Shown: piece after piece, positions 1 through 64,000 of the stretch
How the letters are laid out: each line of letters begins with the position of its first letter
Numbering within the stretch: position 1 is the stretch's first letter
From: a virus
Direction: 5' to 3' (one strand)
Virus record (IMG/VR): IMGVR_UViG_3300045988_090117
Location: 1 to 64,000 of that record
Length of the DNA stretch: 64,000 bases
Notes under the pieces: generated by a model
Seen by the model: the letters and a program-made list of their open reading frames with translations, nothing else
Database searches by the model: none
Told to the model about the DNA's origin: nothing
Position numbers and translations under genes: made by a program

Positions 1-1334
1 CAAGCATTACCTTGCCAGTCTAAAGTGTGTGCATTTGACCTTTTAGCATCACCAGCACCATTACCTACTATATGAGCATATCTACGATTTGTGTCTTCAA
101 TATTATATTTACCTTGTACGTGTTGAAATTGAGAAGAAGCTTTACTTCCATACCCTTCTGCATGAGAACTAGTACCTGAAGCAGTTGTATAATCACCTTC
201 AGCATGAGAATTAACGCCTGAAGCTGTTGTCGTAGAGCCTTCTGCATGTGAAAACATACCTGACGCTTTAGTACCACTACCTTCTGCATGTGAATAATCG
301 CCTGAAGCTTCTACATGCATACCTATAGCACTACTTCCTGCTCCTATATCTCCTACTCTTCCTAAACTTATACTATTTTGTAATACTAAATCAGTTTCTA
401 AATATTTACTATCTAAATATTTAACTTCTTCTTCGTAAATAACTAAATCAGTAAAAGTATTAGTAGTAATATCATTTTTACCTAGTTCAATAAGTAACAT
501 TATATTTGTTAAATCCTCAAATGCTTGTATACTATAATTGCCAATACTACATACAATACAATTACCAATTTTTTCACTTACTAATAAAGTACATAATTTT
601 TTACTACCTAAGAATTCTATATAATATCTTCTATCTTTATTAAGAGAAACATTATTTACAGTAATATTATCATTTAATTTTATATCACTAGCAGGTACGG
701 TAACTAATACTTTACTAGAAATAGTGTGAGGCAAATTACTGTCTTGGCTTTTTATGGCTTTGGTATTAGTGTCTAGTGCTTCCTCAAATTTATTAACCAA
801 TTGTGCAGATAATATATCGCCATCATTATGGATTTCTCTAATATAATTACCTTCACTATCAAAAGCATTTTTTATCTCACCACTCGCTAAACTACTCAAC
901 CCTAGCACTGCTCTACCCATAATTGCCTGATTATCCACAAGTGGCTCACATATATGCAATTGTTGTTTTACAATAGGCATGGAAATCATACTTGTTTTGT
1001 CGGCATCCAATAATGATATTTGGAAATCATATTCACCTAATTCAATAGGGTCATTTATAAGGTCGTCTGTTATTGTAAGTACGGCCACTCCATCTTGTGT
1101 AGGTTGTATTGCAAAAGTATATTTTATCTCATCACTTCTATATAATCTTATTTGGAAATAGGCTGCATTAGTTTGTGCTATAATATTATTTAAATCACTT
1201 TTATCAAATTTGTATTTGTTATTTACAATTGAAAAATGCAACTCAATATTTTTATCCAGTCTAAATAAATATATATCTTCATCAAGTGTGGCATTATTTT
1301 TATTGATTGTCATAATACATTGTTTATAAATCAT
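1..1334 (-). CDS. Tail fibre protein with BppU-like N-terminal domain and Hep_Hag-like SHAEG repeats (3' end cut by window edge)
   Basis: Absent from the ORF track because it runs off the left edge. My reverse-complement reading from ATG 1332-1334 (GGAGG 11 nt upstream) stays open to position 1. The N-terminus MIYKQCIMTINKNNATLDEDIYLFRLDKNIELHF resembles BppU_N-type domains. The distal part has SHAEG-x3-ASG repeats and ends ...RSNAHTLDWQGNA. Confidence 0.55.
   Translation of the reverse strand, partial: MIYKQCIMTINKNNATLDEDIYLFRLDKNIELHFSIVNNKYKFDKSDLNNIIAQTNAAYFQIRLYRSDEIKYTFAIQPTQDGVAVLTITDDLINDPIELGEYDFQISLLDADKTSMISMPIVKQQLHICEPLVDNQAIMGRAVLGLSSLASGEIKNAFDSEGNYIREIHNDGDILSAQLVNKFEEALDTNTKAIKSQDSNLPHTISSKVLVTVPASDIKLNDNITVNNVSLNKDRRYYIEFLGSKKLCTLLVSEKIGNCIVCSIGNYSIQAFEDLTNIMLLIELGKNDITTNTFTDLVIYEEEVKYLDSKYLETDLVLQNSISLGRVGDIGAGSSAIGMHVEASGDYSHAEGSGTKASGMFSHAEGSTTTASGVNSHAEGDYTTASGTSSHAEGYGSKASSQFQHVQGKYNIEDTNRRYAHIVGNGAGDAKRSNAHTLDWQGNA
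150..325 (-). repeat. Tandem 42-nt coding repeats (14-aa SHAEGxxTxASGxx units) inside the tail fibre gene
   Basis: The plus-strand motif tctgcatg(a/t)g recurs at 157, 199, 241 and 283, an exact 42-nt period. Confidence 0.7.
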
Positions 1335-1355
1335 TGTGGCTTTTTCCTCCCTTCA

Positions 1356-1598
1356 TTATTTATTTTTAAGTCCGTCTAAGCCTTTTGTTGAGTTATCGTT
1401 CCATATACCTAGAAAAGCAGTTATTATTGCCACTATTGCCACTGGGTTATTTATAATACCTTTTAGTGCTTCAATAAATAGTGGCCAACTAGTTAATTGA
1501 TTAAAATCAACACCACTCGCACTGAATATAAGTGCCACTACAGATAAATAGAAATATGGATTTCTAAGTTTTGGATGACTTAATAAAAATTGTTTCAT
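1356..1598 (-). CDS. Holin (two-TM small membrane protein)
   Basis: 80-aa product MKQFLLSHPKLRNPYFYLSVVALIFSASG...VAIVAIITAFLGIW with two hydrophobic helices and a polar tail. AGGAGGTG lies just upstream of ATG 1598; the track start at 1676 has no RBS. It is adjacent to the XhlA-like gene. Confidence 0.6.
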   Translation of the reverse strand: MKQFLLSHPKLRNPYFYLSVVALIFSASGVDFNQLTSWPLFIEALKGIINNPVAIVAIITAFLGIWNDNSTKGLDGLKNK

Positions 1599-1609
1599 AT
1601 TAACACCTC

Positions 1610-1909
1610 CTAAAATAAAATAGTAGTTATTACTGTTAGAACAACACTGAACATAGCGAGTCCTAAAGATGTCCATAATCCTTTATTTGTTTTGTCTTTT
1701 TCAACTAAAGTATTACGTACATAGTCTTCCAGTTTGCTATTTCTATTTTCTAAACCTTTTATTACTCGTTCCTGTTCTCTAGTTTGTGCCTCAATTAAGT
1801 CCATTCTACTTGCTAGTCTTTGTTCGTTTATACTGTCTAATTTTGCATTAATTGTTGCCACATCCTCAATTAATTTTAATAATAGTTCCTGCACCTTTTC
1901 ATCACTCAT
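1610..1909 (-). CDS. xhlA: XhlA-like lysis accessory protein (coiled coil plus C-terminal TM)
   Basis: 99 aa with an N-terminal heptad-rich region and a single C-terminal TM (GLWTSLGLAMFSVVLTVITTILF). This is the architecture of XhlA-family proteins that precede holins in PBSX-type elements. Confidence 0.55.
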   Translation of the reverse strand: MSDEKVQELLLKLIEDVATINAKLDSINEQRLASRMDLIEAQTREQERVIKGLENRNSKLEDYVRNTLVEKDKTNKGLWTSLGLAMFSVVLTVITTILF

Positions 1910-1917
1910 ACATTCAC

Positions 1918-2085
1918 CTACTTTTTAGGTGGATTTTGTGTCTCCTCTAATTGCTTTTTAAGTTTCTCCACCTGTTGTTTATAAATTTCACATTGTGCTT
2001 CTAACATCACCTTCTTTTCATTAGCGTCTGCTAATTCTCTTTTGTATGTTGTGCATATTGTGTTTAATAAGTTTAATGCATCCAT
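1918..2085 (-). CDS. Small coiled-coil protein (55 aa, below track cutoff)
   Basis: MDALNLLNTICTTYKRELADANEKKVMLEAQCEIYKQQVEKLKKQLEETQNPPKK. GGAGG lies 7 nt upstream of ATG 2085; stop is TAG at 1918-1920. Confidence 0.4.
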   Translation of the reverse strand: MDALNLLNTICTTYKRELADANEKKVMLEAQCEIYKQQVEKLKKQLEETQNPPKK

Positions 2086-2128
2086 TGTATTACCTCCTAT
2101 ATATCATGTTTCATATTGTATATTAGTT

Positions 2129-2154
2129 AAAAAAGGACTAGATTAAACTAGTCC
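2129..2154 (-). terminator. Rho-independent terminator after the 637-aa fibre gene
   Basis: Stem ggactag (2135-2141) / ctagtcc (2148-2154), 6-nt loop, then a U-tract on the minus strand (plus-strand A-run 2129-2134). Confidence 0.65.
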
Positions 2155-2163
2155 CTTGGAATA

Positions 2164-4077
2164 TTATTCTGTATAAGTAACTTTCACTGTCACACTACCA
2201 CTACATACTGCGTAGTTTGCAGAGTTGTAAGTAGATTGAATACCAAATCCTTTTACAGTTCCATTAGAAATTGCATTTAATATTGTGCTATTAGTTATAG
2301 TTAATTTACCACTGCTACCTACTGCAATTTTAACACTACCACAACTAGAACCATATGAAGGTTTTCCACTTGGTCTACTTGTGTAGTTATGAGTTTTTAC
2401 TTGTAGTGATACTCCTGAATAAGAACCACCTGATATTCTCTTAATAGTAAGTTCGATTTTACTAATAGATTTACCTTTGAACTGATTGAACTGACTACCA
2501 AAGAACCAACATCCATTACAGTCTCCATAACCATAATCACCTTGTCTACAAGTATTATCTTTTTTCCAGTTGTTATATACTGAACTTCTATAAGTATCAC
2601 CACTATTAGATTTTATTGTTACAGTTTTGGTAGTTGTCGGAGTAGGAGCTGTATTACCTGGGTCTGTAGTTTGGTTACCTCCTTCATGGTTAACATTTGT
2701 AGGAGCTATTATTTGACCTGGTAAACTCACATGGGTATTTGATTTACTACCACCGCATTGTCCACTGTTTGCTATTGTAATGCAGCCTCCACTTACTGCT
2801 TCGAATCCATACTGACTACATACACCACTTGAACCTGCGGCGTGTATTCTTCCTCCTGCATTTGCTCTAAAACCTATATCACAATTGACAAACTGTACAT
2901 TTTTATAATATCCAGTAGAATATGAATCACCTACAATACCAACAATGGCAGACGCTCCATTAGTAGCTTTATTATCACTACCGTATATTTTTACACTATA
3001 CGCATTAACTGGAGAACTTTCCTGTCCAATTAAACTACCAGTTCTACTGGCAACTGCACAACCTGTACTTGGATGTATTGTTCCTACATGACCTTCTTCA
3101 GTACCTGGCCAGCCACCATATACACGGACTTTAGTGGAACTCATATAATTTCTCACATAACCATACACTGTATTACCATCTAAGTATAAATTTATTACAC
3201 CACTAGTAAAAAACTGAAAATCTATATTTTCATAAATATCTTCTCGTATCCATATATTTACAGTTTTACCATTAAGAAATTTAGGTAGTGCGTCTAGTGT
3301 ACCTGCTACTGTAGCAAATATTGCCCCATCATATAATTCACTATTATCATCACCACTACTACTAATTTCTATTTGTATATCATCCTCTAATGTACTCGGG
3401 TATTGAGCACTATTTATTTTATTGGCGGTGATTGTATCAGCAGTTAACTCACCTTCAACTGAGAAACTATCTCCCACAACTTCACTACCTTTTATTTGTG
3501 CTCCAACAATATTACCTTCACTGTCTACACTAAAAGTATCATTTTGATTTCTAAAAGTACTACCTATTATAGTTGCACCTGTAATAGTTTTACCATCAAT
3601 AGCCCCATCAACTATCATATCACCATCTACTTTTACTTGTTTTGTTATTATATTTAATGCATCTTGTGTTAGTTGCATTGAACTTGCACTATTACCTCTA
3701 ACCATCCATGAAAATCTATCAGCTAATTGTTCGTATTTTGTTTCAGTGGCTTTTATTACTGAACTTTTGGTAATGGATGCCACGGGTATAGTTTTATTAA
3801 CAGTTGTTTTTCCTTCTATATTAATAGTGGCGTGTATTTCCCCTGCATTACCTGTTGCAGTAAGAAGAGTGATAGTTTTATAATCACTCTCCAATTTTGC
3901 TGTACAGTTAGTGGTATCTGTTATAGTTACTTTATATTGTCCTGTAGTTGGAGTCGTACTAACTGCGACTAATGGAGTAGTTCCATTGTATATATCAATT
4001 CTAGTATTTTTACTTGTTTGTTCTACCACAACTTTATTAACTGTTGTGGTGAACGTATTACTATATATTTCACTCAT
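2164..4077 (-). CDS. Tail fibre / receptor-binding protein
   Basis: 637 aa, Thr/Ser/Gly/Val-rich beta-type sequence with a Cys-rich C-terminal module. Its position in the fibre block and its strong RBS (AGGAGGTGG) support the call. No catalytic motif was recognised. Confidence 0.5.
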   Translation of the reverse strand: MSEIYSNTFTTTVNKVVVEQTSKNTRIDIYNGTTPLVAVSTTPTTGQYKVTITDTTNCTAKLESDYKTITLLTATGNAGEIHATINIEGKTTVNKTIPVASITKSSVIKATETKYEQLADRFSWMVRGNSASSMQLTQDALNIITKQVKVDGDMIVDGAIDGKTITGATIIGSTFRNQNDTFSVDSEGNIVGAQIKGSEVVGDSFSVEGELTADTITANKINSAQYPSTLEDDIQIEISSSGDDNSELYDGAIFATVAGTLDALPKFLNGKTVNIWIREDIYENIDFQFFTSGVINLYLDGNTVYGYVRNYMSSTKVRVYGGWPGTEEGHVGTIHPSTGCAVASRTGSLIGQESSPVNAYSVKIYGSDNKATNGASAIVGIVGDSYSTGYYKNVQFVNCDIGFRANAGGRIHAAGSSGVCSQYGFEAVSGGCITIANSGQCGGSKSNTHVSLPGQIIAPTNVNHEGGNQTTDPGNTAPTPTTTKTVTIKSNSGDTYRSSVYNNWKKDNTCRQGDYGYGDCNGCWFFGSQFNQFKGKSISKIELTIKRISGGSYSGVSLQVKTHNYTSRPSGKPSYGSSCGSVKIAVGSSGKLTITNSTILNAISNGTVKGFGIQSTYNSANYAVCSGSVTVKVTYTE

Positions 4078-4090
4078 TATTAACCACCTC

Positions 4091-6538
4091 CTAGCTTGTT
4101 TTAGTTAAATTACAATATGATAAATATTTACGTGGGTCATAACATCCATATCTTATTTTAGTAGTTTCGGCAACAAAAGTATATTTAGTATTATAATCAC
4201 CTGTAGTAGTAAATAACTCTTTAACAAAGTTATCATTATCATCATAAGCATAACACCATACCCATGTAGCATCCATTTGTAGTGAATAGTGTGCACCTTT
4301 TTCAACTGTTATTGGATTAACTGTTGCCCAGTCTTCTGTACTATCAACTATCTTATGTGTACTATTATCCACTTTTTTACCAAAAGTCATATTACCAATA
4401 GTACCTGGTTCTGGTTCTGGTGTAGCACCACCGGAATCCTTAGCTCTTAATACTCCATTTGATACTGTTAATGTAATTTGTTTTGATACACCTGAATGAG
4501 AAGTACCTGTGATTATTACTTCACCATTAGCACCTGCATAACTACTACATAATCCACTGTGGCAAGTTACTAAACTTGTATTATTAGATTGCCATGTAAT
4601 TGATTTATTAATACAGTTATCATTAAATTTTGGTCTAACAACACAATTATGTGAACTGTCGTTAAAATCTGTAGCCTCTAACTCAAAATCAGATGAATTT
4701 TCAACTAGATTATCTGTACTCAATGGATAATATTTTACCCAATCAACATATTGAGTTATTTCAGTTGTACTACTATCAGGAGTACCACCGCTAGCTCCAA
4801 TTGCTTGGTTAAGTAGTATAAAGTGCGGTATATGGAATGCTCTGTTATCAGTAGCACTTGTTCTTGATAATTCATTTCCATCAATAGAGAAAACTAAGCT
4901 GCCATCTGTATTCCATTCCATAGCAAACTCATGCCAATCACCAGTTGGATAATTATCATACCATACACGTCCGCTTTCTTCTTTTTCGTTGAAGAACGTA
5001 CCGCAAGTTAGCTTGCCATTATAAAATTCCATTACGTCAAATTCACCACAATATGCCCACCATTCACCTAGTGTATCAGGGCTACCATTTTCTTTATATC
5101 CAAATTCAAAACTATCTCCTAAAGTCCAAAATGCTCCAAAAGAACCATTGTAATTACATGCTCTAACTCTAGCAACTATCTTACCATACATGAAAGCAAA
5201 ATGACCTTTAGAGATAATTGATGCAGATGTCCAAGAACCATCACTTGCTTTTTTACCTCTTAAAGCTAATATACCATTGTTAACTTCAGCATTTGTATTT
5301 GTATATTTTTGAGTTTCATTATTTCTTACATAACCTAATTCATATGACCATTTATTTGAGTCTACACTACTACCTGAGAAATCATCGATTACATAAGCAC
5401 CAGTAGAATCTAATAATGAACTTGAACTTGAGCCATTTTCCTTCAATGTACCTGTAATAGCAGTACTTGCATCACCAGTAGCACATATTAATATTTTAGT
5501 TATATTTGCTGGCACAGTAAACGTATATGATAACTCTTTATTTGACCAATCATCTGTGTTGCCTTCGACAAATGATACATAAGAATTTGATGAATTATAA
5601 TAACAAACACATACATAATTAGCTTTATTAAGATTGATAGTATATGATTTACCAGCAGTTACACTTATATAATTTAATGTACTATAATATGCTCCATCTG
5701 TGGTATCTGCAATCACACCATCATTAAGTCTTTTATATTGAGTGAAAATCAATGCGTCTTTATTTACTAAAGTAACAGTAAATACATTACTTGTTTTAGT
5801 AGTACCTTTTGCAGTTGTCACTCTTATAGCCATTTGATAAGTTCCTGCATCACCCTTATTATCGTGTTTAAATCGATATCTTGTACCAGTGGATTCCACT
5901 TCGGTTGTTTTATCGTAGAATGTATTTCCTCCATCCCATGAAACTTCGTGTTTTGTTACCGCTATATTTGTACTATATTCAATATAAAATTCAGTTTTTT
6001 CAGTTTGTGTTATGTTTTCAATATTACTAATAGTTAGAGTTTCAGGTGTTACTGGAATTGCCTCAGTTGTAACAGTGATAGTAATGTTGCCAGTAACATT
6101 TGGTATATTAATATTACTTCCTCTAATAACAGTATTACTTATATCAGTTCCACCCATTACAACACTAATATTTTTTACATTATAGCCTTCATTAGCGGCC
6201 ACAATAGTTGAATAACTAGAACCTTTTTTAATTGATTTAGTTGAGTTACTACTTGTTGCTTGATTTAAAGTGTATGTTATAGTGTAGTATGTATCGGTAG
6301 TTCCTCCTCCACTCTCAGTATATACACATTTTAACTTACATTTATCATATGTACCATTATCCCAGTTACTAATATTAAAAACTGCACTAGACTTAGTAAA
6401 GGAAGTGGCACTTATATAAGTACTACCTCCATCTTTACTAAGTAGAATGTCTGAGATATTAGTAACATCGGTTGTAAAATTCACGGTCAAAGTATCGCCG
6501 GATGTACTGGGATTACTTGTTACAGTTATTGTTGCCAT
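4091..6538 (-). CDS. Tail fibre/spike protein with an internal GH16 (laminarinase-like) glycoside hydrolase domain and a Big_2-like domain
   Basis: 815 aa. Residues ~380-606 look like a ConA-like glucanase fold with the GH16 catalytic signature E-x-D-x-x-E = GEFDVMEF (codons at 5027-5044). A Big_2-like segment follows (ITWQSNNTSLVTCHSG...ITLTVSNG). Confidence 0.7.
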   Translation of the reverse strand: MATITVTSNPSTSGDTLTVNFTTDVTNISDILLSKDGGSTYISATSFTKSSAVFNISNWDNGTYDKCKLKCVYTESGGGTTDTYYTITYTLNQATSSNSTKSIKKGSSYSTIVAANEGYNVKNISVVMGGTDISNTVIRGSNINIPNVTGNITITVTTEAIPVTPETLTISNIENITQTEKTEFYIEYSTNIAVTKHEVSWDGGNTFYDKTTEVESTGTRYRFKHDNKGDAGTYQMAIRVTTAKGTTKTSNVFTVTLVNKDALIFTQYKRLNDGVIADTTDGAYYSTLNYISVTAGKSYTINLNKANYVCVCYYNSSNSYVSFVEGNTDDWSNKELSYTFTVPANITKILICATGDASTAITGTLKENGSSSSSLLDSTGAYVIDDFSGSSVDSNKWSYELGYVRNNETQKYTNTNAEVNNGILALRGKKASDGSWTSASIISKGHFAFMYGKIVARVRACNYNGSFGAFWTLGDSFEFGYKENGSPDTLGEWWAYCGEFDVMEFYNGKLTCGTFFNEKEESGRVWYDNYPTGDWHEFAMEWNTDGSLVFSIDGNELSRTSATDNRAFHIPHFILLNQAIGASGGTPDSSTTEITQYVDWVKYYPLSTDNLVENSSDFELEATDFNDSSHNCVVRPKFNDNCINKSITWQSNNTSLVTCHSGLCSSYAGANGEVIITGTSHSGVSKQITLTVSNGVLRAKDSGGATPEPEPGTIGNMTFGKKVDNSTHKIVDSTEDWATVNPITVEKGAHYSLQMDATWVWCYAYDDNDNFVKELFTTTGDYNTKYTFVAETTKIRYGCYDPRKYLSYCNLTKTS

Positions 6539-6552
6539 ATAAACACCTCCAT

Positions 6553-9500
6553 TTATTCACAAGTTGTTACTATACACTCTTTACTAAGTATTATAGTATA
6601 TCCATCTTTATTTTGAATTGATTCCTTAACTTCGTTTAACCCATCTATTGTTGCATAGGTATCACTAACAGTCATTTTGAATCCGTCTAAGGATTGTTCT
6701 AATTTTGCCTGTTTACTAGTTACTACTTTTACTTGTTCTGCCACTTGTTCTAGTGTTGGTGTTGTATAAGTAGTTGATGTAGGATTTTGCCATACTAATT
6801 TATATCTTAGCCATAAGTATTTATTTTCTGTTACAGCAGGCATACTCTCAACCCAACTACCTCCAGTTTGTGTTGTGTTACTAGTAGATAAATACCATTG
6901 TGGAGTTGAGTTCGTTAATGATTGTCCCTTATCACCAGGTTTACCATTATCACCTTTAAACTTACTCCATATGTAGTCAGCCTTGTTGTTACTTTCAGTA
7001 GCAGTCGTTTTGTTAGGAGCAATACCAATATACATTGTGCTATCTTTTGGAGTATCGTATAAACCAGTTCCATCAGCATTATCACTATATTTTATCCATG
7101 TATAATGAGTGACCCCATCTTCACCTTTGATACCTTGTACGCCTTGATCCCCTTTATCTCCTTTTATCAAACTCCATACGTAGTCGGAAGGTTTATCACT
7201 TTCAGTTTGTGTAGTTTTGTTATAAGCAAGTCCAATATAAGTTTTTCCTGTTGGGTCATTACTAATACCTTCACCAGTTACACTATCAGCATATTTTATC
7301 CAAGTATAGTAGGTCTTACCATCTTCACCTTTAATTCCTTGTTCACCTTTAAATTTGCTCCATGTGTAATCAGTCTTGTTGTTGCTCTCAGTAGGTGTTG
7401 TTTTATTAACACCAATTCCGATATATTTTGTTGTATCTTTTGGAGTATCATATAATCCTGTACCATCGGCATTATCACTGTATTTAATCCAAGTATAGTA
7501 AGTAGTACCGTCAGCACCAGTATCACCTTTTATACCAGTATCACCTTTCTCACCTTTTATTAGACTCCATGTATAATCAGTTTTATTAGTGCTTTCATTT
7601 TGTGTTTCTTTGTTATAGGCAAGACCAATATAAGGTTTACCAGTTGGATCATCGCTAATACCAGTTCCGTCAATACTATCTGCGTATTTTATCCATGTAT
7701 AATATGTTTTACCATCTTTTCCGGGAACACCTTGTAAACCTTGTTCACCTTTATCACCCTTAAACTTACTCCATATATAGTCAGCTTTGTTGGTGCTTTC
7801 AGTAGATGTTGGTTTATTTGGAGCGATCCCAATATACATTGTACTGGCTTTTGGTGTATCATATAGTCCTGTGCCATCTGAATTATCGCTGTATTTTATC
7901 CAAGTATAATAAGTTTTACCATCTTCACCTTTAACCCCCTGTACTCCGGTGTCTCCTTTTTCCCCTTTTATTAAGCTCCATGTGTAATCAGAAGGTGTAT
8001 TACTTTCGGTAGATGTTTCTTTGTTGTAAGCAAAACCTATATAAATTTTACCAGTTGGATCATTACTAATTCCACTACCATCTATAGTGTCAGCATATCT
8101 AATCCATGTGTAATAAGTTTTACCGTCTGTTCCTGGTGTTCCTGGAACACCTTGTAGACCTTGGTCACCCTTATCACCTTTTGCTCCTTGCTCACCTTTT
8201 ATCTTACTCCATGTGTACGTAGTAACAGACTCACTATCTTTATTGTTTGTATCAGTATAAACTCCTATATAAGCTCCAGGAGTTTCACCTTTATTGACTG
8301 TAAAAGTTTTACCTCCATCATCACTATATTTTATGTGTAGATAATAAGTTTTACCGTCTGTACCATTAGTTCCAGGTATACCTTGTTCACCTTGTTGACC
8401 TTCAAATCTACTCCATGTATAAGCTTTATAATCAGTGCTATCAGTTGGATTATAATCAACATATGTACCTATATAAGTACTTGGAGTTTCACTCATTGGA
8501 TTACCATTCGCATTGGCACTATATTTTATATGAAAATATGTTGTCTTACCGTCTTTACCTGGTGTTCCTGGTGCTCCATCTTTACCAGGTGTACCATCTT
8601 TTCCTGGTGTACCTGGTGTTCCAGGGATACCTTGCTCACCTTGCTCACCTTGTAAACCTTGTAGTCCTTGTGGACCCTGTTCACCTTGTGGACCTTGTGG
8701 CCCTTGAATACCTTGCTCACCTTGTGGTCCTTGAATACCTTGTGAGCCTTGTTCACCTTTATCTCCTTTATCTCCCTTAGCACCTTGAATACATACTGGT
8801 GTTGAGTATGTTACACTACCATCACCTTGAGTGTATTTTATTCTTTGCCATATATATTTTCCACTTTCCCATTCAGGAGTAGTTTCTATCCAACTACCTC
8901 CAGTTTGAGTAGTATTACTTGTAGATACATAGTACTGAGATACAGTCTTTGTCAATGTTCCGTTAAAACTAGTTTCTAATTTTCCTATTGCAGTTGTATG
9001 TTTATTTACAGTATCTACAGTGCTATTATATTCATCTTTTAGTTGAGTAACAGTACCATCTGTTTTAGTGATAGTTGTATTACTAATTAATTGACTAATT
9101 TGACCTTGTGCTATACCTATATTAGTTGTATTGGTAGAGACCTGCTCAATAACACTACTTAAATCTCCGCCAATAGTTACATCTTTTATAGTTTCAACTG
9201 TCTTTTTAAGCTGATTGAATGATACATCTAATGTTTGATCAGTATCATTAAATTTTATTTGACTTGCTTTTATAGTATTAGTGTTATTATTGATACTACT
9301 GATAACACTACTAATATCTAATTTACTACCACTTATATTGGCATTATCTGCTACTTTGCTATCAACTATTAATCCATCTTTTATCGCATCACTTGATTGA
9401 ATACCATTCTGATTAATAAGTTGACCTTTACCAGTTTCATCATATAATACAAAAGTAAAATTACCTTTAGCATCTTTTCCTATTTGAATACGTACATTAC

Positions 9501-10482
9501 CTTTGCTATCTTTAAATTGTTGAAGATTACCTTGTAATAACATAGAGCCATCATCACTTTGAATATTTACATTGTTAGTATTAATTGTACCAGTATTGAT
9601 TTTATTCGCACTTACAGTATCTATCATGGCATCTTTTATAAGTGCGTCTGCTATAGTAACTTTACTAGCAGTAAGGTTTAATGATTGTATATTATCCATA
9701 GTAAGATGACCACCAACTAATGTCTGTATTTCTGCCACTGTAGCTTTTAAGTTTGTTATAGTTGCATTAATGGCATCTAAATCACCGACTTTTAAGTTAT
9801 CAATTTTAGCATTTATAGCTGTAAAGTTATTTGTTGTAAGGTCTTTGAACTCACCATAATCTGCTTTTATCTTTTGTGCCTCTAACTCAACTACTTTTAA
9901 TTTTGGAACGCTTTCTCCGTCTAATAATAGATTACCTTCATCATCTATATATAGCCATGGAGCCTTTCCATCTTTTGTAAGTGTTTCTAATAGTTCTTGT
10001 AAATTTTGTGGAATTTTAGTATCTGGGTCAGTTTCTAATACTTTAGTATCAGGGTCACCACATAAATCAGTTATTGTTTGTTTAGCAGTTTCCATATCAT
10101 TAGTTGCGTCTTGTAGTTCTGCACTCATTGTTTCAGTCATTTCTTCTGTACTTAATGCCTGCATTAATACACCAACAATTCTATCCACAGCCTCGTTATA
10201 ATCTTCTCCAGCCTGTTGAATATCTCCTATCTTAGCGTCCTCACATTCTTCATCTTCGATACCCTCAACTTGTACATCAATTCTATCTTGGTCATCTTCT
10301 ACAGTGTCAGGTACTTCATAATACGTATCATCTTCTGTAGTATCGTCAGAAGCAGCTACAGTAGCTACTTCTGATTCCTCTGCAAATTCTTCCATATCCT
10401 CATCTAGTGTCGGCCATACAATCATCTCACCGTCATCATCATATATCGGTCTATCAACGTGTTCTCGTCCATCATCCATCAT
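6553..10482 (-). CDS. Collagen-like tail fibre with an acidic N-terminus, coiled coil, long GXY run and 8 repeated ~55-aa modules
   Basis: 1309 aa. GXY run [25 protein letters not shown]...GTPGKDGKT, then 8 modules (YYTWIKY(A/S)D..DGTG...YIG.A.NK.T..ES.....Y.WS..KG), each separated by 3-9 GXY triplets. Confidence 0.75.
6925..8790 (-). repeat. Coding tandem-repeat array (collagen GXY triplets plus 8 module repeats of ~190-210 nt)
   Basis: The DNA is visibly repetitive. It generates spurious alternative-frame ORFs in the track (7296-7526, 7689-7877, 8526-8783). The pure GXY block is about 8551-8787. Confidence 0.8.
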
Positions 10483-10493
10483 GTAAATCCCTC

Positions 10494-13400
10494 CTATCCT
10501 ATCATAAATCTACCTACAAATAATATATTCCTACTTGCAAGGCTTTTAACTTTTATCTTTCTAAATACACCGTTTGATAATCCATTAGTGCACTCAAGTG
10601 CCACATAATCACCATCTTTATCTTTTTCTATTACTATGGCAGTATGTGATATCGCCATAAATTCACCATTATTCTTATCGTCAGAATCCATAAATATAAT
10701 ATCTCCAATTGCTAAATTCTTAAATGTTTCTAAGTCGGCTACATCTACTACCCAGTTTTTCTGTACAAAATATTTTCCTATGTTGGCTTCATTTCTAGTA
10801 CTTGGAATCGCCCAGCTAACACTATTATTTCTATTATTATCAGTTTTCTTTTCATTTCCATATGGCGATTTTTCATAAGTCCAACCTGTTAATACGTAGT
10901 TAAGAAAACAACTATCATCTATTTGATATTTATTATTGACCTTCCATTTACTGATATTTTCGGCTGGGTTTTTAAAGTCACAAGGAGTAGTGGCATTATA
11001 ACTGAACTTACTATTATTATTATAGTAACTATTAGCAATTTTAACTAGATCAGCTGAATATTTAAATAATGGTTGTGCATAATTACTACCTTTTTTCTTA
11101 GCTCCGACACTTCCTAAATATGCCTTGTCACTTATTGTAGTGTCTGGATTATAATACACAGATACAATATAAGTAGTATTTTCCTTTGGTAATAATACTC
11201 CATTCTTACAGTCCACACCTTCTAGGTATACTGTGTTAGGTTGTATTAGCTTGAATCCTTTTGCAGTAGTGAATACAATACGTGCATAGTAACTATCATT
11301 GTAATTAGTCGATGAAGTTGATGGCACTCTAAATTGTAATTTTGTTAGTGGTTTATTGTAAGTATATACACGTTGACTATCTAACATTTTATTACTTGTA
11401 GCACTGTTACTCTCCCATTCTGCTCCTTCTCCAAAGTATAATATCTTTTCCTTATATTTCTTGTAGTAAGTCTGAGTAGATGCTTCATCCTTCATTCTAT
11501 ACCCGTCTGTAGTAAGACTACTAAGCCAGTAATATCTATCAGTGGTATCACACATATCCTTTGGTTTTCTTAAGAATATTACGTATTTTGTTTTATTGCA
11601 GTAATCCAACATCATATTATTAAGTGAGTCTATTGCTTCATTCATTTGTTTGTAGTTGCCTGATTGAGAACTTCTTAAACGAGCTTCCTCACATACAAAT
11701 ATAGGTTTCTTTGGGTATTTAGTTAATAGTGCTTTTATGAGAGATATATAATCTTCCACAACGTTATCTACATTATCCCCTAGTGCAGGAACTCCAAATG
11801 CCAACATTACATGACTGACAGTTTTAGGATATGGAGTTTTGTCTGTAACTCCATTTACTGTAATATTAGTAATAAGTTTTCCACCTTCTACAAAGTCTTT
11901 AGGAGCTGCACTGTTAAGTCCTTTAAATGTAACTTCATAAGTTAGCCCGTCATCATCATCTACAATGTCTTTTGGGGGTGTTGGCTTAGTAGCTGATTGG
12001 TTTTTAACTTTGGCTTCCTTGTCCGCCCTTGCTAAGTCCCAAGGTCTAAGTATTATGCCATGTGTATACCAGTGAGTCATACTACCTCTTGAACTATATG
12101 TTATACTCATGTCTTCATATCTTATAGCTCTAGGCCATTTATAAGGTGCACTAGCATGAGCTATCATACGTTTACCATTTACTTTTCCGCAATATACTAC
12201 TACGTGATGTGTGCCACCACTAGCATATTTAGAGGAACCTCCAGACTTTGATGCCCAACTAACGGTTACACTTGATGGAACTGTGGCATTACTTAGCATG
12301 ATTAAGTCTCCAGGTAATAGTTCATTAATTGTTGTACTTGTTAGTTTCTTTAATGTATACCCACTGTATTTACAAGCACTTTTAACTAAAGTCCCATATG
12401 AACAGTTGGCTCCACCATATTTAGCAGTTACACTTCTAAGACCTGCATATAAATAAGCACATGAACTAAGAGAAGAACACACATAACAGTATGGATTTTT
12501 AATACCATTTATAGTTCCACTTACTTTATGTCTTTTGCTATCATCGTAGATACAAGAGCCTGCATAGTAAGTAGCTTTTTTATACTTTTGATGTAAGTCA
12601 CATATTTCTCTAGCCTTATTGACTATTTTCTTTCTTACATTTTCTGCAACGCCTTTTTTAGTAGTAGTGTTACCATCTATTTTCCATGTAGGAGCATTTT
12701 TAACACTGGCTGCTCTAGACATATCAGACTCAGTTGATACAGCAGTAGCTTCTGCACTTTTATTTGATGTACCTGGTTTTACTGCCCCATAACCCTTTTT
12801 ATTACCTTTACTATCAATACAGTATGGCAATTGACCGTCTACTACCTTATACCATCTAAGGTAACATTCAATATTAGTAGCAGTTCCGGCGTGTTTATTT
12901 TCTACATACCATTTTCTACCACCGGCCCATGCAGCAGTACCTTTCTCTAATTCTTTGAAATATAAAGATTGTACTTTTGAACTTTGCACTGTATATCCAT
13001 ATTTATTGACCCAAGATAAACCATTTTTCATTGCAACGTATCTACATATCAATAAATCACATCCATATAGACCGAAGTTATAACCAACCAAGGCTGCAAA
13101 TATGTTCCATTTAAAACGTTTTAATGATTTTCTAAGTTCATTACAACCAAACATTATCTGGTTACATATAGCTTTATCTACTTTTACTCCATTTATTATT
13201 TTAGTTCCACAAGATTTAGGTTTCATATTAGAGTAACTTGGTGTAAAGTATTCAACTTTACCATCTAAATATTCAATCTTTTGTTTTTTATTAAAATAAG
13301 CAGCTCTTTCGCATTGCATAAGACCGTATCCGCCGCCGCTATACTTAGTAGCATCATATGGGTTGGCACTAGACTCGGCATATATCATAGCATAAACTAG

Positions 13401-15047
13401 TTGTGGGTCAAGTCCAAACTTTTTACTATAATATTCAACTGGAGCGTATATTTTCCAATGATTAGATTTACTTCTCATATTTTTTAAATCGCTATATTTA
13501 TCACTCCATTTACCTAGTCCAAATCCTGCATAATAATCTACGGCTGCTTTGTATTGTTTTGCAGTTTTACTACTATCTTCTTTTTTATCAGGTTGTGGTT
13601 GAGTAGTAGGTGTTTTACCTTTTATTTCTCCACATTTGTATTTTATACAGTCATGAATTCTACTATCTCCTATCCATAATCCATTGTCTATTTTCTTTAT
13701 ATTTATTGCTCTATAATCTTCTGTGTCCTCACTTATTTTACTTGTATCATCTCCAGGTTTTACTGGGTCAGGTACTACTTTATCTGTATATTGCTTAATA
13801 AGTTTGTCTATTAATTTTTTATCAATACCTAATTGATTTAGATAATTTCTAATAGCAAGTAAATCACTAGCGGTTAATTTACCATGTTTCTTTATAATGT
13901 CTACAACATCATTAACTATGTCATCTTTATTTAAAGATTTCATTTTGCTACGTATTTCCTTGTAGTTACCTAGTGTTACACTGTTCTTAGTTCTATCTGT
14001 AAAACTAATTTCAAACTTTGTAATACGTGCCTCTAATTGAATTGGTGGGTTGAATTTTCTACTCACAACATAGTTAGTATCACCGACATCAATCTCCTCA
14101 TAATCTCGTTCGGTCATATATACTGGTATCTCATAACTGAATTTAGTTTTATTTAATTCTTTTAGTTTTGTATATCCCTCATGAATTAACGTATATATAT
14201 CTTCTGCATCACTTTTATATTTCATTAATACATATTTACCACCATTATTCAGCATTTCATGTGCTTTTTCATCAAATATATAGTTCTGACCAATCGGTTT
14301 GTCGGTTGGGTCGCCTTGTTCTTTTTCCCATTTTACATCACTAATAGTAAGTCCATTTTTACCTACTGGAATAATACCGCTACAAAAATTTGTAATATCT
14401 CCAGTACGTTTCATACCATAACTATTTCTGTCACTCTCAAATCTTTTGTATCTTTTAGTTCCTCTCTCACCATTCGCAAAGCAGTCTACAAAGAAGTTAA
14501 ATTTACCTCTTTTTATGTCTACTGGAACTGTTCTAAATTGCCATTCACATTCATATAATATTGAAGTCGCATTCTGTATGACTGAATATACACTAGTAAC
14601 TTCTGTAGTCTCTACTCTAAAGGCTTCCTCATCTAATGAAGGACTTACATAACCAACTTTATAGTTAGTATCCATTAGTATAGTTTCCAATAATTTTGTC
14701 GCATTTCCGTCTGCCACAAATTTATCCACATAACTATTATATAATTCAATACCAATAAACTCTGCATAAACTGTAATAGTCACATCATCTATGTGCTCAA
14801 TACTAGTGGTTTTCTTAATCTGCATAAGTTTAAAGTTATCTTGCCAATAAAATCCAATATAGTTACCTTCTAAAAATATTGGTTGGTCTTGATAACTTAC
14901 TTTAAAGGAGGCAGTATAAGTCTCTGCCCCCGTTATAAGTTCACTAGTATAAGTGTCATCATACACTTTTATGTTATTGGTATTTGTGGTATTTATTAGT
15001 TTTAATAGTTTTTTCGTATTGTCAAATATATATAAGTTTTTAATCAT
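10494..15047 (-). CDS. Tail-associated lysin (Tal): tail endopeptidase-type N-terminus fused to an SLT lytic transglycosylase and two NlpC/P60-like domains
   Basis: 1517 aa immediately after Dit. The SLT motif is IYAESSANPYDATKYSGGGYGLMQ (aa ~555-578). The Cys/His papain-like pairs are CYVCSSLSSCAY...GGTHHVVVYCG (aa ~850-955) and DDSCFLNYVL...AISHTAIVIEKD (aa ~1378-1475). Confidence 0.75.
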   Translation of the reverse strand: MIKNLYIFDNTKKLLKLINTTNTNNIKVYDDTYTSELITGAETYTASFKVSYQDQPIFLEGNYIGFYWQDNFKLMQIKKTTSIEHIDDVTITVYAEFIGIELYNSYVDKFVADGNATKLLETILMDTNYKVGYVSPSLDEEAFRVETTEVTSVYSVIQNATSILYECEWQFRTVPVDIKRGKFNFFVDCFANGERGTKRYKRFESDRNSYGMKRTGDITNFCSGIIPVGKNGLTISDVKWEKEQGDPTDKPIGQNYIFDEKAHEMLNNGGKYVLMKYKSDAEDIYTLIHEGYTKLKELNKTKFSYEIPVYMTERDYEEIDVGDTNYVVSRKFNPPIQLEARITKFEISFTDRTKNSVTLGNYKEIRSKMKSLNKDDIVNDVVDIIKKHGKLTASDLLAIRNYLNQLGIDKKLIDKLIKQYTDKVVPDPVKPGDDTSKISEDTEDYRAINIKKIDNGLWIGDSRIHDCIKYKCGEIKGKTPTTQPQPDKKEDSSKTAKQYKAAVDYYAGFGLGKWSDKYSDLKNMRSKSNHWKIYAPVEYYSKKFGLDPQLVYAMIYAESSANPYDATKYSGGGYGLMQCERAAYFNKKQKIEYLDGKVEYFTPSYSNMKPKSCGTKIINGVKVDKAICNQIMFGCNELRKSLKRFKWNIFAALVGYNFGLYGCDLLICRYVAMKNGLSWVNKYGYTVQSSKVQSLYFKELEKGTAAWAGGRKWYVENKHAGTATNIECYLRWYKVVDGQLPYCIDSKGNKKGYGAVKPGTSNKSAEATAVSTESDMSRAASVKNAPTWKIDGNTTTKKGVAENVRKKIVNKAREICDLHQKYKKATYYAGSCIYDDSKRHKVSGTINGIKNPYCYVCSSLSSCAYLYAGLRSVTAKYGGANCSYGTLVKSACKYSGYTLKKLTSTTINELLPGDLIMLSNATVPSSVTVSWASKSGGSSKYASGGTHHVVVYCGKVNGKRMIAHASAPYKWPRAIRYEDMSITYSSRGSMTHWYTHGIILRPWDLARADKEAKVKNQSATKPTPPKDIVDDDDGLTYEVTFKGLNSAAPKDFVEGGKLITNITVNGVTDKTPYPKTVSHVMLAFGVPALGDNVDNVVEDYISLIKALLTKYPKKPIFVCEEARLRSSQSGNYKQMNEAIDSLNNMMLDYCNKTKYVIFLRKPKDMCDTTDRYYWLSSLTTDGYRMKDEASTQTYYKKYKEKILYFGEGAEWESNSATSNKMLDSQRVYTYNKPLTKLQFRVPSTSSTNYNDSYYARIVFTTAKGFKLIQPNTVYLEGVDCKNGVLLPKENTTYIVSVYYNPDTTISDKAYLGSVGAKKKGSNYAQPLFKYSADLVKIANSYYNNNSKFSYNATTPCDFKNPAENISKWKVNNKYQIDDSCFLNYVLTGWTYEKSPYGNEKKTDNNRNNSVSWAIPSTRNEANIGKYFVQKNWVVDVADLETFKNLAIGDIIFMDSDDKNNGEFMAISHTAIVIEKDKDGDYVALECTNGLSNGVFRKIKVKSLASRNILFVGRFMIG

Positions 15048-15058
15048 TTAAATACCTC

Positions 15059-17266
15059 CTATTCACTAGTTAAATTTAAATTCTCAGCTGGAGTACTTCT
15101 ATCTTCATCTACTACTCCTAACCATTTCTCTCTTATTAATACACCTAGACTCGCAGATGTATCATCACTAACTACCTGTAATGTTGTTTCACCTTCATTG
15201 ACCCTAAAGTATGAACTACCAATATCTACTAAATCATTTCTTAATTCATTATTAACATAACAATCACCATTTTCAAAATCTAAATCCACTTTATCGCCTG
15301 CTTTAAAGTATTTTATATTAGAAATTTCTTCGCTCTCAGGATTAAGTTCATATACTCTTATATCACTAATACCGACTCCACAAGCATTTTCTAACGTATC
15401 TGCCATTGTTCCTAGATATATAGCTAAGTAACTTAATGGTTCGGTAGAGTATTCGCTACTACGTTTGTTATTAGCTGATACAGATTGTGTAAATGTCCCA
15501 TCATCATTCTTTTGTACTTGAGCACTATACACATAATATTGTCCTGTCTTTTTTCGTGTTAATGTAAAATATGCATTGGCATCATTCCAACTACCATACT
15601 GACCACTCATATAATGATTAGTAACAGTTTTACCGTCTGCATCAACTGTTTTGTCTGTCTTTTCCTTTGGATTATCATTACTTGTGATTAATATGGATTT
15701 TTTACTTACACTTACCTCAGCTTGGTTATATTCAAAATATGGGTTAATGTCACCTAAATATAATCTAAATATTTGAGTACCATTTATATCGAAGCCATAT
15801 ACCTCAGCTATTCCTGTCTTATGGTCTGCGTATGCAGGGTCATTTGTGTAATCTACACTCGTATCCATACCTGCTGCTCCTTTAAGGTTATCTACATTTA
15901 TATATCCATAATGATTTTTACCATTTTTATCTTTCCAAGGTTTATAAATTCTATAAAATTTTACTGTTTGTTTACTGTTATTAGAATCTGTATATGTGTA
16001 TGTATACGTTCTTTGTATTATTCTAAGTACAGTACCATAAGGTATAGTACATTCCACTTTACTACCTAGGTCAGGCTTTGTATATACAACACAACTAGCT
16101 CCTGTTAGTGTTTTACTTGGTGTAAGCCACATATTAGCTACTGTAAATTCTTGCACAGTACTCTTTGAATTATCTTTTATTTTCTGAGTTAGGTATTTAG
16201 CGTATACATAATATGTCTTTGTTTTGTATTTTATCTTTGCCCATCCATTTTGTATAGTAACCTCTGTTAATTTTGTTCCCTTTGGGATAATCCCCTTAGA
16301 TGTGTAATTAGTTCCCGGTCCGGTTCTGTAATTAAGTCCATTGGCATTTACTTCGTAATATTTAGTCTTAGTACCAGAAACTACAGTTTCTTTTACTTTT
16401 TCTTGTTCACTAAGAAAGTTATTTGGATCACCATTTTTACCACTTGACCTACACTGCATTCTCACCATTACTTTAAAGTCATCTATGTTCTTACTTAATG
16501 CGATACGGGCACAGGCACCCTTTATTTTTTCTGAGCTATTACCTAATTCACTAAGTATAAAACTTTCACCTCCAGATGATATAGTAAAAGAACCATCTGT
16601 GCCACGACCTGCATTAATATTAGCTCCGCTCTGAATTAAAGTTCCTACACTTGTACATGGGTCATGTAGTATTAATGTTTGTTCACTCTTTGTTGTGCTT
16701 AATTGTAGTTGTGGATAATCACCTACTAATATTTTTTCTCCAGTTTTATTATTTTGTACCTGTGCAAAATGTGCATCTGCTCCAAAGCCTATACTTACAT
16801 ATGGTAGAGTTGCTAATTCACCATTGTTCTCAACTACTACAGTCTGTTGGCCATCTTCGGCATTGTATGCCTGTACATTATCACTATAACTATATGGTGT
16901 ATGACATATTAGTTCAATGTCAGCATACCCACTCATACTATTCTTTTTCTTTACTTTTAGTGCACCTTTCAGCATTCCATATATAGTGATATTCTCACAG
17001 AATTTTATTGGTACTTCTTGTTTAGTATTTAGTATATCATGTAAACATTGTACACGAGTTTTATAATCATCCTCAGTAGATCCTATTACTGCAAGTGATA
17101 TAGGAATAGAGATGGAGTCATATTTTGCTCCATCAAATATTTCTCCATCTCTACTAGATACATTTATAGTATCAATAGACTTCTCTGGTATATATGGTTT
17201 TTCTATACTAGTTACTATTGCTAAATCATTTATCTGATTGCCATTAAAATTAAAATAATTATACAT
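15059..17266 (-). CDS. Distal tail protein (Dit) with SH3b-type insertions
   Basis: The N-terminus MYNYFNFNGNQINDLAIVTSIEKPYIPEKS is typical of siphovirus tail-component proteins. An SH3b-like segment is present (LNYRTGPGTNYTSKGIIPKGTKLTEVTIQNGWAKIKY). GAGGTG RBS precedes ATG 17266; the track start at 17314 has no RBS. Confidence 0.6.
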   Translation of the reverse strand: MYNYFNFNGNQINDLAIVTSIEKPYIPEKSIDTINVSSRDGEIFDGAKYDSISIPISLAVIGSTEDDYKTRVQCLHDILNTKQEVPIKFCENITIYGMLKGALKVKKKNSMSGYADIELICHTPYSYSDNVQAYNAEDGQQTVVVENNGELATLPYVSIGFGADAHFAQVQNNKTGEKILVGDYPQLQLSTTKSEQTLILHDPCTSVGTLIQSGANINAGRGTDGSFTISSGGESFILSELGNSSEKIKGACARIALSKNIDDFKVMVRMQCRSSGKNGDPNNFLSEQEKVKETVVSGTKTKYYEVNANGLNYRTGPGTNYTSKGIIPKGTKLTEVTIQNGWAKIKYKTKTYYVYAKYLTQKIKDNSKSTVQEFTVANMWLTPSKTLTGASCVVYTKPDLGSKVECTIPYGTVLRIIQRTYTYTYTDSNNSKQTVKFYRIYKPWKDKNGKNHYGYINVDNLKGAAGMDTSVDYTNDPAYADHKTGIAEVYGFDINGTQIFRLYLGDINPYFEYNQAEVSVSKKSILITSNDNPKEKTDKTVDADGKTVTNHYMSGQYGSWNDANAYFTLTRKKTGQYYVYSAQVQKNDDGTFTQSVSANNKRSSEYSTEPLSYLAIYLGTMADTLENACGVGISDIRVYELNPESEEISNIKYFKAGDKVDLDFENGDCYVNNELRNDLVDIGSSYFRVNEGETTLQVVSDDTSASLGVLIREKWLGVVDEDRSTPAENLNLTSE

Positions 17267-19856
17267 AATCTCTCTCACCTCTAAATCTTTCTTTTTGGTC
17301 ATTGTAGTAGTCATTGGTTTCTTGTACTGACTTAGCCACCTTTTGTCCCACCACTAATTTGTCCATAAGTATTGGAGTATTAGTATCTTGTAATGCCTTT
17401 TTATATTCTTTTCCCATTTCTTTATAGTCGAATTCTTGTTTACTATCTTGCATTGCTTGTGCCATACCTTTTATAGCATAAAGTAAATTACTATCAACTG
17501 TGTTTTCACTATTTATATTAATACCTGCTGTACTCATATTAACTTTTCCTAGGAATTTATTTGTATCTATAGTCTCTACTAGACTACTAGCATAATCTTT
17601 AATAGCTTTTATAGTTTTACCTGCATTCGCCTCAATACCAACAGTAACACCAGCCGGTATCATTTTCCCTACCATGTCTCTAAATACTGTTGATGGGGAA
17701 TGTATACCCAAAGCATCTTTTGCAGCATTTAAGGCTCTACTTGCTATATTTTGCATTGTGCTAAATAAATTACCAGCCGCATTAGTAATACCAGTAATAA
17801 TACCGTGTATGATATTACTTCCTATAGTCACCATTCTTCCAGGTAAACTACTAATACCGTTTATAATATTATCTTTGAATCTTTGTGCAGCTTCTCTACC
17901 CTTTTGAGCAAAATTTGCGGCAAAAGATATTACTCTTGAAATTGTTGATACTAGGAAAGACCATACACGACCTGGTAATTGTCTAATAAATGTACTTACA
18001 CCATTTAAGAATCTACTACCAGCTTGTTGAGCTCTACTTGCCATTTGAACTACCCAACTTCCAACACGACTAATAGTATTTACTAGCCATGTCCATACTT
18101 TACCAGGTAATTGTTGAATAAATGTAATGGCATTTTGTACAAATTTACTACCTGCTTCATAGGCCTTTTGAGCCATCTGTCCAACCCATAGTACCGCATA
18201 AGCTACTGCATAACATAGCCAATACCAAATAGTTTCAGGTAAGTTACTGAACCAATTTCCTATATTACTTATCATTTCAGGCACAGTTTGAGTAAAGAAG
18301 TTTTTTAGTGAATCTATCGCATTACTGGCTATAGTTTTTATATTCTCCCAAAGATTAATCCAAAACTCTTTGAATCCATCAATATTATTCCATGCCCATA
18401 TAAAAGCAGCTACAAGAGCCGCTATGGCTGCCACGACTAATACAATTGGATTAGCTAATAATACTGCCCATAGACTTTGTAATGCAGGTATTACAGTATC
18501 AACTATTATGGGTACAATTGTATCCAGTATAATAGATTTAAAAACTAAGAAAGATGTTCTTGCTACATTAAATGCAGTTTTTAATATTCCTATCGCCTGC
18601 TTCATTTTTAAAAATGCCTGAATACCTTTACCAATAACAAGTTGTATAGGTCCTACGGCTGCAAGTAATAGTGCCAGTGATACTATTACTTGTTTAATAG
18701 GCCCTGGTAAGTTCAAGAAGGCTTGAAGTAATTTTGTTAGCATACCTACTATCAATGATAGCGGCCCAGTTGTATTACCTATATCAAGTTGTACTGCCTC
18801 CCATGCACTACTTAATTGTTTTAATGCTCCAGTTAAATCTGAGTTCATCATATCTGACATTTTCTTTGCAGTACCATTACTTTTTTCTAGTTCTTTTGTA
18901 AAGTTATCAATACTGTCTGCTCCTGTATTACAAAGTATACCCATACCCTTAATACTATCCGCAGTAAATGTTGTCATAAGAGCAGCCGTCTTCTGAGCAT
19001 CTCCCATGCCTTCTGTTGCCTTATCTACATCTCGTATAATATCAGTCATACTTCTAAAGTTACCATTAGCATCTTGAACTTTTACAGATGTATTTCCTAT
19101 TTGTATTGCTCCATTTTTCATCTTTTGAGTCATATCTCTTATGATTGCATTTAAGGCAGTACCACCTTCACTACCTTTTAAACCGGCATCTGCGAATTTA
19201 CTAAGTATTGCAGTAGTTTCTTCCAAACTCAAGCCTGCATTATGCGCATTAACTGCACAGTTCTTAAATGCTTCACCTAACATCTCTGTTGTTGTATTTG
19301 AATTAGCTTGAGCATAAGATAACACGTCAGCCATACGTCCTGCCTGGTCGGCCTCTAACCCGAATGCAGTTAGGAAATCAGTTACCAAATCGGAAGCCTG
19401 TGCTAACTCCATTCCAGATGCTGCCGCCAAATTAAGTACTCCGGGTAAACCTGCTGCCGATTGTTGAGCATCCCAACCCGCGAGTGCCATGTATCCTAAC
19501 GCATCAGCTGCCTCACTTGCACTATATACAGTTGATGCACCCATTTGTTTTGCAGTGTCCTCTAATAATTTTAAGTCACTACCCGTAGCCCCAGATAATG
19601 CCTTAACTTTTGACATTGAATGCTCAAATGTCATTTGTGTCTTTACAACACTTGCCCCTAATGCCACCACTGGGGCAGTTACTCCGGCAGTAAGTGCAGC
19701 TCCTACACTAGATAAACTTTCCCCTGTAGCCTTTAAGCCACTGAAACTATTTTGAGTTTGTTGTACTTGACTTACTGCTCTATTTAAGTTACTATTAAAA
19801 TCACTCATTTCCAATTTTAGGTGAGCTATAATGCTCCCCAAATCTACACCAGCCAT
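17259..19856 (-). CDS. Tail tape measure protein
   Basis: ~865 aa, Ala/Gly/Leu-rich with hydrophobic central segments and a TP901-type core look (AKQMGASTVYSASEAADALGYMALAGW). It lies after the chaperone pair. ATG 19856 is preceded by AAGGTGGTG. Confidence 0.85.
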   Translation of the reverse strand: MAGVDLGSIIAHLKLEMSDFNSNLNRAVSQVQQTQNSFSGLKATGESLSSVGAALTAGVTAPVVALGASVVKTQMTFEHSMSKVKALSGATGSDLKLLEDTAKQMGASTVYSASEAADALGYMALAGWDAQQSAAGLPGVLNLAAASGMELAQASDLVTDFLTAFGLEADQAGRMADVLSYAQANSNTTTEMLGEAFKNCAVNAHNAGLSLEETTAILSKFADAGLKGSEGGTALNAIIRDMTQKMKNGAIQIGNTSVKVQDANGNFRSMTDIIRDVDKATEGMGDAQKTAALMTTFTADSIKGMGILCNTGADSIDNFTKELEKSNGTAKKMSDMMNSDLTGALKQLSSAWEAVQLDIGNTTGPLSLIVGMLTKLLQAFLNLPGPIKQVIVSLALLLAAVGPIQLVIGKGIQAFLKMKQAIGILKTAFNVARTSFLVFKSIILDTIVPIIVDTVIPALQSLWAVLLANPIVLVVAAIAALVAAFIWAWNNIDGFKEFWINLWENIKTIASNAIDSLKNFFTQTVPEMISNIGNWFSNLPETIWYWLCYAVAYAVLWVGQMAQKAYEAGSKFVQNAITFIQQLPGKVWTWLVNTISRVGSWVVQMASRAQQAGSRFLNGVSTFIRQLPGRVWSFLVSTISRVISFAANFAQKGREAAQRFKDNIINGISSLPGRMVTIGSNIIHGIITGITNAAGNLFSTMQNIASRALNAAKDALGIHSPSTVFRDMVGKMIPAGVTVGIEANAGKTIKAIKDYASSLVETIDTNKFLGKVNMSTAGININSENTVDSNLLYAIKGMAQAMQDSKQEFDYKEMGKEYKKALQDTNTPILMDKLVVGQKVAKSVQETNDYYNDQKERFRGERDYV

Positions 19857-19880
19857 ATTATTCACCACCTTTATATAATT

Positions 19881-19910
19881 AAAAAACAGTAGAACCTTCG
19901 TCCTACTGTT
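19881..19910 (-). terminator. Hairpin plus U-tract between the chaperone genes and the tape measure gene
   Basis: Stem aacagtag (19885-19892) / ctactgtt (19903-19910), 10-nt loop, minus-strand U6 (plus A-run 19881-19886). It probably acts as a partial terminator or attenuator. Confidence 0.55.
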
Positions 19911-19917
19911 AATTTTA

Positions 19918-20178
19918 TTACCCTAATAGTAAATCTAAACCCGGATTTTTAGTTTTACTTTCTTTAATATCCTCTATAAACGTTGGTTTCTTTGTCTTGC
20001 CATCTTTATCAGGTTGCATCATATTATATAAATATGTTGCGGCCTCGTCTATACAATAACGACCATACACATCATCCTCATCTATACCTAATAAGTCACT
20101 AGGTCTGCATCCAAAGGTCTTAGCAGTGGATATAACATTTAATATCCTTCTACTTTGGAATAGAGGGTATGGCAGCAT
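19918..20178 (-). CDS. Tail assembly chaperone, downstream frame (probable frameshift extension, gpT analogue)
   Basis: The 86-aa frame overlaps the end of the 132-aa ORF by 29 nt, has no RBS of its own, and occupies the canonical position between the major tail and tape measure genes. Confidence 0.5.
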   Translation of the reverse strand: MLPYPLFQSRRILNVISTAKTFGCRPSDLLGIDEDDVYGRYCIDEAATYLYNMMQPDKDGKTKKPTFIEDIKESKTKNPGLDLLLG

Positions 20179-20548
20179 TTACATTGCCTTGTGCTTCACC
20201 CATTATTTGCATCTTTTGAGTATCCGTAATCACGTCCTTAATTTCTTCATATGTTGGCTCTACTAGACTTTGTTCACATACTAAATCTATTATTTCCATT
20301 ATATCTTTTATTTTATTATCATCTTGTTCAAATAGTTCCATTGATTGACCTTTGTTAGTTTGTTCAAATAGATCATTCACTGTACCTAAAAGATTATTTG
20401 GAAGTTTTCCACTCATCATAAGATTTAATAGACTTGCTGGTTTTATTCTTACTGCTATTTTTTCTCCTGGCTCAAATCCATCAATCTCTATTATTCTAGT
20501 CGCCTTTTTTCTAAATTCTCTTGCACTTATTACTTTTAACTCACTCAT
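20150..20548 (-). CDS. Tail assembly chaperone (gpG analogue)
   Basis: 132 aa, acidic, between the major tail protein and the tape measure. RBS is AGGAGGG. Confidence 0.6.
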   Translation of the reverse strand: MSELKVISAREFRKKATRIIEIDGFEPGEKIAVRIKPASLLNLMMSGKLPNNLLGTVNDLFEQTNKGQSMELFEQDDNKIKDIMEIIDLVCEQSLVEPTYEEIKDVITDTQKMQIMGEAQGNVNAAIPSIPK

Positions 20549-20574
20549 TGTATTTCCCTCCTATATACATTATA

Positions 20575-21144
20575 TTATTGTGCAGGGTCTTCTGGTAAAG
20601 TATCCACAAATGTTATTTCTTTTATTGGTAGTTTTGCTTTAGTATTTTCTCTAGCTTTTATTTCAAATTCTGGAGCAAAGAATCCATCTCCTACTGTCAT
20701 TGTAGGGAATTTACCTGTACATTTATTCAATGTAACCTTTGCGTAGTTAACAATTGAGTCTCCACTGTAGTTAGCAACATATAGGTCCAATTTAAATGGT
20801 TTTGCCACATTACCCTCACTCATCATTGGAGTGGATAATTTTTTAGGACCAGATTCAGTTCCTTCTTCTACTTTATATCCAGCAACAAGACCTGCCATTG
20901 TATCATCAAATTGATTATCTGTTAGTTTTATATCGTACCCATAAATTAAGTCCTCAGTTCTAACAACTGCTAAGATACTAACATCATTTCTTAATATATC
21001 TTCTTCACCTTCACTAAGCACCGGTTCTAATTCAGCCTTTTGTGCAGTTTTGATATGTGCTACAACTCCACTTGTTTTAGCTTCACCTGTAGTTGGGTCA
21101 AGCTCAGTTATTACTGCCTTTTTAATATTATATAGTATAGCCAT
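20575..21144 (-). CDS. Major tail protein
   Basis: 189 aa at the synteny position upstream of the chaperones. RBS is AGGAGG. The sequence is beta-rich (MAILYNIKKAVITELDPTTGEAKTSG...). Confidence 0.6.
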   Translation of the reverse strand: MAILYNIKKAVITELDPTTGEAKTSGVVAHIKTAQKAELEPVLSEGEEDILRNDVSILAVVRTEDLIYGYDIKLTDNQFDDTMAGLVAGYKVEEGTESGPKKLSTPMMSEGNVAKPFKLDLYVANYSGDSIVNYAKVTLNKCTGKFPTMTVGDGFFAPEFEIKARENTKAKLPIKEITFVDTLPEDPAQ

Positions 21145-21158
21145 ATTATACTTACCTC

Positions 21159-21515
21159 CTATTCATTATCATCATAATTAAAAATTACTGGTGTTCTACA
21201 AGTTATAGAACACACATAACATCTTAAATCTTGGTCATACATATCGTCACTCATATCGTGAGTAATTTCAATACCAGCTAAATATAATGCTTTTCTGACC
21301 TTATTTCTTAACGTATCTAATTGTAGAGGACTGTGTGGAGTATAGATATATATAATCCAGTTATCCCATCCACAAAGAGTATTATCAAAACTTTGGTTAG
21401 CACTTGTTCTCATTATTATTGCAGTATCCTCTGTGATACGTGCGGGACGGTCATGTACTGGCACTGTTTTAATCACGTCTTTTATTACATTATATATATT
21501 AAGTCTCGCACTCAA
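21159..21515 (-). CDS. Tail completion / tail-to-head joining protein (by position)
   Basis: 118 aa with a TTG start 7 nt after AAGGAGGG. It is the fourth small gene between the capsid and major tail genes. Confidence 0.35.
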   Translation of the reverse strand: MSARLNIYNVIKDVIKTVPVHDRPARITEDTAIIMRTSANQSFDNTLCGWDNWIIYIYTPHSPLQLDTLRNKVRKALYLAGIEITHDMSDDMYDQDLRCYVCSITCRTPVIFNYDDNE

Positions 21516-21529
21516 TTTTTAACCCTCCT

Positions 21530-21880
21530 TTAAAACAAGTTACGTATCATGCCTTTAAAATTGTCTATCTCACTGTCTCTTGCTTTTTCTAATATCTGAT
21601 ATTTACCATCAAAGTCGGCTCTTGTTTCTAAGTAGTAACCATAGTAAACACCATGTTTAATACTAATATCTAAGTCGTTCTCAGTTACTTTATATTCACC
21701 TTTCAATTTATTTTGTGCTGTCTTAGTTCTATTTGTCCAAGGGTGATTAGCTTTTGCGTATGTCTGCATATTCTTGCTAATAGTACTACCTACTACCTTT
21801 AACTCAGCCTGCATTGTTTTGTCAAAGTTTTTTATTTTGTCATTGAATTCTTTAGTATCGAATGTTATTGTATTAGCCAT
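21530..21880 (-). CDS. HK97 gp10-like tail-component protein
   Basis: 116 aa. The sequence ...AKANHPWTNRTKTAQNKLKG...GVYYGYYLE resembles the HK97-gp10 family, and the position fits. Confidence 0.5.
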   Translation of the reverse strand: MANTITFDTKEFNDKIKNFDKTMQAELKVVGSTISKNMQTYAKANHPWTNRTKTAQNKLKGEYKVTENDLDISIKHGVYYGYYLETRADFDGKYQILEKARDSEIDNFKGMIRNLF

Positions 21881-22274
21881 CTAAATCAACCCTTTCCAAT
21901 GAAACTTGGTATAGTAGATTATAATGCACTACATCAATTATCTCCAGTACTTTGTAATAAGCATTTTCATGAACTATAAAGTCATCTTCTTGTAATGGAA
22001 AATCTTTTACATATGTTGCATATAGTGTGGCATATGAGTAACCTTTTATAATACCTTGGTCATTATTAGTTATACTTTTACTTCTGCCACTGGAGCTGTT
22101 ATCTATTACACATTGTAAGTCTTGTACATAAGACATTTCTTCTTTTAATACTTTACATCCCATTGCATCCACTTCATATATATCCCTATATATTGGTACT
22201 TGATAACCATAATTATTTATGGCACTCTGTACCTTCTTAATTACTCCAGCCTGTATTGTTTGCCTATTGCTCAT
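21873..22274 (-). CDS. Head closure / head-tail adaptor protein
   Basis: 133 aa at the expected synteny position, overlapping both neighbouring genes. Confidence 0.45.
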   Translation of the reverse strand: MSNRQTIQAGVIKKVQSAINNYGYQVPIYRDIYEVDAMGCKVLKEEMSYVQDLQCVIDNSSSGRSKSITNNDQGIIKGYSYATLYATYVKDFPLQEDDFIVHENAYYKVLEIIDVVHYNLLYQVSLERVDLDG

Positions 22275-22563
22275 CTACTCTACGGGGCACCTTTCCTGTT
22301 ATGGAGGTTGCTTTGCCGCCGTTCATGTCTTTGTTGTATTGGTCTAAAAACATTTTGGCCATATTATTCCACATATCAGCACTATTTTTTATTTTAATAG
22401 CACCTATGGTAATCTCGTCAGCACTTGCTTTAGCCAAACAACATATATAGGCCAATTGGTATATATTATCATACATAACCGCCATTGCCATTAGTTGTTC
22501 ATCTGTAAATGTAGGATACTGGTCTTCCATTATTAATACTTTTAATTGGTCAATATTTACCAT
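22264..22563 (-). CDS. gp6-like head-tail connector protein
   Basis: 99 aa, helical, with an N-terminal ...LKVLIMEDQYPTFTDEQL... It is the first gene after the capsid gene. Confidence 0.5.
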   Translation of the reverse strand: MVNIDQLKVLIMEDQYPTFTDEQLMAMAVMYDNIYQLAYICCLAKASADEITIGAIKIKNSADMWNNMAKMFLDQYNKDMNGGKATSITGKVPRRVDEQ

Positions 22564-22578
22564 GTAACCACCTCCTAT

Positions 22579-22620
22579 AAAAAAATTGGTTAGGCTAAGC
22601 CGTGTTAGCCTCGCCTAACC
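22579..22620 (-). terminator. Rho-independent terminator after the major capsid gene
   Basis: Stem ggttaggc (22588-22595) / gcctaacc (22613-22620), with an alternative inner stem ggctaa/ttagcc. Minus-strand U7 (plus A-run 22579-22585). Confidence 0.65.
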
Positions 22621-22653
22621 TGTATATATAAGGGAATACAATGAGCTATTTAA

Positions 22654-23754
22654 TTATGCACCTATTTCAGCTTTATCACTTACATCTATTACTGCACAAT
22701 TGTCTATTGCTTCAAATGAAGGTATCATAACACATGATACAACAGTTACAACTTGCACTGGATGTTTTTCCTTGAATGTAGTAACAGTAGTACCATAAGC
22801 AGCTTGAGCAACTTGTGCATCTGTTCCTGACATTAAGTCAGATGCTTCTGGTGTAGTACCATATACAGTATTACCAAGGTTTCCACTAGGCATTAATACA
22901 ACTTTGTTATCTGGTATTAATGTTACTTGTTCTGTAGCATGAGCTAAACCTGTTCCATGATCTAATTTACCGAATTTTTTACTGTATACGTATATTGATA
23001 CACCAGTTACTTGTTCTATGAATGCTTGCTTTTGTTGTTCACTTACAAAGTAATGCATTGTAGAATCATCTGGATACATCATTTTTTGAACTGTATCGCA
23101 ATTTATCATATTTAAGAATGTGTTTCTATTCATAACTGCTCTTGAAGGTCTTATACCTGTTTTTAATTCCATATCATCACATATGTCTATAAGGTCTCTA
23201 ACTGGGTCAGCAGTAGTTTTACTTGCTGGCAACCATGCAGCTCTAACTGCTTTGTATAAGTTAGTCATACCATAATCATATACATAACGTGCTCTACCAT
23301 CTGCACTAGCAACATCTATTTTACCATCTACCATTAATTGACATCTCATTATCTCAGCTTGAACTCTAGCACCTTCTATTAATCTAGCAGCTTCATCAAA
23401 TATTTTTCTAATAAGTGGTAGTGCCACTGTATTATCAGGATGAGCTAATAATAAGTTTAATTGTTGTCTATCTTTTTCACCAATTCTCATTGCTTCTCTA
23501 AAGAATGCCATTTCAGTAGCAACTGCTTCGAAGCCTTCTTTTTCTCTCATACGAGCTTTAACGTCGTATTCACTTGGTTGTAATGCTACTGGAAGTCCAT
23601 TAGCACCTTTTAACCAGCTTATATCAGTTCCCATACTAGTTCTTGAAGGGAATAATGTTTCAGCAAAGTATGGTTCTTTATTTATAGGGTTTTCTTTCAC
23701 ATATGCAGCAATTTCTTTTGCATTTATATAATCAAATAAGTTTACGTTTGCCAT
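22654..23754 (-). CDS. Major capsid protein (lambda gpE-like family)
   Basis: 366 aa. The N-terminus MANVNLFDYINAKEIAAYVKENP... and the overall pattern resemble major capsid protein E family members. It is preceded by a small decoration-like gene and a scaffold gene. Confidence 0.75.
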   Translation of the reverse strand: MANVNLFDYINAKEIAAYVKENPINKEPYFAETLFPSRTSMGTDISWLKGANGLPVALQPSEYDVKARMREKEGFEAVATEMAFFREAMRIGEKDRQQLNLLLAHPDNTVALPLIRKIFDEAARLIEGARVQAEIMRCQLMVDGKIDVASADGRARYVYDYGMTNLYKAVRAAWLPASKTTADPVRDLIDICDDMELKTGIRPSRAVMNRNTFLNMINCDTVQKMMYPDDSTMHYFVSEQQKQAFIEQVTGVSIYVYSKKFGKLDHGTGLAHATEQVTLIPDNKVVLMPSGNLGNTVYGTTPEASDLMSGTDAQVAQAAYGTTVTTFKEKHPVQVVTVVSCVMIPSFEAIDNCAVIDVSDKAEIGA

Positions 23755-23767
23755 TATCTCGCACCTC

Positions 23768-24166
23768 CTATTTATTTACCACGTGGATTAAAGTATTTTT
23801 AGTGTCTAAGTTATCAGCTCCAACTAGTCTATCTTTTCTTACGAAACCATGTACTAATACTGCCACGTTTATAGCCGCGTCAGTTTCATCGAAATCGTCT
23901 AATTTTATAGTATTGAATACTATAGCGTTTCCAGTAGCAGCTGCAGTTGTTGAGCCGGCAGCAGCTTTAGTTACATTTCCCTTTTCATCGAATGCTATTA
24001 CTGTTCCTTTTTTAAGTGTTTTTGCTCCCTCAAAATCATCATCAGCCACTGCCATTGCTTTTAAGTTAGCATAAGTTATTGTTCCCGGTAAATTTACATA
24101 ATGGTCAGGGAATGCTAATATTTCTTTTTCAGGTGCTAGTATTTTCTTACTTCTTAACTTTGGCAT
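23768..24166 (-). CDS. Head decoration-like protein
   Basis: ~132 aa immediately upstream of the E-type capsid gene, as gpD precedes gpE in lambda. It is Ala/Thr/Gly-rich. ATG 24166 lies 8 nt after AGGAGG. Confidence 0.4.
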   Translation of the reverse strand: MPKLRSKKILAPEKEILAFPDHYVNLPGTITYANLKAMAVADDDFEGAKTLKKGTVIAFDEKGNVTKAAAGSTTAAATGNAIVFNTIKLDDFDETDAAINVAVLVHGFVRKDRLVGADNLDTKNTLIHVVNK

Positions 24167-24186
24167 AAATGCCACCTCCTAATTTA

Positions 24187-24834
24187 TTATTTATTATTGT
24201 TACCAAAGAAATAATTACTATCAACTTGTTGTGCTTGTTCACTACATTGTTTACCTAAAAGTGCACCGAAGTCACCTTCATGTGTAGTTTTACTACCAAA
24301 GGCATTTAGATTACTTGGTTTTCCTGGAGAACCAAGATTTAAAAAACCCTTACCAGGTTGTGATTCCACATTATCAAATAGGTAGGCCTTGTCCTTTTGT
24401 AATGCAGCTAACTGGTCAGTTAATCCTTCAACAGTGCCATCTTCTTTTAATACGACTTTTTCCATGTCTAGGAATTTCATTAAGTCGTTAACATCTTTTG
24501 GCTTAGCTTCTGCTAATTCCTTATTTATGGCAGTACTTAATTTTTCCTTTTTAGCAGCTTCCTCCATGCCGGCAATTTTTTCCTCTAAGGCTTTTACTTG
24601 TTTTTCTGCTTCTGTAGGGTCTTTTACTTGCTTTTGTAAGGACTCAATTTCCTCGTTAGCCTCTGCTAACTCCGCTATTTTGGCATCTAAACGGTTTTTA
24701 GGTACATATCTATTATCCTTATCATCTATTAATATTTTGCATCCCTGCTCCTCTAGGGCTTTTGTTATAGCTAATTCCACTTCGGCAGCATTATCAAGTG
24801 CAGCTAAAAATTCTCTTAATTTTCTTTTTGCCAT
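24187..24834 (-). CDS. Scaffolding protein
   Basis: ~215 aa, strongly helical and charged (EEIESLQKQVKDPTEAEKQVKALEEKIAGMEEAAKKEK). AGGAGG RBS precedes ATG 24834. Its position is upstream of the capsid genes. Confidence 0.65.
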   Translation of the reverse strand: MAKRKLREFLAALDNAAEVELAITKALEEQGCKILIDDKDNRYVPKNRLDAKIAELAEANEEIESLQKQVKDPTEAEKQVKALEEKIAGMEEAAKKEKLSTAINKELAEAKPKDVNDLMKFLDMEKVVLKEDGTVEGLTDQLAALQKDKAYLFDNVESQPGKGFLNLGSPGKPSNLNAFGSKTTHEGDFGALLGKQCSEQAQQVDSNYFFGNNNK

Positions 24835-24988
24835 ACTTACCTCCTGTTTTACGTGCATCCACGATAATATACAATGTTTTTAAAAACAAAGAAAATCTTA
24901 CCAATACAAGGTTTTATGGATATCCTAGAACCCTTTGTCATATCTATATATTAATTTTCTAGGAAAAATATTAACTAAAATTGGACAA

Positions 24989-25020
24989 TAAAAAACACCC
25001 AACTGTTAAGTTGAGTGTTT
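24989..25020 (-). terminator. Rho-independent terminator after the 123-aa HExxH gene
   Basis: ~10-bp stem with one mismatch (24995-25004 / 25009-25018), loop gtta, minus-strand U-run (plus A-run 24990-24995). Confidence 0.6.
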
Positions 25021-25026
25021 AATAAT

Positions 25027-25398
25027 TTATTTAGCTTGTTCTTCCTCAGGTGGATATTTCTTATCATATTCTTCCGGTGTTAGTGTTAGGTCGGGATTAT
25101 CTAGTAATACCTGGTGCATCATCATTCCTATCCCGTCTATAACATTTTCAAAGTCATCATAGCTAAGTCCTAATACTTGTAAATCTATACCACGCTCAAA
25201 CATCATTGCATGAGCTAGTTCGTGATAAAATGTTTGTATTAAACTTTGGTCATCTTGTAGTGAAGGGTCTAGTTGTATTGTGTGTATATTTTTATCACAT
25301 ATTCCCAAACACTGTCTACCATTCATTAGTATTGGTCTATCATTTATTTCCACTTTATAATATGCACTTCCAACTCTTACTTCTTCAGGTATTATCAT
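25027..25398 (-). CDS. Small putative zinc metallopeptidase (HExxH)
   Basis: 123 aa with FYHELAHAMMFERG (HELAH codons at 25210-25224). RBS is GGGAGGG. Confidence 0.45.
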   Translation of the reverse strand: MIIPEEVRVGSAYYKVEINDRPILMNGRQCLGICDKNIHTIQLDPSLQDDQSLIQTFYHELAHAMMFERGIDLQVLGLSYDDFENVIDGIGMMMHQVLLDNPDLTLTPEEYDKKYPPEEEQAK

Positions 25399-25410
25399 AT
25401 AAATCCCTCC

Positions 25411-25587
25411 CTATTTTATTATATCTTCATTTTTACCATCTGCATAAAATATTTCTCCATAAGTTTTATTGGTATTAATACATCTATCAATTATGTCTAT
25501 TATCTCCTGCTCAGTAAGTCCTTCTACCTCCATTAATGGAAAGTATTGTTCAAATTTGTCTAAATAGTTTTGTAATTTTTCTCTCAT
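25411..25587 (-). CDS. Hypothetical protein (58 aa)
   Basis: ATG 25587 lies 9 nt after AAGGAG. It is the first gene downstream of the promoter at 25604-25639. Confidence 0.4.
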   Translation of the reverse strand: MREKLQNYLDKFEQYFPLMEVEGLTEQEIIDIIDRCINTNKTYGEIFYADGKNEDIIK

Positions 25588-25603
25588 TCTTATCAACTCC
25601 TTA

Positions 25604-25639
25604 CATATATAGTATAGTAAATCTTATCTATTTACTAAC
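25604..25639 (-). promoter_or_regulatory. Phage promoter motif copy (-35 TTAGTA, 16 nt, -10 TATACT)
   Basis: Minus strand reads GTTAGTAAATAGATAAGATTTACTATACTATATATG. It overlaps the stop of the MuF-like gene. Confidence 0.65.
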
Positions 25640-27540
25640 TACTTTTTAAATTGTTTTAATGTATCTTTTACTAGTTTATCATATGACTTCATCATCTCAG
25701 GGAAGTTGTCATATAAGAATTTCCTTGTCTCTGGTTGTGTCATACTAGAACTAATTTCTGCCCATAGTTCACTAGATACTTCTATACAAGCTGACTCATA
25801 TGCAGTAATATTTCCATCTTGTCTACGTGTATAGTACTTAGCGTCATGACCCCATTTAGTCTTCACTGCCCCTGCCGACATCCCTCTAGCTGCATCTTGT
25901 AGTGCTATTGTATGTACTTCATTAGCATGTAAGAAGTCAGCAAACTTACCGTTAACTAAAGGAGCAGGAGTATTATCTAAAGTCTTCTTGCCATGAAATT
26001 TTTCTTCTACCCATTTAGTTTTCCAATTATTCATATCTCGCTCAAAAGCTTGTGCTAATCCAGTAGGTTTAATGGCATTCTTCAATGTTATCCTAGCATA
26101 CATAGGCTCACTACCTCCGGAGAACTCATACATCCTAGGCTCATCGGGAGTACCTTGGTCATCTATTAAATGTCCCCATTCATGAAATAATACATTATAT
26201 CTATATTTTTCCTCAAAGTATCTCAATCTTAAGTTCTTGTCATCACTTAAAGACATATGAATTTGTTTATCACTAGGTTGATAATAAGCACCGCCAGTTG
26301 AAGCTGTACGCTTGAATTCACCTACAGTTAAATATAAATCTTGTATTTCTTCGGGAGCTTGTTTTAATTTATCTAATACACCATCTACAGTGTATTTTTT
26401 ATTTCTTGATTTTAATTCTGTATGTAGTGTTTGTTTCATTTCAACATATTTAGCTGCACGCTCTTCCTCAGTATAAATACCACGTTGTTTAACTGCTCTT
26501 TTCTTAGTAGTTTTAGGTTTAACGACTTTAGATTTAGCAGTACCTCCAAGTCCTTTATACTCAGGTATTTTATCCATAGCACCACTATTCTTCTCGCCAT
26601 TCGCCCATGCTCTCATATCTTTAGCTATGTCTTCAGGAGTTGCTTTCTTACCATTTATCATCCATACTGGTTCTAGCCAACACGCTCCATTTGGGTGGTC
26701 AAGTGGTATATCTTCTTTGTCTATTATAAATAGACGTCCATCCAGTGCGTTACATGCATCACAAGTTCTACCTGCCTCATGATTACTATGCCACTGTACT
26801 CCACCCATATAAGGATTAACTCTTTTAGTGTTGATTGTCTCTATCTGAGCTTGATGTGTGATTGTAGTTCGTGCTAATCTCAATGACTCATAGTCTAATC
26901 CGCCACTATATTTTCTAGCATAACCACTACCTAGTTTTTCTCTTATCTTATTTCTACTCCATGTATGATGGCCACCCATAGCAAATTGTTTTAAGTTCTC
27001 AGCCATATCAGCAGCTCCCATACCTTCTGCCATACAACTAGCTACTGCATCTTCTATTTTTTCTCCGCTTTTACTAGTAGCATTCCATAACGTTTTATCT
27101 AAACCTTTTCTTCCTTCGTATAACTTCCCTTGTATTATTTGCTCTACAGTATCAGCATTAACAATATCAACTAGTTTATCCACTTGGTCTTTAATTTGTT
27201 TATAGCCATCTCCCATTAATAGCTGCATCATCTGTTTATTTATATCAGATAAATCTTTAGCAGCTTGGCTATTATATTTCATAACCACTTTTAGTAACTC
27301 ATCATATATTTGTTGACTATATGCTGCCGTCAAATTCTTTACTGCTTTGTTATCTCCATAAGCATTTTTAATTCCTCTATTAATTGTATCCATATAAGCC
27401 TTTTTATAGACTTGTATTATCTGTTGTTGTTGCTTTTTAGTTAGTTCTCTTGGTTTATTTCTCAACTGTTTATTTAATGTATCTAAATACTCTAGCCCGT
27501 TCTCCGATTGTGTATTGCTAGTAAATCTCGTCTTAGCCAT
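25639..27540 (-). CDS. Head morphogenesis protein (SPP1 gp7 / Mu F family) with a C-terminal HExxH metallopeptidase-like domain
   Basis: The MuF signature is VQWHSNHEAGRTCDACNALDGRLF...PLDHPNGACWLEPV. The C-terminal ~270 aa contain FHEWGHLIDD (codons at 26170-26184). AGGAGGTGGAGG precedes ATG 27540. Confidence 0.75.
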   Translation of the reverse strand: MAKTRFTSNTQSENGLEYLDTLNKQLRNKPRELTKKQQQQIIQVYKKAYMDTINRGIKNAYGDNKAVKNLTAAYSQQIYDELLKVVMKYNSQAAKDLSDINKQMMQLLMGDGYKQIKDQVDKLVDIVNADTVEQIIQGKLYEGRKGLDKTLWNATSKSGEKIEDAVASCMAEGMGAADMAENLKQFAMGGHHTWSRNKIREKLGSGYARKYSGGLDYESLRLARTTITHQAQIETINTKRVNPYMGGVQWHSNHEAGRTCDACNALDGRLFIIDKEDIPLDHPNGACWLEPVWMINGKKATPEDIAKDMRAWANGEKNSGAMDKIPEYKGLGGTAKSKVVKPKTTKKRAVKQRGIYTEEERAAKYVEMKQTLHTELKSRNKKYTVDGVLDKLKQAPEEIQDLYLTVGEFKRTASTGGAYYQPSDKQIHMSLSDDKNLRLRYFEEKYRYNVLFHEWGHLIDDQGTPDEPRMYEFSGGSEPMYARITLKNAIKPTGLAQAFERDMNNWKTKWVEEKFHGKKTLDNTPAPLVNGKFADFLHANEVHTIALQDAARGMSAGAVKTKWGHDAKYYTRRQDGNITAYESACIEVSSELWAEISSSMTQPETRKFLYDNFPEMMKSYDKLVKDTLKQFKK

Positions 27541-27570
27541 ACCTCCACCTCCTATACAATTCATTCTATT

Positions 27571-27598
27571 AAAAAGGGAGGCTTAATTAACCTCCCTT
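27571..27598 (-). terminator. Rho-independent terminator after the zinc-ribbon gene
   Basis: Stem aagggagg (27574-27581) / cctccctt (27591-27598), 9-nt loop, followed by a T-run on the minus strand. Confidence 0.65.
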
Positions 27599-27602
27599 AG
27601 TG

Positions 27603-28034
27603 CTACTTGATATATCCCTTGTATTTTTCTTTTAGTTGTTTACCTCTCTCAGCTATATCTCGTCTAAGTTCAGTTATTGTGTCTAAATAACTTTGTTCCT
27701 TCTTATTTGCTCTGTCCTGTATTTCTTGTGGTACAAAACCACGTATTTTAATCTGTTCATTTAGGTCATATCTATTCTTATATTGTATTTTAGTTAATTC
27801 CTCTAATAAATCTTGTAGTTGTGACATCTCTCTACGTAGTTGGTTATCAGTTACTACAGTTACATATTGAGCACCACATCTACATTCAAACCCTCTAATA
27901 ATTATACATCCTTTTAGTAGCATTAATTCCTTTTCTCTAGGATAAAACTCTCTACCACATTTATCACATTTAGCTTTAAATTTCAATTGTTTTTCCCCTC
28001 TACGTCCTTTAGTCCATCCACCTTGTTTACTCAT
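27603..28034 (-). CDS. Zinc-ribbon / coiled-coil protein (hypothetical)
   Basis: ~143 aa with CDKCGREF...ECRCG (a CxxC...CxC pattern) and a helical C-terminus. ATG 28034 lies 9 nt after GGGAGG. Confidence 0.45.
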   Translation of the reverse strand: MSKQGGWTKGRRGEKQLKFKAKCDKCGREFYPREKELMLLKGCIIIRGFECRCGAQYVTVVTDNQLRREMSQLQDLLEELTKIQYKNRYDLNEQIKIRGFVPQEIQDRANKKEQSYLDTITELRRDIAERGKQLKEKYKGYIK

Positions 28035-28061
28035 ATCAATCAACCTCCCAAATTTTTTATT

Positions 28062-28098
28062 CTATATATAGTATAGAAAATTATTCAGTTTTGCTAAT
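28062..28098 (-). promoter_or_regulatory. Phage promoter motif copy (-35 TTAGCA, 16 nt, -10 TATACT)
   Basis: Minus strand reads ATTAGCAAAACTGAATAATTTTCTATACTATATATAG. The -35 lies inside the 3' end of the portal gene. Confidence 0.6.
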
Positions 28099-29673
28099 TG
28101 ATCCTTTAAAATCGGTCATACTATTTTGAGTCATGTTGACTTTATCCATCTCATCTAGTATCTCGTCAAACTCTTTATCTGCTTCTTCAGCACTACCAAA
28201 CTCTCTAATATAACTTTGTTTACTACGTACATTAGCTTCTACTTCTTTTATTGCTATTGTCTTAGTATCAACTTCATCATCTGGAATTGGATAGTTATGA
28301 TCTAAATCTAAGCTGACTTTATATTGCATAGCTTGATTGATAGATGGGTCATCTGGATATAAATTACTCTTTAGTACAATCTCCTCAATTAATTTTAATA
28401 GCCATATAATAGCTTCGTCCCATGCTGCCCACTTTTCTTCACAACGTGTAATAAGGTCATCATATAACATACGTAGAGCCTTACCACTGGCCACATTAAC
28501 TAAACTCTCTGGTAGTGGTTGCTCCATACATTCATACATATCCTTTTTTAATCTCTCTAAATAAGCATCGGCAGCTCCTTGGAAAGTAAACTCACTACCA
28601 ACCTTTTGTATACTAGCTTGTTTATAACTACCATTAGTGCTACCCATTCCTAAAGATGTATCAGTTTTAATATCTAATATTGACCCAGGTGCCACTACTA
28701 TTCCCTCAATAGAAGCACTATCTGCATCTATAAATGCAGTCTGGTCAAACATTGCAAATCTAAGACTATCTCTATAATCACTAACAGTTTTGTTATAATC
28801 TTCCTGCATATCCATAAGGTCCTTTACATCACTACGTCCTCTAATATCTCCTGTAAGCCCATCGTTGAATATAACTGTACAAGGTATGCAGCTTAATCCA
28901 GTATTCCATTCACTACGTATTTCTACTTGTTGCATTTGTTGTTCGTCTTGTTGTTCTCCTGCAATACTACTATTAAGTACATTTGGTACTTCTGCATAAG
29001 CTATTGTATTAGTACCATCTACTACCATGTATGTACACCAACATTCTTCGCCTCTCATCTCATAGATCCATTTATGCCATCTCTGCTCGTTTTGTAGTTT
29101 GCCTACTGTGCTCTCATCTTGATAAGCTATCTGAACTTTAATTAGTTTATCACAGTCATTTGGGTCATATTCATATAAGAACTCAGGCATTGTATAAAAT
29201 CTAAACTTTATAGGTGCATTGTCTATAGGGTTGCCATAGTCATCTACATCTAACATTAAGGCTAATAAAACACGCTTACCTATAACACAGTCCATAAACG
29301 CCTTACTAAATTTATTCCAAAACTTTCCATCCTCTAATATTTTTTCATATGCAATACGTTTATCGTCTACTAATGTAGGGTCTGTACCGTCTACACTCTT
29401 CACCACTATTGTAGGTGGCACACTTGTCATAAATCTACCTTGTTTTTTAAGTAGCTTCTTTGTTAAGTTTCTTATCTCTCTTGTTGGTCTATAATCTCTG
29501 TCTTTTACTGGCCATAGTTGTCCAGTTCCATCTTCTAAGTCGTCTTCTAATTGTTCAGGTCTACCTTCGTAGAATTCATAGTAGGTTTTTACTTGCTGCA
29601 ATTCTTCTAAGAATCTTCTGTCTGTACTGTATAACCCTACTAAGGCTCTATCTATACTGTTATACAAACTCAT
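28081..29673 (-). CDS. Portal protein
   Basis: 530 aa directly after the large terminase gene, with an SPP1-type portal look and an acidic C-terminus. Confidence 0.8.
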   Translation of the reverse strand: MSLYNSIDRALVGLYSTDRRFLEELQQVKTYYEFYEGRPEQLEDDLEDGTGQLWPVKDRDYRPTREIRNLTKKLLKKQGRFMTSVPPTIVVKSVDGTDPTLVDDKRIAYEKILEDGKFWNKFSKAFMDCVIGKRVLLALMLDVDDYGNPIDNAPIKFRFYTMPEFLYEYDPNDCDKLIKVQIAYQDESTVGKLQNEQRWHKWIYEMRGEECWCTYMVVDGTNTIAYAEVPNVLNSSIAGEQQDEQQMQQVEIRSEWNTGLSCIPCTVIFNDGLTGDIRGRSDVKDLMDMQEDYNKTVSDYRDSLRFAMFDQTAFIDADSASIEGIVVAPGSILDIKTDTSLGMGSTNGSYKQASIQKVGSEFTFQGAADAYLERLKKDMYECMEQPLPESLVNVASGKALRMLYDDLITRCEEKWAAWDEAIIWLLKLIEEIVLKSNLYPDDPSINQAMQYKVSLDLDHNYPIPDDEVDTKTIAIKEVEANVRSKQSYIREFGSAEEADKEFDEILDEMDKVNMTQNSMTDFKGSISKTE

Positions 29674-29689
29674 TTATATCATCCTCCTT

Positions 29690-31039
29690 TTAATATATGG
29701 CACCTTTACCACTCAGTATTTTTAGTGCATCATCTAACGTTCTGTAATTAATACTATCTGTCATTACTGCATAACGTATTTTATCCATAGCATGGTCATT
29801 CATTTTTAGTATTTCCTCCACGCCTTTGTCCAGTTTGTCTTCATCCCAACAATATGAACCAAACTCCTCTATATCACTTCTACAGCTTGGGTCTAGTGTA
29901 AATCTATCTTGATTTAATAGATAACTCACTAGTTGAATTCCAAGCTCAACATTATTCTTAGCTGGTACTACTTTGATATTATGTCTTTGGAAGAACTTAT
30001 TCTTCTTAACCTCTACTATCAGTGGAGCTGCACTCGGGTCAATTGTTATGTATTCTGGCATTACATTATTCTCCTGTATAAAAGCAATTAAGTCTGTCAC
30101 GTACTCAGCAACAGTCTTTTGTCCTTCTTTTCTACCATTATGATAGTAACTTGCTATTTGGTGATATCTCTTTGTAGGAGCATAGTATCCAAATATTCCA
30201 AAGGTAGTAGCATTCTGAATACCAAAGTCAGCGCTAATAAATATTCTCGTCCAATTAAGACTTAGTCTCTTTGCATGTCTATCAGGGTCAAACATTGGAT
30301 ATATAACTCCATCTGCCATAACCCACAGTCCTAAAATAAATCTCTTGTAGAATACCCCACTGTACATTGATTTATAACGTTCTATTACCTCTTGACTTAG
30401 ACTTAAATTATCTTCCATTGTAAAGTGTATATGTAATGCTTTTCTATCTGCACACTTTTGTATCCACTCTTGATTAAACCAGTGGAAAGGACTATGAGGG
30501 TTACAGTTGAACCAAAACTTAGCACCTGTTACTGAGCAACGAGCAGTCGCTTGATTGACAAAAGACTGTGGCATTAATGCTACTTCATCAAAGAATACTC
30601 CTGCTAATGTTATCCCTTGGATTAAATCTTGTGAACTCTCATCCTTTCCACCAAATATATAAAAGTAGTTTATTGCTTTTCTAATATTGCCATTCTTTGT
30701 CTTCCATGTTCTGCTAATAGTTAATAGGTTCTCACTTCTATTGTCATGTACCATATAGCCTCTACTCATTAACATTTGTTTTAATGGCTGAACTACGTTT
30801 CTTCTACAAGATGCTATTGTCTTACCACACAATGCAAAGTTCATTCCATTGTATCTCTCTGTAGCCCAGTTTACGTAGCTGAAACTCATACAGACTGTCT
30901 TACCACTACGTACTGCCCCATCACATATCAATGCAGTGTTGTTTTTATATCTAGGATCTAGCCACCATGATAGTACTTGTATCTGTTTTGCACTAAATGG
31001 TTTCCATCCAAAAGGTACTACCTTATTAATCTTGCTCAT
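29690..31039 (-). CDS. terL: Terminase large subunit
   Basis: 449 aa. Walker A is DGAVRSGKT and Walker B-like is GVFFDE. The C-terminal nuclease half contains ...ISADFG. Confidence 0.9.
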   Translation of the reverse strand: MSKINKVVPFGWKPFSAKQIQVLSWWLDPRYKNNTALICDGAVRSGKTVCMSFSYVNWATERYNGMNFALCGKTIASCRRNVVQPLKQMLMSRGYMVHDNRSENLLTISRTWKTKNGNIRKAINYFYIFGGKDESSQDLIQGITLAGVFFDEVALMPQSFVNQATARCSVTGAKFWFNCNPHSPFHWFNQEWIQKCADRKALHIHFTMEDNLSLSQEVIERYKSMYSGVFYKRFILGLWVMADGVIYPMFDPDRHAKRLSLNWTRIFISADFGIQNATTFGIFGYYAPTKRYHQIASYYHNGRKEGQKTVAEYVTDLIAFIQENNVMPEYITIDPSAAPLIVEVKKNKFFQRHNIKVVPAKNNVELGIQLVSYLLNQDRFTLDPSCRSDIEEFGSYCWDEDKLDKGVEEILKMNDHAMDKIRYAVMTDSINYRTLDDALKILSGKGAIY

Positions 31040-31589
31040 CTACATCACCTTCATTGATACGTTTTAAAGAGTCAGCTAATATTGCTACGAAGTCATCTTG
31101 TACGCTTTCATCACCACCAAGTCCTGCAATAGCTCTTTTAAGTTCCATTTGTTCATATTTCATTTTAAGTTCCATTGCTTCTTTAAATGGAATAGTACCA
31201 GTACACTCATCTAAGAATGTCTTAATAGCTACCATATTCTGTATTGCCTGAGCTAATTTAAAATGAGATATCTTTCCTTCCTTGTCTAATATACTACTAC
31301 TGTTATCTACCATTGATTGTTCCCATAGACATAGTAGTTTATAGCCTGCTTGGTAATATCTATCTACTAATTCTTTATTAGCATCTACATACACTGCTTG
31401 GCACTTATCTAATGCTAATTGTTTTGTTGCTTTTCTTTTCTCCGCCCAACCTTCACTATGTATTAATTTACTTAATGTGCTATTACTGATATTCCATTTA
31501 TCACACAATTGTTTATGGGTCATATTAGCACAATAATCAAGGAATAATTGGTCAATCTCATCTCCTGTTAGTTTTGCTTTTCTAGCCAT
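31026..31589 (-). CDS. terS: Terminase small subunit
   Basis: 187 aa with an N-terminal HTH (MTHKQLCDKWNISNSTLSKLIH). It overlaps the terL start. Confidence 0.6.
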   Translation of the reverse strand: MARKAKLTGDEIDQLFLDYCANMTHKQLCDKWNISNSTLSKLIHSEGWAEKRKATKQLALDKCQAVYVDANKELVDRYYQAGYKLLCLWEQSMVDNSSSILDKEGKISHFKLAQAIQNMVAIKTFLDECTGTIPFKEAMELKMKYEQMELKRAIAGLGGDESVQDDFVAILADSLKRINEGDVDEQD

Positions 31590-31597
31590 CTAATCAC

Positions 31598-31906
31598 CTA
31601 CTTTCTAAAATGTTTTGGAGTATTATGGTAATGGCTCAATTCTACCTCCCCATCTATTCTCCTTTGTATTTGCTCTCTATATTTCTTACTATTACTTAAT
31701 CTTACTAGGCTAACTAAAAAGTACTTGTTTACCTTCTTAGGTATCTTATTGTTTATTATGCAGTCAACTAAATACATTGCTTGTTTATAACTGTGTATGT
31801 GTGTATGTCCTTCATCCCACTCCTTCTTTGTATTATACACTACAAATTCATCATGTTCCTCTCTTTGAAATACTACCATATATTTTTTAGCAAATACTTT
31901 TTTCAT
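31598..31906 (-). CDS. Hypothetical protein upstream of the terminase genes
   Basis: ~102 aa. ATG 31906 lies 9 nt after GGAGG. It is the first gene after a 195-bp AT-rich intergenic region. Confidence 0.4.
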   Translation of the reverse strand: MKKVFAKKYMVVFQREEHDEFVVYNTKKEWDEGHTHIHSYKQAMYLVDCIINNKIPKKVNKYFLVSLVRLSNSKKYREQIQRRIDGEVELSHYHNTPKHFRK

Positions 31907-32047
31907 ATGGACCATCCTCCTATCACAAATTTATATTAGTTATTATCACTAATTATTAATGCAAGAATTAGTAATTTAAGACTTATTTTAGTACAATTAA
32001 AAGTTATTTGGGACTTAATTATATAGGTTTATTGTGTTATTTATATT

Positions 32048-32081
32048 AAAAAAGAGTGATTAATGTACTATTAACCACTCT
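32048..32081 (-). terminator. Rho-independent terminator ending the early/middle region
   Basis: 11-bp stem with one mismatch (32053-32063 / 32071-32081). Minus-strand U6 (plus A-run 32048-32053). Confidence 0.6.
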
Positions 32082-32110
32082 ATTTGATTGTTATTTAGTT
32101 GTATTTCTTA

Positions 32111-32662
32111 TTATTTATCCTCCATCTTTTCATATTTATCTATCATTACATTTAATAAGTCATCCATACTAACTCCTACTTGTTTTGCTTCTTTTTTAAG
32201 TTGTTTCATTTCTTCATTAGTCATTATATGGTCATTCATTATTGGCCACCATTTATCTACTAATTCATTAGTTGCATATATTTCCCATGTTAATTTATCC
32301 ATATCTATTCCTAATCCTCCTTTTATTATATCATTTACAGTTATTTCTTCCGCCGCCACTTTTGGCTCCTCTTGTGGAGCTGCTATATGTTGTACTGTAG
32401 TTGATGTATCACTAGTATATTTATGATTACATTCTATAGCTACTTTAGTTGTTTGAGCTATTGTCTCTATCATGTCAAACTTAGCATTTAATGTATTAGC
32501 ACCTAGTTTTAATTCACTTTTATATTTATCCACAATAGCATTCACTACTGTAGATTGTAATGCAGTTAGTTCAAATAATAGATCTTGTAATTCACCTTTT
32601 ACTAATGCTCCTCTTTCCACTATTTGTACTCCATCTTTAGTATCCACTGTTATTTTAATCAT
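32111..32662 (-). CDS. Hypothetical protein (183 aa)
   Basis: Long ORF with AAGGAGGG RBS. No motif recognised. Confidence 0.5.
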   Translation of the reverse strand: MIKITVDTKDGVQIVERGALVKGELQDLLFELTALQSTVVNAIVDKYKSELKLGANTLNAKFDMIETIAQTTKVAIECNHKYTSDTSTTVQHIAAPQEEPKVAAEEITVNDIIKGGLGIDMDKLTWEIYATNELVDKWWPIMNDHIMTNEEMKQLKKEAKQVGVSMDDLLNVMIDKYEKMEDK

Positions 32663-32674
32663 ATATAGCCCTCC

Positions 32675-32875
32675 TTAATTATTTAAATTATTTTTTACTT
32701 GTTGTGCAAATTCGTCTATAAAATCATTTATATGCTCTTTATCTAAATTATCCCTTTCTACTAATGTCATTATTATACTTATTGTGGCATTTAATAATTG
32801 CTCCAATACATCTTTTACTTCTCCTTTAACTCTTGTTTGTACAGTTCCGTTTTTAGTTCTTTTTACTTCAATCAT
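32675..32875 (-). CDS. Hypothetical protein (66 aa)
   Basis: ATG 32875 is preceded by GAGGAGGAG. It shares an ATGA-type overlap zone with the upstream small ORF. Confidence 0.45.
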   Translation of the reverse strand: MIEVKRTKNGTVQTRVKGEVKDVLEQLLNATISIIMTLVERDNLDKEHINDFIDEFAQQVKNNLNN

Positions 32876-32876
32876 A

Positions 32877-33035
32877 TTATTTCTCCTCCTCATTTTTAAT
32901 ATCAATAAAATATTTAGTTGTATCTAAATTACTTAAACTTAGTAATATGTATTTTAAATCTTCTATTGTAGAATGTCTATATATAAAACAATTCATGCCA
33001 TTCTCTTTATTTACTACTCTTACTGTATACTTCAC
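32877..33035 (-). CDS. Hypothetical protein (52 aa, GTG start, below track cutoff)
   Basis: (V)KYTVRVVNKENGMNCFIYRHSTIEDLKYILLSLSNLDTTKYFIDIKNEEEK. AAGGAGG lies 7 nt upstream of GTG 33035, which overlaps the upstream stop (TAGTG). Confidence 0.4.
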   Translation of the reverse strand: MKYTVRVVNKENGMNCFIYRHSTIEDLKYILLSLSNLDTTKYFIDIKNEEEK

Positions 33036-33268
33036 TATTTAGCCTCCTTACTATTTAGTTCTTTTTCCATTGCCTCTACAGCCTCTTTAATATGTTGTAC
33101 TGCTGCGAAGTCTGAGTAGTCCTTTAAGACTACATCTCTGTAGCCCATTAGTAGGGCTACTAATTCATATTGAGATATTAATGGTTCTTGATGTGGTGTT
33201 ACTTTCATCTTTACAAACGCTTGAACCTTTCCATTAATTGGTTTTAATTTACTCTTTACTTTTAACAT
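33035..33268 (-). CDS. Hypothetical protein (77 aa)
   Basis: GGGAGG RBS. It is the first gene after the promoter at 33303-33338. Confidence 0.5.
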   Translation of the reverse strand: MLKVKSKLKPINGKVQAFVKMKVTPHQEPLISQYELVALLMGYRDVVLKDYSDFAAVQHIKEAVEAMEKELNSKEAK

Positions 33269-33302
33269 ATTGTACCTCCCGTTATTTTCTTCATTTATCT
33301 TA

Positions 33303-33338
33303 CATATATAGTATAGAAATAATGCTCTATTTACTAAG
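33303..33338 (-). promoter_or_regulatory. Phage promoter motif copy (-35 TTAGTA, 16 nt, -10 TATACT)
   Basis: Plus strand reads catatatagtatagaaataatgctctatttactaag, with the same 29-nt -10 to -35 geometry as the other copies. Confidence 0.65.
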
Positions 33339-33345
33339 TAGATAT

Positions 33346-33960
33346 TTAATTATTTTCTATTGTTTCACTTGGAGATTCCTCAACATCGTTGTCTGTATTA
33401 GTTGTATCTTCAGGGTCTATACAGCTATCATGTACGTCCTTATTAGGATAATCTTCGTCTTCATCATAATATTGTTGGTGTTTTTCTTGTTCTTCTTTTT
33501 TATGTTCGTATTCAGGTGTATAGTTACCATATTCATCATTTATTTGAGTACCATCTTCATCATAGCAAATAGGATATTTACCTTGTTGTTCTTGTTGTTC
33601 TTGGTCTTCTTGTTCATGTATTTTTTCTTGTTTCTTAGCTTCATCTTCTAGATGTCCACCATTTTTCTTAATTAATCCTTTTTCTTGCATTTCGTCGTCG
33701 GTCATTTCGTCTTCGTCTTTAGGTTGTTCTTTTGTAGTTTGTTCTTTTTTAGTTGTGCCACTATCTTTTGTAGTTTGTTGTTTTTGCTCTATTTGTTTTG
33801 CTTCTTCTTTAGTTACTTTTTCTCTTTTAACATTACCTTGGTCGTCCACGTATTTAATTGTTACTGTGTCGTCTTTATCGTTGTTATTGCTATTACATCC
33901 AACCATTAAACTTGCACTTAAAATACCAGCTAATCCTAAACTCATTAATTTTTTCATCAT
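33346..33960 (-). CDS. Secreted lipoprotein, highly charged and low-complexity
   Basis: MMKKLMSLGLAGILSASLMVGC|NSNNND is a signal peptide plus lipobox (MVGC). The mature part is E/K/Q/D-rich. GGAGG RBS precedes ATG 33960. Confidence 0.65.
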   Translation of the reverse strand: MMKKLMSLGLAGILSASLMVGCNSNNNDKDDTVTIKYVDDQGNVKREKVTKEEAKQIEQKQQTTKDSGTTKKEQTTKEQPKDEDEMTDDEMQEKGLIKKNGGHLEDEAKKQEKIHEQEDQEQQEQQGKYPICYDEDGTQINDEYGNYTPEYEHKKEEQEKHQQYYDEDEDYPNKDVHDSCIDPEDTTNTDNDVEESPSETIENN

Positions 33961-33961
33961 A

Positions 33962-34219
33962 TTACTTACCTCCATTTATACTTTTTATTTTTTTAGTACT
34001 ATATTGTGATTCACTTGTTTTGTAAGCAGTTAAAAAATTGTTATCTTTGTCTACTATTATTGTAGTCAAGTTCATTGTGTATATTAAATTGTTGCTTTGT
34101 TTACCAGTTACTACATCTTTGATGCCAGTTTCTAATGCTTCTAATATCTTAGATTTGTTAAGGCCATGCTTTTGATAACTATGAAGTAATTCCATCTTAC
34201 CAAATTTTATATCTAACAT
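33962..34219 (-). CDS. Hypothetical protein (~85 aa)
   Basis: ATG 34219 lies 9 nt after AAGGGG; the track start is a TTG three codons upstream. Confidence 0.45.
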   Translation of the reverse strand: MLDIKFGKMELLHSYQKHGLNKSKILEALETGIKDVVTGKQSNNLIYTMNLTTIIVDKDNNFLTAYKTSESQYSTKKIKSINGGK

Positions 34220-34247
34220 TTTACTCAACCCCTTTTATAGGGAGCTA

Positions 34248-34577
34248 CTATCTAGTAGCTCTATTTATTTGGTTCCAAGTTTCTCCAAATACATCTTCTC
34301 CAACTTTACTAATCCAAAATGTTCTAAATGGTTTGTAGCTATTTTCTAACCAATTATTTATTCTGTTACAATCTTTACTGTCATATACTCTTTGACATTC
34401 ATTAACCATTGTATATATTTCTTGTTCTAATCTTCTCATGTCCCCCAATTGTTGTCTTAGTTCAACGTTTTCTAATCTTAGGCTTTTTAATGCTTCCATG
34501 TTTTGTTGTTTTTTAGCTTCTCTTATTTGAGCTTCCACTTTAAATATTCTTCCTTCTATTTGGTTTGTCTTTAACAT
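34248..34577 (-). CDS. Hypothetical coiled-coil protein (~109 aa)
   Basis: ATG 34577 lies 9 nt after AAGGAG. It is the first gene after the sigma-A-type promoter at 34622-34650. Confidence 0.45.
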   Translation of the reverse strand: MLKTNQIEGRIFKVEAQIREAKKQQNMEALKSLRLENVELRQQLGDMRRLEQEIYTMVNECQRVYDSKDCNRINNWLENSYKPFRTFWISKVGEDVFGETWNQINRATR

Positions 34578-34621
34578 ACTATCCAACTCCTTTTTCTCTT
34601 TTCTTATCTTTTATTAACTTA

Positions 34622-34650
34622 ATTATACTACCTCCTATATAATTAATCAA
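34622..34650 (-). promoter_or_regulatory. Consensus host sigma-A-type promoter (TTGATT, 17 nt, TATAAT)
   Basis: Minus strand reads TTGATTaattatataggaggtagTATAAT. The first 15 nt are identical to the promoter at 56941-56969. Confidence 0.65.
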
Positions 34651-34670
34651 GTGTTTTTTGAAAAAAAATA

Positions 34671-34699
34671 AAAAAAAAATCCCACATTTTTATGTGGGA
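34671..34699 (-). terminator. Strong rho-independent terminator
   Basis: Stem tcccacat (34680-34687) / atgtggga (34692-34699), loop tttt, minus-strand U9 (plus A-run 34671-34679). Confidence 0.8.
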
Positions 34700-34718
34700 C
34701 TGTATTTATATACATCTT

Positions 34719-34850
34719 TTACACCGCCATAAGTACTAAAAGAAATCCTAATATTATCATTCCCATACCTAATAGTATTTCGCCACACATTAACTCTATT
34801 ATTCCTATTCCTATATCTATACCAGCTATAATAAGGGTAGTTTTATCCAT
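34719..34850 (-). CDS. 43-aa hydrophobic membrane peptide (below track cutoff)
   Basis: MDKTTLIIAGIDIGIGIIELMCGEILLGMGMIILGFLLVLMAV. GGAGG lies 8 nt upstream of ATG 34850. It is followed directly by the strong terminator. Confidence 0.45.
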   Translation of the reverse strand: MDKTTLIIAGIDIGIGIIELMCGEILLGMGMIILGFLLVLMAV

Positions 34851-34863
34851 TTTACATTCCTCC

Positions 34864-35370
34864 TTATTGATTTTTATATTCTCTTTCAACTAACCATAAC
34901 AAGCAATAATTTGCTAAGTCCAATATCGTATCATCAATTTTTTCATCTTTTACTTTTTGTTCCGGTGCATTTGGATTACATAATGTCATTAATCTATTGT
35001 ATTTGTCTGTAATTCTTACTAAGAATGATACACAACCGAACTTCTCATAAGTATCTGCTACACTATTTCCATAGTCATTGTTCTTAGCTTTATAAGTTTC
35101 AGCTAAATTATTTAGTAAGTAATCGTATATAGTTTGTCTATCTATTTTAGTTTGGTTTACTGTTAGTGCCGGTTCTAACATATCTTTATTCCATACATAA
35201 GGGTTATTATCATTTGCTAAATAGTAATCACCCTCTCCATCTATATATTCTATAATATCAATTGTTCCTCTAAATGGTAACATGTCATTTATAACATTAC
35301 ATCCCCCATATTTTTCACCTTCTTGTATACTATCTTTTATTTTAACAACATCACCTATTTTATATTCCAT
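34864..35370 (-). CDS. DUF1599-like (MazG-like all-alpha) nucleotide-metabolism-associated protein with an N-terminal SH3-like extension
   Basis: The C-terminal half KAKNNDYGNSVADTYEKFG...RITDKYNRL...DDTILDLANYCLLW matches my memory of the DUF1599 pattern. GGAGGG precedes ATG 35370. Confidence 0.45.
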   Translation of the reverse strand: MEYKIGDVVKIKDSIQEGEKYGGCNVINDMLPFRGTIDIIEYIDGEGDYYLANDNNPYVWNKDMLEPALTVNQTKIDRQTIYDYLLNNLAETYKAKNNDYGNSVADTYEKFGCVSFLVRITDKYNRLMTLCNPNAPEQKVKDEKIDDTILDLANYCLLWLVEREYKNQ

Positions 35371-35400
35371 ACTATTTCCCTCCATATTATTTTTTTTTCA

Positions 35401-35886
35401 TTATCTAACTACAACTAATGTACCGATACGTTTCAGCAAATCCTCTTGATTATTAGTTAACTCACCACTAAATACTACAACTGCACTTGGAAAAGGTGCC
35501 GAATCTTTACTGCCACCAAATTTTAATCTACCTTTTATAAAACATATACCTTTAGCATTTGGGAATATTATATTTTGCCATACTCTCGTATCTGGTCTAG
35601 CAGGGATTAAACATACAATTGTAGCACCCTTTAAACTTTCTTTTGCAGCCTTCTCTATCCACTTAACCTGTTCTCTCCCATATGGTGGATTCATCCAACA
35701 TATATTATCGCTCCAGCTTTGTGCCAATCCATCTATTTCTGGAGTAAAATACTTATCGCACTTAGCCGTTTCAGGAACTGCGCATACATCCAATGTAAAA
35801 CTAAACACGCTATTTAAATTATCAAAGAACTCCTTCGGTGTTTCCCATGTTTGGCCCTTACTACTAAATAAACTTTTATTAATCAT
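35401..35886 (-). CDS. Phage Dam-type DNA N6-adenine methyltransferase
   Basis: 161 aa: WETPKEFFDNLNSVFSFTLDVCA...GLAQSW...WMNPPYG...CLIPARPDTRVW...IKGRLKF. This is the classic small phage N-6-adenine methyltransferase layout with an NPPY motif. Confidence 0.7.
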   Translation of the reverse strand: MINKSLFSSKGQTWETPKEFFDNLNSVFSFTLDVCAVPETAKCDKYFTPEIDGLAQSWSDNICWMNPPYGREQVKWIEKAAKESLKGATIVCLIPARPDTRVWQNIIFPNAKGICFIKGRLKFGGSKDSAPFPSAVVVFSGELTNNQEDLLKRIGTLVVVR

Positions 35887-35887
35887 A

Positions 35888-36076
35888 CTATTTTTTCTCC
35901 TTTAAATAATTATCTAAGAATTGACATAAATTAATTTTATTTCTATCCTTATACACAATACAGTCAAAACATAAATGACAAAATTCACATTGTCTATGCT
36001 CTTTTAATCTTTCAATGTTGCAGGGTGCTAAGACCCTGCTCTCTATTTGTTCATTAGTGTAATAATATTCGTCCAT
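35888..36076 (-). CDS. Small Cys-rich protein (62 aa)
   Basis: Contains CEFCHLCFDC. GAGGAGGG RBS; TAATG overlap with the upstream ORF. Confidence 0.45.
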   Translation of the reverse strand: MDEYYYTNEQIESRVLAPCNIERLKEHRQCEFCHLCFDCIVYKDRNKINLCQFLDNYLKEKK

Positions 36077-36255
36077 TATTTACCCTCCTCAATAACTTCA
36101 ACTTCCTCATCATTTATACATTTCTCATGTTTTCCATCAAAATAATACTCACATTCTTTAAATTCTTTTGGCATACCTTTACATCTATCTTCACATTCTT
36201 TTTCACATTCAAAACAACAAACAGTCCCAAAGGGATTCCCAAATTTACAAGCCAT
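36076..36255 (-). CDS. Small Cys-rich protein (59 aa, below track cutoff)
   Basis: MACKFGNPFGTVCCFECEKECEDRCKGMPKEFKECEYYFDGKHEKCINDEEVEVIEEGK. GGAGGGG lies upstream of ATG 36255. Confidence 0.4.
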   Translation of the reverse strand: MACKFGNPFGTVCCFECEKECEDRCKGMPKEFKECEYYFDGKHEKCINDEEVEVIEEGK

Positions 36256-36256
36256 A

Positions 36257-36406
36257 TTATTTCCCCTCCGTATAAGTTAAATACGCACATCCAGCTGTTG
36301 TTACTCCTAGTATTGCTAAACTTATTGGTAAACTAAATCCAGCTATACCTAACATTAAAGTCACACCTCCTATAGTAGCTAAGTTTGCAACTGTTGTATT
36401 ATTCAT
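36257..36406 (-). CDS. Small membrane protein (49 aa, below track cutoff)
   Basis: MNNTTVANLATIGGVTLMLGIAGFSLPISLAILGVTTAGCAYLTYTEGK. GGAGG lies 8 nt upstream. An alternative ATG is at 36409. Confidence 0.4.
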   Translation of the reverse strand: MNNTTVANLATIGGVTLMLGIAGFSLPISLAILGVTTAGCAYLTYTEGK

Positions 36407-36605
36407 CATTTCTTCCTCCTTTTTCTAATATATATTGCATATATGCTAATCTACAATCAGATGTCTCATACTGAGCTAGAGGACAATCTTTACATCCTCT
36501 AACTTTTTCATCATATATACTATCACAAAATAATTTTACTCTATCAGTTAGATCAGCTATTAACTCTCTATCACTTTTACTTTTTCTTCGGCTCATACAA
36601 TCCAC
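36399..36605 (-). CDS. Small Cys-containing protein (68 aa, start uncertain)
   Basis: Track ORF. It overlaps the thyX end by 29 nt. Contains CKDCPL...DC. Confidence 0.35.
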   Translation of the reverse strand: MDCMSRRKSKSDRELIADLTDRVKLFCDSIYDEKVRGCKDCPLAQYETSDCRLAYMQYILEKGGRNDE

Positions 36606-37269
36606 ACCCTTTCATTTCTGGACAATAACCTAACTTCTTACATTGAGATACTAATAACTCTTTATATCTTGGCTCAACTGCTACTACTTCTTTTACCATT
36701 AGTGATACTAAATAAAATATTGGTATTTCTGCTCTATTACATAATCTTACATTCGCTAAATGTATAAGACCTTCAATGTTTACTGCAAAACTACAAGCAC
36801 TTGCTATTCCTATTGGTACAAAAGTTCTTGCTATCTCGTTTGCACGTTCTTTACTAACTCCTGTCTGTTTCATTTTTTCAACTGTTAATTGATAACAAGT
36901 TGCTGCATATTCTTCAGTAAAATAATGGTCTCTAACTAGTAGAGGGTTTTTTCTTATTTCTGGGGCTGCATATACGTCCATTTTACCTTTTGTTACATAT
37001 CTTAAACTTTGTACATTTTTTACTACTCCTACTTCATGTCTTACTAGTTGGTCAATTGTAAAACGTGGTATTCTTTGTAAATCAAATACAAAATATAAAT
37101 GTCTACTACCACTTAAATGTCCACTCTTTAAACAATGTAGTCCTACTTTTTCCGCTTGTTCTTTTGGTGTATCATAACATACACAAGCAAATTCTCCATG
37201 TTTCTTAATAAACTGTGATACTTCATCTTTATTAACAAGTGTTACTTTAAAATCTCTCTCTCCAAACAT
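36577..37269 (-). CDS. thyX: FAD-dependent thymidylate synthase (ThyX-like, divergent signature)
   Basis: 230 aa. ...RIPRFTIDQLVRHEVGVVKNVQSLRY... aligns with the ThyX RHRxxSxxxxSxRY motif but with changes (RHE, one residue longer). The C-terminal half resembles ThyX (ARTFVPIG...NIEGLIHLANVRLCNRAE). Confidence 0.55.
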   Translation of the reverse strand: MFGERDFKVTLVNKDEVSQFIKKHGEFACVCYDTPKEQAEKVGLHCLKSGHLSGSRHLYFVFDLQRIPRFTIDQLVRHEVGVVKNVQSLRYVTKGKMDVYAAPEIRKNPLLVRDHYFTEEYAATCYQLTVEKMKQTGVSKERANEIARTFVPIGIASACSFAVNIEGLIHLANVRLCNRAEIPIFYLVSLMVKEVVAVEPRYKELLVSQCKKLGYCPEMKGCGLYEPKKK

Positions 37270-37523
37270 TATCTAGTTACCTCCTCATATTCTTCTTTTG
37301 TTATATTAACAACATCACCACATCTAACACATCTTACAAAGTAATGTGTTGGTACTAATAACATTAATATAGCTAATATAAAACATATTGGAGCACCTAT
37401 CCATCCTATTATTGGAATCCACATCATACAACCTCCTATTAGGAAGAATATAAAACTATAACTACCCCTGCCCATCTTACAATACTCTACATCACCGTTA
37501 CATTTTTTACATCTTCTTCTCAT
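37269..37523 (-). CDS. Membrane protein with split zinc ribbon (84 aa)
   Basis: CKKCNG...two TM helices...CVRCGD. AAGGAGG RBS. Confidence 0.45.
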   Translation of the reverse strand: MRRRCKKCNGDVEYCKMGRGSYSFIFFLIGGCMMWIPIIGWIGAPICFILAILMLLVPTHYFVRCVRCGDVVNITKEEYEEVTR

Positions 37524-37773
37524 ACCACTTTACCTCCTTTAAACTTTTCTTAATATCTTTTTCTAGTTTATTTAATGTATCTAATGTAGTTTTTAGATCT
37601 TTTAATTCTGTCTGTAATATACCCAATCTTAAACAGTCAACTAATGCCTTTTCTAATGTCGGATAATATCTTTCTTTTGTTGTATATGTGCCAACCTTAG
37701 TCTTATAAGTTTGAATTAATACATAATTTTTATCCTTATCAGTAGTAATTTCAAATTCTTTGTTTATTTTCAT
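37507..37773 (-). CDS. Hypothetical protein (~88 aa)
   Basis: ATG 37773 lies 8 nt after AAGGAGA. It is the first gene after the promoter at 37788-37823. Confidence 0.45.
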   Translation of the reverse strand: MKINKEFEITTDKDKNYVLIQTYKTKVGTYTTKERYYPTLEKALVDCLRLGILQTELKDLKTTLDTLNKLEKDIKKSLKEVKWYEKKM

Positions 37774-37787
37774 TACTATCATCTCCT

Positions 37788-37823
37788 TGTATATAGTATA
37801 GAAAAATTTACCATTTTGCTAAC
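37788..37823 (-). promoter_or_regulatory. Phage promoter motif copy (-35 TTAGCA, 16 nt, -10 TATACT)
   Basis: Plus strand reads tgtatatagtatagaaaaatttaccattttgctaac. It overlaps the stop of the delta-like gene. Confidence 0.65.
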
Positions 37824-38718
37824 AACAACTTAAAATTTCTATTATTAAACTATAACAAGCTACTACACCATCGTATTTACCAGTTTTAATCCCCTTGTCA
37901 TACTTTTGTATCAAACGTAGTGCAGTAAGTAATTTAGCAGGCTCTATACGGTTATAACGTAGTATATTATTACATATCCAACTATTAACACCTGTTATTT
38001 TAGCTATATCTTTTTCTCCTCGATACCCTTCTACTAATACACATTTATGTAACTGAGAGTATATGGCGTATATAATACCCATTACATTATTTTTATCTTC
38101 TAGTAGTTGATCTAATAGTCTAAATGTTAATTGTTCATCTTTTTGCATTACTGCATCCGCTAGGTGAAATACAGTTACTTCTTCTTTTGTTGGTATATAC
38201 TCATCTACTATCTTTTTATTCAGCTCTTTTATTCCTGCTCTCTTGAATATATCAAGATAATTATTTATTGTATTTAAGTCATTATTACACGCTTCAATGA
38301 AATATTGTTTATTACTCACACTACAGTCCATATTGACCACATTTAATAATTGTTTTGTTGTCATATGATTGAATTCTACTACACAATCATTTAAGTCCTT
38401 TATAAATTTCTTACACTTATTCGGTGTTGTAACTTGTATCACCAATACAGCATTTCTAATTTTACTGCTTATACTGGCCCACGTTTTCTCACTCTTGATA
38501 AAATCCATATCATCTCTAACTACATATACTGCAAATTTACCACTTATTAGTTTACTTGTTATTTTGTTATATATATCTGCCACTCTATCTATACGCACTA
38601 TATTACCCATTTGTTTTAAGTATATATTTTGCAGCTCAATTTCTTCTCCAGTAAAAATATAAAAGGGAAGTAAATTACCTTCCCTTATTTGCCCCTGTAA
38701 GTCTAATAAACCTAACAT
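37819..38718 (-). CDS. holA: DNA polymerase III delta subunit-like clamp-loader component
   Basis: ~299 aa. The N-terminus LLDLQGQIREGNLLPFYIFTGEEIELQNIYLKQM is typical of HolA N-termini. It is clustered with gamma- and delta-prime-like genes. ATG 38718 lies 9 nt after GGAGG. Confidence 0.5.
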   Translation of the reverse strand: MLGLLDLQGQIREGNLLPFYIFTGEEIELQNIYLKQMGNIVRIDRVADIYNKITSKLISGKFAVYVVRDDMDFIKSEKTWASISSKIRNAVLVIQVTTPNKCKKFIKDLNDCVVEFNHMTTKQLLNVVNMDCSVSNKQYFIEACNNDLNTINNYLDIFKRAGIKELNKKIVDEYIPTKEEVTVFHLADAVMQKDEQLTFRLLDQLLEDKNNVMGIIYAIYSQLHKCVLVEGYRGEKDIAKITGVNSWICNNILRYNRIEPAKLLTALRLIQKYDKGIKTGKYDGVVACYSLIIEILSCC

Positions 38719-38876
38719 AATTTTATTCCTCCTACTATTTGTACTAAGTACCATATTGCTATTGAAATTACTATTGCACTCATACCGTCAATGTCTCTAT
38801 CTCCTATTGTTTGTGTTATCCAATCAATTACAATGCTCATCGCCATTATTAAACACATAAAATTAAATATTACCAT
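38712..38876 (-). CDS. Small membrane protein (54 aa, below track cutoff)
   Basis: MVIFNFMCLIMAMSIVIDWITQTIGDRDIDGMSAIVISIAIWYLVQIVGGIKLC. GGAGG lies upstream of ATG 38876. Confidence 0.35.
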   Translation of the reverse strand: MVIFNFMCLIMAMSIVIDWITQTIGDRDIDGMSAIVISIAIWYLVQIVGGIKLC

Positions 38877-38877
38877 A

Positions 38878-39201
38878 CTATTTTCCTCCCTTTTGTTTTT
38901 TTCTTTTTACTCCATGTTTCTTGATATCTTGTTTTTCCCTTTGGTTGTGTTCTTGTTTCATATATAATATATTATTTAATGTTATTTTACTAAATTCATC
39001 TACAAATAATTTTTTATTTTTCTTACTTATGATAATTCCATTCTCATCTTCATTGATAGCACATACAGTTTCAAAATGTCTAGTGGCAAATCCACGCACA
39101 TATTTCTCCTCACTATACCATGCAAAACAATCTTTATAGGCTTCTGCAAATTGTTTGGCAAATTTCTTAATTTCTCTAGCATCATTTTTTAGTGGTAACA
39201 T
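38878..39201 (-). CDS. Hypothetical protein with a basic C-terminus (107 aa)
   Basis: GGGGGA RBS. C-terminal KKHGVKRKKQKGGK. Confidence 0.45.
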   Translation of the reverse strand: MLPLKNDAREIKKFAKQFAEAYKDCFAWYSEEKYVRGFATRHFETVCAINEDENGIIISKKNKKLFVDEFSKITLNNILYMKQEHNQREKQDIKKHGVKRKKQKGGK

Positions 39202-39202
39202 A

Positions 39203-40006
39203 TTATTTCCCCCTTAAAGTTCTAATATTTAATACAAATATATCGAATATCAACTGTTTATTTGCTCCTCTTATTCTTAAGTCTCTTAATGCTAAACTAG
39301 TATACTCTATCATCTTATAGTCAACATAACTACTGTGTTTCTGCTCATCTATTACTACTTGTTTAAATAGTTCTAAAAATAGTTCCACTGGATAGCCATC
39401 ATTCTCTTTGAATCCTATTGGATTACATATCTTAAAAGCATTGCCAGTACTGACCTTCAATATATTGTTGTATACCTTTAATGCATACTGATACATATTT
39501 ATGAAATCCTTATTTACATATTCCAACATTTGCCCCGGTGTTGTGGCTACCTTACATAGTATATCCCTTGGCACTTCACCCAGATCGTATAAATCAAATA
39601 CATCATTTAGCTCGTGTACACTGTAATTATCCATTATTAGCAGTTTGGCTCTACTACGTATTGTTGCTAATAAGTTATCTATATTTCTTACTCCAATCAT
39701 TATGTAGCCTTTACTAGGTGGCTCCTCAGCTAATTTAAGTAATGCATTTTGTGCTGGTATAGATAACTCATCTCCCTTTATATAAAATAATGTCGGTGTA
39801 GATATGGCAGTGCAGTCCTCTATTAACTGTCTAATACCTTCGATATTATTATCTACTAATACATAATTGTAATGGTTATTATTGGCTATTTGTTTACTCA
39901 TTAGGTGTTTCCCAGAACCCCTATCACCCCACAAGATAAAAAAGTGGGGTATAGGTTGACCATCCAACTTAGCTTGTAATTTACATTGTCCTATTATTTT
40001 AGACAT
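39203..40006 (-). CDS. holB: AAA+ clamp-loader subunit (DNA polymerase III delta-prime-like)
   Basis: 267 aa. Contains FILWGDRGSGKH (P-loop-like) ...LLKLAEEPP...TIRSRA, the delta-prime/gamma family hallmarks. Confidence 0.55.
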   Translation of the reverse strand: MSKIIGQCKLQAKLDGQPIPHFFILWGDRGSGKHLMSKQIANNNHYNYVLVDNNIEGIRQLIEDCTAISTPTLFYIKGDELSIPAQNALLKLAEEPPSKGYIMIGVRNIDNLLATIRSRAKLLIMDNYSVHELNDVFDLYDLGEVPRDILCKVATTPGQMLEYVNKDFINMYQYALKVYNNILKVSTGNAFKICNPIGFKENDGYPVELFLELFKQVVIDEQKHSSYVDYKMIEYTSLALRDLRIRGANKQLIFDIFVLNIRTLRGK

Positions 40007-41007
40007 AAGAGTATCAACTCGCTTTCAATCAAATTTTTAGGATTCTGCTCATATTTTATCTTGTCCAATAAATTATTTACTCCGTCTAATATATCTACTA
40101 AGTCGTACTTTGAAGTATTAGTTGCTATATGGATACATTGTCTCATCATATCAGTTGGTATCATTGTTAACTCTTTATTTCTTGTGATGTTCAATTTACA
40201 TAAATCTAATACAAATTTATTTAAATCTTTTACAAATAGTTTTAAGTCCTTGCCGTCTCTGTATATCTTATCTATTATTTGTATTGGCTCATCTGGTTGT
40301 TGATCTATGATACCCTGTACTATACCTAATAGATGTTCATAATTAGTAATTCCTAAGCAATCTAATACTGCTTGTAATGTAATTTCAGTTGTGTAACCTA
40401 ATACTGTATCTAATTTCATTATGGCATCTCTCATACCCCCGTCAGCTAATTTTGCAATATATTCTATTGCCTCTACGTTGTATGTTAGTATACCTTCCTG
40501 TTTTAGTATATACTCTAATCTATTTACTATATCGAATTGTGGTATACGTTTAAAGTCAAAACGTTGTAGTCTACTTAATATAGTTGCGGGTATTTTATGT
40601 GGATCTGTGGTGCATAATATAAATATTACTCCTTTAGGTGGTTCCTCTAATACTTTTAATAGGGCATTAAATGCACCAATACTTAACATATGAACTTCAT
40701 CAATTATATATACCTTATACTTACTATCCAGGCTCTTCATTCTACAGTCATCAATTATACTACGTATATTATCAACACCATTATTACTGGCTCCATCTAT
40801 CTCAATTGGTTTTCCTTTACCACCATTTACCTCGTTTGCAAAGATTCTAGCACTGGTAGTTTTTCCAGTTCCTGCACTGCCACAGAATAAATACGCTTGT
40901 TTTATCTCTCCAGTTTCCAATTGGTTAGTTAATACCTTTTTTATATTGTCCTGACATACAACATCACTAAATGTTCTTGGTCTGTATTTAGTTGCTAATG
41001 CTTCCAT
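39994..41007 (-). CDS. dnaX: DNA polymerase III gamma/tau-like clamp-loader ATPase
   Basis: 337 aa. Contains KYRPRTFSDVVCQ..., Walker A GSAGTGKTT, Walker B IIDEVHMLS, FNALLKVLEEPP and SRLQRFDF (sensor 1/SRC region). Confidence 0.8.
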   Translation of the reverse strand: MEALATKYRPRTFSDVVCQDNIKKVLTNQLETGEIKQAYLFCGSAGTGKTTSARIFANEVNGGKGKPIEIDGASNNGVDNIRSIIDDCRMKSLDSKYKVYIIDEVHMLSIGAFNALLKVLEEPPKGVIFILCTTDPHKIPATILSRLQRFDFKRIPQFDIVNRLEYILKQEGILTYNVEAIEYIAKLADGGMRDAIMKLDTVLGYTTEITLQAVLDCLGITNYEHLLGIVQGIIDQQPDEPIQIIDKIYRDGKDLKLFVKDLNKFVLDLCKLNITRNKELTMIPTDMMRQCIHIATNTSKYDLVDILDGVNNLLDKIKYEQNPKNLIESELILLCLK

Positions 41008-41008
41008 A

Positions 41009-41674
41009 TTATATCAACTCCTCACAAATATTTACTATATGTTCACATAATAGCCCAGGTATTCTACTTCTTTCCTTAGCATCCTTTAATCCCTGTGTAC
41101 CTGTTTTACTTCTTCTAGGAGCTCGTTCGTGGCATGGAGCCCCATTTTTACACATAGGTTTAAAATGAGGATCAGGATAGTTAGTCCATATATCAGTTGG
41201 TTTCATTCTTTTGTCCCCACATTGACAATATGTAACGGTATATCTTGGTAGTTCTTGCATAAAATTCATTTTTCTCATTCCGCCTCTAGGATTCTCTATG
41301 AAGTAAATCATATTAGGATTAATTTGTAATAACTCTTTTATTATATTTAACATATGTGTATTTACTTTATCGCAAAATTTAGCATAATCACTCTTAGGAG
41401 CTAAATTTCCATTAGCTTCTTTTATCCTATGATGAGATATTGCAGCTATACTATATGATGTACAATCAGGTGATGCCCATACTACATCGGGGACACCAAA
41501 TCTTTCTATAATATCGTTAACTGTTATTGTCCCTATATCGGTGTACCAATTAATATCGGGGTGTTGTTTATCCCACTCTATAGAAAAAGTATTATGCCCT
41601 CTAGCTTCAAACGCTTTACTTATACTTCTTGTACCTGCAAATAATTCTAAAATCTTTAATTGTTTTTTACCCAT
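41009..41674 (-). CDS. C5-cytosine DNA methyltransferase-like protein with an atypical motif IV
   Basis: 221 aa. Motif I is ILELFAGTRS, a motif IV-like segment is WASPDCTSYS (PDC instead of PPC/PCQ), and a motif VI-like segment is FIENPRG. Confidence 0.5.
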   Translation of the reverse strand: MGKKQLKILELFAGTRSISKAFEARGHNTFSIEWDKQHPDINWYTDIGTITVNDIIERFGVPDVVWASPDCTSYSIAAISHHRIKEANGNLAPKSDYAKFCDKVNTHMLNIIKELLQINPNMIYFIENPRGGMRKMNFMQELPRYTVTYCQCGDKRMKPTDIWTNYPDPHFKPMCKNGAPCHERAPRRSKTGTQGLKDAKERSRIPGLLCEHIVNICEELI

Positions 41675-42006
41675 TATAATTCCTCCTTTAATTTTTCTAT
41701 GTAATCCTTAAGGTCTTGTAAGGGTATCACTGCATATTCTTCCCCTACTTTTCCAAAGTCAAATACTAATGCAGTATAAGGTCTATGCATTGCTAATGAT
41801 TGTTGTTGTAGTTTTGTCAGCCATTCCTTTTTTATTGTGAACTGTGTTGCAGGTTGCATTTTAGTCTTACATTCCACTAAATAGAAGTTATCAACTAACA
41901 CATCACCTTTTTTAGTATGGCCTGCTCCACTATTTGGTGTAACTTCTCCATCCAAGTAATTTGCTACATATTGTTCTTGTTCATCACTTTTACTTCTTGT
42001 ACTCAT
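41674..42006 (-). CDS. PD-(D/E)xK nuclease, Holliday-junction-resolvase-like
   Basis: ~110 aa. EQEQYVANYL...KGDVLVDNFYLVECKTK fits a D...E-x-K core. GGAGGTG precedes ATG 42006. Confidence 0.5.
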   Translation of the reverse strand: MSTRSKSDEQEQYVANYLDGEVTPNSGAGHTKKGDVLVDNFYLVECKTKMQPATQFTIKKEWLTKLQQQSLAMHRPYTALVFDFGKVGEEYAVIPLQDLKDYIEKLKEEL

Positions 42007-42020
42007 AAAAGAACACCTCC

Positions 42021-42536
42021 CTAAATATAAATCCAATGAAATCCTTTATACAATGTATTATTTTTACAAGCTATACAAACACCCGATGTAGTACCATTGC
42101 ACCATTTACTCGCCTCCGTTAATGTGTCAAACATGCAATTAAGTTCTACACATAATACTGCTCTAGCCCTAGGATTACCTTTTCCCTGTTTAATTTCACT
42201 ATCACGCTTATTTCTACTACCATAACTATTATTATATTTTCGTGTACACCATTCTAAATTTTTATAATAGTTATTTGTTTTGTCTTCATCTTTGTGGTTA
42301 ACTTCTGGTAAATTGTCTGGATTGGGAATAAATGCTTGTGCAACTAATCTATGTACATAATATGAATGTTGAATGCTTTTATGAGATAATCTAACAAGCA
42401 TATACCCATCAGTTGTTTTACTTCCTTTAAAATATTTCCATCGTTTAAATCCATATATTAACCCTATACGAGTTACTCCATATAAATGTTCATAATGTTT
42501 AATAAATTTTGGTTTATAAATTAATGGTATATTCAT
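42021..42536 (-). CDS. Free-standing HNH homing endonuclease
   Basis: 171 aa. Contains YYVHRLVAQAF...EVNHKDEDKTNNYYKNLEWCT (HNH_3 type) plus a C-terminal IENR1-like tail (FDTLTEASKW). Confidence 0.75.
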   Translation of the reverse strand: MNIPLIYKPKFIKHYEHLYGVTRIGLIYGFKRWKYFKGSKTTDGYMLVRLSHKSIQHSYYVHRLVAQAFIPNPDNLPEVNHKDEDKTNNYYKNLEWCTRKYNNSYGSRNKRDSEIKQGKGNPRARAVLCVELNCMFDTLTEASKWCNGTTSGVCIACKNNTLYKGFHWIYI

Positions 42537-42548
42537 ATTAAAACCTCC

Positions 42549-42584
42549 TATATATAGTATAGGAGGTATCTCTTATTCGCTAAC
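42549..42584 (-). promoter_or_regulatory. Phage promoter motif copy (-35 TTAGCG, 16 nt, -10 TATACT)
   Basis: Plus strand reads tatatatagtataggaggtatctcttattcgctaac. The -35 lies inside the 3' end of the sigma gene. Confidence 0.55.
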
Positions 42585-43199
42585 TTGGGCTTTAACTTTT
42601 TTAAAAAAATCTTTTACTACTCTTGATACATAAGCAGGTGATACACTGTACTGATATGCTATGTATGTACCTTTTATGCCACAGAGATAGTCAGCTATTA
42701 TAGCACGTTGTTTGTCATTCTTCACGTTCTTTAGTTCTTCTCTAATAATCTCTTTTAACTCACGTACTAAAGCACTAAGCTCTACATCTTCTTTACTTTT
42801 CAAATAATTCTCTAATGAAGTGTATCTAATATGGCCATGATGTTTGAGTTGTATGTATCCATCTATAGATAATATCTTATATATATTTTGTTCACCATCT
42901 GTAGTATATCTATTATGTTTGTCTATTCTATTTCTGTACTGTCTTAATTCTCTTTTTATTGAAGGATATGCAAAAGTTGTGAATAGTGTGCCATATGAAG
43001 GGTCATAATGGTCTACACACTTCATTATACACTGCCATGCGACCTGGTACATCTCATCTCTATCATTATATAATTTATATGGTTTTAATAGGGAATATAC
43101 CATATTGTTTATGTACTGTGGCAATTCATTTATCGCCTCCTTATCTCCATTTTTATACCTCATAACAATTTCCTGGCACTTATTTCCATTATTACTCAT
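42573..43199 (-). CDS. Sigma-70 family sigma factor (phage-encoded, regions 2 and 4)
   Basis: 208 aa. Region 2-like: VYSLLKPYKLYNDRDEMYQVAWQCIMKCVDHYDPSYGTLFTTFAYPSIKRELRQY. Region 4-like HTH: GTYIAYQYSVSPAYVSRVVKDF. Confidence 0.65.
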   Translation of the reverse strand: MSNNGNKCQEIVMRYKNGDKEAINELPQYINNMVYSLLKPYKLYNDRDEMYQVAWQCIMKCVDHYDPSYGTLFTTFAYPSIKRELRQYRNRIDKHNRYTTDGEQNIYKILSIDGYIQLKHHGHIRYTSLENYLKSKEDVELSALVRELKEIIREELKNVKNDKQRAIIADYLCGIKGTYIAYQYSVSPAYVSRVVKDFFKKVKAQVSE

Positions 43200-44358
43200 C
43201 TAACATCACCTCATTAAGTCTGACTAATAATTCATATACTACTTCCTCATGTCCATGTAAATAATTTAAAAATCTAGTCATACCTTGGAAGTTTAGTTCA
43301 TTACCTTCTTTATCTAATACTATATTTCCTTGCTCATCTATTACTCTATACCAAGAACCTGCTTGTTGTACTATTTTATAAAACATGCAAACATTTATCA
43401 TGTCATATAAAGTATCTACACCCTCTAAATATTTAAGTGTGTAGTAACCTAGTCGTCTATTTGGTTTACATACTTTTGTTTTTATAATCTCCATGCCAAC
43501 TCTATTGCCGGCTGGATTTTCAGCTTTACTGCTAAGTTCCTTGTTATTCTCATCCAATAAAGTATCTTTTCTAAATCTAATTCTTAAACTGCAAGCATGC
43601 TTAAATCCCTTTCCACCAGGTGTGCTTATAGTATTATACATGCTACTTAAGTCCTCACGTATTTGATTAATTCCTATAAAGGCACATTGATTAACTGTTA
43701 AATGAGGTAAAATTTTACTACAAAAGATAGTTAAAGGTTGTGATATTCCCCCATAGGCTTTCTTCTCCATACTCTCATCAAATATCTGTTGTGGCACTAA
43801 GCATGGTATACTGTCTAATACACATAAACCTACATTACCTGTACTAATTAATTCAATTATTATTTGTAGCACCTGTTCTGCAGTCTGTTCTTGTGGTCTT
43901 ACTAATATCATTTTCTCTGTATCTACGCCTAATAACTTAGCCCATTCAGTATCCAAAGTTTGTTCTGTGTCTACATATAGTACTAATTTTTCACCCTTCT
44001 CCTGCACTTTATCTAATTCTGCACTTAATTTTGTAAGTTCCTTTTGTGCTTGTTTTGTATTACTCTGTTGTAATAGTTCGATTTGTTGTGTCAATTCACC
44101 AACTTTTTTATCATAAACCTCTTGAAATTTCTTTTGCGCATTACCACAAATATCAAGAGCAGAGGTTGTTTTTCCTCCACCTTCACCCCCAAAGAACTCA
44201 GTTATTTTTCCAATGGGAACTCCACCATAAGTCATGTAGTTTGCCATTGGTGAACTAAATGGTATTTTATCAACTTCTATTATGTCAGTTCCTTGTTGTA
44301 TTATATCAGCACCAAATTTTTTATTTAGTGCAGCCATTTTTAGATCAATCTCCCTCAT
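43192..44358 (-). CDS. recA: RecA/UvsX-like recombinase
   Basis: ~388 aa. Contains GGVPIGKITEFFGGEGGGKTTSALD (Walker A) and LCVLDSI (Walker B). ATG 44358 lies 8 nt after AAGGAGA. Confidence 0.7.
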   Translation of the reverse strand: MREIDLKMAALNKKFGADIIQQGTDIIEVDKIPFSSPMANYMTYGGVPIGKITEFFGGEGGGKTTSALDICGNAQKKFQEVYDKKVGELTQQIELLQQSNTKQAQKELTKLSAELDKVQEKGEKLVLYVDTEQTLDTEWAKLLGVDTEKMILVRPQEQTAEQVLQIIIELISTGNVGLCVLDSIPCLVPQQIFDESMEKKAYGGISQPLTIFCSKILPHLTVNQCAFIGINQIREDLSSMYNTISTPGGKGFKHACSLRIRFRKDTLLDENNKELSSKAENPAGNRVGMEIIKTKVCKPNRRLGYYTLKYLEGVDTLYDMINVCMFYKIVQQAGSWYRVIDEQGNIVLDKEGNELNFQGMTRFLNYLHGHEEVVYELLVRLNEVMLDE

Positions 44359-44371
44359 CAAATACATCTCC

Positions 44372-44587
44372 TTATTTAAATAAATTTCTAAATATTGCCT
44401 CCAATACATTAACAACTATACTATTACCAGCCAGTTTGTATTGTTGTGTGTTGCTTATCCCTGCTTGTTGTATCTTGTCTATTTCACTTATAGCAACAAC
44501 TTCATACGGTACATCTATATTCCTCAATGCTATAGATTGTGATCCTATTCCTGCGAATGCTTCAAATACTTTAAGTCTACTCATCAA
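44372..44587 (-). pseudogene. Internally deleted C5-cytosine methyltransferase remnant (71 aa)
   Basis: Motif I (KVFEAFAGIGSQSIAL...VVAISEIDK) is joined directly to the motif X region (TQQYKLAGNSIVVNVLEAIF). Catalytic motifs IV-VIII are missing. Confidence 0.6.
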
Positions 44588-44607
44588 ATCACTCCTTTAT
44601 TTTATTC

Positions 44608-44643
44608 TATATATAGTATAGAAAAAGTGGGTGATTTACTAAC
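44608..44643 (-). promoter_or_regulatory. Phage promoter motif copy (-35 TTAGTA, 16 nt, -10 TATACT)
   Basis: Plus strand reads tatatatagtatagaaaaagtgggtgatttactaac. The -35 sits in the loop of the dut terminator hairpin. Confidence 0.65.
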
Positions 44644-44651
44644 CACCCACT
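44622..44651 (-). terminator. Rho-independent terminator after dut, overlapping the promoter
   Basis: Stem agtgggtg (44626-44633) / cacccact (44644-44651), loop atttactaac, minus-strand U5. Confidence 0.6.
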
Positions 44652-44656
44652 CTGTT

Positions 44657-45115
44657 TTATTTCCCTGTAGTACCATATGACCCTCTATCTTCATTGCCTA
44701 ATATATCAACTTCGTCTATATCTAAAGGAGTACTCTTTTTAACACTTATTTGTACTAATCTATCACCCTTTTTAAAGGCTCCATATCTAGTACTATAAAA
44801 CATTGCTAACCATTCATCATTATCACCACAATACGTATCATCTACTAATCCCATGCTATTAGTTAGTAGTAGACCAGTATGCTTAAAAGTACTACTACGA
44901 GGTAATATATATCCCTCGTAGCCTTTTCCCATGTCCATTGAAAATCCTAAATGTACTACTACTATATCCCCTGGGGCAAACCTTACTATATTACTAGAAG
45001 GTTCTACACCATTTACATTAGCAGTACGTACATAACAATCATACCAATTACCATTATTACTTTGTGGTGCTTTACCACCTTCAAATACTCTTACTTTTAC
45101 TTTTTTATTAGCCAT
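44657..45115 (-). CDS. dut: dUTP diphosphatase (trimeric dUTPase)
   Basis: 152 aa. Contains LPRSSTFKHTGLLLTNSMGLVDDTYCGDNDEW (motifs 2-3) and a C-terminal GSYGTTGK (motif 5-like). Confidence 0.75.
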   Translation of the reverse strand: MANKKVKVRVFEGGKAPQSNNGNWYDCYVRTANVNGVEPSSNIVRFAPGDIVVVHLGFSMDMGKGYEGYILPRSSTFKHTGLLLTNSMGLVDDTYCGDNDEWLAMFYSTRYGAFKKGDRLVQISVKKSTPLDIDEVDILGNEDRGSYGTTGK

Positions 45116-45624
45116 TAATATTCCCTCCCATTCGCTAACATATTATTTCTTGTTACATTGAATTCATTAAGTCTTAAGTTCATTAATTTCTTCAAGCTAC
45201 TGTGTAGCATATCTGCTATATCTAATTTCTTCTCACATTGTTTATATACTCTTATATATATGTCCTCGATAAATTGTTCTTCCTCTACCATTAATTGTGC
45301 ATCACTTGTTTTAGCCGCTACTGTATTCTCATCACTATGCATATAGGCTGTATTAAAACGTGTTTTCTTTTGAGTCTTAGCTGCATCAACTCTAACTCCT
45401 AGTACCTGCATTTTATCTATTAGTTCATACATTAACACTGGTAATAATGCTATATACTTCTCCAAGTCATCATTACTTAATGTAGATGTATTTTGCAATA
45501 GATCCTTTACCTCGTAGATGCAATCATCTAATGTACTTGTATATTTTTCACTAATGGTTAAGGCGGTATTAACTACGTCAGTACATTGTTTATTAAACTC
45601 TTTTATAAGATCTAATTTACTCAT
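45115..45624 (-). CDS. Hypothetical helical protein (~169 aa)
   Basis: ATG 45624 lies after AAGGAG. No motif recognised. Confidence 0.45.
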   Translation of the reverse strand: MSKLDLIKEFNKQCTDVVNTALTISEKYTSTLDDCIYEVKDLLQNTSTLSNDDLEKYIALLPVLMYELIDKMQVLGVRVDAAKTQKKTRFNTAYMHSDENTVAAKTSDAQLMVEEEQFIEDIYIRVYKQCEKKLDIADMLHSSLKKLMNLRLNEFNVTRNNMLANGREY

Positions 45625-46102
45625 TATCTGCACACTCCTTTAATTGTGCCATTAAAAATAATCTACTATCAAAAGTTTGTTTATTCAAAGTAAAATTGAT
45701 CCTTTGATACGTAACCGGTAATTTGGAAATAGCTACTATAATCTCACAATCATCTACAGTTAAACTTTGTCTATTATTTTGCATTGTTCTTTTTATAGTA
45801 CTCCATGGTATCATATATACTTGTTTATGCTCTCTGAACTCTACTACTACCATTGGATTACAACCTTGTATATGGCTATAAAAGTCTAACTGTTCCTTTT
45901 GATTATCTGTTATGTTACTAAAATCAAATCTACTACCTTTTACACTTTTTAACTCAAATAAATACTGATATGGATATTTGTAGTAGATAAAATCACAGGG
46001 GTTTTTTACCCCTGCATACCCATTAGTGGTATCATATAATCTTACCAATTCTTTTCCGACACCCTTCTTAAAGTTATTCTCAAATTTCTTACCATAGTTC
46101 AT
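45617..46102 (-). CDS. recU: RecU-like Holliday junction resolvase
   Basis: ~161 aa. MNYGKKFENNFKKG...NPCDFIYYKYPYQYLFELKSVKG fits the RecU-type G..FE...D...E-x-K pattern. ATG 46102 lies 6 nt after GGAGG. Confidence 0.5.
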   Translation of the reverse strand: MNYGKKFENNFKKGVGKELVRLYDTTNGYAGVKNPCDFIYYKYPYQYLFELKSVKGSRFDFSNITDNQKEQLDFYSHIQGCNPMVVVEFREHKQVYMIPWSTIKRTMQNNRQSLTVDDCEIIVAISKLPVTYQRINFTLNKQTFDSRLFLMAQLKECADNE

Positions 46103-46868
46103 TGGCATCCTCCCTAGCACAAGTATTCTTATAGTTACAATAGTTACATTTAGGTTCCTTTGGTGGCACCACATCAAATTTTACACAGTCATTCACATAC
46201 TGAATAGTATCCTCTATATTATCAATCATCTCTTGTGGAACTTCAAATAAATAACCCTTTTTACTGCAATTGTCTCTATTTTCATAAATAAATATTACTT
46301 TTGGAACTCCTATGCACATAGAATAGCAAGCCACTTGTAGTTTGTGCGCTTGATGTGGTTGATCATGTGAGTTGTATTTATGGGTACTTTCAGTTTTAAT
46401 CTCTATTATATAATACTCACCTTTGTACTGCACCAACCCATCACACATAAATCTCATATTATATTTCTTACTAAATAATTTAGTCTCATTGCCTTCTTGA
46501 GATACCACCTCAGGGTCAGTAGTTCCTTGTGAGTGAAAATACTCAGCTACATTAATCCATTTACAATTATTAGTGTATTTTGCCATTTGTTGTATATAAT
46601 CTTGTATTGTCGCATGTCGGTCAGTTCCACTCTCACAGATGCCGATTAAATTTAGACCACTACTTTGTTCATCTGGTTGAGCTCCTATCATTTGATAATA
46701 TAGACCTCTTTTACATCCAGCTATCCCACTAGGTTTATAAGACCTAGTTGGAATATAATCACTCTCATTTTCCTTCTCTATTGTGTATATTAAGTCGTGC
46801 ACAAATTGTTGTGCTATCTCATTACTCTTTTCAGCTCTAACCATTTTAGCTATTTTATTTAACTTCAT
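46089..46868 (-). CDS. Cas4/RecB-like PD-(D/E)xK exonuclease with a Cys cluster
   Basis: 259 aa. An N-terminal Cys (GIAGCKRG), a core DGLV...IIEIKTES and a C-terminal CNYCNYKNTC form a Cas4-type 4-Cys arrangement. Confidence 0.65.
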   Translation of the reverse strand: MKLNKIAKMVRAEKSNEIAQQFVHDLIYTIEKENESDYIPTRSYKPSGIAGCKRGLYYQMIGAQPDEQSSGLNLIGICESGTDRHATIQDYIQQMAKYTNNCKWINVAEYFHSQGTTDPEVVSQEGNETKLFSKKYNMRFMCDGLVQYKGEYYIIEIKTESTHKYNSHDQPHQAHKLQVACYSMCIGVPKVIFIYENRDNCSKKGYLFEVPQEMIDNIEDTIQYVNDCVKFDVVPPKEPKCNYCNYKNTCAREDANELW

Positions 46869-46880
46869 ATAAGCACCCCC

Positions 46881-47939
46881 CTATTCTTCGTCGGCAGTTG
46901 CCAACATCATTATACTATCCATAGTACATAGCTTAATAGTTTCATCTGTACCGAATTGTATTGTAACATTCGGTTCTTCTACTGCACTGAATAAGTCCTT
47001 TAAATAAACCCCATTTACGCTTATCATAAATGGTTCTGGTAAATCTATCCCTTTAGTATATTCAATCACCTCTACGGACTTGCTAGAGGTTGCTATGGTC
47101 ATATTACTGTCACTAAATACTAAATCTATAATACCTTTATCGTATAAGCCTAGGAATAAATTTAATCTGTCCACTGCTTGTAGAACTTCTTTAACATTTA
47201 CTTCACAAGTATGTGGATATTCACTATTTAATAGTGGTATTACATTTGGATATTCAGATGCTCCTTCTTGTAATGCTCCTGTAATAGTTACATTTTGTCC
47301 TACTGCTCTTAATAATGTACAATCCTTATTTACTGTAAATATTACTTTCTCTGTATCTATAGATTGTAATAAGGTTGCTAAAGTTGGAGGTATTAATAAT
47401 TCCATGTCATCCAAATACTCACCATCCAACTCAGTACTATATACTTTTATGGCATCAGCAGTAATAATTTGATTATCTCGTAGTAAGTAACTATACAATA
47501 CACCGTCATTAGGTGATGCACTTTTGGCTTTTGCACCATCAACTATTGCATTACTCAAAGTTGTATATGTTATCATAAACTCTTTATCAGCATCTATATC
47601 TAAAGTCGGATAAACTTCATCACTAACTATTTCTACTTTATATGTACCATTGCCCTTTACCTCTAAATAATTGTCCATTAGTTTAAGTCCTACTGTATCC
47701 TTAGTGGTTTTATTTATCAACTTGCTAAATTGATCGGCTTTTACTATAACTGACATATCTTCATCACATTTCATTGGATGATTAATTGTTATGAAGTTAA
47801 CTCCATCTGTAGCTCTAAGAGATATACCCTCAACACTAAAATCTAATTCATAATAATTAGTTATTTCTAATAATTTAGAAGGCTTACATCTACTTGCTGC
47901 ACTTAACATATTCTTTAATATACTTGTATCTAATTTCAT
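46881..47939 (-). CDS. dnaN: DNA polymerase III beta-type sliding clamp
   Basis: 352 aa, with the size and three-fold domain-like pattern of DnaN. It is clustered with the replication genes. Confidence 0.55.
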   Translation of the reverse strand: MKLDTSILKNMLSAASRCKPSKLLEITNYYELDFSVEGISLRATDGVNFITINHPMKCDEDMSVIVKADQFSKLINKTTKDTVGLKLMDNYLEVKGNGTYKVEIVSDEVYPTLDIDADKEFMITYTTLSNAIVDGAKAKSASPNDGVLYSYLLRDNQIITADAIKVYSTELDGEYLDDMELLIPPTLATLLQSIDTEKVIFTVNKDCTLLRAVGQNVTITGALQEGASEYPNVIPLLNSEYPHTCEVNVKEVLQAVDRLNLFLGLYDKGIIDLVFSDSNMTIATSSKSVEVIEYTKGIDLPEPFMISVNGVYLKDLFSAVEEPNVTIQFGTDETIKLCTMDSIMMLATADEE

Positions 47940-47955
47940 TATAAAACAACTCCTT

Positions 47956-48789
47956 TTAAAATAATTTTTTCTGTTTCTTAGATGTGTTATTTTCCACGAT
48001 TACTTTATCATCCACATCATTCAATTTGTTATTTCCTATTCTATTGCTAGCTATGTTGAAATATTTTTCATCTTTTTCAATCCCGATGAAATCTCTATTA
48101 ATATTTAAACAAGCAACGCCAGTTGAACCACTACCCATTGTAAAATCCAATACTAGTTCACCTTCTCTGGTATATGTTTTTATGAGATATTCAAGTAGTG
48201 CTACTGGTTTTTGTGTTGGATGTACTCTTTTAGAATTAGCGCACTCTGTTGCTTGTGTGGAAATATTTATGATGTTTTTAGGATAACGTTCAGTTCCTTT
48301 TTTATTTTTTTCCGTTTTATAAAATTCTTCACTTTTTATTCCACTGAACAAATCAGTTTGTTTAATGGTTGGTTTCTCCTTAGTCAAATCTCTTTTGTTG
48401 TCTACAGTAAGTATAGGATAATAGTTTACTCGTTCCCCATTTCCAGTAAAAACTAATATTTCTTCCTCTACCTTAAGGGGTTGATATTTTGCGACTAATA
48501 TATTTCCTGCACTACTTTTATTCCATATCCATTGGTGTTTAAAATGTTTTATATTACTATAAATCAAACTTGTTGTAAAAGGCTGTGAGCCAAATAATAT
48601 TATACCTCCATTAGGTTTTATTAATTTGTTTAAGCTGCACCACATTTCATCTAAGGGTATAATAGAATCCCATTTGCAGCTAGTAGTGCCATATGGTGGG
48701 TCGGTTATTATGGCATCTACCTTTACTCCAGCTGCAATTAATTTGTCCATAATTTCCAGACAATCCCCATTGTATAATTTATAACTCAC
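47956..48789 (-). CDS. DNA methyltransferase 1 (N6-A/N4-C, DPPY beta-class)
   Basis: Motif IV is DAIITDPPYG. Motif I is VLDFTMGSGSTGVACLNINRDFIGIE, and HPTQKPVALLEYLI is present. GTG 48789 lies 6 nt after GGAGGG, with an alternative ATG at 48795. The track start at 48822 lies inside the promoter. Confidence 0.75.
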   Translation of the reverse strand: MSYKLYNGDCLEIMDKLIAAGVKVDAIITDPPYGTTSCKWDSIIPLDEMWCSLNKLIKPNGGIILFGSQPFTTSLIYSNIKHFKHQWIWNKSSAGNILVAKYQPLKVEEEILVFTGNGERVNYYPILTVDNKRDLTKEKPTIKQTDLFSGIKSEEFYKTEKNKKGTERYPKNIINISTQATECANSKRVHPTQKPVALLEYLIKTYTREGELVLDFTMGSGSTGVACLNINRDFIGIEKDEKYFNIASNRIGNNKLNDVDDKVIVENNTSKKQKKLF

Positions 48790-48819
48790 ATACATCCCTC
48801 CTTTATTTTTTCTTCCATA

Positions 48820-48855
48820 CAATTATAGTATAGAAAAAACCCGGTATTTACTAAC
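48820..48855 (-). promoter_or_regulatory. Phage promoter motif copy (-35 TTAGTA, 16 nt, -10 TATACT)
   Basis: Plus strand reads caattatagtatagaaaaaacccggtatttactaac. The -35 sits in the loop of the polA terminator hairpin. Confidence 0.65.
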
Positions 48856-48860
48856 CGGGT
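48834..48860 (-). terminator. Rho-independent terminator after polA exon 3, overlapping the promoter
   Basis: Stem acccggt (48839-48845) / accgggt (48854-48860), loop atttacta, minus-strand U-run. Confidence 0.6.
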
Positions 48861-48871
48861 CTTCAATATTT

Positions 48872-49579
48872 TTATATTTCTATTCCTTCTCCATACCATC
48901 TATATGTACATTCTATATCAGTCTTCATTGGTATTTCAAATTTTCCGTCTACTACGTGTACCATAATGTACTCTAATATATCTCTCACCTCTTTGGCATT
49001 CTCTTTTGGACATACTCCCAATACTTCATCATGCACCGGTATGATTAATTTATATCCCAACTCTTGTAGTCTTTTATTGTCATGAATTCTTATCATTGCT
49101 ATCTTTGTCATGTCGGCTGCACTACCTTGAATTATACTGTTAACACATTGTCTTTGAGCGTCGGCTATATATCCACCATTATCCACTAATTTATATCCCT
49201 CATCCTTGGCCATTTGTTTTATTTTTTCTTTTGCCTCCTTACCAAAGGCTCTATTCATTAATTTAAGATATTTGAAGTAAACCTCATCGCTCACCTCTGT
49301 AGTGGACCCACCAGTAAAATCTAATGGATTAAAGGTATCAGCTAAATTAGGGTTTTCCACTGTTATCTCTATTGGATCTAGTTGCATATTTGGTAATCTT
49401 CTTTTTCTACCCCATGCAGTCTCTACAAAACCATACTCTCTTGCATTCTCTTGAGCAAATTCTACAAACTCTTTTACTCTTGGAAATTGTTTATAAAAGT
49501 CATTTATAACCTGTTGTGCTTCCTCTTTACTGATATTCATCTGCTCGGCTATACTTGTTACACCTCTACCATACATAAT
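48872..49579 (-). CDS. polA: DNA polymerase I (family A), exon 3
   Basis: Begins I-MYGRGVTSIAEQMNISKEEAQ, completing motif B (ILLG|IMYG). Contains VHDEVLG (motif C). Confidence 0.8.
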   Translation of the reverse strand: MMYGRGVTSIAEQMNISKEEAQQVINDFYKQFPRVKEFVEFAQENAREYGFVETAWGRKRRLPNMQLDPIEITVENPNLADTFNPLDFTGGSTTEVSDEVYFKYLKLMNRAFGKEAKEKIKQMAKDEGYKLVDNGGYIADAQRQCVNSIIQGSAADMTKIAMIRIHDNKRLQELGYKLIIPVHDEVLGVCPKENAKEVRDILEYIMVHVVDGKFEIPMKTDIECTYRWYGEGIEI

Positions 49580-50634
49580 CAGTTTATACCGCCCCTTTCG
49601 GGGTACTTTAACACTTGTTATGCCAAGTCGGCTTAGACTATATCATCCCTCTTACGAGGGGAGCGCTTCGTATATCGTACCAATAGATACACTACTCCAT
49701 AAAGGATAGTCGTTACACTTCTTCCCAATGGTAGCCGTATGCTCTTATATTTCTTTTCATACTCTCTTTTATTTGAGTATTACAACTTTGTGACGTTTTA
49801 GTTTTACATAAACCTTGTGCAACTAACCATTTCCATGCCTCAGTATAACTACTAAATGTTTTATCAAGTTCTATAAGTTTTACCGGTTTACGACATTTAC
49901 TTATTCTACCAGTATTACATTTACTTATAATATCTTTTGTTTCTTGTGTATGGTGTTTACCATAAAATGCATTATCTTTACCAGTATATTTACCTTGTCT
50001 AGCTTTACTTAGCGCTAATTTATGTTCCGGTGATTTTGCTACTCCTTTTAACTTAGATGCTCTTTGTTGTATGAAAAGTTGTCTATCAGTATCAGATAAT
50101 GTACTCCAAAATTGTCTACTGGCTTGAGACATTTTTAGTTTATCTTCATCCGTATGTTTATAACCAGGTACGCCAGCTCCACCTGGAGTCATATTATAAC
50201 CATCTTTATAACTATTAAATATTGATATATAATATACTTCTCTCTCATTTAATTTGTCTATTGAGCATTCCTCTAATAAATACATATGAAATTTATCAAC
50301 ACCATATTTAAGTAGTGCATTATGAAAATGTGTACCGTTATTTATATCAGAACTAGTATGTTCATACCATCTTTGTTTTAATGATGTACTTGTTTGTCCT
50401 ACATATACTTTATGATTAATATCGTCAATTACAATATAAATATATCCCATAATCTCACCCCCTTCACGGCTATCATTGTTGGTTAGCACGGTCTAACCAT
50501 ATGAGATATAAAATTATATTGGTTTATATATAATATTATAGCACACTTAGGCTTTAACCGTTAGCATAAAATAAAAAATTTTATACACCCCTGGTAGGGT
50601 TCACTTTCTTTTATTTGGGCTATACTTGTGGTTT
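49580..50634 (-). mobile_element. Group I intron 2 in polA (1055 nt) carrying a GIY-YIG endonuclease ORF
   Basis: The 5' exon ends in U (..TTGGGT|) and the intron ends in G (..AAACTG|ATT). GC-rich structured flanks sit in an AT-rich genome. The core element GATGATATAGTCTAAGCC (49630-49647) matches the group I S/P7 consensus AAGAUAUAGUC. Joining the exons restores the reading frame. Confidence 0.8.
49713..50450 (-). CDS. GIY-YIG homing endonuclease (intron-encoded)
   Basis: Contains GYIYIVIDDINHKVYVGQTS...WYEH...YN (GIY-YIG), NUMOD3-like repeats (HTDEDKLKMS, SPEHKLALS, HTQETKDIIS) and a C-terminal HTH. ATG 50450 follows GGGGGTGAG. Confidence 0.8.
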   Translation of the reverse strand: MGYIYIVIDDINHKVYVGQTSTSLKQRWYEHTSSDINNGTHFHNALLKYGVDKFHMYLLEECSIDKLNEREVYYISIFNSYKDGYNMTPGGAGVPGYKHTDEDKLKMSQASRQFWSTLSDTDRQLFIQQRASKLKGVAKSPEHKLALSKARQGKYTGKDNAFYGKHHTQETKDIISKCNTGRISKCRKPVKLIELDKTFSSYTEAWKWLVAQGLCKTKTSQSCNTQIKESMKRNIRAYGYHWEEV

Positions 50635-50964
50635 ACCCAATAATATAGGCTTAACGGAGCTTCTACGTTGTTTTCCTTCTGGGTTAACTGTACCGTCAGG
50701 TCTAAACTCCTTACATTCTTCATATGGTTGATTGTACAATTTACTTGCTATCGTGGCATATAGGTCCTTTCCATCTAAATACGCTTGTATCATATGTTTA
50801 TCGCCACTCATATGTGCTAAACATCTCGGCTCCTGCTGCGAAAAATCTCCACCTATTATTACATTGCCTTCTCCTGCAATAAACATTTGTCTTATATCAT
50901 GTCCAGCATCTATTACAGTCCCATCACTTAATTTCTTTGTTTTACTGGGTATATTTTGTAAATT
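50635..50964 (-). CDS. polA: DNA polymerase I (family A), exon 2
   Basis: 110 codons: NLQNIPSK...GGDFSQQEPRCLAH (motif A, DYSQIELR-like)...RRSSVKPILLG. Confidence 0.8.
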
Positions 50965-51693
50965 CACATTGTTAGCGTAGAGGCTCTTTATCCTCTACCT
51001 CTTATGGTTCGTATTCCCATAAGGTCAGACTATATCTCAAACTTATAAAAAGCGACCTGTCTCTTTATCTCGACGATTATTTAAATCGGTACTATGATAT
51101 TTTTCTTGATGTTCTGCACGTGTAGTCAAAACTAAATTTTCTATTCGATTATCCAACTTATTCCCATTCTTATGGTGAACTATCTCATCCGATGTTAACT
51201 TACGTCCTAAATAATCTTCCATAACTTTACGATGTACAAAATATCTATTATTCAACTCTGAAACAACTAAATAACCATCGTATAAATAAACACGTGGTTT
51301 TCGTCCTTCTCCACGTCTTTTAAGTTGTAATCGACTAGCTTTATGCAGAATACTACCCTCACTGCGATTTAAATATTCACTACATTGTTTAAGTCCTAAT
51401 TTCTCATAATTTTTAACAAGCCATTCTAATTCCGTTTTTGTCCATTGTTTTCTCATATACATTACCTCCTCCATTTACATAATAGTAACATATATGGAAT
51501 ATTTTGTAAACACTTTTTATAAGTCCAGGGGCGCTCGTGGATGGGTTATTGGTGTGCTCCTCACCATCTAGTCGTTAGACTTTCACGGTACATTTTTACA
51601 CTTCCCGTGCTTAGTACGGTATTAGCATCGCAGCCTTCACCGTTTCACCCCTGTATGCATCTATCATATCACTATGATAGCGCCCAATTATTT
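50965..51693 (-). mobile_element. Group I intron 1 in polA (729 nt) carrying an HNH endonuclease ORF
   Basis: The splice restores TGRFSSSNP|NLQNIP. The 5' exon ends in U and the intron ends in G. A structured GC-rich 5' part lies at 51475-51693. The core element GAGATATAGTCTGACC is at 51023-51038. Confidence 0.8.
51043..51456 (-). CDS. HNH homing endonuclease (intron-encoded)
   Basis: Contains [24 protein letters not shown] (HNH) and an N-terminal SANT/HTH-like [16 protein letters not shown] 51456 lies 8 nt after GGAGGAGG. Confidence 0.75.
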
Positions 51694-53010
51694 AGGATTA
51701 CTACTACTAAAACGTCCTGTCTTTGCGCCATACTGGTTGAAGTTCGCGTGTAACTTACCAGTTCTTTTGCTTATATGGTCAGGAATGGCATCAATATAAG
51801 TACTTAATAGTTTACTCATACCTCTATACTCTAATATACTATTCACTAATGGGTGGTTTAATTGTTTCAGTTGTTCTTCTCCCACGCTACGTTGACCTTT
51901 TGGTGGCTCTAATTTTAAGACATCATAGAATAATATTACTAACTGTTGATTACTTCCTATATTAATTTTCACATCTCCAAATTCACTTATTTTGCCATAC
52001 TTGTCTGGATGCTTAACTCGTAGGTCATTAAATGCGCCCTGCTTATCCAGCTTCTCTACTTCGGTATTAAATTCATTAAGAGCATTATCCATATACGTAG
52101 TATATCGTTGTTTTAACTCTTGAGCTAAGTTTGTATCTATATCTACTCCTTGTGCCTCCATATCGAATACTACTTCTATTAATGGCATTTCTATATTCCT
52201 GAATACATCTGCCACCCTTTCAAGTCCTTTTTTATAACAGTATTTTCCATCTCTGTCCAAATACTCACGTTGAAATTCATATAATTCAAAAGTCATTATA
52301 GGGTCAAAGGCTGCGTACATATAGCCAACATCTGGAGGTATTTTATTGAACTCAATGCCATTAAATAATTCACCAAATTTACCTACCTCAGCACTTTCAC
52401 CAGTACAATACTTTTGCCATAATACTTTTAAGCCATGTGGTTCATTTTCATTAAGTAAATACCCTCCAATTAATGTGTCCCAGTATGGTACTATTTTTAC
52501 TCCTACCATCCAATATAATATATGCATATCGAACTTAGCGTTATGTAGCACAAATCTAATATTATTATCTGACCAAGATTGTATTAATTTCCTAACTACT
52601 TCAATAGATACATTACTTTGTAATTCCGTATTTGTCATATAACTTATATGTCCTACTGGAATATAAATACCTTTTTCATATGGTGTATAAAGACATATAC
52701 CAGCTACTTTTCCGTCTATTCTATCAAGTCCGTTTGTCTCAGTATCTAGTGCTACTATGCCATTGGCTACTACTTTTTTATCGAACTGTTTTAACCTATC
52801 TTCACTAGTTACTAATTCCATTCTATCTAGTCTATCAGCAAATATTTTAGTAGACATCATCTTTGCATATTCTACTTTATCCTTCATTGTCTTAGGTACT
52901 ATTGATGTTACTGGCGCTCTTTTATTTTTCTTTTTACTCAACACTTCTAACGCTTTTTTATTCGCCTCTTTGTTATTACAACGACTAAATGTATCTTTAA
53001 ACAAACTCAT
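51694..53010 (-). CDS. polA: DNA polymerase I (family A), exon 1 (3'-5' exonuclease and N-terminal polymerase part)
   Basis: 439 codons. Exo motifs are VALDTETNGL and HNAKFDM. It ends ...NQYGAKTGRFSSSNP. The track ORF continues one codon (K, then stop) into the intron. Confidence 0.8.
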
Positions 53011-53028
53011 TATATCCCTCCTATAAAA

Positions 53029-53056
53029 AATACCAGGTAATTACTACCTGGTATTC
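53029..53056 (-). terminator. 10-bp perfect hairpin plus U6 immediately upstream of the polA Shine-Dalgarno (terminator, attenuator or translational operator)
   Basis: Stem ataccaggta (53030-53039) / tacctggtat (53045-53054), loop attac. Minus strand then reads TTTTTTATAGGAGGGATATAATG. Confidence 0.6.
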
Positions 53057-53075
53057 ACTTGTTATTTATTTGTTA

Positions 53076-53759
53076 TTAAAATTCATCATCTACAACTCTA
53101 CGTCTTCTGCTCTCCCTTCTTGGTGTTTCATCACGTCTACTTGGAGCAGGTTCATTATCAGTATGAGCTTTATTTCCGCCCCAGTCATATATACCATCTA
53201 CTACATCTATCATGTCAGCTTTACTCATCTTTGTCACATAAGTTCCTTCTATATCGACCTTTTCAGGGAAGTCATCTAAACATTTACCATCTTTTTCTAA
53301 TGCAAACATTTCATAAGTAGTATTAGTATCACCTTTTTTTCCTTTTCTCTCAATCTCGATAGGACGCTCAACTAAGCTACCGTATCTATTCAAGAAACTT
53401 ACTATTTTACCTACAAAGTTTTTACCTCTCTCCCAAACTTTAAGTTTACCATCTGTCTCATCATATAACTGTAGGAATAGTTTTTCTTGTGTTCTATATC
53501 CAGCTTTACATAATGGACAATCATCTTTATGAACATGACCATCTTCATCAACTGCATTACAACTTATATATTTTCTTACCTTTTTACCATTAATTTCAAC
53601 TTCTATTTGGTGGACTAAATAGAAGTCCATATCTTCACCGTTTGGATCTTCATATAACATTCTTACTTGTGCTATATCTCCATCATCTTTTAATGTGAAG
53701 TATTCACTTGTACCTACACTTGTAAATTTACCTGCATCTTTAATATTTATTTTAGCCAT
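53076..53759 (-). CDS. ssb: Single-stranded DNA-binding protein (gp32-like, zinc-binding, acidic tail)
   Basis: 227 aa. Contains HVHKDDCPLCK (His/Cys cluster as in the T4 gp32 zinc site), a basic/Pro-rich linker and a terminal VVDDEF. It lies next to polA. Confidence 0.5.
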   Translation of the reverse strand: MAKINIKDAGKFTSVGTSEYFTLKDDGDIAQVRMLYEDPNGEDMDFYLVHQIEVEINGKKVRKYISCNAVDEDGHVHKDDCPLCKAGYRTQEKLFLQLYDETDGKLKVWERGKNFVGKIVSFLNRYGSLVERPIEIERKGKKGDTNTTYEMFALEKDGKCLDDFPEKVDIEGTYVTKMSKADMIDVVDGIYDWGGNKAHTDNEPAPSRRDETPRRESRRRRVVDDEF

Positions 53760-53790
53760 TTAAAACCAACTCCTTTATTTTTATTTATTA

Positions 53791-53826
53791 CATATATAGT
53801 ATAGAAAACTTTTAAAGTTTACTAAC
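53791..53826 (-). promoter_or_regulatory. Phage promoter motif copy (-35 TTAGTA, 16 nt, -10 TATACT)
   Basis: Plus strand reads catatatagtatagaaaacttttaaagtttactaac. Confidence 0.65.
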
Positions 53827-53850
53827 CTACTTTTATATTTTTTTTCAAAT

Positions 53851-53880
53851 AAAAAGATAGGTCATTTTACTGACCTATCC
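53851..53880 (-). terminator. Bidirectional-looking rho-independent terminator
   Basis: Stem gataggtca (53856-53864) / tgacctatc (53871-53879), flanked by A5 and T7. Confidence 0.7.
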
Positions 53881-53885
53881 TTTTT

Positions 53886-53963
53886 TTATTTATAATATAA
53901 TTTATAAAACATTAACATTGACATTCTTAGTCTTGTTATACTCTTAAACATTTGTTCATTCAT
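53886..53963 (-). CDS. Candidate 25-aa micro-ORF
   Basis: MNEQMFKSITRLRMSMLMFYKLYYK. AAGGAG lies 8 nt upstream of ATG 53963, and the stop abuts the terminator. Translation is unproven. Confidence 0.3.
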   Translation of the reverse strand: MNEQMFKSITRLRMSMLMFYKLYYK

Positions 53964-53989
53964 ATAATCATCTCCTTTATTTTCTATTC

Positions 53990-54002
53990 TATATATAGAA
54001 TA
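53990..54002 (-). promoter_or_regulatory. Variant promoter: conserved extended -10 block only (TTTTCTATTCTATATATAG), no matching -35
   Basis: Plus strand reads ctatatatagaatagaaaac at 53989-54008. The expected -35 position (~54017-54025) reads aaaatattt. Confidence 0.35.
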
Positions 54003-54074
54003 GAAAACTTTTAAATAAAATATTTGTGATTAAATTCTAATCTACGGTACATTAATACCATTTTATCACCCTTC

Positions 54075-56225
54075 CTAACTACAACGACTCCATCCACATT
54101 CAGGACAACTATTACATCCTCCAGTGAAGTTTAATTTATATCCACATTCAGGACAAGTGCTTACAGTAACTTCCTCTTGGTTAACTTCCGCTGTACTCAT
54201 CTCAATATGGTCTGTGATATATCTTTGGTTTAGTTCTAATAGTGCTTTCCCTATAGCACTTGGACAACACTTACCTGAACTAGTATCACCTTTTACAGCA
54301 TTTCTAACAGTATAAGAAGGACAAGCTGGCACACTATTTAATTGATCTACTATCTCTTGTACAGATGCTCCTTTTTTACCAGCTAATGATATTAATCTAC
54401 TAAGTCCTACCATAAAACTATTGCATCCACCTGTGCTACCTTTGTCTAAGAATATATGGCATAAATTACCAGTTTTCTTATGGAAGTATACTGACATCCA
54501 TAAGCTGCCACATCCAGTAGTTAATTGAGTACCATATGCTACACAATTATCAATTGAAGTATCACATAATGGTATGTGTATTGGATCTTCTTTTGGTTGT
54601 TCTTTTGGTTTATCTACTACTAATATTCCTTCCTTCTTACATCCAGCTCTATACACTGTCAATCCTTTACATCCTTCCTCCCATGCGGCTTGATATAAAT
54701 CTCTTATAGTTTCAACACTAGTATCATTAGTTACATTTACTGTACTACTTATACTAGCATCAATATATCTTTGCCATCTAGCTTGTATTGTAACTCTATC
54801 GAATGGATCTATATTCTGAGCAGTGGCTATGTTGCCCACTTCTTCTTCTGAAATTAACTCCATATCAATCATCTTTTGTATTATTGGAGTATATACATTG
54901 TAATATACATCTTCTCCATGTAGGGATTCAGTTTTTCTTGTATAGTGTGTAGCAAATATCGGTTCTACGCCACCACTAACTCCTAACATTGTACTAATAC
55001 TTCCAGTTGGTGCAATAGTAAATAATTGGCTATTTCTAAGACCATATTGTTTTATTAGTTCGATAGTATTACCTTCAATAACATTATGGTTTCTTAATAC
55101 GGATATAAAATCACTTGATAATAATAATTTTGTATCACATTGTGGAAAACATTCAGTTTCCTTAGCTAATAAGGCACTCTCTTTAAGTCCTGTGTTAACC
55201 AATGTACTACCAACTGTGTGGATTATATCAAGAGCACGTGCTGAATCATATTGACAACTCATTTTTAATAGCATATCTGCAAATCCCATTATGCCAAGTC
55301 CTATTTGTCGCCAATCACGTACACTTTTTCTTTGTTCTTCCAATGGATGTAATTCTAATCCTTCATCTAATACATTATTTAAGGCTCTTATAGCTATTCT
55401 TACTGCACTTTTGAACTCAGGGATATTAAATGCAGCTTGTGGAGTAAATGGGTTTTCTACAAATTCACTTAAGTTTAATGCACCTAATAAACAGCTACCA
55501 CCTGCGGGAAGTGGCTCCTCGGCGCAGGGATTAACTCCCGCATACTCAAAGTTATCAAAGTTATTTAAAAGATTATAACTCTTTATTGTATCCCAGTATA
55601 ACATTCCTGGCTCAGCCCAATCATAATTATTTTGAGCAATGTGATCTAGTATATCTCCTCTATTTGCCATGTCCTCATCACTCATTTGTACTGAGATATT
55701 ACATTTTTCTAGTTTGTTATCTAGTTTAGCGTCGATAAAATCATGTACGTCAGGGTGACTACTATCTATACTAATCATTAATGCACCGCGGCGGCCATTC
55801 TGTCCAATAACTCTTGCAGTCTGTTCCAAAACATCCATAAATGATACAGCTCCACTAGTTGTAAGGGATGCATTGTGTACTTCTGCTCCTTTTGGTCTTA
55901 ATGTACTGATATTCACGCCGCAGCCTCCTCCATAGCTAAATGTACGGGCTAACTTCATTGCGGCTGTATATATACCTTCGATACTATCTTCTGGTGGTTC
56001 TATTACATAACAGTTACTGTAAGTAACTCCTCTATCTGTAATACCTCTATTACTAAGTATTCTACCACCAAATAAGAACTTCTTATCTACTATTAATTGT
56101 GCTACTTGTTTATCTCCACCTGATACTCTATCTAGCCATTGGTCAAAACTTTCATCATTACGTTGATATTTTTTCTTCCAAATATCTTCTCCTAGCTCAC
56201 TTAATTTCCAATCTTTTAAATCCAT
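54075..56225 (-). CDS. nrdJ: Class II (adenosylcobalamin-dependent) ribonucleotide reductase
   Basis: 716 aa. Contains ...NCYVIE...GGGCGVNISTLRPKG...VNPCAEEPLPAGGSCLLGALNLSEF... and a C-terminal Cys-rich tail CPECGYKLNFTGGCNSCPECGWSRCS typical of NrdJ. Confidence 0.75.
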   Translation of the reverse strand: MDLKDWKLSELGEDIWKKKYQRNDESFDQWLDRVSGGDKQVAQLIVDKKFLFGGRILSNRGITDRGVTYSNCYVIEPPEDSIEGIYTAAMKLARTFSYGGGCGVNISTLRPKGAEVHNASLTTSGAVSFMDVLEQTARVIGQNGRRGALMISIDSSHPDVHDFIDAKLDNKLEKCNISVQMSDEDMANRGDILDHIAQNNYDWAEPGMLYWDTIKSYNLLNNFDNFEYAGVNPCAEEPLPAGGSCLLGALNLSEFVENPFTPQAAFNIPEFKSAVRIAIRALNNVLDEGLELHPLEEQRKSVRDWRQIGLGIMGFADMLLKMSCQYDSARALDIIHTVGSTLVNTGLKESALLAKETECFPQCDTKLLLSSDFISVLRNHNVIEGNTIELIKQYGLRNSQLFTIAPTGSISTMLGVSGGVEPIFATHYTRKTESLHGEDVYYNVYTPIIQKMIDMELISEEEVGNIATAQNIDPFDRVTIQARWQRYIDASISSTVNVTNDTSVETIRDLYQAAWEEGCKGLTVYRAGCKKEGILVVDKPKEQPKEDPIHIPLCDTSIDNCVAYGTQLTTGCGSLWMSVYFHKKTGNLCHIFLDKGSTGGCNSFMVGLSRLISLAGKKGASVQEIVDQLNSVPACPSYTVRNAVKGDTSSGKCCPSAIGKALLELNQRYITDHIEMSTAEVNQEEVTVSTCPECGYKLNFTGGCNSCPECGWSRCS

Positions 56226-56257
56226 ACAACTGCCTCCTTTATATTTATAAGTCTTAC

Positions 56258-56293
56258 TATATATAGTATAGTAAGACTTTATTTTTTACTAAC
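56258..56293 (-). promoter_or_regulatory. Phage promoter motif copy (-35 TTAGTA, 16 nt, -10 TATACT)
   Basis: Plus strand reads tatatatagtatagtaagactttattttttactaac. The -35 overlaps the stop of the sigma-like gene. Confidence 0.65.
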
Positions 56294-56891
56294 TCAATAA
56301 ATAATTTAATTTCTTTTGAAGTGCACGTCTAATTCCAACAACACCTGCAGTACTAACTCCAATTTCCCTTGCCATGTGAGATTGTTGTAAGTCACACATA
56401 TGGTCAAGTGCTACCATACAGTATTGTAATTGTTTTTCAGATAAATCTTCCTTATGTACTAAGTCAGATAATTCAACTTTGTCATACTCATCTTCAACAC
56501 TTGCTTCCTCCCATCTATCTTCAGTTGTTTCATAACAACTCATTGGAGTACATTGGTCACCGTTGTTGGCTTTACGTTTATTACTCGCATTACTTTGTGT
56601 TAGAGTTCTAAGAGCATTCTTGATATAAACACATATCATAGAAGTAAGTTTACCACTAGTACTCTTTTCAGCATCAAAGTTTTCAAAACATTTCCATATT
56701 TGTTCTAATATAACACTTGTAACTTCATCATCACTTACACCAACATATTTTTTACTCACTTGATAGAATAAACTTTTATTTGTTTCAAATACATATGCAA
56801 TAACTTCATCATGAAAACCTGCTTGATAATCTTTTATTAATTCCTCATCAGTGTGTTTTAAACCATAAACTTTTACAACATCGTTAAACAT
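56289..56891 (-). CDS. Second phage sigma-70 family factor
   Basis: 200 aa. The region 2-like part is VTSVILEQIWKCFENFDAEKSTSGKLTSMICVYIKNALR. The region 4-like HTH is QSHMAREIGVSTAGVVGIRRALQKKL. Confidence 0.55.
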   Translation of the reverse strand: MFNDVVKVYGLKHTDEELIKDYQAGFHDEVIAYVFETNKSLFYQVSKKYVGVSDDEVTSVILEQIWKCFENFDAEKSTSGKLTSMICVYIKNALRTLTQSNASNKRKANNGDQCTPMSCYETTEDRWEEASVEDEYDKVELSDLVHKEDLSEKQLQYCMVALDHMCDLQQSHMAREIGVSTAGVVGIRRALQKKLNYLLS

Positions 56892-56940
56892 ACATCATTC
56901 CCCCTGAACTGTATTTTTTTATTTACTTTCTATATTTATA

Positions 56941-56969
56941 ATTATATAAAGGTTTATATAATTAATCAA
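56941..56969 (-). promoter_or_regulatory. Consensus host sigma-A-type promoter (TTGATT, 17 nt, TATAAT) driving the sigma-like gene
   Basis: Minus strand reads TTGATTaattatataaacctttaTATAAT, with -35 at 56964-56969 and -10 at 56941-56946. Confidence 0.65.
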
Positions 56970-56976
56970 CACTTTT

Positions 56977-57969
56977 TTATAAATTTATTGAAGAAATTTC
57001 TAATTTATCAAATTCAGTGTCTAAATCGTTGATGTCTCTACTATCTAAATAGTTTACTTTACTCAATAACTTAGTCTTTCCTAAATGATGTAATAATTTT
57101 CTACTACCATTCTTGCCAGCTTCGTCTGGGTCTAGTGCTATTATATAATGTCTTATAGGTAATTTATTCAACATAGAATACTGATTTCCTCCTCCAGTAC
57201 CAAATATACATATAGCGGGATGACCTAACTTCCAAAGAGTTAACATATTAAATGGAGATTCCACTATATATACTGGTTGTTTATATAACTTTAGTCTCAG
57301 TACCTCACTTGCACCTAATAAATAATCAGTTTTATTTACGCCACTTGGTATATAGTAAGTTTTACCCACTATACTTCTACGTTGTATCCATTTTACCTCA
57401 CCTTTTAAGTTTGCTACTGGTATAGTTATGCAGTCATCTCTACGGTCATATCCAATATCAAACTGTTCAATAATGTCGTCGGTCAAACCTCTACTATACA
57501 TATAACCAACAGTGTATCTATAAGCCTCTAGGACGTCATAGGGGACGGTCGGTAGCTCCTCTTGAGTAATTCTTCGTCTACTTAAATTTAACTCCACCTT
57601 ACGGGTTTTAAGAGTTAGACCTGTATTATATTGAGCCTTAATCCATTTATTCCCAAATACTCCGCCATCGTTATAGCCAAAGCAAGAACTAATAAAACTT
57701 ATCAGTGACGCAGTATAACCACAAGTAAAACAATGTACTGTGCCAGGCTCTATTATTTTACTCCCTTGATATTTTGGAACAATAGAAACCCCACAAGAGG
57801 GCTTTCGTTCATGTCCATCTTTATGTACTGGACAAGTTATCATGATGTTATCTCCTGTGGGTTTTATATCATTCAATAAAAATATTCCATTACTCATCAA
57901 ACTACCTTTTAAATCAATTAATAACTGTTGATACGTTGTATCAAGTTCCATGCCATTTACATTAATCAT
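56977..57969 (-). CDS. dnaG: DNA primase (DnaG-like: CHC2 zinc finger plus Toprim)
   Basis: Contains CPVHKDGHERKPSCGV...HCFTCG (zinc finger) and VESPFNMLTL...IIALDPDEAG (Toprim). The start is ATG 57969 or GTG 57975. Confidence 0.7.
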   Translation of the reverse strand: MINVNGMELDTTYQQLLIDLKGSLMSNGIFLLNDIKPTGDNIMITCPVHKDGHERKPSCGVSIVPKYQGSKIIEPGTVHCFTCGYTASLISFISSCFGYNDGGVFGNKWIKAQYNTGLTLKTRKVELNLSRRRITQEELPTVPYDVLEAYRYTVGYMYSRGLTDDIIEQFDIGYDRRDDCITIPVANLKGEVKWIQRRSIVGKTYYIPSGVNKTDYLLGASEVLRLKLYKQPVYIVESPFNMLTLWKLGHPAICIFGTGGGNQYSMLNKLPIRHYIIALDPDEAGKNGSRKLLHHLGKTKLLSKVNYLDSRDINDLDTEFDKLEISSINL

Positions 57970-58120
57970 CTTCACATAACTCCCATCTACTATGGTCTTC
58001 TATCCACTCATCTAGGCACTCAGTACTGCAAAACTTAAGTTCCTTATAACTACAATAATCAGGTAATTCTAAAACTATATAATCATAGTCTAATTTTTCT
58101 TCACAATGTTCACATCTCAT
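57962..58120 (-). CDS. Small Cys-rich protein (52 aa, below track cutoff)
   Basis: MRCEHCEEKLDYDYIVLELPDYCSYKELKFCSTECLDEWIEDHSRWELCEDD. GGAGGG lies 6 nt upstream. Confidence 0.4.
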   Translation of the reverse strand: MRCEHCEEKLDYDYIVLELPDYCSYKELKFCSTECLDEWIEDHSRWELCEDD

Positions 58121-58122
58121 AA

Positions 58123-58278
58123 TTATCCCTCCTGTATTTTATATAATAAATCAAATAGTGGGTCTAGGTGCTCAAATACTAAATCACCTTCATCCACTGC
58201 TTTATTTATCAGCCATTTTAATTCTCGTACTAAATCTTTTTCTATTTCCATTTCTCTTATTTTTCTACCAGTTAACAT
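58123..58278 (-). CDS. Small hypothetical protein (51 aa, below track cutoff)
   Basis: MLTGRKIREMEIEKDLVRELKWLINKAVDEGDLVFEHLDPLFDLLYKIQEG. AAGGAG lies 8 nt upstream. Confidence 0.4.
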   Translation of the reverse strand: MLTGRKIREMEIEKDLVRELKWLINKAVDEGDLVFEHLDPLFDLLYKIQEG

Positions 58279-58292
58279 ATAATCAACTCCTT

Positions 58293-58328
58293 TAAATATA
58301 TTATATTAAATTTATTAAAATTACTAAC
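58293..58328 (-). promoter_or_regulatory. Phage promoter motif variant (-35 TTAGTA, 16 nt, -10 TATAAT)
   Basis: Minus strand reads GTTAGTAATTTTAATAAATTTAATATAATATATTT. It restarts transcription after the unit A terminator. Confidence 0.55.
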
Positions 58329-58340
58329 TAACAAATTAAA

Positions 58341-58436
58341 AAAATAAAAACCCCTGACACTGTCCGCTCCAATGCCAGGGTAAAAAAAGGGGAGTTATAT
58401 TATGAGTAGAAGAATGTGCCTCCACATTTCCTCTAC
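58341..58436 (-). ncRNA. Candidate small RNA, unit A (~96 nt, bounded by promoter and terminator)
   Basis: Minus strand reads GTAGAGGAAATGTGGAGGCACATTCTTCTACTCATAATATAACTCCCCTTTTTTTACCCTGGCATTGGAGCGGACAGTGTCAGGGGTTTTTATTTT. It has a 5' 13-bp hairpin, a C-rich linker and a terminator hairpin (58352-58380) with a U-run. Confidence 0.5.
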
Positions 58437-58471
58437 ATATATAGTATAGAAAAAAATGCCATTTTACTAAC
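58436..58471 (-). promoter_or_regulatory. Phage promoter motif copy (-35 TTAGTA, 16 nt, -10 TATACT)
   Basis: Minus strand reads GTTAGTAAAATGGCATTTTTTTCTATACTATATATG. It starts at the helicase stop codon. Confidence 0.7.
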
Positions 58472-59766
58472 TAAAAAACATCAGTAACATCAATTATTTT
58501 ATTATTATTTCTAAGTGGTAATTGTGGCTCAATCTCAGCTCCATCTTCCAATTGTTCAGTCACAAATGAGAAAATACCGTTGTCTATGTCCCACACATAT
58601 AATAATTGCTTATTATTTTCTCCATATCTATTCTTAGTTATTTTAAGACTCAATCCCGCTTTAGTCTGCACAAGAGATATAACCCTACTACTATTCTGAG
58701 CAATACCATCACTCTCACCTATATCTGCTAGTTCGGGATTCTCAGGTTTGTCGATATCAGCTTTATTTCTATTTGCTTGTGCATCTACTATAATTGGGAT
58801 GCTGAATTCTATACTGATATTAAATAAATCTTGAGCAATATGTGTGTACTGAGTTCTTGTTTGGTCTCCCTTTCCTCGTCTCTCATCTTCCATTAATGAT
58901 ATTTGGTCTATGCCAACTATGTCTGGTTTATACTCTTTTATAAGTGCTCTTAGTTTACTAACTGTTAACATTTTACCTCCAAAGTCTACTGGTGTTACTA
59001 CTATATATGGAGGTAATTCTTTATTAGTTTCCAGATCATTAATGTATTGCTTATAATCTCCATCTGCTATTGTACCTCTCATTAATTGAGAGTTTGTGTA
59101 GTTCATACCTAATGTATCATTTCTATATGCCACTTGTAATACACCCATCTCACCACTGTAATGGAGTACTTTTTTATATTGTCTATTTGCCTCTGTTAGA
59201 AACTTTTGTAACAGCCAAGATTTACCTTGGTTTACTCTACCAACTATAGTTACTAGTTCTTCACCTGGTAGCCATCCATTAAGTATCTTGTCTAATTCAG
59301 GTAAGCCACTACCAATTCCTAACATACCACCTTTAGCACGTTTATTCTCTAAGTCCTTTATTTTCTCATCAACCATATTGTTAATATTTACTCCATTACT
59401 CTGAACAGTTTGGTCAAGTAAACGTTGTGCCCTTGTGACTATATGTTGTAAGCCATCAAAAGCATTCTGTTCTAATACATCACCACTAGCTTGAAATAGT
59501 GCCACTCCTTGGTCAAATAGATAGTTTTCTTTTAGATTATAGATAATATATTTTAGTGGCTCTAATACTTCAACAACATCAAAGTCAGGAAATTTTCCCA
59601 TGAATGTTTCCCAGTCAGGTACTTTTCCATAAGTTCTAAAGTGAGTACATATAAAATCAAACTCATCTTGATAGTCTTTAAAATACTCTTTTGTTATCCC
59701 TTGACTCGTATACGCATCTAAATTATTATTATTTAATATATCATTAATTGCTTGTAGTTGTACCAT
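58471..59766 (-). CDS. dnaB: Replicative DNA helicase (DnaB family)
   Basis: 431 aa. Contains GLPELDKILNGWLPGEELVTIVGRVNQGKSWLL (Walker A), IVGIDQISLM (Walker B) and ...IVDAQANR. Confidence 0.8.
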   Translation of the reverse strand: MVQLQAINDILNNNNLDAYTSQGITKEYFKDYQDEFDFICTHFRTYGKVPDWETFMGKFPDFDVVEVLEPLKYIIYNLKENYLFDQGVALFQASGDVLEQNAFDGLQHIVTRAQRLLDQTVQSNGVNINNMVDEKIKDLENKRAKGGMLGIGSGLPELDKILNGWLPGEELVTIVGRVNQGKSWLLQKFLTEANRQYKKVLHYSGEMGVLQVAYRNDTLGMNYTNSQLMRGTIADGDYKQYINDLETNKELPPYIVVTPVDFGGKMLTVSKLRALIKEYKPDIVGIDQISLMEDERRGKGDQTRTQYTHIAQDLFNISIEFSIPIIVDAQANRNKADIDKPENPELADIGESDGIAQNSSRVISLVQTKAGLSLKITKNRYGENNKQLLYVWDIDNGIFSFVTEQLEDGAEIEPQLPLRNNNKIIDVTDVF

Positions 59767-60479
59767 TATATTCTCACCCCTTTTGGTTTCCTTTGTGGCT
59801 TGTTAATAAATTCTACTATTGTACTTGTATCTAATATTCTACTCGCCAACCTACCACCAATATTATCATCTAACTGTTCATCAATAACATTACTAGTAAA
59901 TATATTAGCTTTATTATTTACTATACGTGGGTTAATAAGACTAAATAATATTTGGTGGTCATATTCTTTTAACTTAGTTACTCCTATGTCGTCCCAAATT
60001 ACAAGATCTACTGTTGGTATTAATTTTTCCATTTCTTCTAGTCTCAAGTCAGGTCGTTTTATGGCATTTCTTTTAGCCATTAAGAACTCATCTACATTGA
60101 TGAATAGACCTCTACAACGTGTGCCATTGCCATTCCAAATATTACTAAAATATTTACTCATTAACTTTATTGCCCACGTAGTTTTACCATTACCAAAATA
60201 TGGGCTATATAAATATAAGTTACATCCATCTTGTACAAATTCATTGATATTATTCTTTACACCATTAAGATACTCGTACTTTTTAAGATCATCACCCGCA
60301 CTCAACTTCAAGTCCTCAGGTTGCTGCTTATTCGGTGGAATATTTGCCAAGTTAACCAAATAATAATATTGAAAATATACACTACAACTACAATTGCAGT
60401 CCTTTGTATTATACATAGGACAGTTAGTCCTAAACCAACATTTATCTTTATTAAATTTAAATTCTTTTACATCATACAT
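59766..60479 (-). CDS. DnaC/IstB-like AAA+ helicase loader with a Cys-rich N-terminus
   Basis: 237 aa. Walker A is SPYFGNGKTTWA and Walker B is LVIWDDIG. The N-terminus has CWFRTNCPMYNTKDCNCSC. Confidence 0.65.
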   Translation of the reverse strand: MYDVKEFKFNKDKCWFRTNCPMYNTKDCNCSCSVYFQYYYLVNLANIPPNKQQPEDLKLSAGDDLKKYEYLNGVKNNINEFVQDGCNLYLYSPYFGNGKTTWAIKLMSKYFSNIWNGNGTRCRGLFINVDEFLMAKRNAIKRPDLRLEEMEKLIPTVDLVIWDDIGVTKLKEYDHQILFSLINPRIVNNKANIFTSNVIDEQLDDNIGGRLASRILDTSTIVEFINKPQRKPKGVRI

Positions 60480-60495
60480 ACTAAAAACCTCCCTT

Positions 60496-60531
60496 TATTT
60501 ATAGTATAGTAAAAAATCTACTTTTACTAAC
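60496..60531 (-). promoter_or_regulatory. Phage promoter motif copy (-35 TTAGTA, 16 nt, -10 TATACT)
   Basis: Plus strand reads tatttatagtatagtaaaaaatctacttttactaac. It restarts transcription after the unit B terminator. Confidence 0.65.
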
Positions 60532-60534
60532 AAG

Positions 60535-60632
60535 AAAAAACCCCCGATACCAAAGGGGGGGGGTAGATATCGGGGTAAAAAATAAATATTAAGGGGTTAT
60601 ATATGTAAGGGGCTGAATACCATATTCCTTAC
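60535..60632 (-). ncRNA. Candidate small RNA, unit B (~98 nt, bounded by promoter and terminator; C9 loop)
   Basis: Minus strand reads GTAAGGAATATGGTATTCAGCCCCTTACATATATAACCCCTTAATATTTATTTTTTACCCCGATATCTACCCCCCCCCTTTGGTATCGGGGGTTTTTT. Its architecture is homologous to unit A. Confidence 0.5.
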
Positions 60633-60667
60633 ATATATAGTATAGAAAAAATCCCCATTTTGCTAAC
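60632..60667 (-). promoter_or_regulatory. Phage promoter motif copy (-35 TTAGCA, 16 nt, -10 TATACT)
   Basis: Minus strand reads GTTAGCAAAATGGGGATTTTTTCTATACTATATATG. It lies directly after the methyltransferase 2 stop. Confidence 0.7.
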
Positions 60668-60669
60668 TA

Positions 60670-61425
60670 CTAAAATAATTTTCTTTGTCTACTAATCGTC
60701 TCTAATCTATCTTTAGTTATATTAAAATATTTTTTATCTAACTCAATTCCGATAAACCTTCTATTTAAATTCAAACAAGCCACTCCGGTACTACCTGAAC
60801 CCATTGTAAAGTCAAGAATTACATCACCTTCATTTGTATATGTTTTAACTAAATATTCAAGCAATGCGACTGGCTTTTGTGTTGGATGATATCTATTTTT
60901 AACATCTCTATTAAATTTAATAATTGAAACAGGGTATCTTTTGCCATCATTCTTAGATATATAGCCATCAATCGTCCCTACGCCTCTATATACACCACGC
61001 ACACGAGGTCTTTTTACTACATATGGTTCCCCCTCTGTAAATTGTGGATTATATGTGGGTAACTTTTTATAAAACACCAATATATTCTCATGTTTCTTTA
61101 GTGGCATTCTTTTAGCATTAAGCCCACCTGTTCCCTGTTCTTTTTCCCATATCCATTCATATCTAAGCATCTCTAAATTACTAACTCCAAGAACTTTATC
61201 AAATGGAGTTTGAGCAAATAAACATATAACTGCATTATCTTTTATTAATTTATTTAGTCTCTCCCACATACCATCTAATGGGATTATTGAATCCCATTTA
61301 CAGGCAGTTGTCCCGTATGGGGGATCTGTAATTATAGCATCGACTTTTACACCCCCCTTAATCAACTTATCCATTATTTCCAGGCAATCACCATTATATA
61401 ATTTATAGTTTTCATTATTATTCAT
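60670..61425 (-). CDS. DNA methyltransferase 2 (N6-A/N4-C, DPPY beta-class), close paralogue of 47956-48789
   Basis: Contains DAIITDPPYGTTACKWDSIIPLDGMW...HPTQKPVALLEYLVKTYTNEGDVILDFTMGSGSTGVACLNLNRRFIGIE. Confidence 0.8.
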   Translation of the reverse strand: MNNNENYKLYNGDCLEIMDKLIKGGVKVDAIITDPPYGTTACKWDSIIPLDGMWERLNKLIKDNAVICLFAQTPFDKVLGVSNLEMLRYEWIWEKEQGTGGLNAKRMPLKKHENILVFYKKLPTYNPQFTEGEPYVVKRPRVRGVYRGVGTIDGYISKNDGKRYPVSIIKFNRDVKNRYHPTQKPVALLEYLVKTYTNEGDVILDFTMGSGSTGVACLNLNRRFIGIELDKKYFNITKDRLETISRQRKLF

Positions 61426-61452
61426 ACAGACTCATCTCCTTATTTTTATTTA

Positions 61453-61488
61453 CAAATAAAGTATATAAAAATGTAAAAATTTGCTAAC
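61453..61488 (-). promoter_or_regulatory. Phage promoter motif copy (-35 TTAGCA, 16 nt, -10 TATACT)
   Basis: Minus strand reads GTTAGCAAATTTTTACATTTTTATATACTTTATTTG. Confidence 0.6.
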
Positions 61489-61512
61489 TAAAATAAAAAA
61501 AACTCTTGAATG

Positions 61513-62331
61513 TTATCTAAATCTTTTGTTTCTAGTAGAAACTTTATCATCTACTATTTCTCTTTTACATCTCCATTTTTCAAATTTTTTAATTTCATCT
61601 TTATCACCAATATATTTTTTCTTTAATGCTGCTATAGTGTTCCCCATAAAATGTTCCTCATCTTCCATCATATATAACTCTACCCATTTTTCGGCAGTTT
61701 CTTTTATATCTAAATATAATTGCCAAGGGTATTTATTGTCTGTATCCATAAATAAGTTAAATAATGGTTGTTTCATGTATATTTTTTTCAAACCACCTTT
61801 ATAAGAAGCTATTTGAGCCATGACTTTACTTAAAGCTATACATTTTTTACTATCACCTATTATTTCATAAAAATCATATGTTTCATGTGCTTCTTGTCGT
61901 CTAAATGATAATAACTGTTCTTTTAAATGTTCTGCTACTATAAATTTCTCACAATCAACAAAGTATTTTCTTAATTCCTTACTTATTCGTTTTGTTTCTT
62001 TATTTACTCTAGGTTTAGCTCCTATTGTCATCACTATTTCATTCGCTATATCCAATGATATAAAATAATCTGTGTGTGGTCGACCTCCAGTACTTTTTCG
62101 TTTTAAAACGATAAAGTCTATTCCTTCTTCAGCATCTATTTCTTTTAATACCTTTGGCATCCAATCAGCAAAATGTGTAGTAGTTTTATTTAATCGTATA
62201 CCCTTAAATAATTCAAAACCATCAATTCCTAATAACGGTTTCCCTTCTGTACCTAAATATTCTACATCTTCATATATAGGTACTATTTCACTTAGTGCGA
62301 AGTCTTTAATACGCCATTTTTTATTTCTCAT
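61513..62331 (-). CDS. AntA/AntB-type antirepressor-domain protein
   Basis: ...FADWMPKVLKE...GIDFIVL...GGRPHTDYFISLDIANEIVM...ISKELRKYFVDCEK matches my memory of the AntA pattern (dY.ltldmAKel.M...R.YFI.cE). The start is ATG 62331 (9 nt after GAGGAG) or 62340. Confidence 0.55.
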   Translation of the reverse strand: MRNKKWRIKDFALSEIVPIYEDVEYLGTEGKPLLGIDGFELFKGIRLNKTTTHFADWMPKVLKEIDAEEGIDFIVLKRKSTGGRPHTDYFISLDIANEIVMTIGAKPRVNKETKRISKELRKYFVDCEKFIVAEHLKEQLLSFRRQEAHETYDFYEIIGDSKKCIALSKVMAQIASYKGGLKKIYMKQPLFNLFMDTDNKYPWQLYLDIKETAEKWVELYMMEDEEHFMGNTIAALKKKYIGDKDEIKKFEKWRCKREIVDDKVSTRNKRFR

Positions 62332-62363
62332 GTTCCCCATCTCCTCAAATTTTATTTATCCTA

Positions 62364-62399
62364 CACATATAGTATATAAAAATGTTAAAATTTGCTAAC
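62364..62399 (-). promoter_or_regulatory. Phage promoter motif copy (-35 TTAGCA, 16 nt, -10 TATACT)
   Basis: Minus strand reads GTTAGCAAATTTTAACATTTTTATATACTATATGTG. It restarts transcription after the unit C terminator. Confidence 0.65.
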
Positions 62400-62410
62400 T
62401 AAAATAAATA

Positions 62411-62586
62411 AAAAAAAATTCCAGTGGGTTACCAAGCCACTGGAATGTATATGGGGATTGTTAATAATTTCTTATTAGTTGGTTATATGAAGTTAATCAC
62501 CTACTCTCTTATTATACACTATTGGGTCATATAAGAAAATAATAAAAATTAAAATAATATAAAAATAATTTAATAAAATAAGTTAC
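62411..62586 (-). ncRNA. Candidate small RNA, unit C (~176 nt, bounded by promoter and terminator)
   Basis: Very AT-rich body with no SD-led ORF. It ends ...AACAATCCCCATATAC, followed by a 10-bp terminator hairpin (62418-62427 / 62437-62446) and U8. Confidence 0.45.
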
Positions 62587-62621
62587 ATATATAATATAGA
62601 AATTTTGGTCAATTTACTAAC
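62586..62621 (-). promoter_or_regulatory. Phage promoter motif copy (-35 TTAGTA, 16 nt, -10 TATATT)
   Basis: Minus strand reads GTTAGTAAATTGACCAAAATTTCTATATTATATATG. It lies directly after the methyltransferase 3 stop. Confidence 0.6.
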
Positions 62622-62623
62622 TA

Positions 62624-63319
62624 CTAAAATAATTTTTTCTGTCTATTATTCAACTTAACATTTTCAAGTCGTTCTTTAGATATATTAAAGTAATTTTCAT
62701 TTAATTCAATTCCTATGAATCTTCTATTAGTATTTAAACAAGCAACACCTGTGCTGCCACTACCCATAAATGAGTCTAAAATTAAGTCATTTTCATTTGT
62801 TGATTGTTTTATAAAGATCTCTAATAAATCAACAGGTTTTTGTGTTGGATGCAATTTATTTCCAGTTCTTTTAGCTTGTATGACATCTGGTAATCTTTTA
62901 CCGTTTCTTAATCTTCGTCCTTTATGTCCAAATAATATAAATTCATGCTTAGGGGCATATGATCCCTTTAAATCGCCCATAGATATATTATTCTTTTCCC
63001 ATACTATTATATTTTTTAATGTGAAGTATTTTTCAAATGCAATTTTAAATTTATCTATATGATGCCAACTACAAAAGCAATATATATGAGTATTATCTTT
63101 TAACAATTTATCACATTTTTGAAAATATTCATCTAAAAATGATAAATCATCATCATTACTAATTTGCTTATATTTTTCTTTTCTACGATTACTTTTAAAC
63201 TCCATACCATAGGGTGGATCGGATATTACTGCATCCACTTTTACTCCATCTTTAATTAATTTATCCATAATTTCTAAGCAGTCACCTTGATATAATTTAT
63301 ACCTTTCATTATTATTCAT
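62624..63319 (-). CDS. DNA methyltransferase 3 (N6-A/N4-C, DPPY beta-class), more divergent paralogue
   Basis: Contains DAVISDPPYG...HPTQKPVDLLEIFIKQSTNENDLILDSFMGSGSTGVACLNTNRRFIGIE. It shares the N-terminus MNNNERYKLYQGDCLEIMDKLIKDGVKVD and the C-terminal KKLF with the other two. Confidence 0.75.
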   Translation of the reverse strand: MNNNERYKLYQGDCLEIMDKLIKDGVKVDAVISDPPYGMEFKSNRRKEKYKQISNDDDLSFLDEYFQKCDKLLKDNTHIYCFCSWHHIDKFKIAFEKYFTLKNIIVWEKNNISMGDLKGSYAPKHEFILFGHKGRRLRNGKRLPDVIQAKRTGNKLHPTQKPVDLLEIFIKQSTNENDLILDSFMGSGSTGVACLNTNRRFIGIELNENYFNISKERLENVKLNNRQKKLF

Positions 63320-63340
63320 AAAAACTCATCTCCCCTTCAT

Positions 63341-63580
63341 TTAAATAGAATATGAAACATTTTTAATATCATTAGAATATGTTAAATAGGCCACAAAGTT
63401 ATAACCAGCTATTTTCTGACTAATATAATTATCCTTTCCCTGTACAGTGAAAAATGTCTTAATCTCCACTATATCTTCTAAATAATTTAGTTTAAAACAT
63501 ACCCAAATAGGAAAACCTTGTCGTTTTCCATATTTAGCTATTTCCTCTTGTCGTTTCTTAGTTAATTCTATATCATTCAT
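63341..63580 (-). CDS. Hypothetical protein (79 aa)
   Basis: GAGGTGAG RBS. No motif recognised. Confidence 0.45.
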   Translation of the reverse strand: MNDIELTKKRQEEIAKYGKRQGFPIWVCFKLNYLEDIVEIKTFFTVQGKDNYISQKIAGYNFVAYLTYSNDIKNVSYSI

Positions 63581-63590
63581 AATCTCACCT

Positions 63591-63860
63591 CTAATAAAAT
63601 AATCTTATTTCTTCTTTATCTAATTTTATTACATAGATATCAGCATTGATGATAAATTTATTTCTAGTGCCACCCTTTTTAAGTGGTTCTCTAAAATTGT
63701 TATTTTTAATATGTGTTCTAATGCAACTATTAAAACTTTTTAACTGAGTAGCATTAAGTCTATAACAACTATGTTTTATACTATTAATAATGTGTCTAAT
63801 ATCATTGCATAAATAATAGTTGTCTGGAGTCACCACCAAATAATTATTAGTACTTATCAT
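63591..63860 (-). CDS. Hypothetical protein (~89 aa)
   Basis: ATG 63860 lies 6 nt after AAGGAGG. The longer track ORF (start 63920) would run through the leader hairpin and lacks an RBS. Confidence 0.45.
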   Translation of the reverse strand: MISTNNYLVVTPDNYYLCNDIRHIINSIKHSCYRLNATQLKSFNSCIRTHIKNNNFREPLKKGGTRNKFIINADIYVIKLDKEEIRLFY

Positions 63861-63887
63861 AATATTCCTCCTTTTTAGTTGAAAAGA

Positions 63888-63910
63888 ATTATGCAACTTT
63901 GTTGCATAAT
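63888..63910 (-). promoter_or_regulatory. Perfect 10-bp inverted repeat (ATTATGCAAC-N3-GTTGCATAAT) in the leader between promoter and RBS
   Basis: 63888-63897 is the exact reverse complement of 63901-63910. On the RNA it is followed by UCUUUUC. It could be an operator or a weak attenuator hairpin. Confidence 0.4.
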
Positions 63911-63964
63911 AATGTCCCACCGACCGATTCTTTATTTATTTTCAGTCTAACTAATTTTATTATC

Positions 63965-64000
63965 TAAATATAATATAGGAAAAATCGCCGTTTTACTAAC
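63965..64000 (-). promoter_or_regulatory. Phage promoter motif copy (-35 TTAGTA, 16 nt, -10 TATATT) at the window edge
   Basis: Minus strand reads GTTAGTAAAACGGCGATTTTTCCTATATTATATTTAG. Confidence 0.6.

Follow-up and report, generated by a model that had tools for sequence, protein, structure and literature searches.

The PR'-6S RNA-tR' arrangement of phage lambda, on which Q antitermination operates, places a strong terminator within 100-200 nt of a promoter and gives rise to a short, abundant transcript. Type I 3'-UTR small RNAs (DapZ, for instance), which are enterobacterial and Hfq-dependent, are transcribed from a promoter of their own located where the gene upstream ends, and share that gene's terminator. 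The LhrC RNAs of Listeria monocytogenes are multicopy small RNAs with UCCC motifs, encoded on the chromosome and induced by stress. To our knowledge, a function is known for few of the small RNAs of Gram-positive phages, whether virulent or not.

The RsaE/RoxS RNAs contain several C-rich regions that pair with Shine-Dalgarno (SD) sequences rich in G, CCCCUUUGUU being repeated in RoxS, and their regulators are ResDE/SrrAB, which connects them to host redox (PMC4409812). In the virulent Listeria phage CKA15, short regions that are promoter-driven, devoid of ORFs and highly transcribed have been described; since these ncRNAs have neither canonical intrinsic terminators nor UCCC motifs, the authors argue against a base-pairing role (PMC12282133). 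The LhrC family is cited in the same paper as reference 58.

An earlier note on the present DNA had proposed that a segment named Unit A is a self-contained promoter-to-terminator unit encoding a small RNA with an exposed CUCCCC motif. There is good support for the conclusion that Unit A is a small RNA gene standing on its own: it possesses its own promoter motif and an intrinsic terminator, lacks a conserved ORF, and displays a conserved structure with compensatory changes and a constraint above the neutral level.

The locus and its cassettes

The window is the whole stretch of 64,000 nucleotides (64 kb) that was analysed. It originates from an uncultured gut phage, a siphovirus of the Gram-positive type whose hosts are presumably Gram-positive bacteria. 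A host search in a genome collection yielded only two distant MAG matches, one from Mollicutes and one from Bacilli, and the phage sequence contains no tRNAs. By helicase, Clostridium phage phiCTP1 and Bacillus phage Flasso are the nearest cultured relatives, at about 43% identity. The replication module is organised in the order methylase, AntA-like protein, methylase, DnaC-like loader, DnaB and primase; the neighbouring genes that were scanned encode methylases, AntA-like, DnaC-like, DnaB and primase proteins, and ribonucleotide reductase. The gene content upstream of the helicase loader differs between relatives, this region being mosaic. The phage promoter motif GTTAGYAA-N12-18-TAYAMTAT is present in 11 copies in the window, all on the - strand, versus 0.04 expected, and a looser form in 16 copies versus 0.62 expected. 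All 16 copies and every ORF assigned as a gene are located on the - strand. Compact fusions of a terminator and a promoter, with the -35 box inside the terminator loop, are also observed at 48859-48825 and 44650-44613.

The promoter, 13-bp hairpin, linker, terminator and second promoter announced for Unit A were each recovered on the - strand at the positions given in the earlier note:

58471-59766, - strand: helicase ORF (DnaB_C), upstream neighbour of Unit A
58441-58471, - strand: promoter P1, GTTAGTAAAATGGCATTTTTTTCTATACTAT, a phage promoter motif of the form GTTAGTAAA-N12-TTTCTATACTAT
58406-58436, - strand: 5' hairpin of 13 bp with a GAGG loop and one bulged A, beginning at the predicted transcription start
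58381-58405, - strand: linker of 25 nt, unpaired, UCAUAAUAUAACUCCCCUUUUUUUA, with CUCCCC at 58389-58394
58341-58380, - strand: intrinsic terminator, an 11-bp G+C-rich stem (58352-58380) followed by GUUUUUAUUUU
58298-58328, - strand: second promoter P2, a motif copy that would restart transcription for the next gene (ATG at 58278)

P1 opens with the G that ends the TAG stop codon of the helicase, and the terminator, whose stem is followed by the tract GUUUUUAUUUUUUU, is the first one 3' of the helicase gene. With its promoter motif, canonical terminator and P2, the unit is indeed a self-contained cassette. The predicted transcript folds at -34.6 kcal/mol (z = -5.25), a value reached by none of 200 shuffled sequences, with a terminator energy of -18.8 kcal/mol. 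The minimum free energy and centroid structures agree and leave the linker more than 95% unpaired.

The claim that a second unit repeats this architecture was confirmed, Unit B belonging to the same family as Unit A:

60637-60667, - strand: promoter P1 of Unit B, a phage promoter motif
60535-60636, - strand: Unit B transcript, laid out as Unit A; covariance model match of 96.3 bits
60601-60636, - strand: 5' hairpin of Unit B
60593-60596, - strand: CCCC of the Unit B linker, AUAUAACCCCUU, within ACCCCUU
60541-60575, - strand: terminator of Unit B, whose loop holds a C9 run at 60555-60563
60501-60531, - strand: second promoter P2 of Unit B, serving the helicase-loader gene (ATG at 60479)

A third cassette, Unit C, which is absent from the earlier note, has a layout like that of A and B:

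62410-62620, - strand: Unit C
62591-62620, - strand: promoter of Unit C
62453-62456, - strand: CCCC of the Unit C RNA, which is about 170 nt long, A+T-rich and non-coding, AAUCCCCAUAU
62419-62444, - strand: terminator of Unit C, followed by U9
62369-62399, - strand: promoter 3' of Unit C

All three units are found inside the replication module, and each is followed by a promoter 3' of its terminator, that of Unit B being a full consensus copy. In some relatives this second promoter is not recognisable (for example the Unit A homologues of L019 and L103), and there the unit would double as a leader for the downstream genes. Despite the similar layout, the covariance model of Units A and B gives no match on Unit C. 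The latter contains a stretch of roughly 75 nt, extremely A+T-rich, just 3' of its promoter; the bin 62400-62599 has the third-lowest GC content of the region (0.21) and is the sole such bin with a positive GC skew.

Conservation, fold and coding potential

Among 17 close genomes, the Unit A transcript displays a pi of 0.051 and 13% variable columns, versus a pi of 0.20-0.24 and 50-62% variable columns at the third codon positions of the loader, helicase, primase and two small genes. The Unit A linker is among its least variable parts, with a pi of 0.038 as compared to about 0.22 at synonymous-like sites, and the Unit B linker has a pi of 0.063 in close genomes. Unit A is under purifying selection. 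Units are located 3' of the helicase gene, and also 5' of the loader gene, in relatives with helicase identities of 78%, 77%, 72%, 71%, 64%, 61%, 60% and about 55-58%, and the gut phages of this family (roughly 65-70 kb) carry two to four cassettes per early region. In the diverged relatives the stem sequences are unrelated, yet the C-run followed by U's is kept. With CTCATAATATAACTCCC, an exact-pattern scan of viral contigs returned no contig beyond those to which the helicase had already led. These contigs come from pig-gut and other samples, L101, L019 and L107 being examples.

Twelve diverse homologues fold as a 5' hairpin, an open linker and a terminator, with z values from -2.9 to -5.8; folding of the sense strand is better than that of the antisense strand in only 11 of 20 homologues, which indicates no consistent strand preference. 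The 5' stem of Unit A is maintained in relatives by changes on both arms, and in its terminator stem the three variable positions observed in close relatives all convert a G.U pair into a Watson-Crick pair. For Unit B, 99.2% of the alignment cells are paired, with two compensatory pairs and a covariation score reached by none of 500 shuffles. As MAFFT misaligned the stems of distant Unit A homologues, a model-based alignment was used instead: over 30 distinct members, 97.3% of the cells are paired, 16 of 19 pairs vary on both sides and none of 500 shuffles matches, although this alignment leans towards the structure because it was fitted to the covariance model; slid controls gave 32-50% paired. 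The earlier note had held that a lack of conservation and covariation in related phages would count against a small RNA. Both are present, and the proposal stands on this point since related phages keep the unit with compensatory stem changes.

A covariance model built from Unit B alone detects Unit A (38.5 bits, E 1.4e-4), so that the two units are paralogues. The same model detects units on which it was not trained in L103, L019, L020 and L107; it has just two matches in the 64-kb window and finds nothing convincing in outgroup phages. Unit A matches no Rfam family. A scan of the whole window at the gathering thresholds gave no family reaching its gathering score, and a permissive scan of 58200-62700 (E<=10) listed neither RsaE (RF01820) nor anything significant, the sole match on a unit being RsaOG on Unit B with 20.8 bits (E 6.7), where the gathering score is 50. 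Megablast and sensitive blastn searches of GenBank phages gave no nucleotide match, and phiCTP1 and Flasso have no comparable unit in the regions inspected and no match to the covariance model. Units A and B constitute a new RNA family of a known kind.

The 10-codon ORF MWRHILLLII reported in Unit A is present, with an SD-like AGAGGA only 1-2 nt from its ATG. Unit A is regarded as non-coding because this mini-ORF is lost or frameshifted in relatives: the ATG is absent in two genomes (L011 and L015) and the frame is shifted in six others (L002, L003, L004, L007, L016 and L017). Similarly, an ATG is missing from Unit B in L008-L010, and elsewhere the unit varies in its frames and stops.

The exposed C-run, its possible partners and the alternatives

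The exposure of the CUCCCC motif was also borne out: the P(unpaired) of the Unit A linker, which holds one accessible C-run, is 0.99, and the linker contains CCC in 29, and CCCC in 21, of 30 distinct family members. The C-run has a P(unpaired) of at least 0.89 in all but one of 20 homologues; the exception is the Unit A homologue of L103, where CUCC is present with no run of at least three C's. Unit B has two accessible C-runs, in the linker and in the terminator loop (P(unpaired) 0.99 and 1.0), and a terminator-loop run of at least four C's is found in 17 of the 30 members, namely in B-type units and in the unit of L107. The seeds vary by clade (CUCCCCUUUU, CUCCCUUUC and AUCCCCUUUA). No other unpaired element is as conserved as the C-rich motif, which is predicted to be accessible. 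Since the coding strand is 59.5% purine, the transcribed strand containing 12.4% C, the units are rare exposed stretches rich in pyrimidines. Of the 23 runs of at least four C's in the 64-kb window, six fall inside units A, B and C, which amount to roughly 370 nt. Such a run accompanies 22 of 42 terminators with non-coding DNA upstream in the phage family, versus 1 of 21 terminators directly 3' of genes and 0 of 42 in outgroup phages.

Our preferred reading, held tentatively and with slightly less than even confidence, is that Units A and B, and probably C, are stand-alone small RNA genes of about 95-180 nt whose C-run pairs with G-rich ribosome-binding sites. The course of events may be outlined as follows. 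The sigma-A-like phage promoter, which in Unit A overlaps the end of the helicase gene, would fire, and the RNA would begin at, or a few bases from, the stable 5' hairpin, which should shield it from 5'-dependent decay by analogy with Bacillus mRNAs. The canonical intrinsic terminator would end the RNA about 95 nt further on and would also halt read-through from the upstream operon. The unpaired A/U-rich linker would expose the C-run (CUCCCC or ACCCCU, then U's) as the functional element, Unit B presumably exposing a second one in its terminator loop. This run would most likely pair with ribosome-binding sites having GGGG or GGGAG, in a subset of host or phage mRNAs, and would thereby block translation initiation as the C-rich regions of RsaE/RoxS do in Firmicutes; the anti-Shine-Dalgarno mechanism is thus proposed by analogy with C-rich small RNAs of that type. 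Finally, the promoter after each terminator would keep downstream expression independent of the cassette.

The claim that nearly every gene of the window uses GGAGG or GGGAGG is not confirmed as worded: among 58 ORFs of at least 100 aa, GGAGG precedes 18 first in-frame starts and a 5-mer SD core 26, counts that are underestimates because the true starts are often located further downstream. The seed being CCCC and not CCUCC, it pairs imperfectly with the canonical GGAGG and would suit the subset of GGGG-containing sites better than SD sequences at large. Duplexes of the linker with 69 ribosome-binding regions of the phage have a mean energy of -10.2 kcal/mol, versus -5.7 kcal/mol for random segments, a generic complementarity, since any C/U-rich sequence would behave likewise. 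The Unit A linker forms its best duplexes at -17.4 kcal/mol, with the methylase at 63319, and at -16.9 kcal/mol, with the primase at 57975. Both sites were rejected as targets, as random segments reach -17.4 and the sites are not conserved in relatives. The 16-mer GGGGAGTTATATTATG, searched in the window with up to three mismatches, matches only Unit A itself, and for the Unit B linker, taken as its reverse complement, a mismatch-tolerant search found matches at chance level; duplex energies and mismatch searches thus revealed no specific conserved phage target of the linker in the window. An internal partner was considered as well. A pseudoknot between loop and linker (GGAGG:CUCC) was discarded because the change of the loop to GGCGG is uncompensated in CUCCCC; in L018 the loop is GGUGG.

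The same conservation and accessibility would be equally well explained by a protein partner. According to this rather unlikely alternative, the units are real, selected small RNAs whose exposed C/U-rich tract acts, by binding a protein instead of ribosome-binding sites, as a decoy or sponge for a host factor with a preference for unstructured RNA rich in pyrimidines (Rho or a ribonuclease, for example) or for a phage RNA-binding regulator. The outcome of the phage target searches agrees with it, as does the high specificity of Bacillus Rho for C-/U-rich RNA, which genes avoid (PMC13323073). The tract of about 25 nt is nevertheless short in comparison with the excess-C stretches of more than 150 nt in Rho-terminated fragments (PMC13323073), and the proposal is purely inferential, no candidate binding protein having been identified.

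A second alternative, which we hold to be quite unlikely, considers the units as transcription punctuation only: a terminator and a restart promoter, with P1 as a leftover or a local recruiter of polymerase and the RNA as a by-product. Every unit is indeed found at an operon boundary in the replication module, the compact terminator-promoter fusions mentioned above provide a precedent in the same phage, and repeated promoters could serve as recombination points in a mosaic region such as that of the variable genes upstream of the loader. The linker, however, would have no role in termination or initiation and is constrained all the same. Punctuation also fails to account for the C-run kept across relatives with replaced stems, for the maintenance of the 5' hairpin by compensatory changes and for the scarcity of C-runs at terminators that are simply 3' of genes.

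Returning to the small RNA reading, a bolder version of it appears very doubtful: the cassettes could be a phage-borne multicopy mimic of the host RsaE/RoxS-type seed (CCCCUUU), made in bulk early in infection from strong phage promoters in order to hijack the host regulon or to silence mRNAs with GGGG-type ribosome-binding sites. If true, this would amount to a previously undescribed RNA-based device for host takeover in phages of Gram-positive gut bacteria, and the regulon seized could be, for example, that of central metabolism or redox genes.

It is improbable that the units are cis-acting leaders or attenuators with conditional or factor-driven read-through, as in lambda PR'-tR' with Q or in RNA-based antitermination. 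The lambda 6S/tR' layout likewise has a promoter with a short terminated transcript beside it, and in L019 and L103 the Unit A homologue has no recognisable second promoter, the next gene starting only a few bases past the U-tract in L019. A promoter nevertheless follows all three units of the window, and no alternative antiterminator pairing is evident in a fold whose minimum free energy and centroid structures coincide; the uncompensated loop change speaks against a pairing of loop and linker. A role at the level of DNA replication, in which promoter-driven transcription through A+T-rich or hairpin DNA beside the helicase, loader and primase genes would activate or prime an origin, is more improbable still. 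In its favour are the presence of three units within the replication module and the A+T-rich stretch and GC skew of Unit C. Against it, iterons and long A+T-rich unwinding elements are absent from Units A and B, the stems include G.U pairs that would not match in DNA or in the opposite strand, origin activation would not be expected to involve a terminator as close as 95 nt to the promoter, and C-rich RNA disfavours R-loop formation. Micro-peptides, namely MWRHILLLII on the - strand with its nearby AGAGGA or a + strand ORF initiated at GGGGAG-N7-ATG, the reverse complement of the conserved linker (GGGGAGTTATATTATG at 58389-58404, which resembles a textbook SD, spacer and start codon), have a negligible likelihood and were rejected, since start codon, frame and peptide are not conserved on either strand: the - strand ORFs drop their ATG or change frame in close relatives and have the SD-like sequence too close to the start, the + strand ORFs comprise 3, 3, 8, 9, 15, 15 and 29 codons across relatives with no common sequence, the + strand ATG of Unit B is directly followed by TAA, and assigned genes and promoter motifs are all on the - strand.

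Comparison with described small RNAs

The cassettes offer a concrete and mutable element with which control of translation by C-rich small RNAs of phages can be tested in Firmicutes. RNA annotation resources gain a new family, and tools could be made from its compact promoter, hairpin and terminator.

With RsaE/RoxS the phage units share a size of about 100 nt, an intrinsic terminator and unpaired C-rich regions, one or several, with U's after them; CCCCUUUGUU of RoxS can be compared to CUCCCCUUUUUUU, ACCCCUUAAU and the C5-9-UUUGG loop of the phage units. Pairing with G-rich ribosome-binding sites would be a further common trait, proposed by analogy for the phage RNAs. The phage units differ in showing no sequence or structure match to RF01820 even at E<=10, in being phage-borne under their own repeated phage promoter, where RsaE/RoxS is a conserved gene of the chromosome with a host redox-responsive one, and in having a 5' hairpin flush with the start of the RNA.

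As far as descriptions can be compared, the LhrC family is similar in that several paralogous short RNAs, ended by a terminator and exposing C-rich motifs, are present per genome; LhrC is chromosomal and stress-induced, whereas the units are phage-borne. The overlap of the Unit A promoter with the helicase stop codon, and the position of its terminator as the first after that gene, recall the type I 3'-UTR small RNAs, from which the units are distinguished by the immediate second promoter and by the recurrence of the cassette three times. Like lambda 6S, the units consist of a promoter and a terminator within 100-200 nt, upstream of further genes, and like the put RNAs of HK022 they form two stem-loops just 3' of a promoter. 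In the phage units, however, a canonical terminator forms the second stem-loop, neither a Q-like gene nor a binding element was identified among the scanned neighbours and, a promoter being present after each terminator, read-through is therefore not needed, unlike in lambda PR'-tR'. In contrast with the ncRNAs of CKA15, the units described here possess both a canonical terminator and the UCCC type of motif.

Cassettes of the replication module

The gene content of the phage identifies it as a siphovirus of Gram-positive type, with an SPP1-like portal, Dit and tail RIFT domains, an E-type major capsid protein and a Phage_holin_1 holin. All ORFs assigned as genes in the 64-kb window lie on the minus strand and no tRNA genes were found in the window. 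GenBank contains no close relative, the nearest cultured phages by helicase being Bacillus phage Flasso and Clostridium phage phiCTP1 (~43% identity). A related family of ~65-70 kb contigs is present in IMG/VR, ENA and Logan assemblies, with helicase identities running from 98% down to ~50%; one contig originates from a pig gut metagenome. Three promoter-to-terminator cassettes, Units A, B and C, are situated in the replication module, organized as follows.

Replication module, in order of transcription
63319-62624, minus strand, N6/N4 methylase gene, first in the module
62410-62620, minus strand, Unit C
62620-62591, minus strand, promoter of Unit C
62444-62419, minus strand, terminator of Unit C, followed by U9
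62399-62369, minus strand, promoter after Unit C
62340-61513, minus strand, gene of an AntA-like protein
61425-60670, minus strand, methylase gene
60667-60535, minus strand, Unit B
60479-59766, minus strand, DnaC/IstB-like loader gene
59766-58471, minus strand, DnaB helicase gene, followed by Unit A
58328-58298, minus strand, second promoter of Unit A (next gene ATG at 58278)
between Unit A and primase, minus strand, two small genes
57975-56977, minus strand, Toprim primase gene, followed by the ribonucleotide reductase gene

The phage possesses three separate N6/N4 DNA methyltransferase genes (63319-62624, 61425-60670 and 48822-47956, minus strand), the first two of which flank Units B and C.

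The promoter motif GTTAGYAA-N12-18-TAYAMTAT occurs in 11 copies in the window versus 0.04 expected, and a looser version in 16 copies versus 0.62 expected, all on the minus strand. The copy at 58471-58441 shares its first base, G, with the helicase stop codon TAG. Standard promoter geometry predicts that Unit A starts at G58436, the seventh base past the -10 TATACT and the first of the hairpin. The predicted RNA (-34.6 kcal/mol, z = -5.25) comprises a 13-bp 5' hairpin (GAGG loop, one bulged A), an unpaired 25-nt linker including CUCCCC, and a terminator made of an 11-bp G+C-rich stem followed by GUUUUUAUUUUUUU. This layout had been described in an earlier note and proved base-exact, and the identical plan claimed there for Unit B was found as well; the linker of Unit B contains ACCCCUU and its terminator loop a C9 run. 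Unit C, absent from that note, encodes an A+T-rich RNA of ~170 nt including AAUCCCCAUAU. No other promoter-to-terminator stretch devoid of a gene exists in the window.

The promoter consensus of the window (minus strand) is longer than two hexamers, reading GTTAGTAAA-N12-TTTCTATACTATATATGTAA with the first transcribed bases included. Compact terminator-promoter fusions are present at 48825-48859 and 44613-44650 (minus strand), where the -35 box GTTAGTAAA lies inside the terminator hairpin loop (e.g. CCCGG-TTAGTAAATA-CCGGG) and the T-run of the terminator doubles as the promoter spacer ahead of TATACT. The ribonucleotide reductase gene is preceded by a promoter whose -10 box and start site fall within an inverted repeat of 13-14 bp at 56249-56279 (AAGTCTTACTATA...TATAGTAAGACTT). 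The repeat core ACTATATATAGT is similar to the NrdR-box consensus, a likeness that may be coincidental since the core is one base off the general promoter/start consensus of the phage. In Flasso (L112), a gene-free region of 650 nt after the primase gene (5855-6507) opens with the promoter-like AAAGTTAGTAAAA...TATGTAATAT, whose -35 box is identical to that of the window phage; AAAGGGAG-N-TGCCAGAAACCCGCA occurs twice in this region.

Conservation and covariation of the units

In the related contigs listed below (L-numbers), the gap that follows the helicase gene holds a unit with the same layout, and most of these contigs also carry a second unit upstream of the loader gene. The same gap contains no unit in L049-L051 (52-53% helicase identity).

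Units after the helicase gene, with helicase identity and examples of the 5' stem
Window: GUAGAGG/CUUCUAC
L018: 78%, GUAAGAGG/CCUCUUAC
L100: 77%, GUAAGAAG/CUUCUUAC
L103: 72%, GUAACAG/CUGUUAC
L019, L020: 71%
L037, L104: 64%
L105: 61%
L107: 60%
L038-L046: 56-58%
L053: 56%
L048: 55%

Stem and terminator sequences are clade-specific, and across clades the open linker retains the order of an A/U-rich stretch, a C-run and U's (UCAUAAUAUAACUCCCCUUUUUUU; CAUAAUAUAAUACAAUCCCCUUUUAUAAU; CAUAAUAUACCCCCUUUAAUAAU; CAUAAAACCCCCUUUUUU; CAUAAUAAAUCCCCUUUAUAAU); members of the 56-58% clade have the C-run in the 5' hairpin loop instead (AUUCCCCAUUA). All 12 diverse homologues folded adopt the 5' hairpin, open linker and terminator (z -2.9 to -5.8), and the C-run is unpaired with a probability of at least 0.89 in 19 of 20 homologues, the sole exception being the Unit A homologue of L103, which has CUCC and no run of three C's.

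Compensatory stem changes in related phages, raised in the earlier note, were observed in two alignments. The Unit B alignment, of 14 distinct sequences, has 99.2% of its cells paired and two-sided changes at two terminator pairs (C-G to U-A and G-C to A-U), and no shuffle reaches the covariation score. A covariance model trained on Unit B alone matches Unit A from end to end (58344-58438, 38.5 bits, E ~1.4e-4), one of only two matches in the window, and recovers units outside the training set in L103, L019, L020 and L107. Units A and B thus belong to a single RNA family as paralogues, with Unit B the second copy, as previously proposed. Nothing convincing was obtained with this model in phiCTP1, Flasso and other outgroup contigs. 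Unit C shares the layout, yet is not matched. When 30 distinct members were aligned to the model, 97.3% of cells were paired and 16 of 19 pairs showed two-sided changes; none of 500 shuffles reaches these values and slid controls attain 32-50% pairing, the numbers being biased towards structure by the fitting to the model.

The terminator loop YCUGGUAAM (CUUGGUAAC or CCUGGUAAA) of Unit C is kept while its stem covaries (AGUGG/CCACU, AACGG/CCGUU, GGUGG/CCACC, UGUGG/CCACA, GGUAG/CUACC) at 62410-62620 (minus strand) in the window, L018 ~3753, L100 ~162 and L103 ~3466. This loop recurs in the 5' hairpin of the L020 Unit A, and its GGUAA is complementary to the UUACC that Units A and B have at the base of their terminators.

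The linker includes CCC in 29 and CCCC in 21 of the 30 members; a terminator loop with a run of at least four C's occurs in 17, which apart from the L107 unit are all B-type. The transcribed strand is composed of 39% A, 20% G, 28% T and 12.4% C, and runs of at least four C's number 23 in 64 kb, six of them within the ~370 nt of Units A, B and C and three in intron-like structured RNA of the polymerase gene. When such runs were scored in the loop or the 70 nt upstream of distinct terminators, they were present in 22 of 42 with non-coding upstream sequence in the phage family, 1 of 21 directly after genes and 0 of 42 in outgroup phages. The coding strand is strongly purine-biased (59.5% A+G, 12.4% C), in agreement with the Rho-avoidance idea for Bacilli (PMC13323073).

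The family-A DNA polymerase gene (48872-53010, minus strand) is in three pieces (51688-53010, 50620-50967, 48872-49576), its two insertions each harboring one homing-endonuclease ORF (HNH, 51043-51474; GIY-YIG/NUMOD3, 49713-50489). The structured, G+C-rich flanks of these insertions are suggestive of group I introns; no Rfam intron model was detected there.

Candidate functions of the units

Comparative analysis shows that the unit is a conserved, constrained, non-coding cassette of promoter, 5' hairpin, exposed C-run and terminator. The promoter would be active and the C-run would serve as seed. The 5' hairpin would stabilize the RNA, because 5'-proximal stem-loops guard Bacillus RNAs against 5'-end-dependent decay. 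In RsaE/RoxS RNAs, several C-rich regions (CCCCUUUGUU is repeated in RoxS) block initiation by pairing with G-rich SD sequences (PMC4409812). As this class is the closest functional precedent, a trans-acting, base-pairing small RNA is tentatively favored by analogy, somewhat short of being probable. Linker complementarity averages -10.2 kcal/mol for phage ribosome-binding regions versus -5.7 for random segments, although the best single sites are equalled by random segments. Matches of 11 bp at the primase start region and 12/13 at the 63319 methylase site are not kept in relatives, and the Unit A anti-linker, allowing up to 3 mismatches of 16, has no match in the window beyond the unit itself. 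The seed being CCCC and not CCUCC, the expected targets are the mRNA subset with GGGG or GGGAG sites rather than every SD. A functional RNA binding a protein, not an mRNA, is the unlikely alternative that survives best.

Diversity was computed as mean pairwise pi from the alignment of 17 close genomes.

Diversity of units and flanking genes
Third codon positions, five flanking genes: pi 0.20-0.24, variable columns 50-62%
First codon positions, same genes: pi 0.04-0.07
Unit A transcript: pi 0.051, variable columns 13%
Unit A linker: pi 0.038, variable columns 8%
Unit A terminator: pi 0.039, variable columns 10%
Unit B transcript: pi 0.132, variable columns 36%
Unit B linker: pi 0.063, variable columns 16%

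The low values imply that the transcribed part is constrained about as first codon positions are, beyond promoter and terminator alone. This is hard to square with a leftover promoter or bare terminator, and mere transcription punctuation is accordingly rather unlikely. An attenuator or leader is improbable, the promoter after each terminator speaking against a read-through device, and origin-related transcription is slightly more improbable still.

A micro-peptide is scarcely credible. The 10-codon ORF of Unit A lacks its ATG in L011 and L015 and is altered in frame and length by a 1-nt insertion in L002, L003, L004, L007, L016 and L017; that of Unit B has no ATG in L008-L010 and varies in frame and stop elsewhere. 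On the plus strand the conserved linker reads GGGGAGTTATATTATG, which resembles an SD, spacer and ATG. The resulting micro-ORF was rejected as it ranges from 3 to 29 codons among relatives with no common sequence, and in Unit B TAA immediately follows this ATG. Units A and B are therefore regarded as non-coding on sequence grounds.

Comparison with known systems

The putative base-pairing RNAs would resemble the C-rich-seed small RNAs of Firmicutes in mode of action, although by Rfam they belong neither to RsaE/RoxS nor to any other family. Their placement is similar to that of small RNAs transcribed from a separate promoter at the end of the preceding gene and superficially like the lambda PR'-6S-tR' cassette, from which they differ by a promoter after each terminator. 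The virulent Listeria phage CKA15 is reported to produce abundant non-coding transcripts that lack both terminators and UCCC motifs (PMC12282133), and literature searches turned up no account of a similar phage family. Clear comparative evidence points to the units as an RNA family that is new but of a kind already known.

Follow-up and report, generated by a model that had tools for sequence, protein, structure and literature searches.

A probable family of C-rich small RNAs encoded in the replication region of uncultured gut phages

A short interval between a methyltransferase gene and a DnaC-like gene in a phage genome most likely holds a real, conserved gene for a small RNA of ~95 nt, which is present across a group of uncultured gut phages. 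We refer to it as unit B. The description that suits it best is that of a new family of C-rich (UCCC-type) sRNAs encoded by phages, which includes at least one paralogue within this genome and has analogues in a sister clade. We see about an even chance that unit B is a free-standing non-coding RNA gene whose product would act in trans on Shine-Dalgarno (SD) sequences through its C-rich sites, a reading drawn from the sequence and from analogy with bacterial sRNAs.

Phage Genome and Location of Unit B

The window, i.e., the whole 64-kb stretch of viral DNA that was analysed, has all of its genes on the minus strand. They are the genes expected of a tailed phage that brings its own replication apparatus. 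Among them are genes for a terminase, a portal, a major head protein, a family-A DNA polymerase, a clamp and clamp loader, a UvsX-like recombinase, a ribonucleotide reductase, a primase, DnaB, and a DnaC/IstB-like loader. The window matches a 68.8 kb metagenome contig in ENA (ERZ27263600), and the phage is most likely a lytic-type phage of ~69 kb that infects low-GC Firmicutes. The GC content of the window is ~32%, and C makes up 12.4% of the transcribed strand. We found no near match among GenBank phages, where the distant matches are confined to the methyltransferase genes; the nearest proteins, at 43-52% identity, belong to phages of Bacillus, Clostridium, and Streptococcus. One related contig carries a human gut metagenome label. 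The features of the unit B interval are as follows.

60670, minus strand: stop of the methyltransferase gene, the upstream border of the unit B interval
60633..60669, minus strand: predicted unit B promoter, with TTAGCA at 60666-60661, a 16-nt spacer, and TATACT at 60644-60639
60605..60632, minus strand: 5′ hairpin, in which GUAAGG(A) at 60632-60627 pairs with (C)CCUUAC at 60610-60605 in the MFE fold
60576..60604, minus strand: linker AUAUAUAACCCCUUAAUAUUUAUUUUUU, predicted to be single-stranded, with CCCC at 60596-60593
60541..60575, minus strand: intrinsic terminator hairpin with a 10-bp stem, CCCCGAUAUC/GGUAUCGGGG (inverted repeat I14)
60535..60540, minus strand: U6 tract that completes the terminator (5-9 U in relatives)
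60501..60530, minus strand: second copy of the phage-consensus promoter, TTAGTAAAA ... TATACTAT, for the DnaC-like gene
60479-59766, minus strand: DnaC-like gene, directly downstream of unit B and the second promoter; its start is the other border of the interval

Anatomy of Unit B and Its Promoters

All of the sequence features that an earlier, sequence-only reading had listed for unit B were found in place on the minus strand, running from 60632 to 60535. The predicted promoter (TTAGCA-16-TATACT) has 9/12 consensus matches in a sigma-70-type scan. Its spacer ends in TTTTC, and ATATAT separates the -10 box from G 60632, the predicted +1. All close relatives keep this promoter. The promoter is one of 17 copies in the window of an extended consensus, GTTAG(T/C)AAA-N13-TTTTCTATACTATATATG, every one of them on the coding (minus) strand. 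An SD and a gene come after fourteen of the copies. The remaining three are followed by a terminator within 90-180 nt and then by another promoter copy, and these three cases are unit B and two further units, unit A (~62583-62410) and unit C (58434-58344).

62410..62583, minus strand: unit A, with the same promoter/terminator layout and a single-stranded AAUCCCCAUAUAC just 5′ of its terminator
58344..58434, minus strand: unit C, a paralogue of unit B that follows the DnaB stop directly and has its own promoter at 58470-58441

The sequence thus far described supports the view that unit B is a self-contained promoter-RNA-terminator unit and one of several in the phage. The second promoter, at 60501..60530, is likewise conserved in all relatives, and its position before the DnaC-like gene argues against unit B being a leader or attenuator.

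The 5′ hairpin has an SD-like 5′ arm, a CU-rich 3′ arm, and a variable loop of 14-16 nt. The linker carries a conserved AAC-CC(C)-UUAAUAU motif and a U-rich tract. In the terminator, the arms CCCCGAUA (60575-60568) and UAUCGGGG (60549-60542) are 100% complementary and the stem extends to 10 bp. With six G-C pairs in this stem and the U6 tract after it, the structure has the make-up of an intrinsic terminator, and the hairpin alone is predicted at -16.8 kcal/mol. Its 14-nt loop, UACCCCCCCCCUUU, contains C9 at 60563-60555, and the G5 run at 60545-60541 was confirmed alongside it. The terminator loop of unit B (9-14 nt) is larger than that of typical terminators.

The predicted fold of the whole RNA has an energy of -24.9 kcal/mol (z = -2.17 against dinucleotide shuffles). 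Runs of at least four C occur 23 times on the transcribed strand of the 64-kb window; four of them fall within the 98 nt of unit B, for which a Poisson estimate gives an expectation of ~0.03, and units A and C contain one each. Taken with the conservation described below, the fold score and the enrichment in C-runs indicate that unit B is more than a chance arrangement.

Conservation and Selection

A search of IMG/VR with the DnaC-like protein returned 17 contigs at 91-96% amino-acid identity, the close relatives L001-L017. Unit B lies directly upstream of the DnaC-like gene in 17/17 of them. The gene beyond it varies and may be a methyltransferase, another ORF, or unit A itself; units A and C are also present in the close relatives. 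A DNA pattern of the terminator located 17 further copies of unit B in metagenome contigs, all of which score 89-113 bits with model R1, a model built from unit B sequences only. The terminator-stem pattern also matched terminators of marine phages (L097, L100, L109, and others). These have the same stem in an unrelated context and were set aside. A degenerate unit B pattern picked up 45 loci in a genome collection, all of which turned out to be chance matches on scoring with R1, the best reaching 25 bits and none having the terminator or the context. That search of the genome collection found no cellular homologue of unit B and gave no host assignment.

The mean pairwise identity of unit B is 0.875, compared to 0.708 at fourfold-degenerate sites and 0.751 at third codon positions of the adjacent gene. 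Its parts differ in mean pairwise identity.

5′ hairpin stem: 0.965
Terminator stem: 0.915
Unpaired linker: 0.897
5′ hairpin loop: 0.729
Terminator loop: 0.717

The excess over neutral sites indicates that the unit B RNA, including its unpaired linker, is under purifying selection.

A tiny ORF encoding MVFSPLHI was also pointed out in the sequence-only reading, which kept a leader peptide in view. The ORF does exist, with its AUG 9 nt from the predicted 5′ end and AAGGA ahead of the AUG, and a leader peptide or micro-protein could be read from these features. In a set of 25 distinct variants, neither its presence nor its length or frame is conserved. L001-type variants lack the AUG, and the ORF is reduced to 1 aa in L006, L007, and L119. 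It is 8 aa long in the window and in L016, where the sequences are largely different. In the other variants a frame of 30-45 aa continues across the terminator and into the next promoter, and it is shifted by linker indels. The AAGGA is unsuited to work as the SD of this ORF, as a spacing of 2 nt to the AUG is too close, and the SD-like arm is sequestered in the hairpin of the predicted fold. We therefore leave hardly any room for a peptide-coding role.

RNA Structure and Motif Accessibility

Across 16 distinct unit B variants, standard pairs fill 97.8% of the cells of the paired positions, compared to 29-50% when the 3′ partners are slid by 1-3 columns, a shuffle control that is not a probability. 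The 5′ hairpin pairs in 94.6% of cells, one of its pairs appearing as A-U, G-U, or G-C. Pairing in the terminator is complete (100% of cells): pair 66:95 is split evenly between C-G (eight variants) and U-A (eight), and pair 69:92 alternates between A-U and G-U. Double-sided covariation is limited to two pairs, a modest signal that reflects how close the sequences are. A transcript of the opposite strand would have C-A mismatches in place of the G-U pairs, which assigns the structure to the minus-strand transcript. Covariation of the loop C-run with the 5′ stem arm (ACCUC...ACCUC) was considered and rejected, as L002 combines a CCCC stem with a CCUCCCCCC loop.

This strand specificity bears on whether unit B could be an element of the DNA itself, either part of a replication origin or a phase-variable G9/C9 tract. 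Unit B adjoins the replication genes, it has an A/T-rich 16-mer between GC-rich hairpins, and the length of its homopolymer differs among relatives (4-9). A role in the DNA fits poorly with G-U pairs that make sense on one strand, with a perfect promoter and terminator framing the unit, and with the equivalent units of relatives being at other positions. There are no iterons, only short two-copy repeats, and the run is located in a loop, outside any reading frame or promoter spacer. We judge a DNA-level function to be highly improbable.

The C-run of the terminator loop has a probability of being unpaired of 1.0 in every folded variant. That of the linker is 0.94-1.0 in 10/16 variants and 0.52-0.60 in five; the remaining variant, L010, lacks a run of three C at this site. 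In the predicted folds, the accessibility of these two runs lends support to the earlier suggestion that exposed C-rich motifs would be able to pair with SD sequences. The CCCC of the 5′ hairpin, which the same reading had taken to be exposed as well, is instead mostly paired (probability unpaired 0.01-0.13); a separate unpaired CCCC in the hairpin loop is restricted to L001-type variants (L001, L002).

A run of at least four C is never lost from the terminator loop in 25 distinct variants, and its length ranges from 4 to 9.

Length 4: 3 variants
Length 5: 7 variants
Length 6: 12 variants
Length 8: 2 variants
Length 9: 1 variant (this window)

The run is often within CUCCCCCC (e.g., the L004 type) or UUCCCCC. 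Many variants contain the exact string UCCC or CUCCC; the loop of the window itself reads UACCCCCCCCC. The suspected variation in homopolymer length is thus real among relatives. There is no sign of a phase-variable switch, because the run lies in a loop where its length alters neither frame nor spacing.

Two mutually exclusive folds had been proposed, the second one pairing a C-run with GGGGG. This does not hold up, as the alternative, computed by forcing the 5′ CCCC out of its stem, is 6.6 kcal/mol less stable (-18.3 vs. -24.9). It still ends in a hairpin followed by a U-run and is therefore still a terminator, so there is no competing antiterminator. The result also counts against a cis-acting leader, whether an attenuator or a put-like or riboswitch-like element, that would control read-through into the DnaC-like and DnaB genes. 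In favour of such a leader, the DnaC-like gene always comes next after unit B, the loop CCCCCCUUU shows 8/9 complementarity to the DnaC SD AAAGGGAGG, 55 nt downstream (I12), and L018 has a C-rich 5′ UTR with no terminator in the corresponding place. Against these stand the conserved full-consensus promoter between the terminator and the gene, the occurrence of paralogous and analogous units at other positions, and the lack of a match to any cis-regulatory family in Rfam. We consider control in cis very unlikely.

Unit C, Unit A, and Related Units in Distant Phages

Unit C has a 13-bp 5′ hairpin, the linker CAUAAUAUAACUCCCCUUUUUUU, and the terminator ACCCUGGCA...UGUCAGGGG. The loop of its hairpin is GGAGG or GGCGG, and compensatory changes in the hairpin are found in L001-L017. 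Model R1 scores 89 bits on unit B and 36.2 bits on unit C (E = 3.5e-4), and it also matches unit C in metagenome contigs. Units B and C have in common a 5′ GUA start, a 5′ hairpin, a U tract, a terminator beginning with ACCC, and the linker core AUAUAAC(C/U)CCC(C)UU. Judged by these sequence matches, unit C is a previously unnoticed paralogue of unit B. A kissing interaction between the two (loop CCUCC of B with loop GGAGG/GGCGG of C) was rejected, as covariation is absent across the loci. Unit B had also been put forward as a homologue of unit A. No specific homology emerged here, with R1 giving no score at unit A (E <= 10).

A profile search adds 11 contigs with 65-69% DnaC identity, whose nucleotide sequences are too different to align with unit B. 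These distant phages have 3-5 mini units in the same early region. Upstream of DnaC they carry an A-like unit, in which the terminator loop YUGGUAA is presented over four different covarying stems. The unit after DnaB starts with GUAAGGAAG, like unit B, and its hairpin loop shows UUCCCCAUU. The design of unit B recurs, e.g., in L088 (2468-2567), L084 (2364-2465), and L092 (1655-1776). The order in these B-type units is a 5′ hairpin, the linker (A)AUCUCCC(CC)UUUU, an A/U-rich tract, and a terminator with the loop CUCCCCCU, and the stems differ (CUGAGUUGA/UCAACUCAG vs. AACCAGUUAAGA/UCUUAACUGGUU). Paralogous and analogous units are located elsewhere than unit B, either after DnaB or, in the distant phages, ~1 kb upstream of the DnaC-like gene. 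Among the distinct terminator hairpins in the distant-phage sequences, 5/43 have a C-rich loop, each of them in a B-type unit. What is conserved is therefore the design, a C-rich motif placed in the linker and repeated in the terminator loop, and this is no accident of the window. By their sequences, unit B, unit C, and the analogues in related phages are a multicopy set that shares CU-rich motifs resembling UCUCCCCCUUU.

Conservation at this distance weighs on a simpler account, in which unit B is an empty expression cassette or module boundary. The promoter and terminator would then serve to insulate operons and the short RNA would be a by-product, for example where a small gene has been lost and its SD and AUG survive as GUAAGGAAUAUG. 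A real mRNA leader (promoter 25638-25609, then GUAAGGAGUUGAUAAGAAUG) does begin with the same GUAAGGA... as unit B, the units are at junctions where the gene content of relatives differs, and the relatives that carry unit B are close (91-96% DnaC identity). This account does not predict an unpaired linker with an identity of 0.897 against 0.708 at neutral sites. Nor does it predict that phages of 65-69% DnaC identity would repeat the architecture and its C-rich motifs in unrelated sequence, or that three to five units would be kept per phage, and a by-product has no need of a conserved C-run in its terminator loop. We regard an empty cassette as quite unlikely.

Candidate Targets and Proposed Function

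If unit B is a trans-acting sRNA, its C-rich sites would be expected to find partners among G-rich SDs. Most genes of the phage have GGAGG-type SDs. GGGG(G) SDs are found at 63319, 56891, 46868, 39201, 36255, and 34219, and the second of these positions is that of a putative sigma factor gene.

56891-56289, minus strand: sigma-factor-like gene, 200 aa (PHROG 351, RNA polymerase sigma factor, E = 6e-8)

The AlphaFold model of the protein is modest (pLDDT 61), and nearly all of its top PDB matches are sigma factors. The gene has a canonical promoter of the host type, TTGATT-17-TATAAT, which is unlike the phage consensus. Its SD, CAGGGGGAAU, is present in 16/16 close loci that contain the gene (with G6 in L010), and a G5 run occurs in the SD in the four distant loci inspected (L084, L085, L088, L092), where the protein identity is ~36%. 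In in-silico duplexes, its translation-initiation region ranks first to third among local genes for B-type units. The loops of some unit B types (L001, L011) read AUUCCCCC(U), which gives 8-9 nt of complementarity to the site. A C-run pairs with any G-rich SD, so this ranking is close to trivial. No target covarying with unit B was found: the loop flanks beyond the C5:G5 core vary while the site CAGGGGGAAU is invariant. A homologue of the sigma-like protein in Clostridium phage phiCTP1, gp43 (26% identity, E = 3e-15), has the same GAGGGGGAAAU SD, and no B-like unit is present in the surrounding 11 kb examined. Given the varying flanks, the generic nature of C:G pairing, and phiCTP1, the mRNA of the sigma-like gene is a candidate target of unit B and should be taken as a lead only. 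The SD of DnaB was rejected as a conserved G-run target; the site is inside the DnaC coding sequence and is unconserved.

In the mechanism that we propose, transcription would start at G 60632, from a copy of the phage-consensus promoter, and would stop at the strong intrinsic terminator at 60541-60535 to yield an RNA of ~92-98 nt. The RNA is predicted to fold into the 5′ hairpin and the terminator hairpin, leaving two C-runs unpaired, one in the linker (AACCCCUUAAUAU) and one in the terminator loop (C4-C9). These sites would pair in trans with G-rich SD regions of host and/or phage mRNAs, and the pairing would block or tune the initiation of translation, as in the class of LhrC, RsaE/RoxS, and FsrA. 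The CU-rich motif (~UCUCCCCCUUU) presumably resembles the anti-SD tail of 16S rRNA, with C replacing the central U.

The same unpaired motifs could also act on a protein. The sRNA would then be a decoy or sponge whose CU-rich motifs titrate an RNA-binding protein, such as a KH- or S1-domain protein, Rho, ribosomal protein S1, or a phage-encoded factor. Sponges are usually built in this way, with a number of short motifs spread over the loops and linkers of sibling RNAs. The core of the C-run alone is constant and its flanks vary, which fits a protein motif as well as it fits a seed, and no covarying mRNA target was found. The presumed likeness of the motif to the anti-SD tail of 16S rRNA speaks against a sponge, as does the failure to identify a candidate protein. 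The studied sRNAs that have the same motif and layout, LhrC among them, act by SD pairing (PMC4132741). We think a protein sponge unlikely and return to SD pairing as the preferred reading.

Taken furthest, this reading would have a clade of uncultured phages of gut Firmicutes use a conserved set of 3-5 separately transcribed sRNAs in its replication module to selectively mask GGGGG-type ribosome-binding sites, those of the host and/or of the sigma-like gene, and so bring both translation and the transcription programme under RNA-based control. We offer this picture as a speculative one that is unlikely to hold in full. Were G-rich ribosome-binding sites masked in this manner, the phages would have a compact route to reshape host or phage translation, and the RNAs would be ready-made short orthogonal regulators.

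Comparison with Known RNAs

No Rfam family reaches its gathering threshold in the whole window or in seven related loci. Permissive scans around units B and C returned sub-threshold, chance-level matches only, with nothing meaningful over unit C. Neither LhrC (RF00616) nor RsaE/RoxS is among the Rfam matches at E <= 10 in a cmscan of 60300-62800, and none of the cis-regulatory families in Rfam matches unit B. The best permissive match over unit B is RsaOG/RsaI (RF01775), whose 20.8 bits (E = 3.7) fall short of the gathering threshold of 50. Its alignment covers 60632-60535 exactly, with the same order of 5′ hairpin, A/U-rich linker, and terminator. However, the match rests on generic hairpin, linker, and terminator features, and unit B is no member of this family.

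Ribosome-binding sites are also where some known short phage transcripts act that have a promoter and terminator of their own, among them the c4 RNA of P1/P7, sar of P22, and OOP of lambda. These are antisense to, or specifically matched to, one neighbouring target, whereas unit B has short generic C-rich motifs and belongs to a multicopy family. Regulatory sRNAs have hardly been explored in virulent phages of Gram-positive hosts. In a multi-omics study from 2025, the abundant RNAs of a lytic Listeria phage were reported to lack UCCC motifs and canonical terminators (PMC12282133), and in the literature searched we found no report of a phage-encoded RNA of the unit B type.

The UCCC motif is typical of sRNAs in low-GC bacteria that block SDs, such as RNAIII, RsaE, SprD, and FsrA (PMC4132741). 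Unit B shares with RsaE/RoxS, RNAIII, SprD, and FsrA the unpaired C-rich motifs in loops and linkers, which in those RNAs block SDs (PMC4132741). It differs from the RsaE/RoxS class in size and fold and has no Rfam match to it. The members of that class are also chromosomal and responsive to host signals, whereas the promoter of unit B looks constitutive and is of the phage type.

The LhrC sRNAs of Listeria monocytogenes (LhrC1-5) are multicopy (Sievers et al., 2014; PMC4132741). Their CUCCC...UUUU sites are in a single-stranded stretch and in the terminator loop; these sites bind G-rich SD regions of target mRNAs, and all can bind that of lapB (PMC4132741). Unit B is likewise a G-poor RNA with redundant CU-rich sites, in a stretch predicted to be single-stranded and in the terminator loop. 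It also has sibling copies that each come with their own promoter and terminator. This trait of LhrC is found both in the window, where unit C is the paralogue, and in related groups with 3-5 units per phage. The differences are that LhrC has no sequence or covariance-model similarity to unit B, that it resides on a bacterial chromosome and unit B is phage-encoded, and that the C-run in the first hairpin of unit B is mostly paired and not displayed. By its anatomy, then, unit B appears to be an LhrC/RsaE-type sRNA that falls outside those families. Units B and C and the analogues across clades define a family fit for submission to Rfam and for searches of metatranscriptomes. The closest known functional analogue, on this comparison of layouts, would be the multicopy LhrC, with RsaE/RoxS similar, and if the proposed action is correct, unit B would give the multicopy LhrC/RsaE class its first counterpart carried by a phage.

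Other mini units

A third promoter-sRNA-terminator unit, unit C, lies immediately past the DnaB stop codon.

58344-58470, minus strand: unit C with its promoter

Its 5′ hairpin of 13 bp, with the loop GGAGG, is followed by the linker AACUCCCCUUUUUUU and the terminator ACCCUGGCA...UGUCAGGGG. The covariance model built solely from unit B, the predicted sRNA unit directly upstream of the DnaC-like gene, hits unit C at 36 bits (E = 3.5e-4), and unit C is kept in 17/17 close relatives. Unit C is a paralogue of unit B.

In the most distant relative (L018/L090, 61% DnaC identity; sites at 2056-2181 and 4244-4333), a 5′ UTR that is rich in C and lacks a terminator (AAAGCCCUUCCACAGCCCCUGG...) occupies the unit B position, and past DnaB lies a unit carrying the motifs ACCCUUAAU and GAACCCCUUUUCUUUUUU. 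This layout hints at turnover of such units between leader and free-standing RNA.

Unit A, a further mini unit of this kind, gave no match with the unit B model.

62410-62583: unit A (A-like counterparts in L082-L093 at about 3340-3450)

The distant phages (65-69% DnaC identity) have A-like units that lie upstream of their DnaC-like gene, and in these the terminator loop (C)YUGGUAA(C) is kept on four quite different stems. Such strong covariation of the stems under a conserved loop points to a separate functional RNA family.

Mosaic region and methyltransferases

In the stretch that reaches from the DnaC-like gene to 4 kb upstream of it (0-4 kb), the genes between the sRNA units vary among the close relatives L001-L017 despite 91-96% identity. 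Methyltransferases and an AntA-like gene are variably present or absent there, and in L013-L015 unit A adjoins unit B. The units, with their promoter and terminator flanks, are the borders of an exchangeable mosaic region.

Three separate N6/N4-type DNA methyltransferase genes (PF01555) are found in the window:

62624-63319: DNA methyltransferase
60670-61425: DNA methyltransferase
47956-48822: DNA methyltransferase

A further methylase is possible near 44361-43192. Three such genes and a possible fourth suggest heavy investment in restriction evasion.

Split DNA polymerase

The family-A DNA polymerase (48872-53010, minus strand) is divided into three ORFs by two insertions, each holding a homing-endonuclease ORF.

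51688-53010, minus strand: polymerase ORF
51043-51474, minus strand: HNH homing endonuclease
50620-50967, minus strand: polymerase ORF
49713-50489, minus strand: GIY-YIG/NUMOD3 homing endonuclease
48872-49576, minus strand: polymerase ORF

The endonuclease ORFs are flanked by GC-richer, structured-looking RNA (51475-51687 and 49577-49712). The insertions are probably two group I introns; Rfam returned no match for these candidates.

Promoters and a sigma-like gene

An extended, highly conserved promoter consensus, GTTAG(T/C)AAA-N13-TTTTCTATACTATATATG, occurs in 17 copies in the window, 17/17 on the coding (minus) strand; the sister-clade form is GTTAACA...TGTATATAATATA.

60666-60637, minus strand: promoter copy
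58470-58441, minus strand: promoter copy
53825-53796, minus strand: promoter copy
25638-25609, minus strand: promoter copy

Copies this uniform suggest a dedicated recognition factor, possibly the phage sigma-like protein.

56289-56969, minus strand: sigma-like gene region, 200-aa ORF

This ORF has no Pfam match. It matches PHROG 351 (E = 6e-8), and almost all top Foldseek matches are sigma factors, which makes a sigma-70-family factor the probable identity. A canonical promoter (TTGATT-17-TATAAT) lies upstream, and the G5 Shine-Dalgarno sequence before the ORF is conserved in both phage clades. Clostridium phage phiCTP1 has a homologue, gp43, whose annotation as a "putative response regulator" is probably mistaken.
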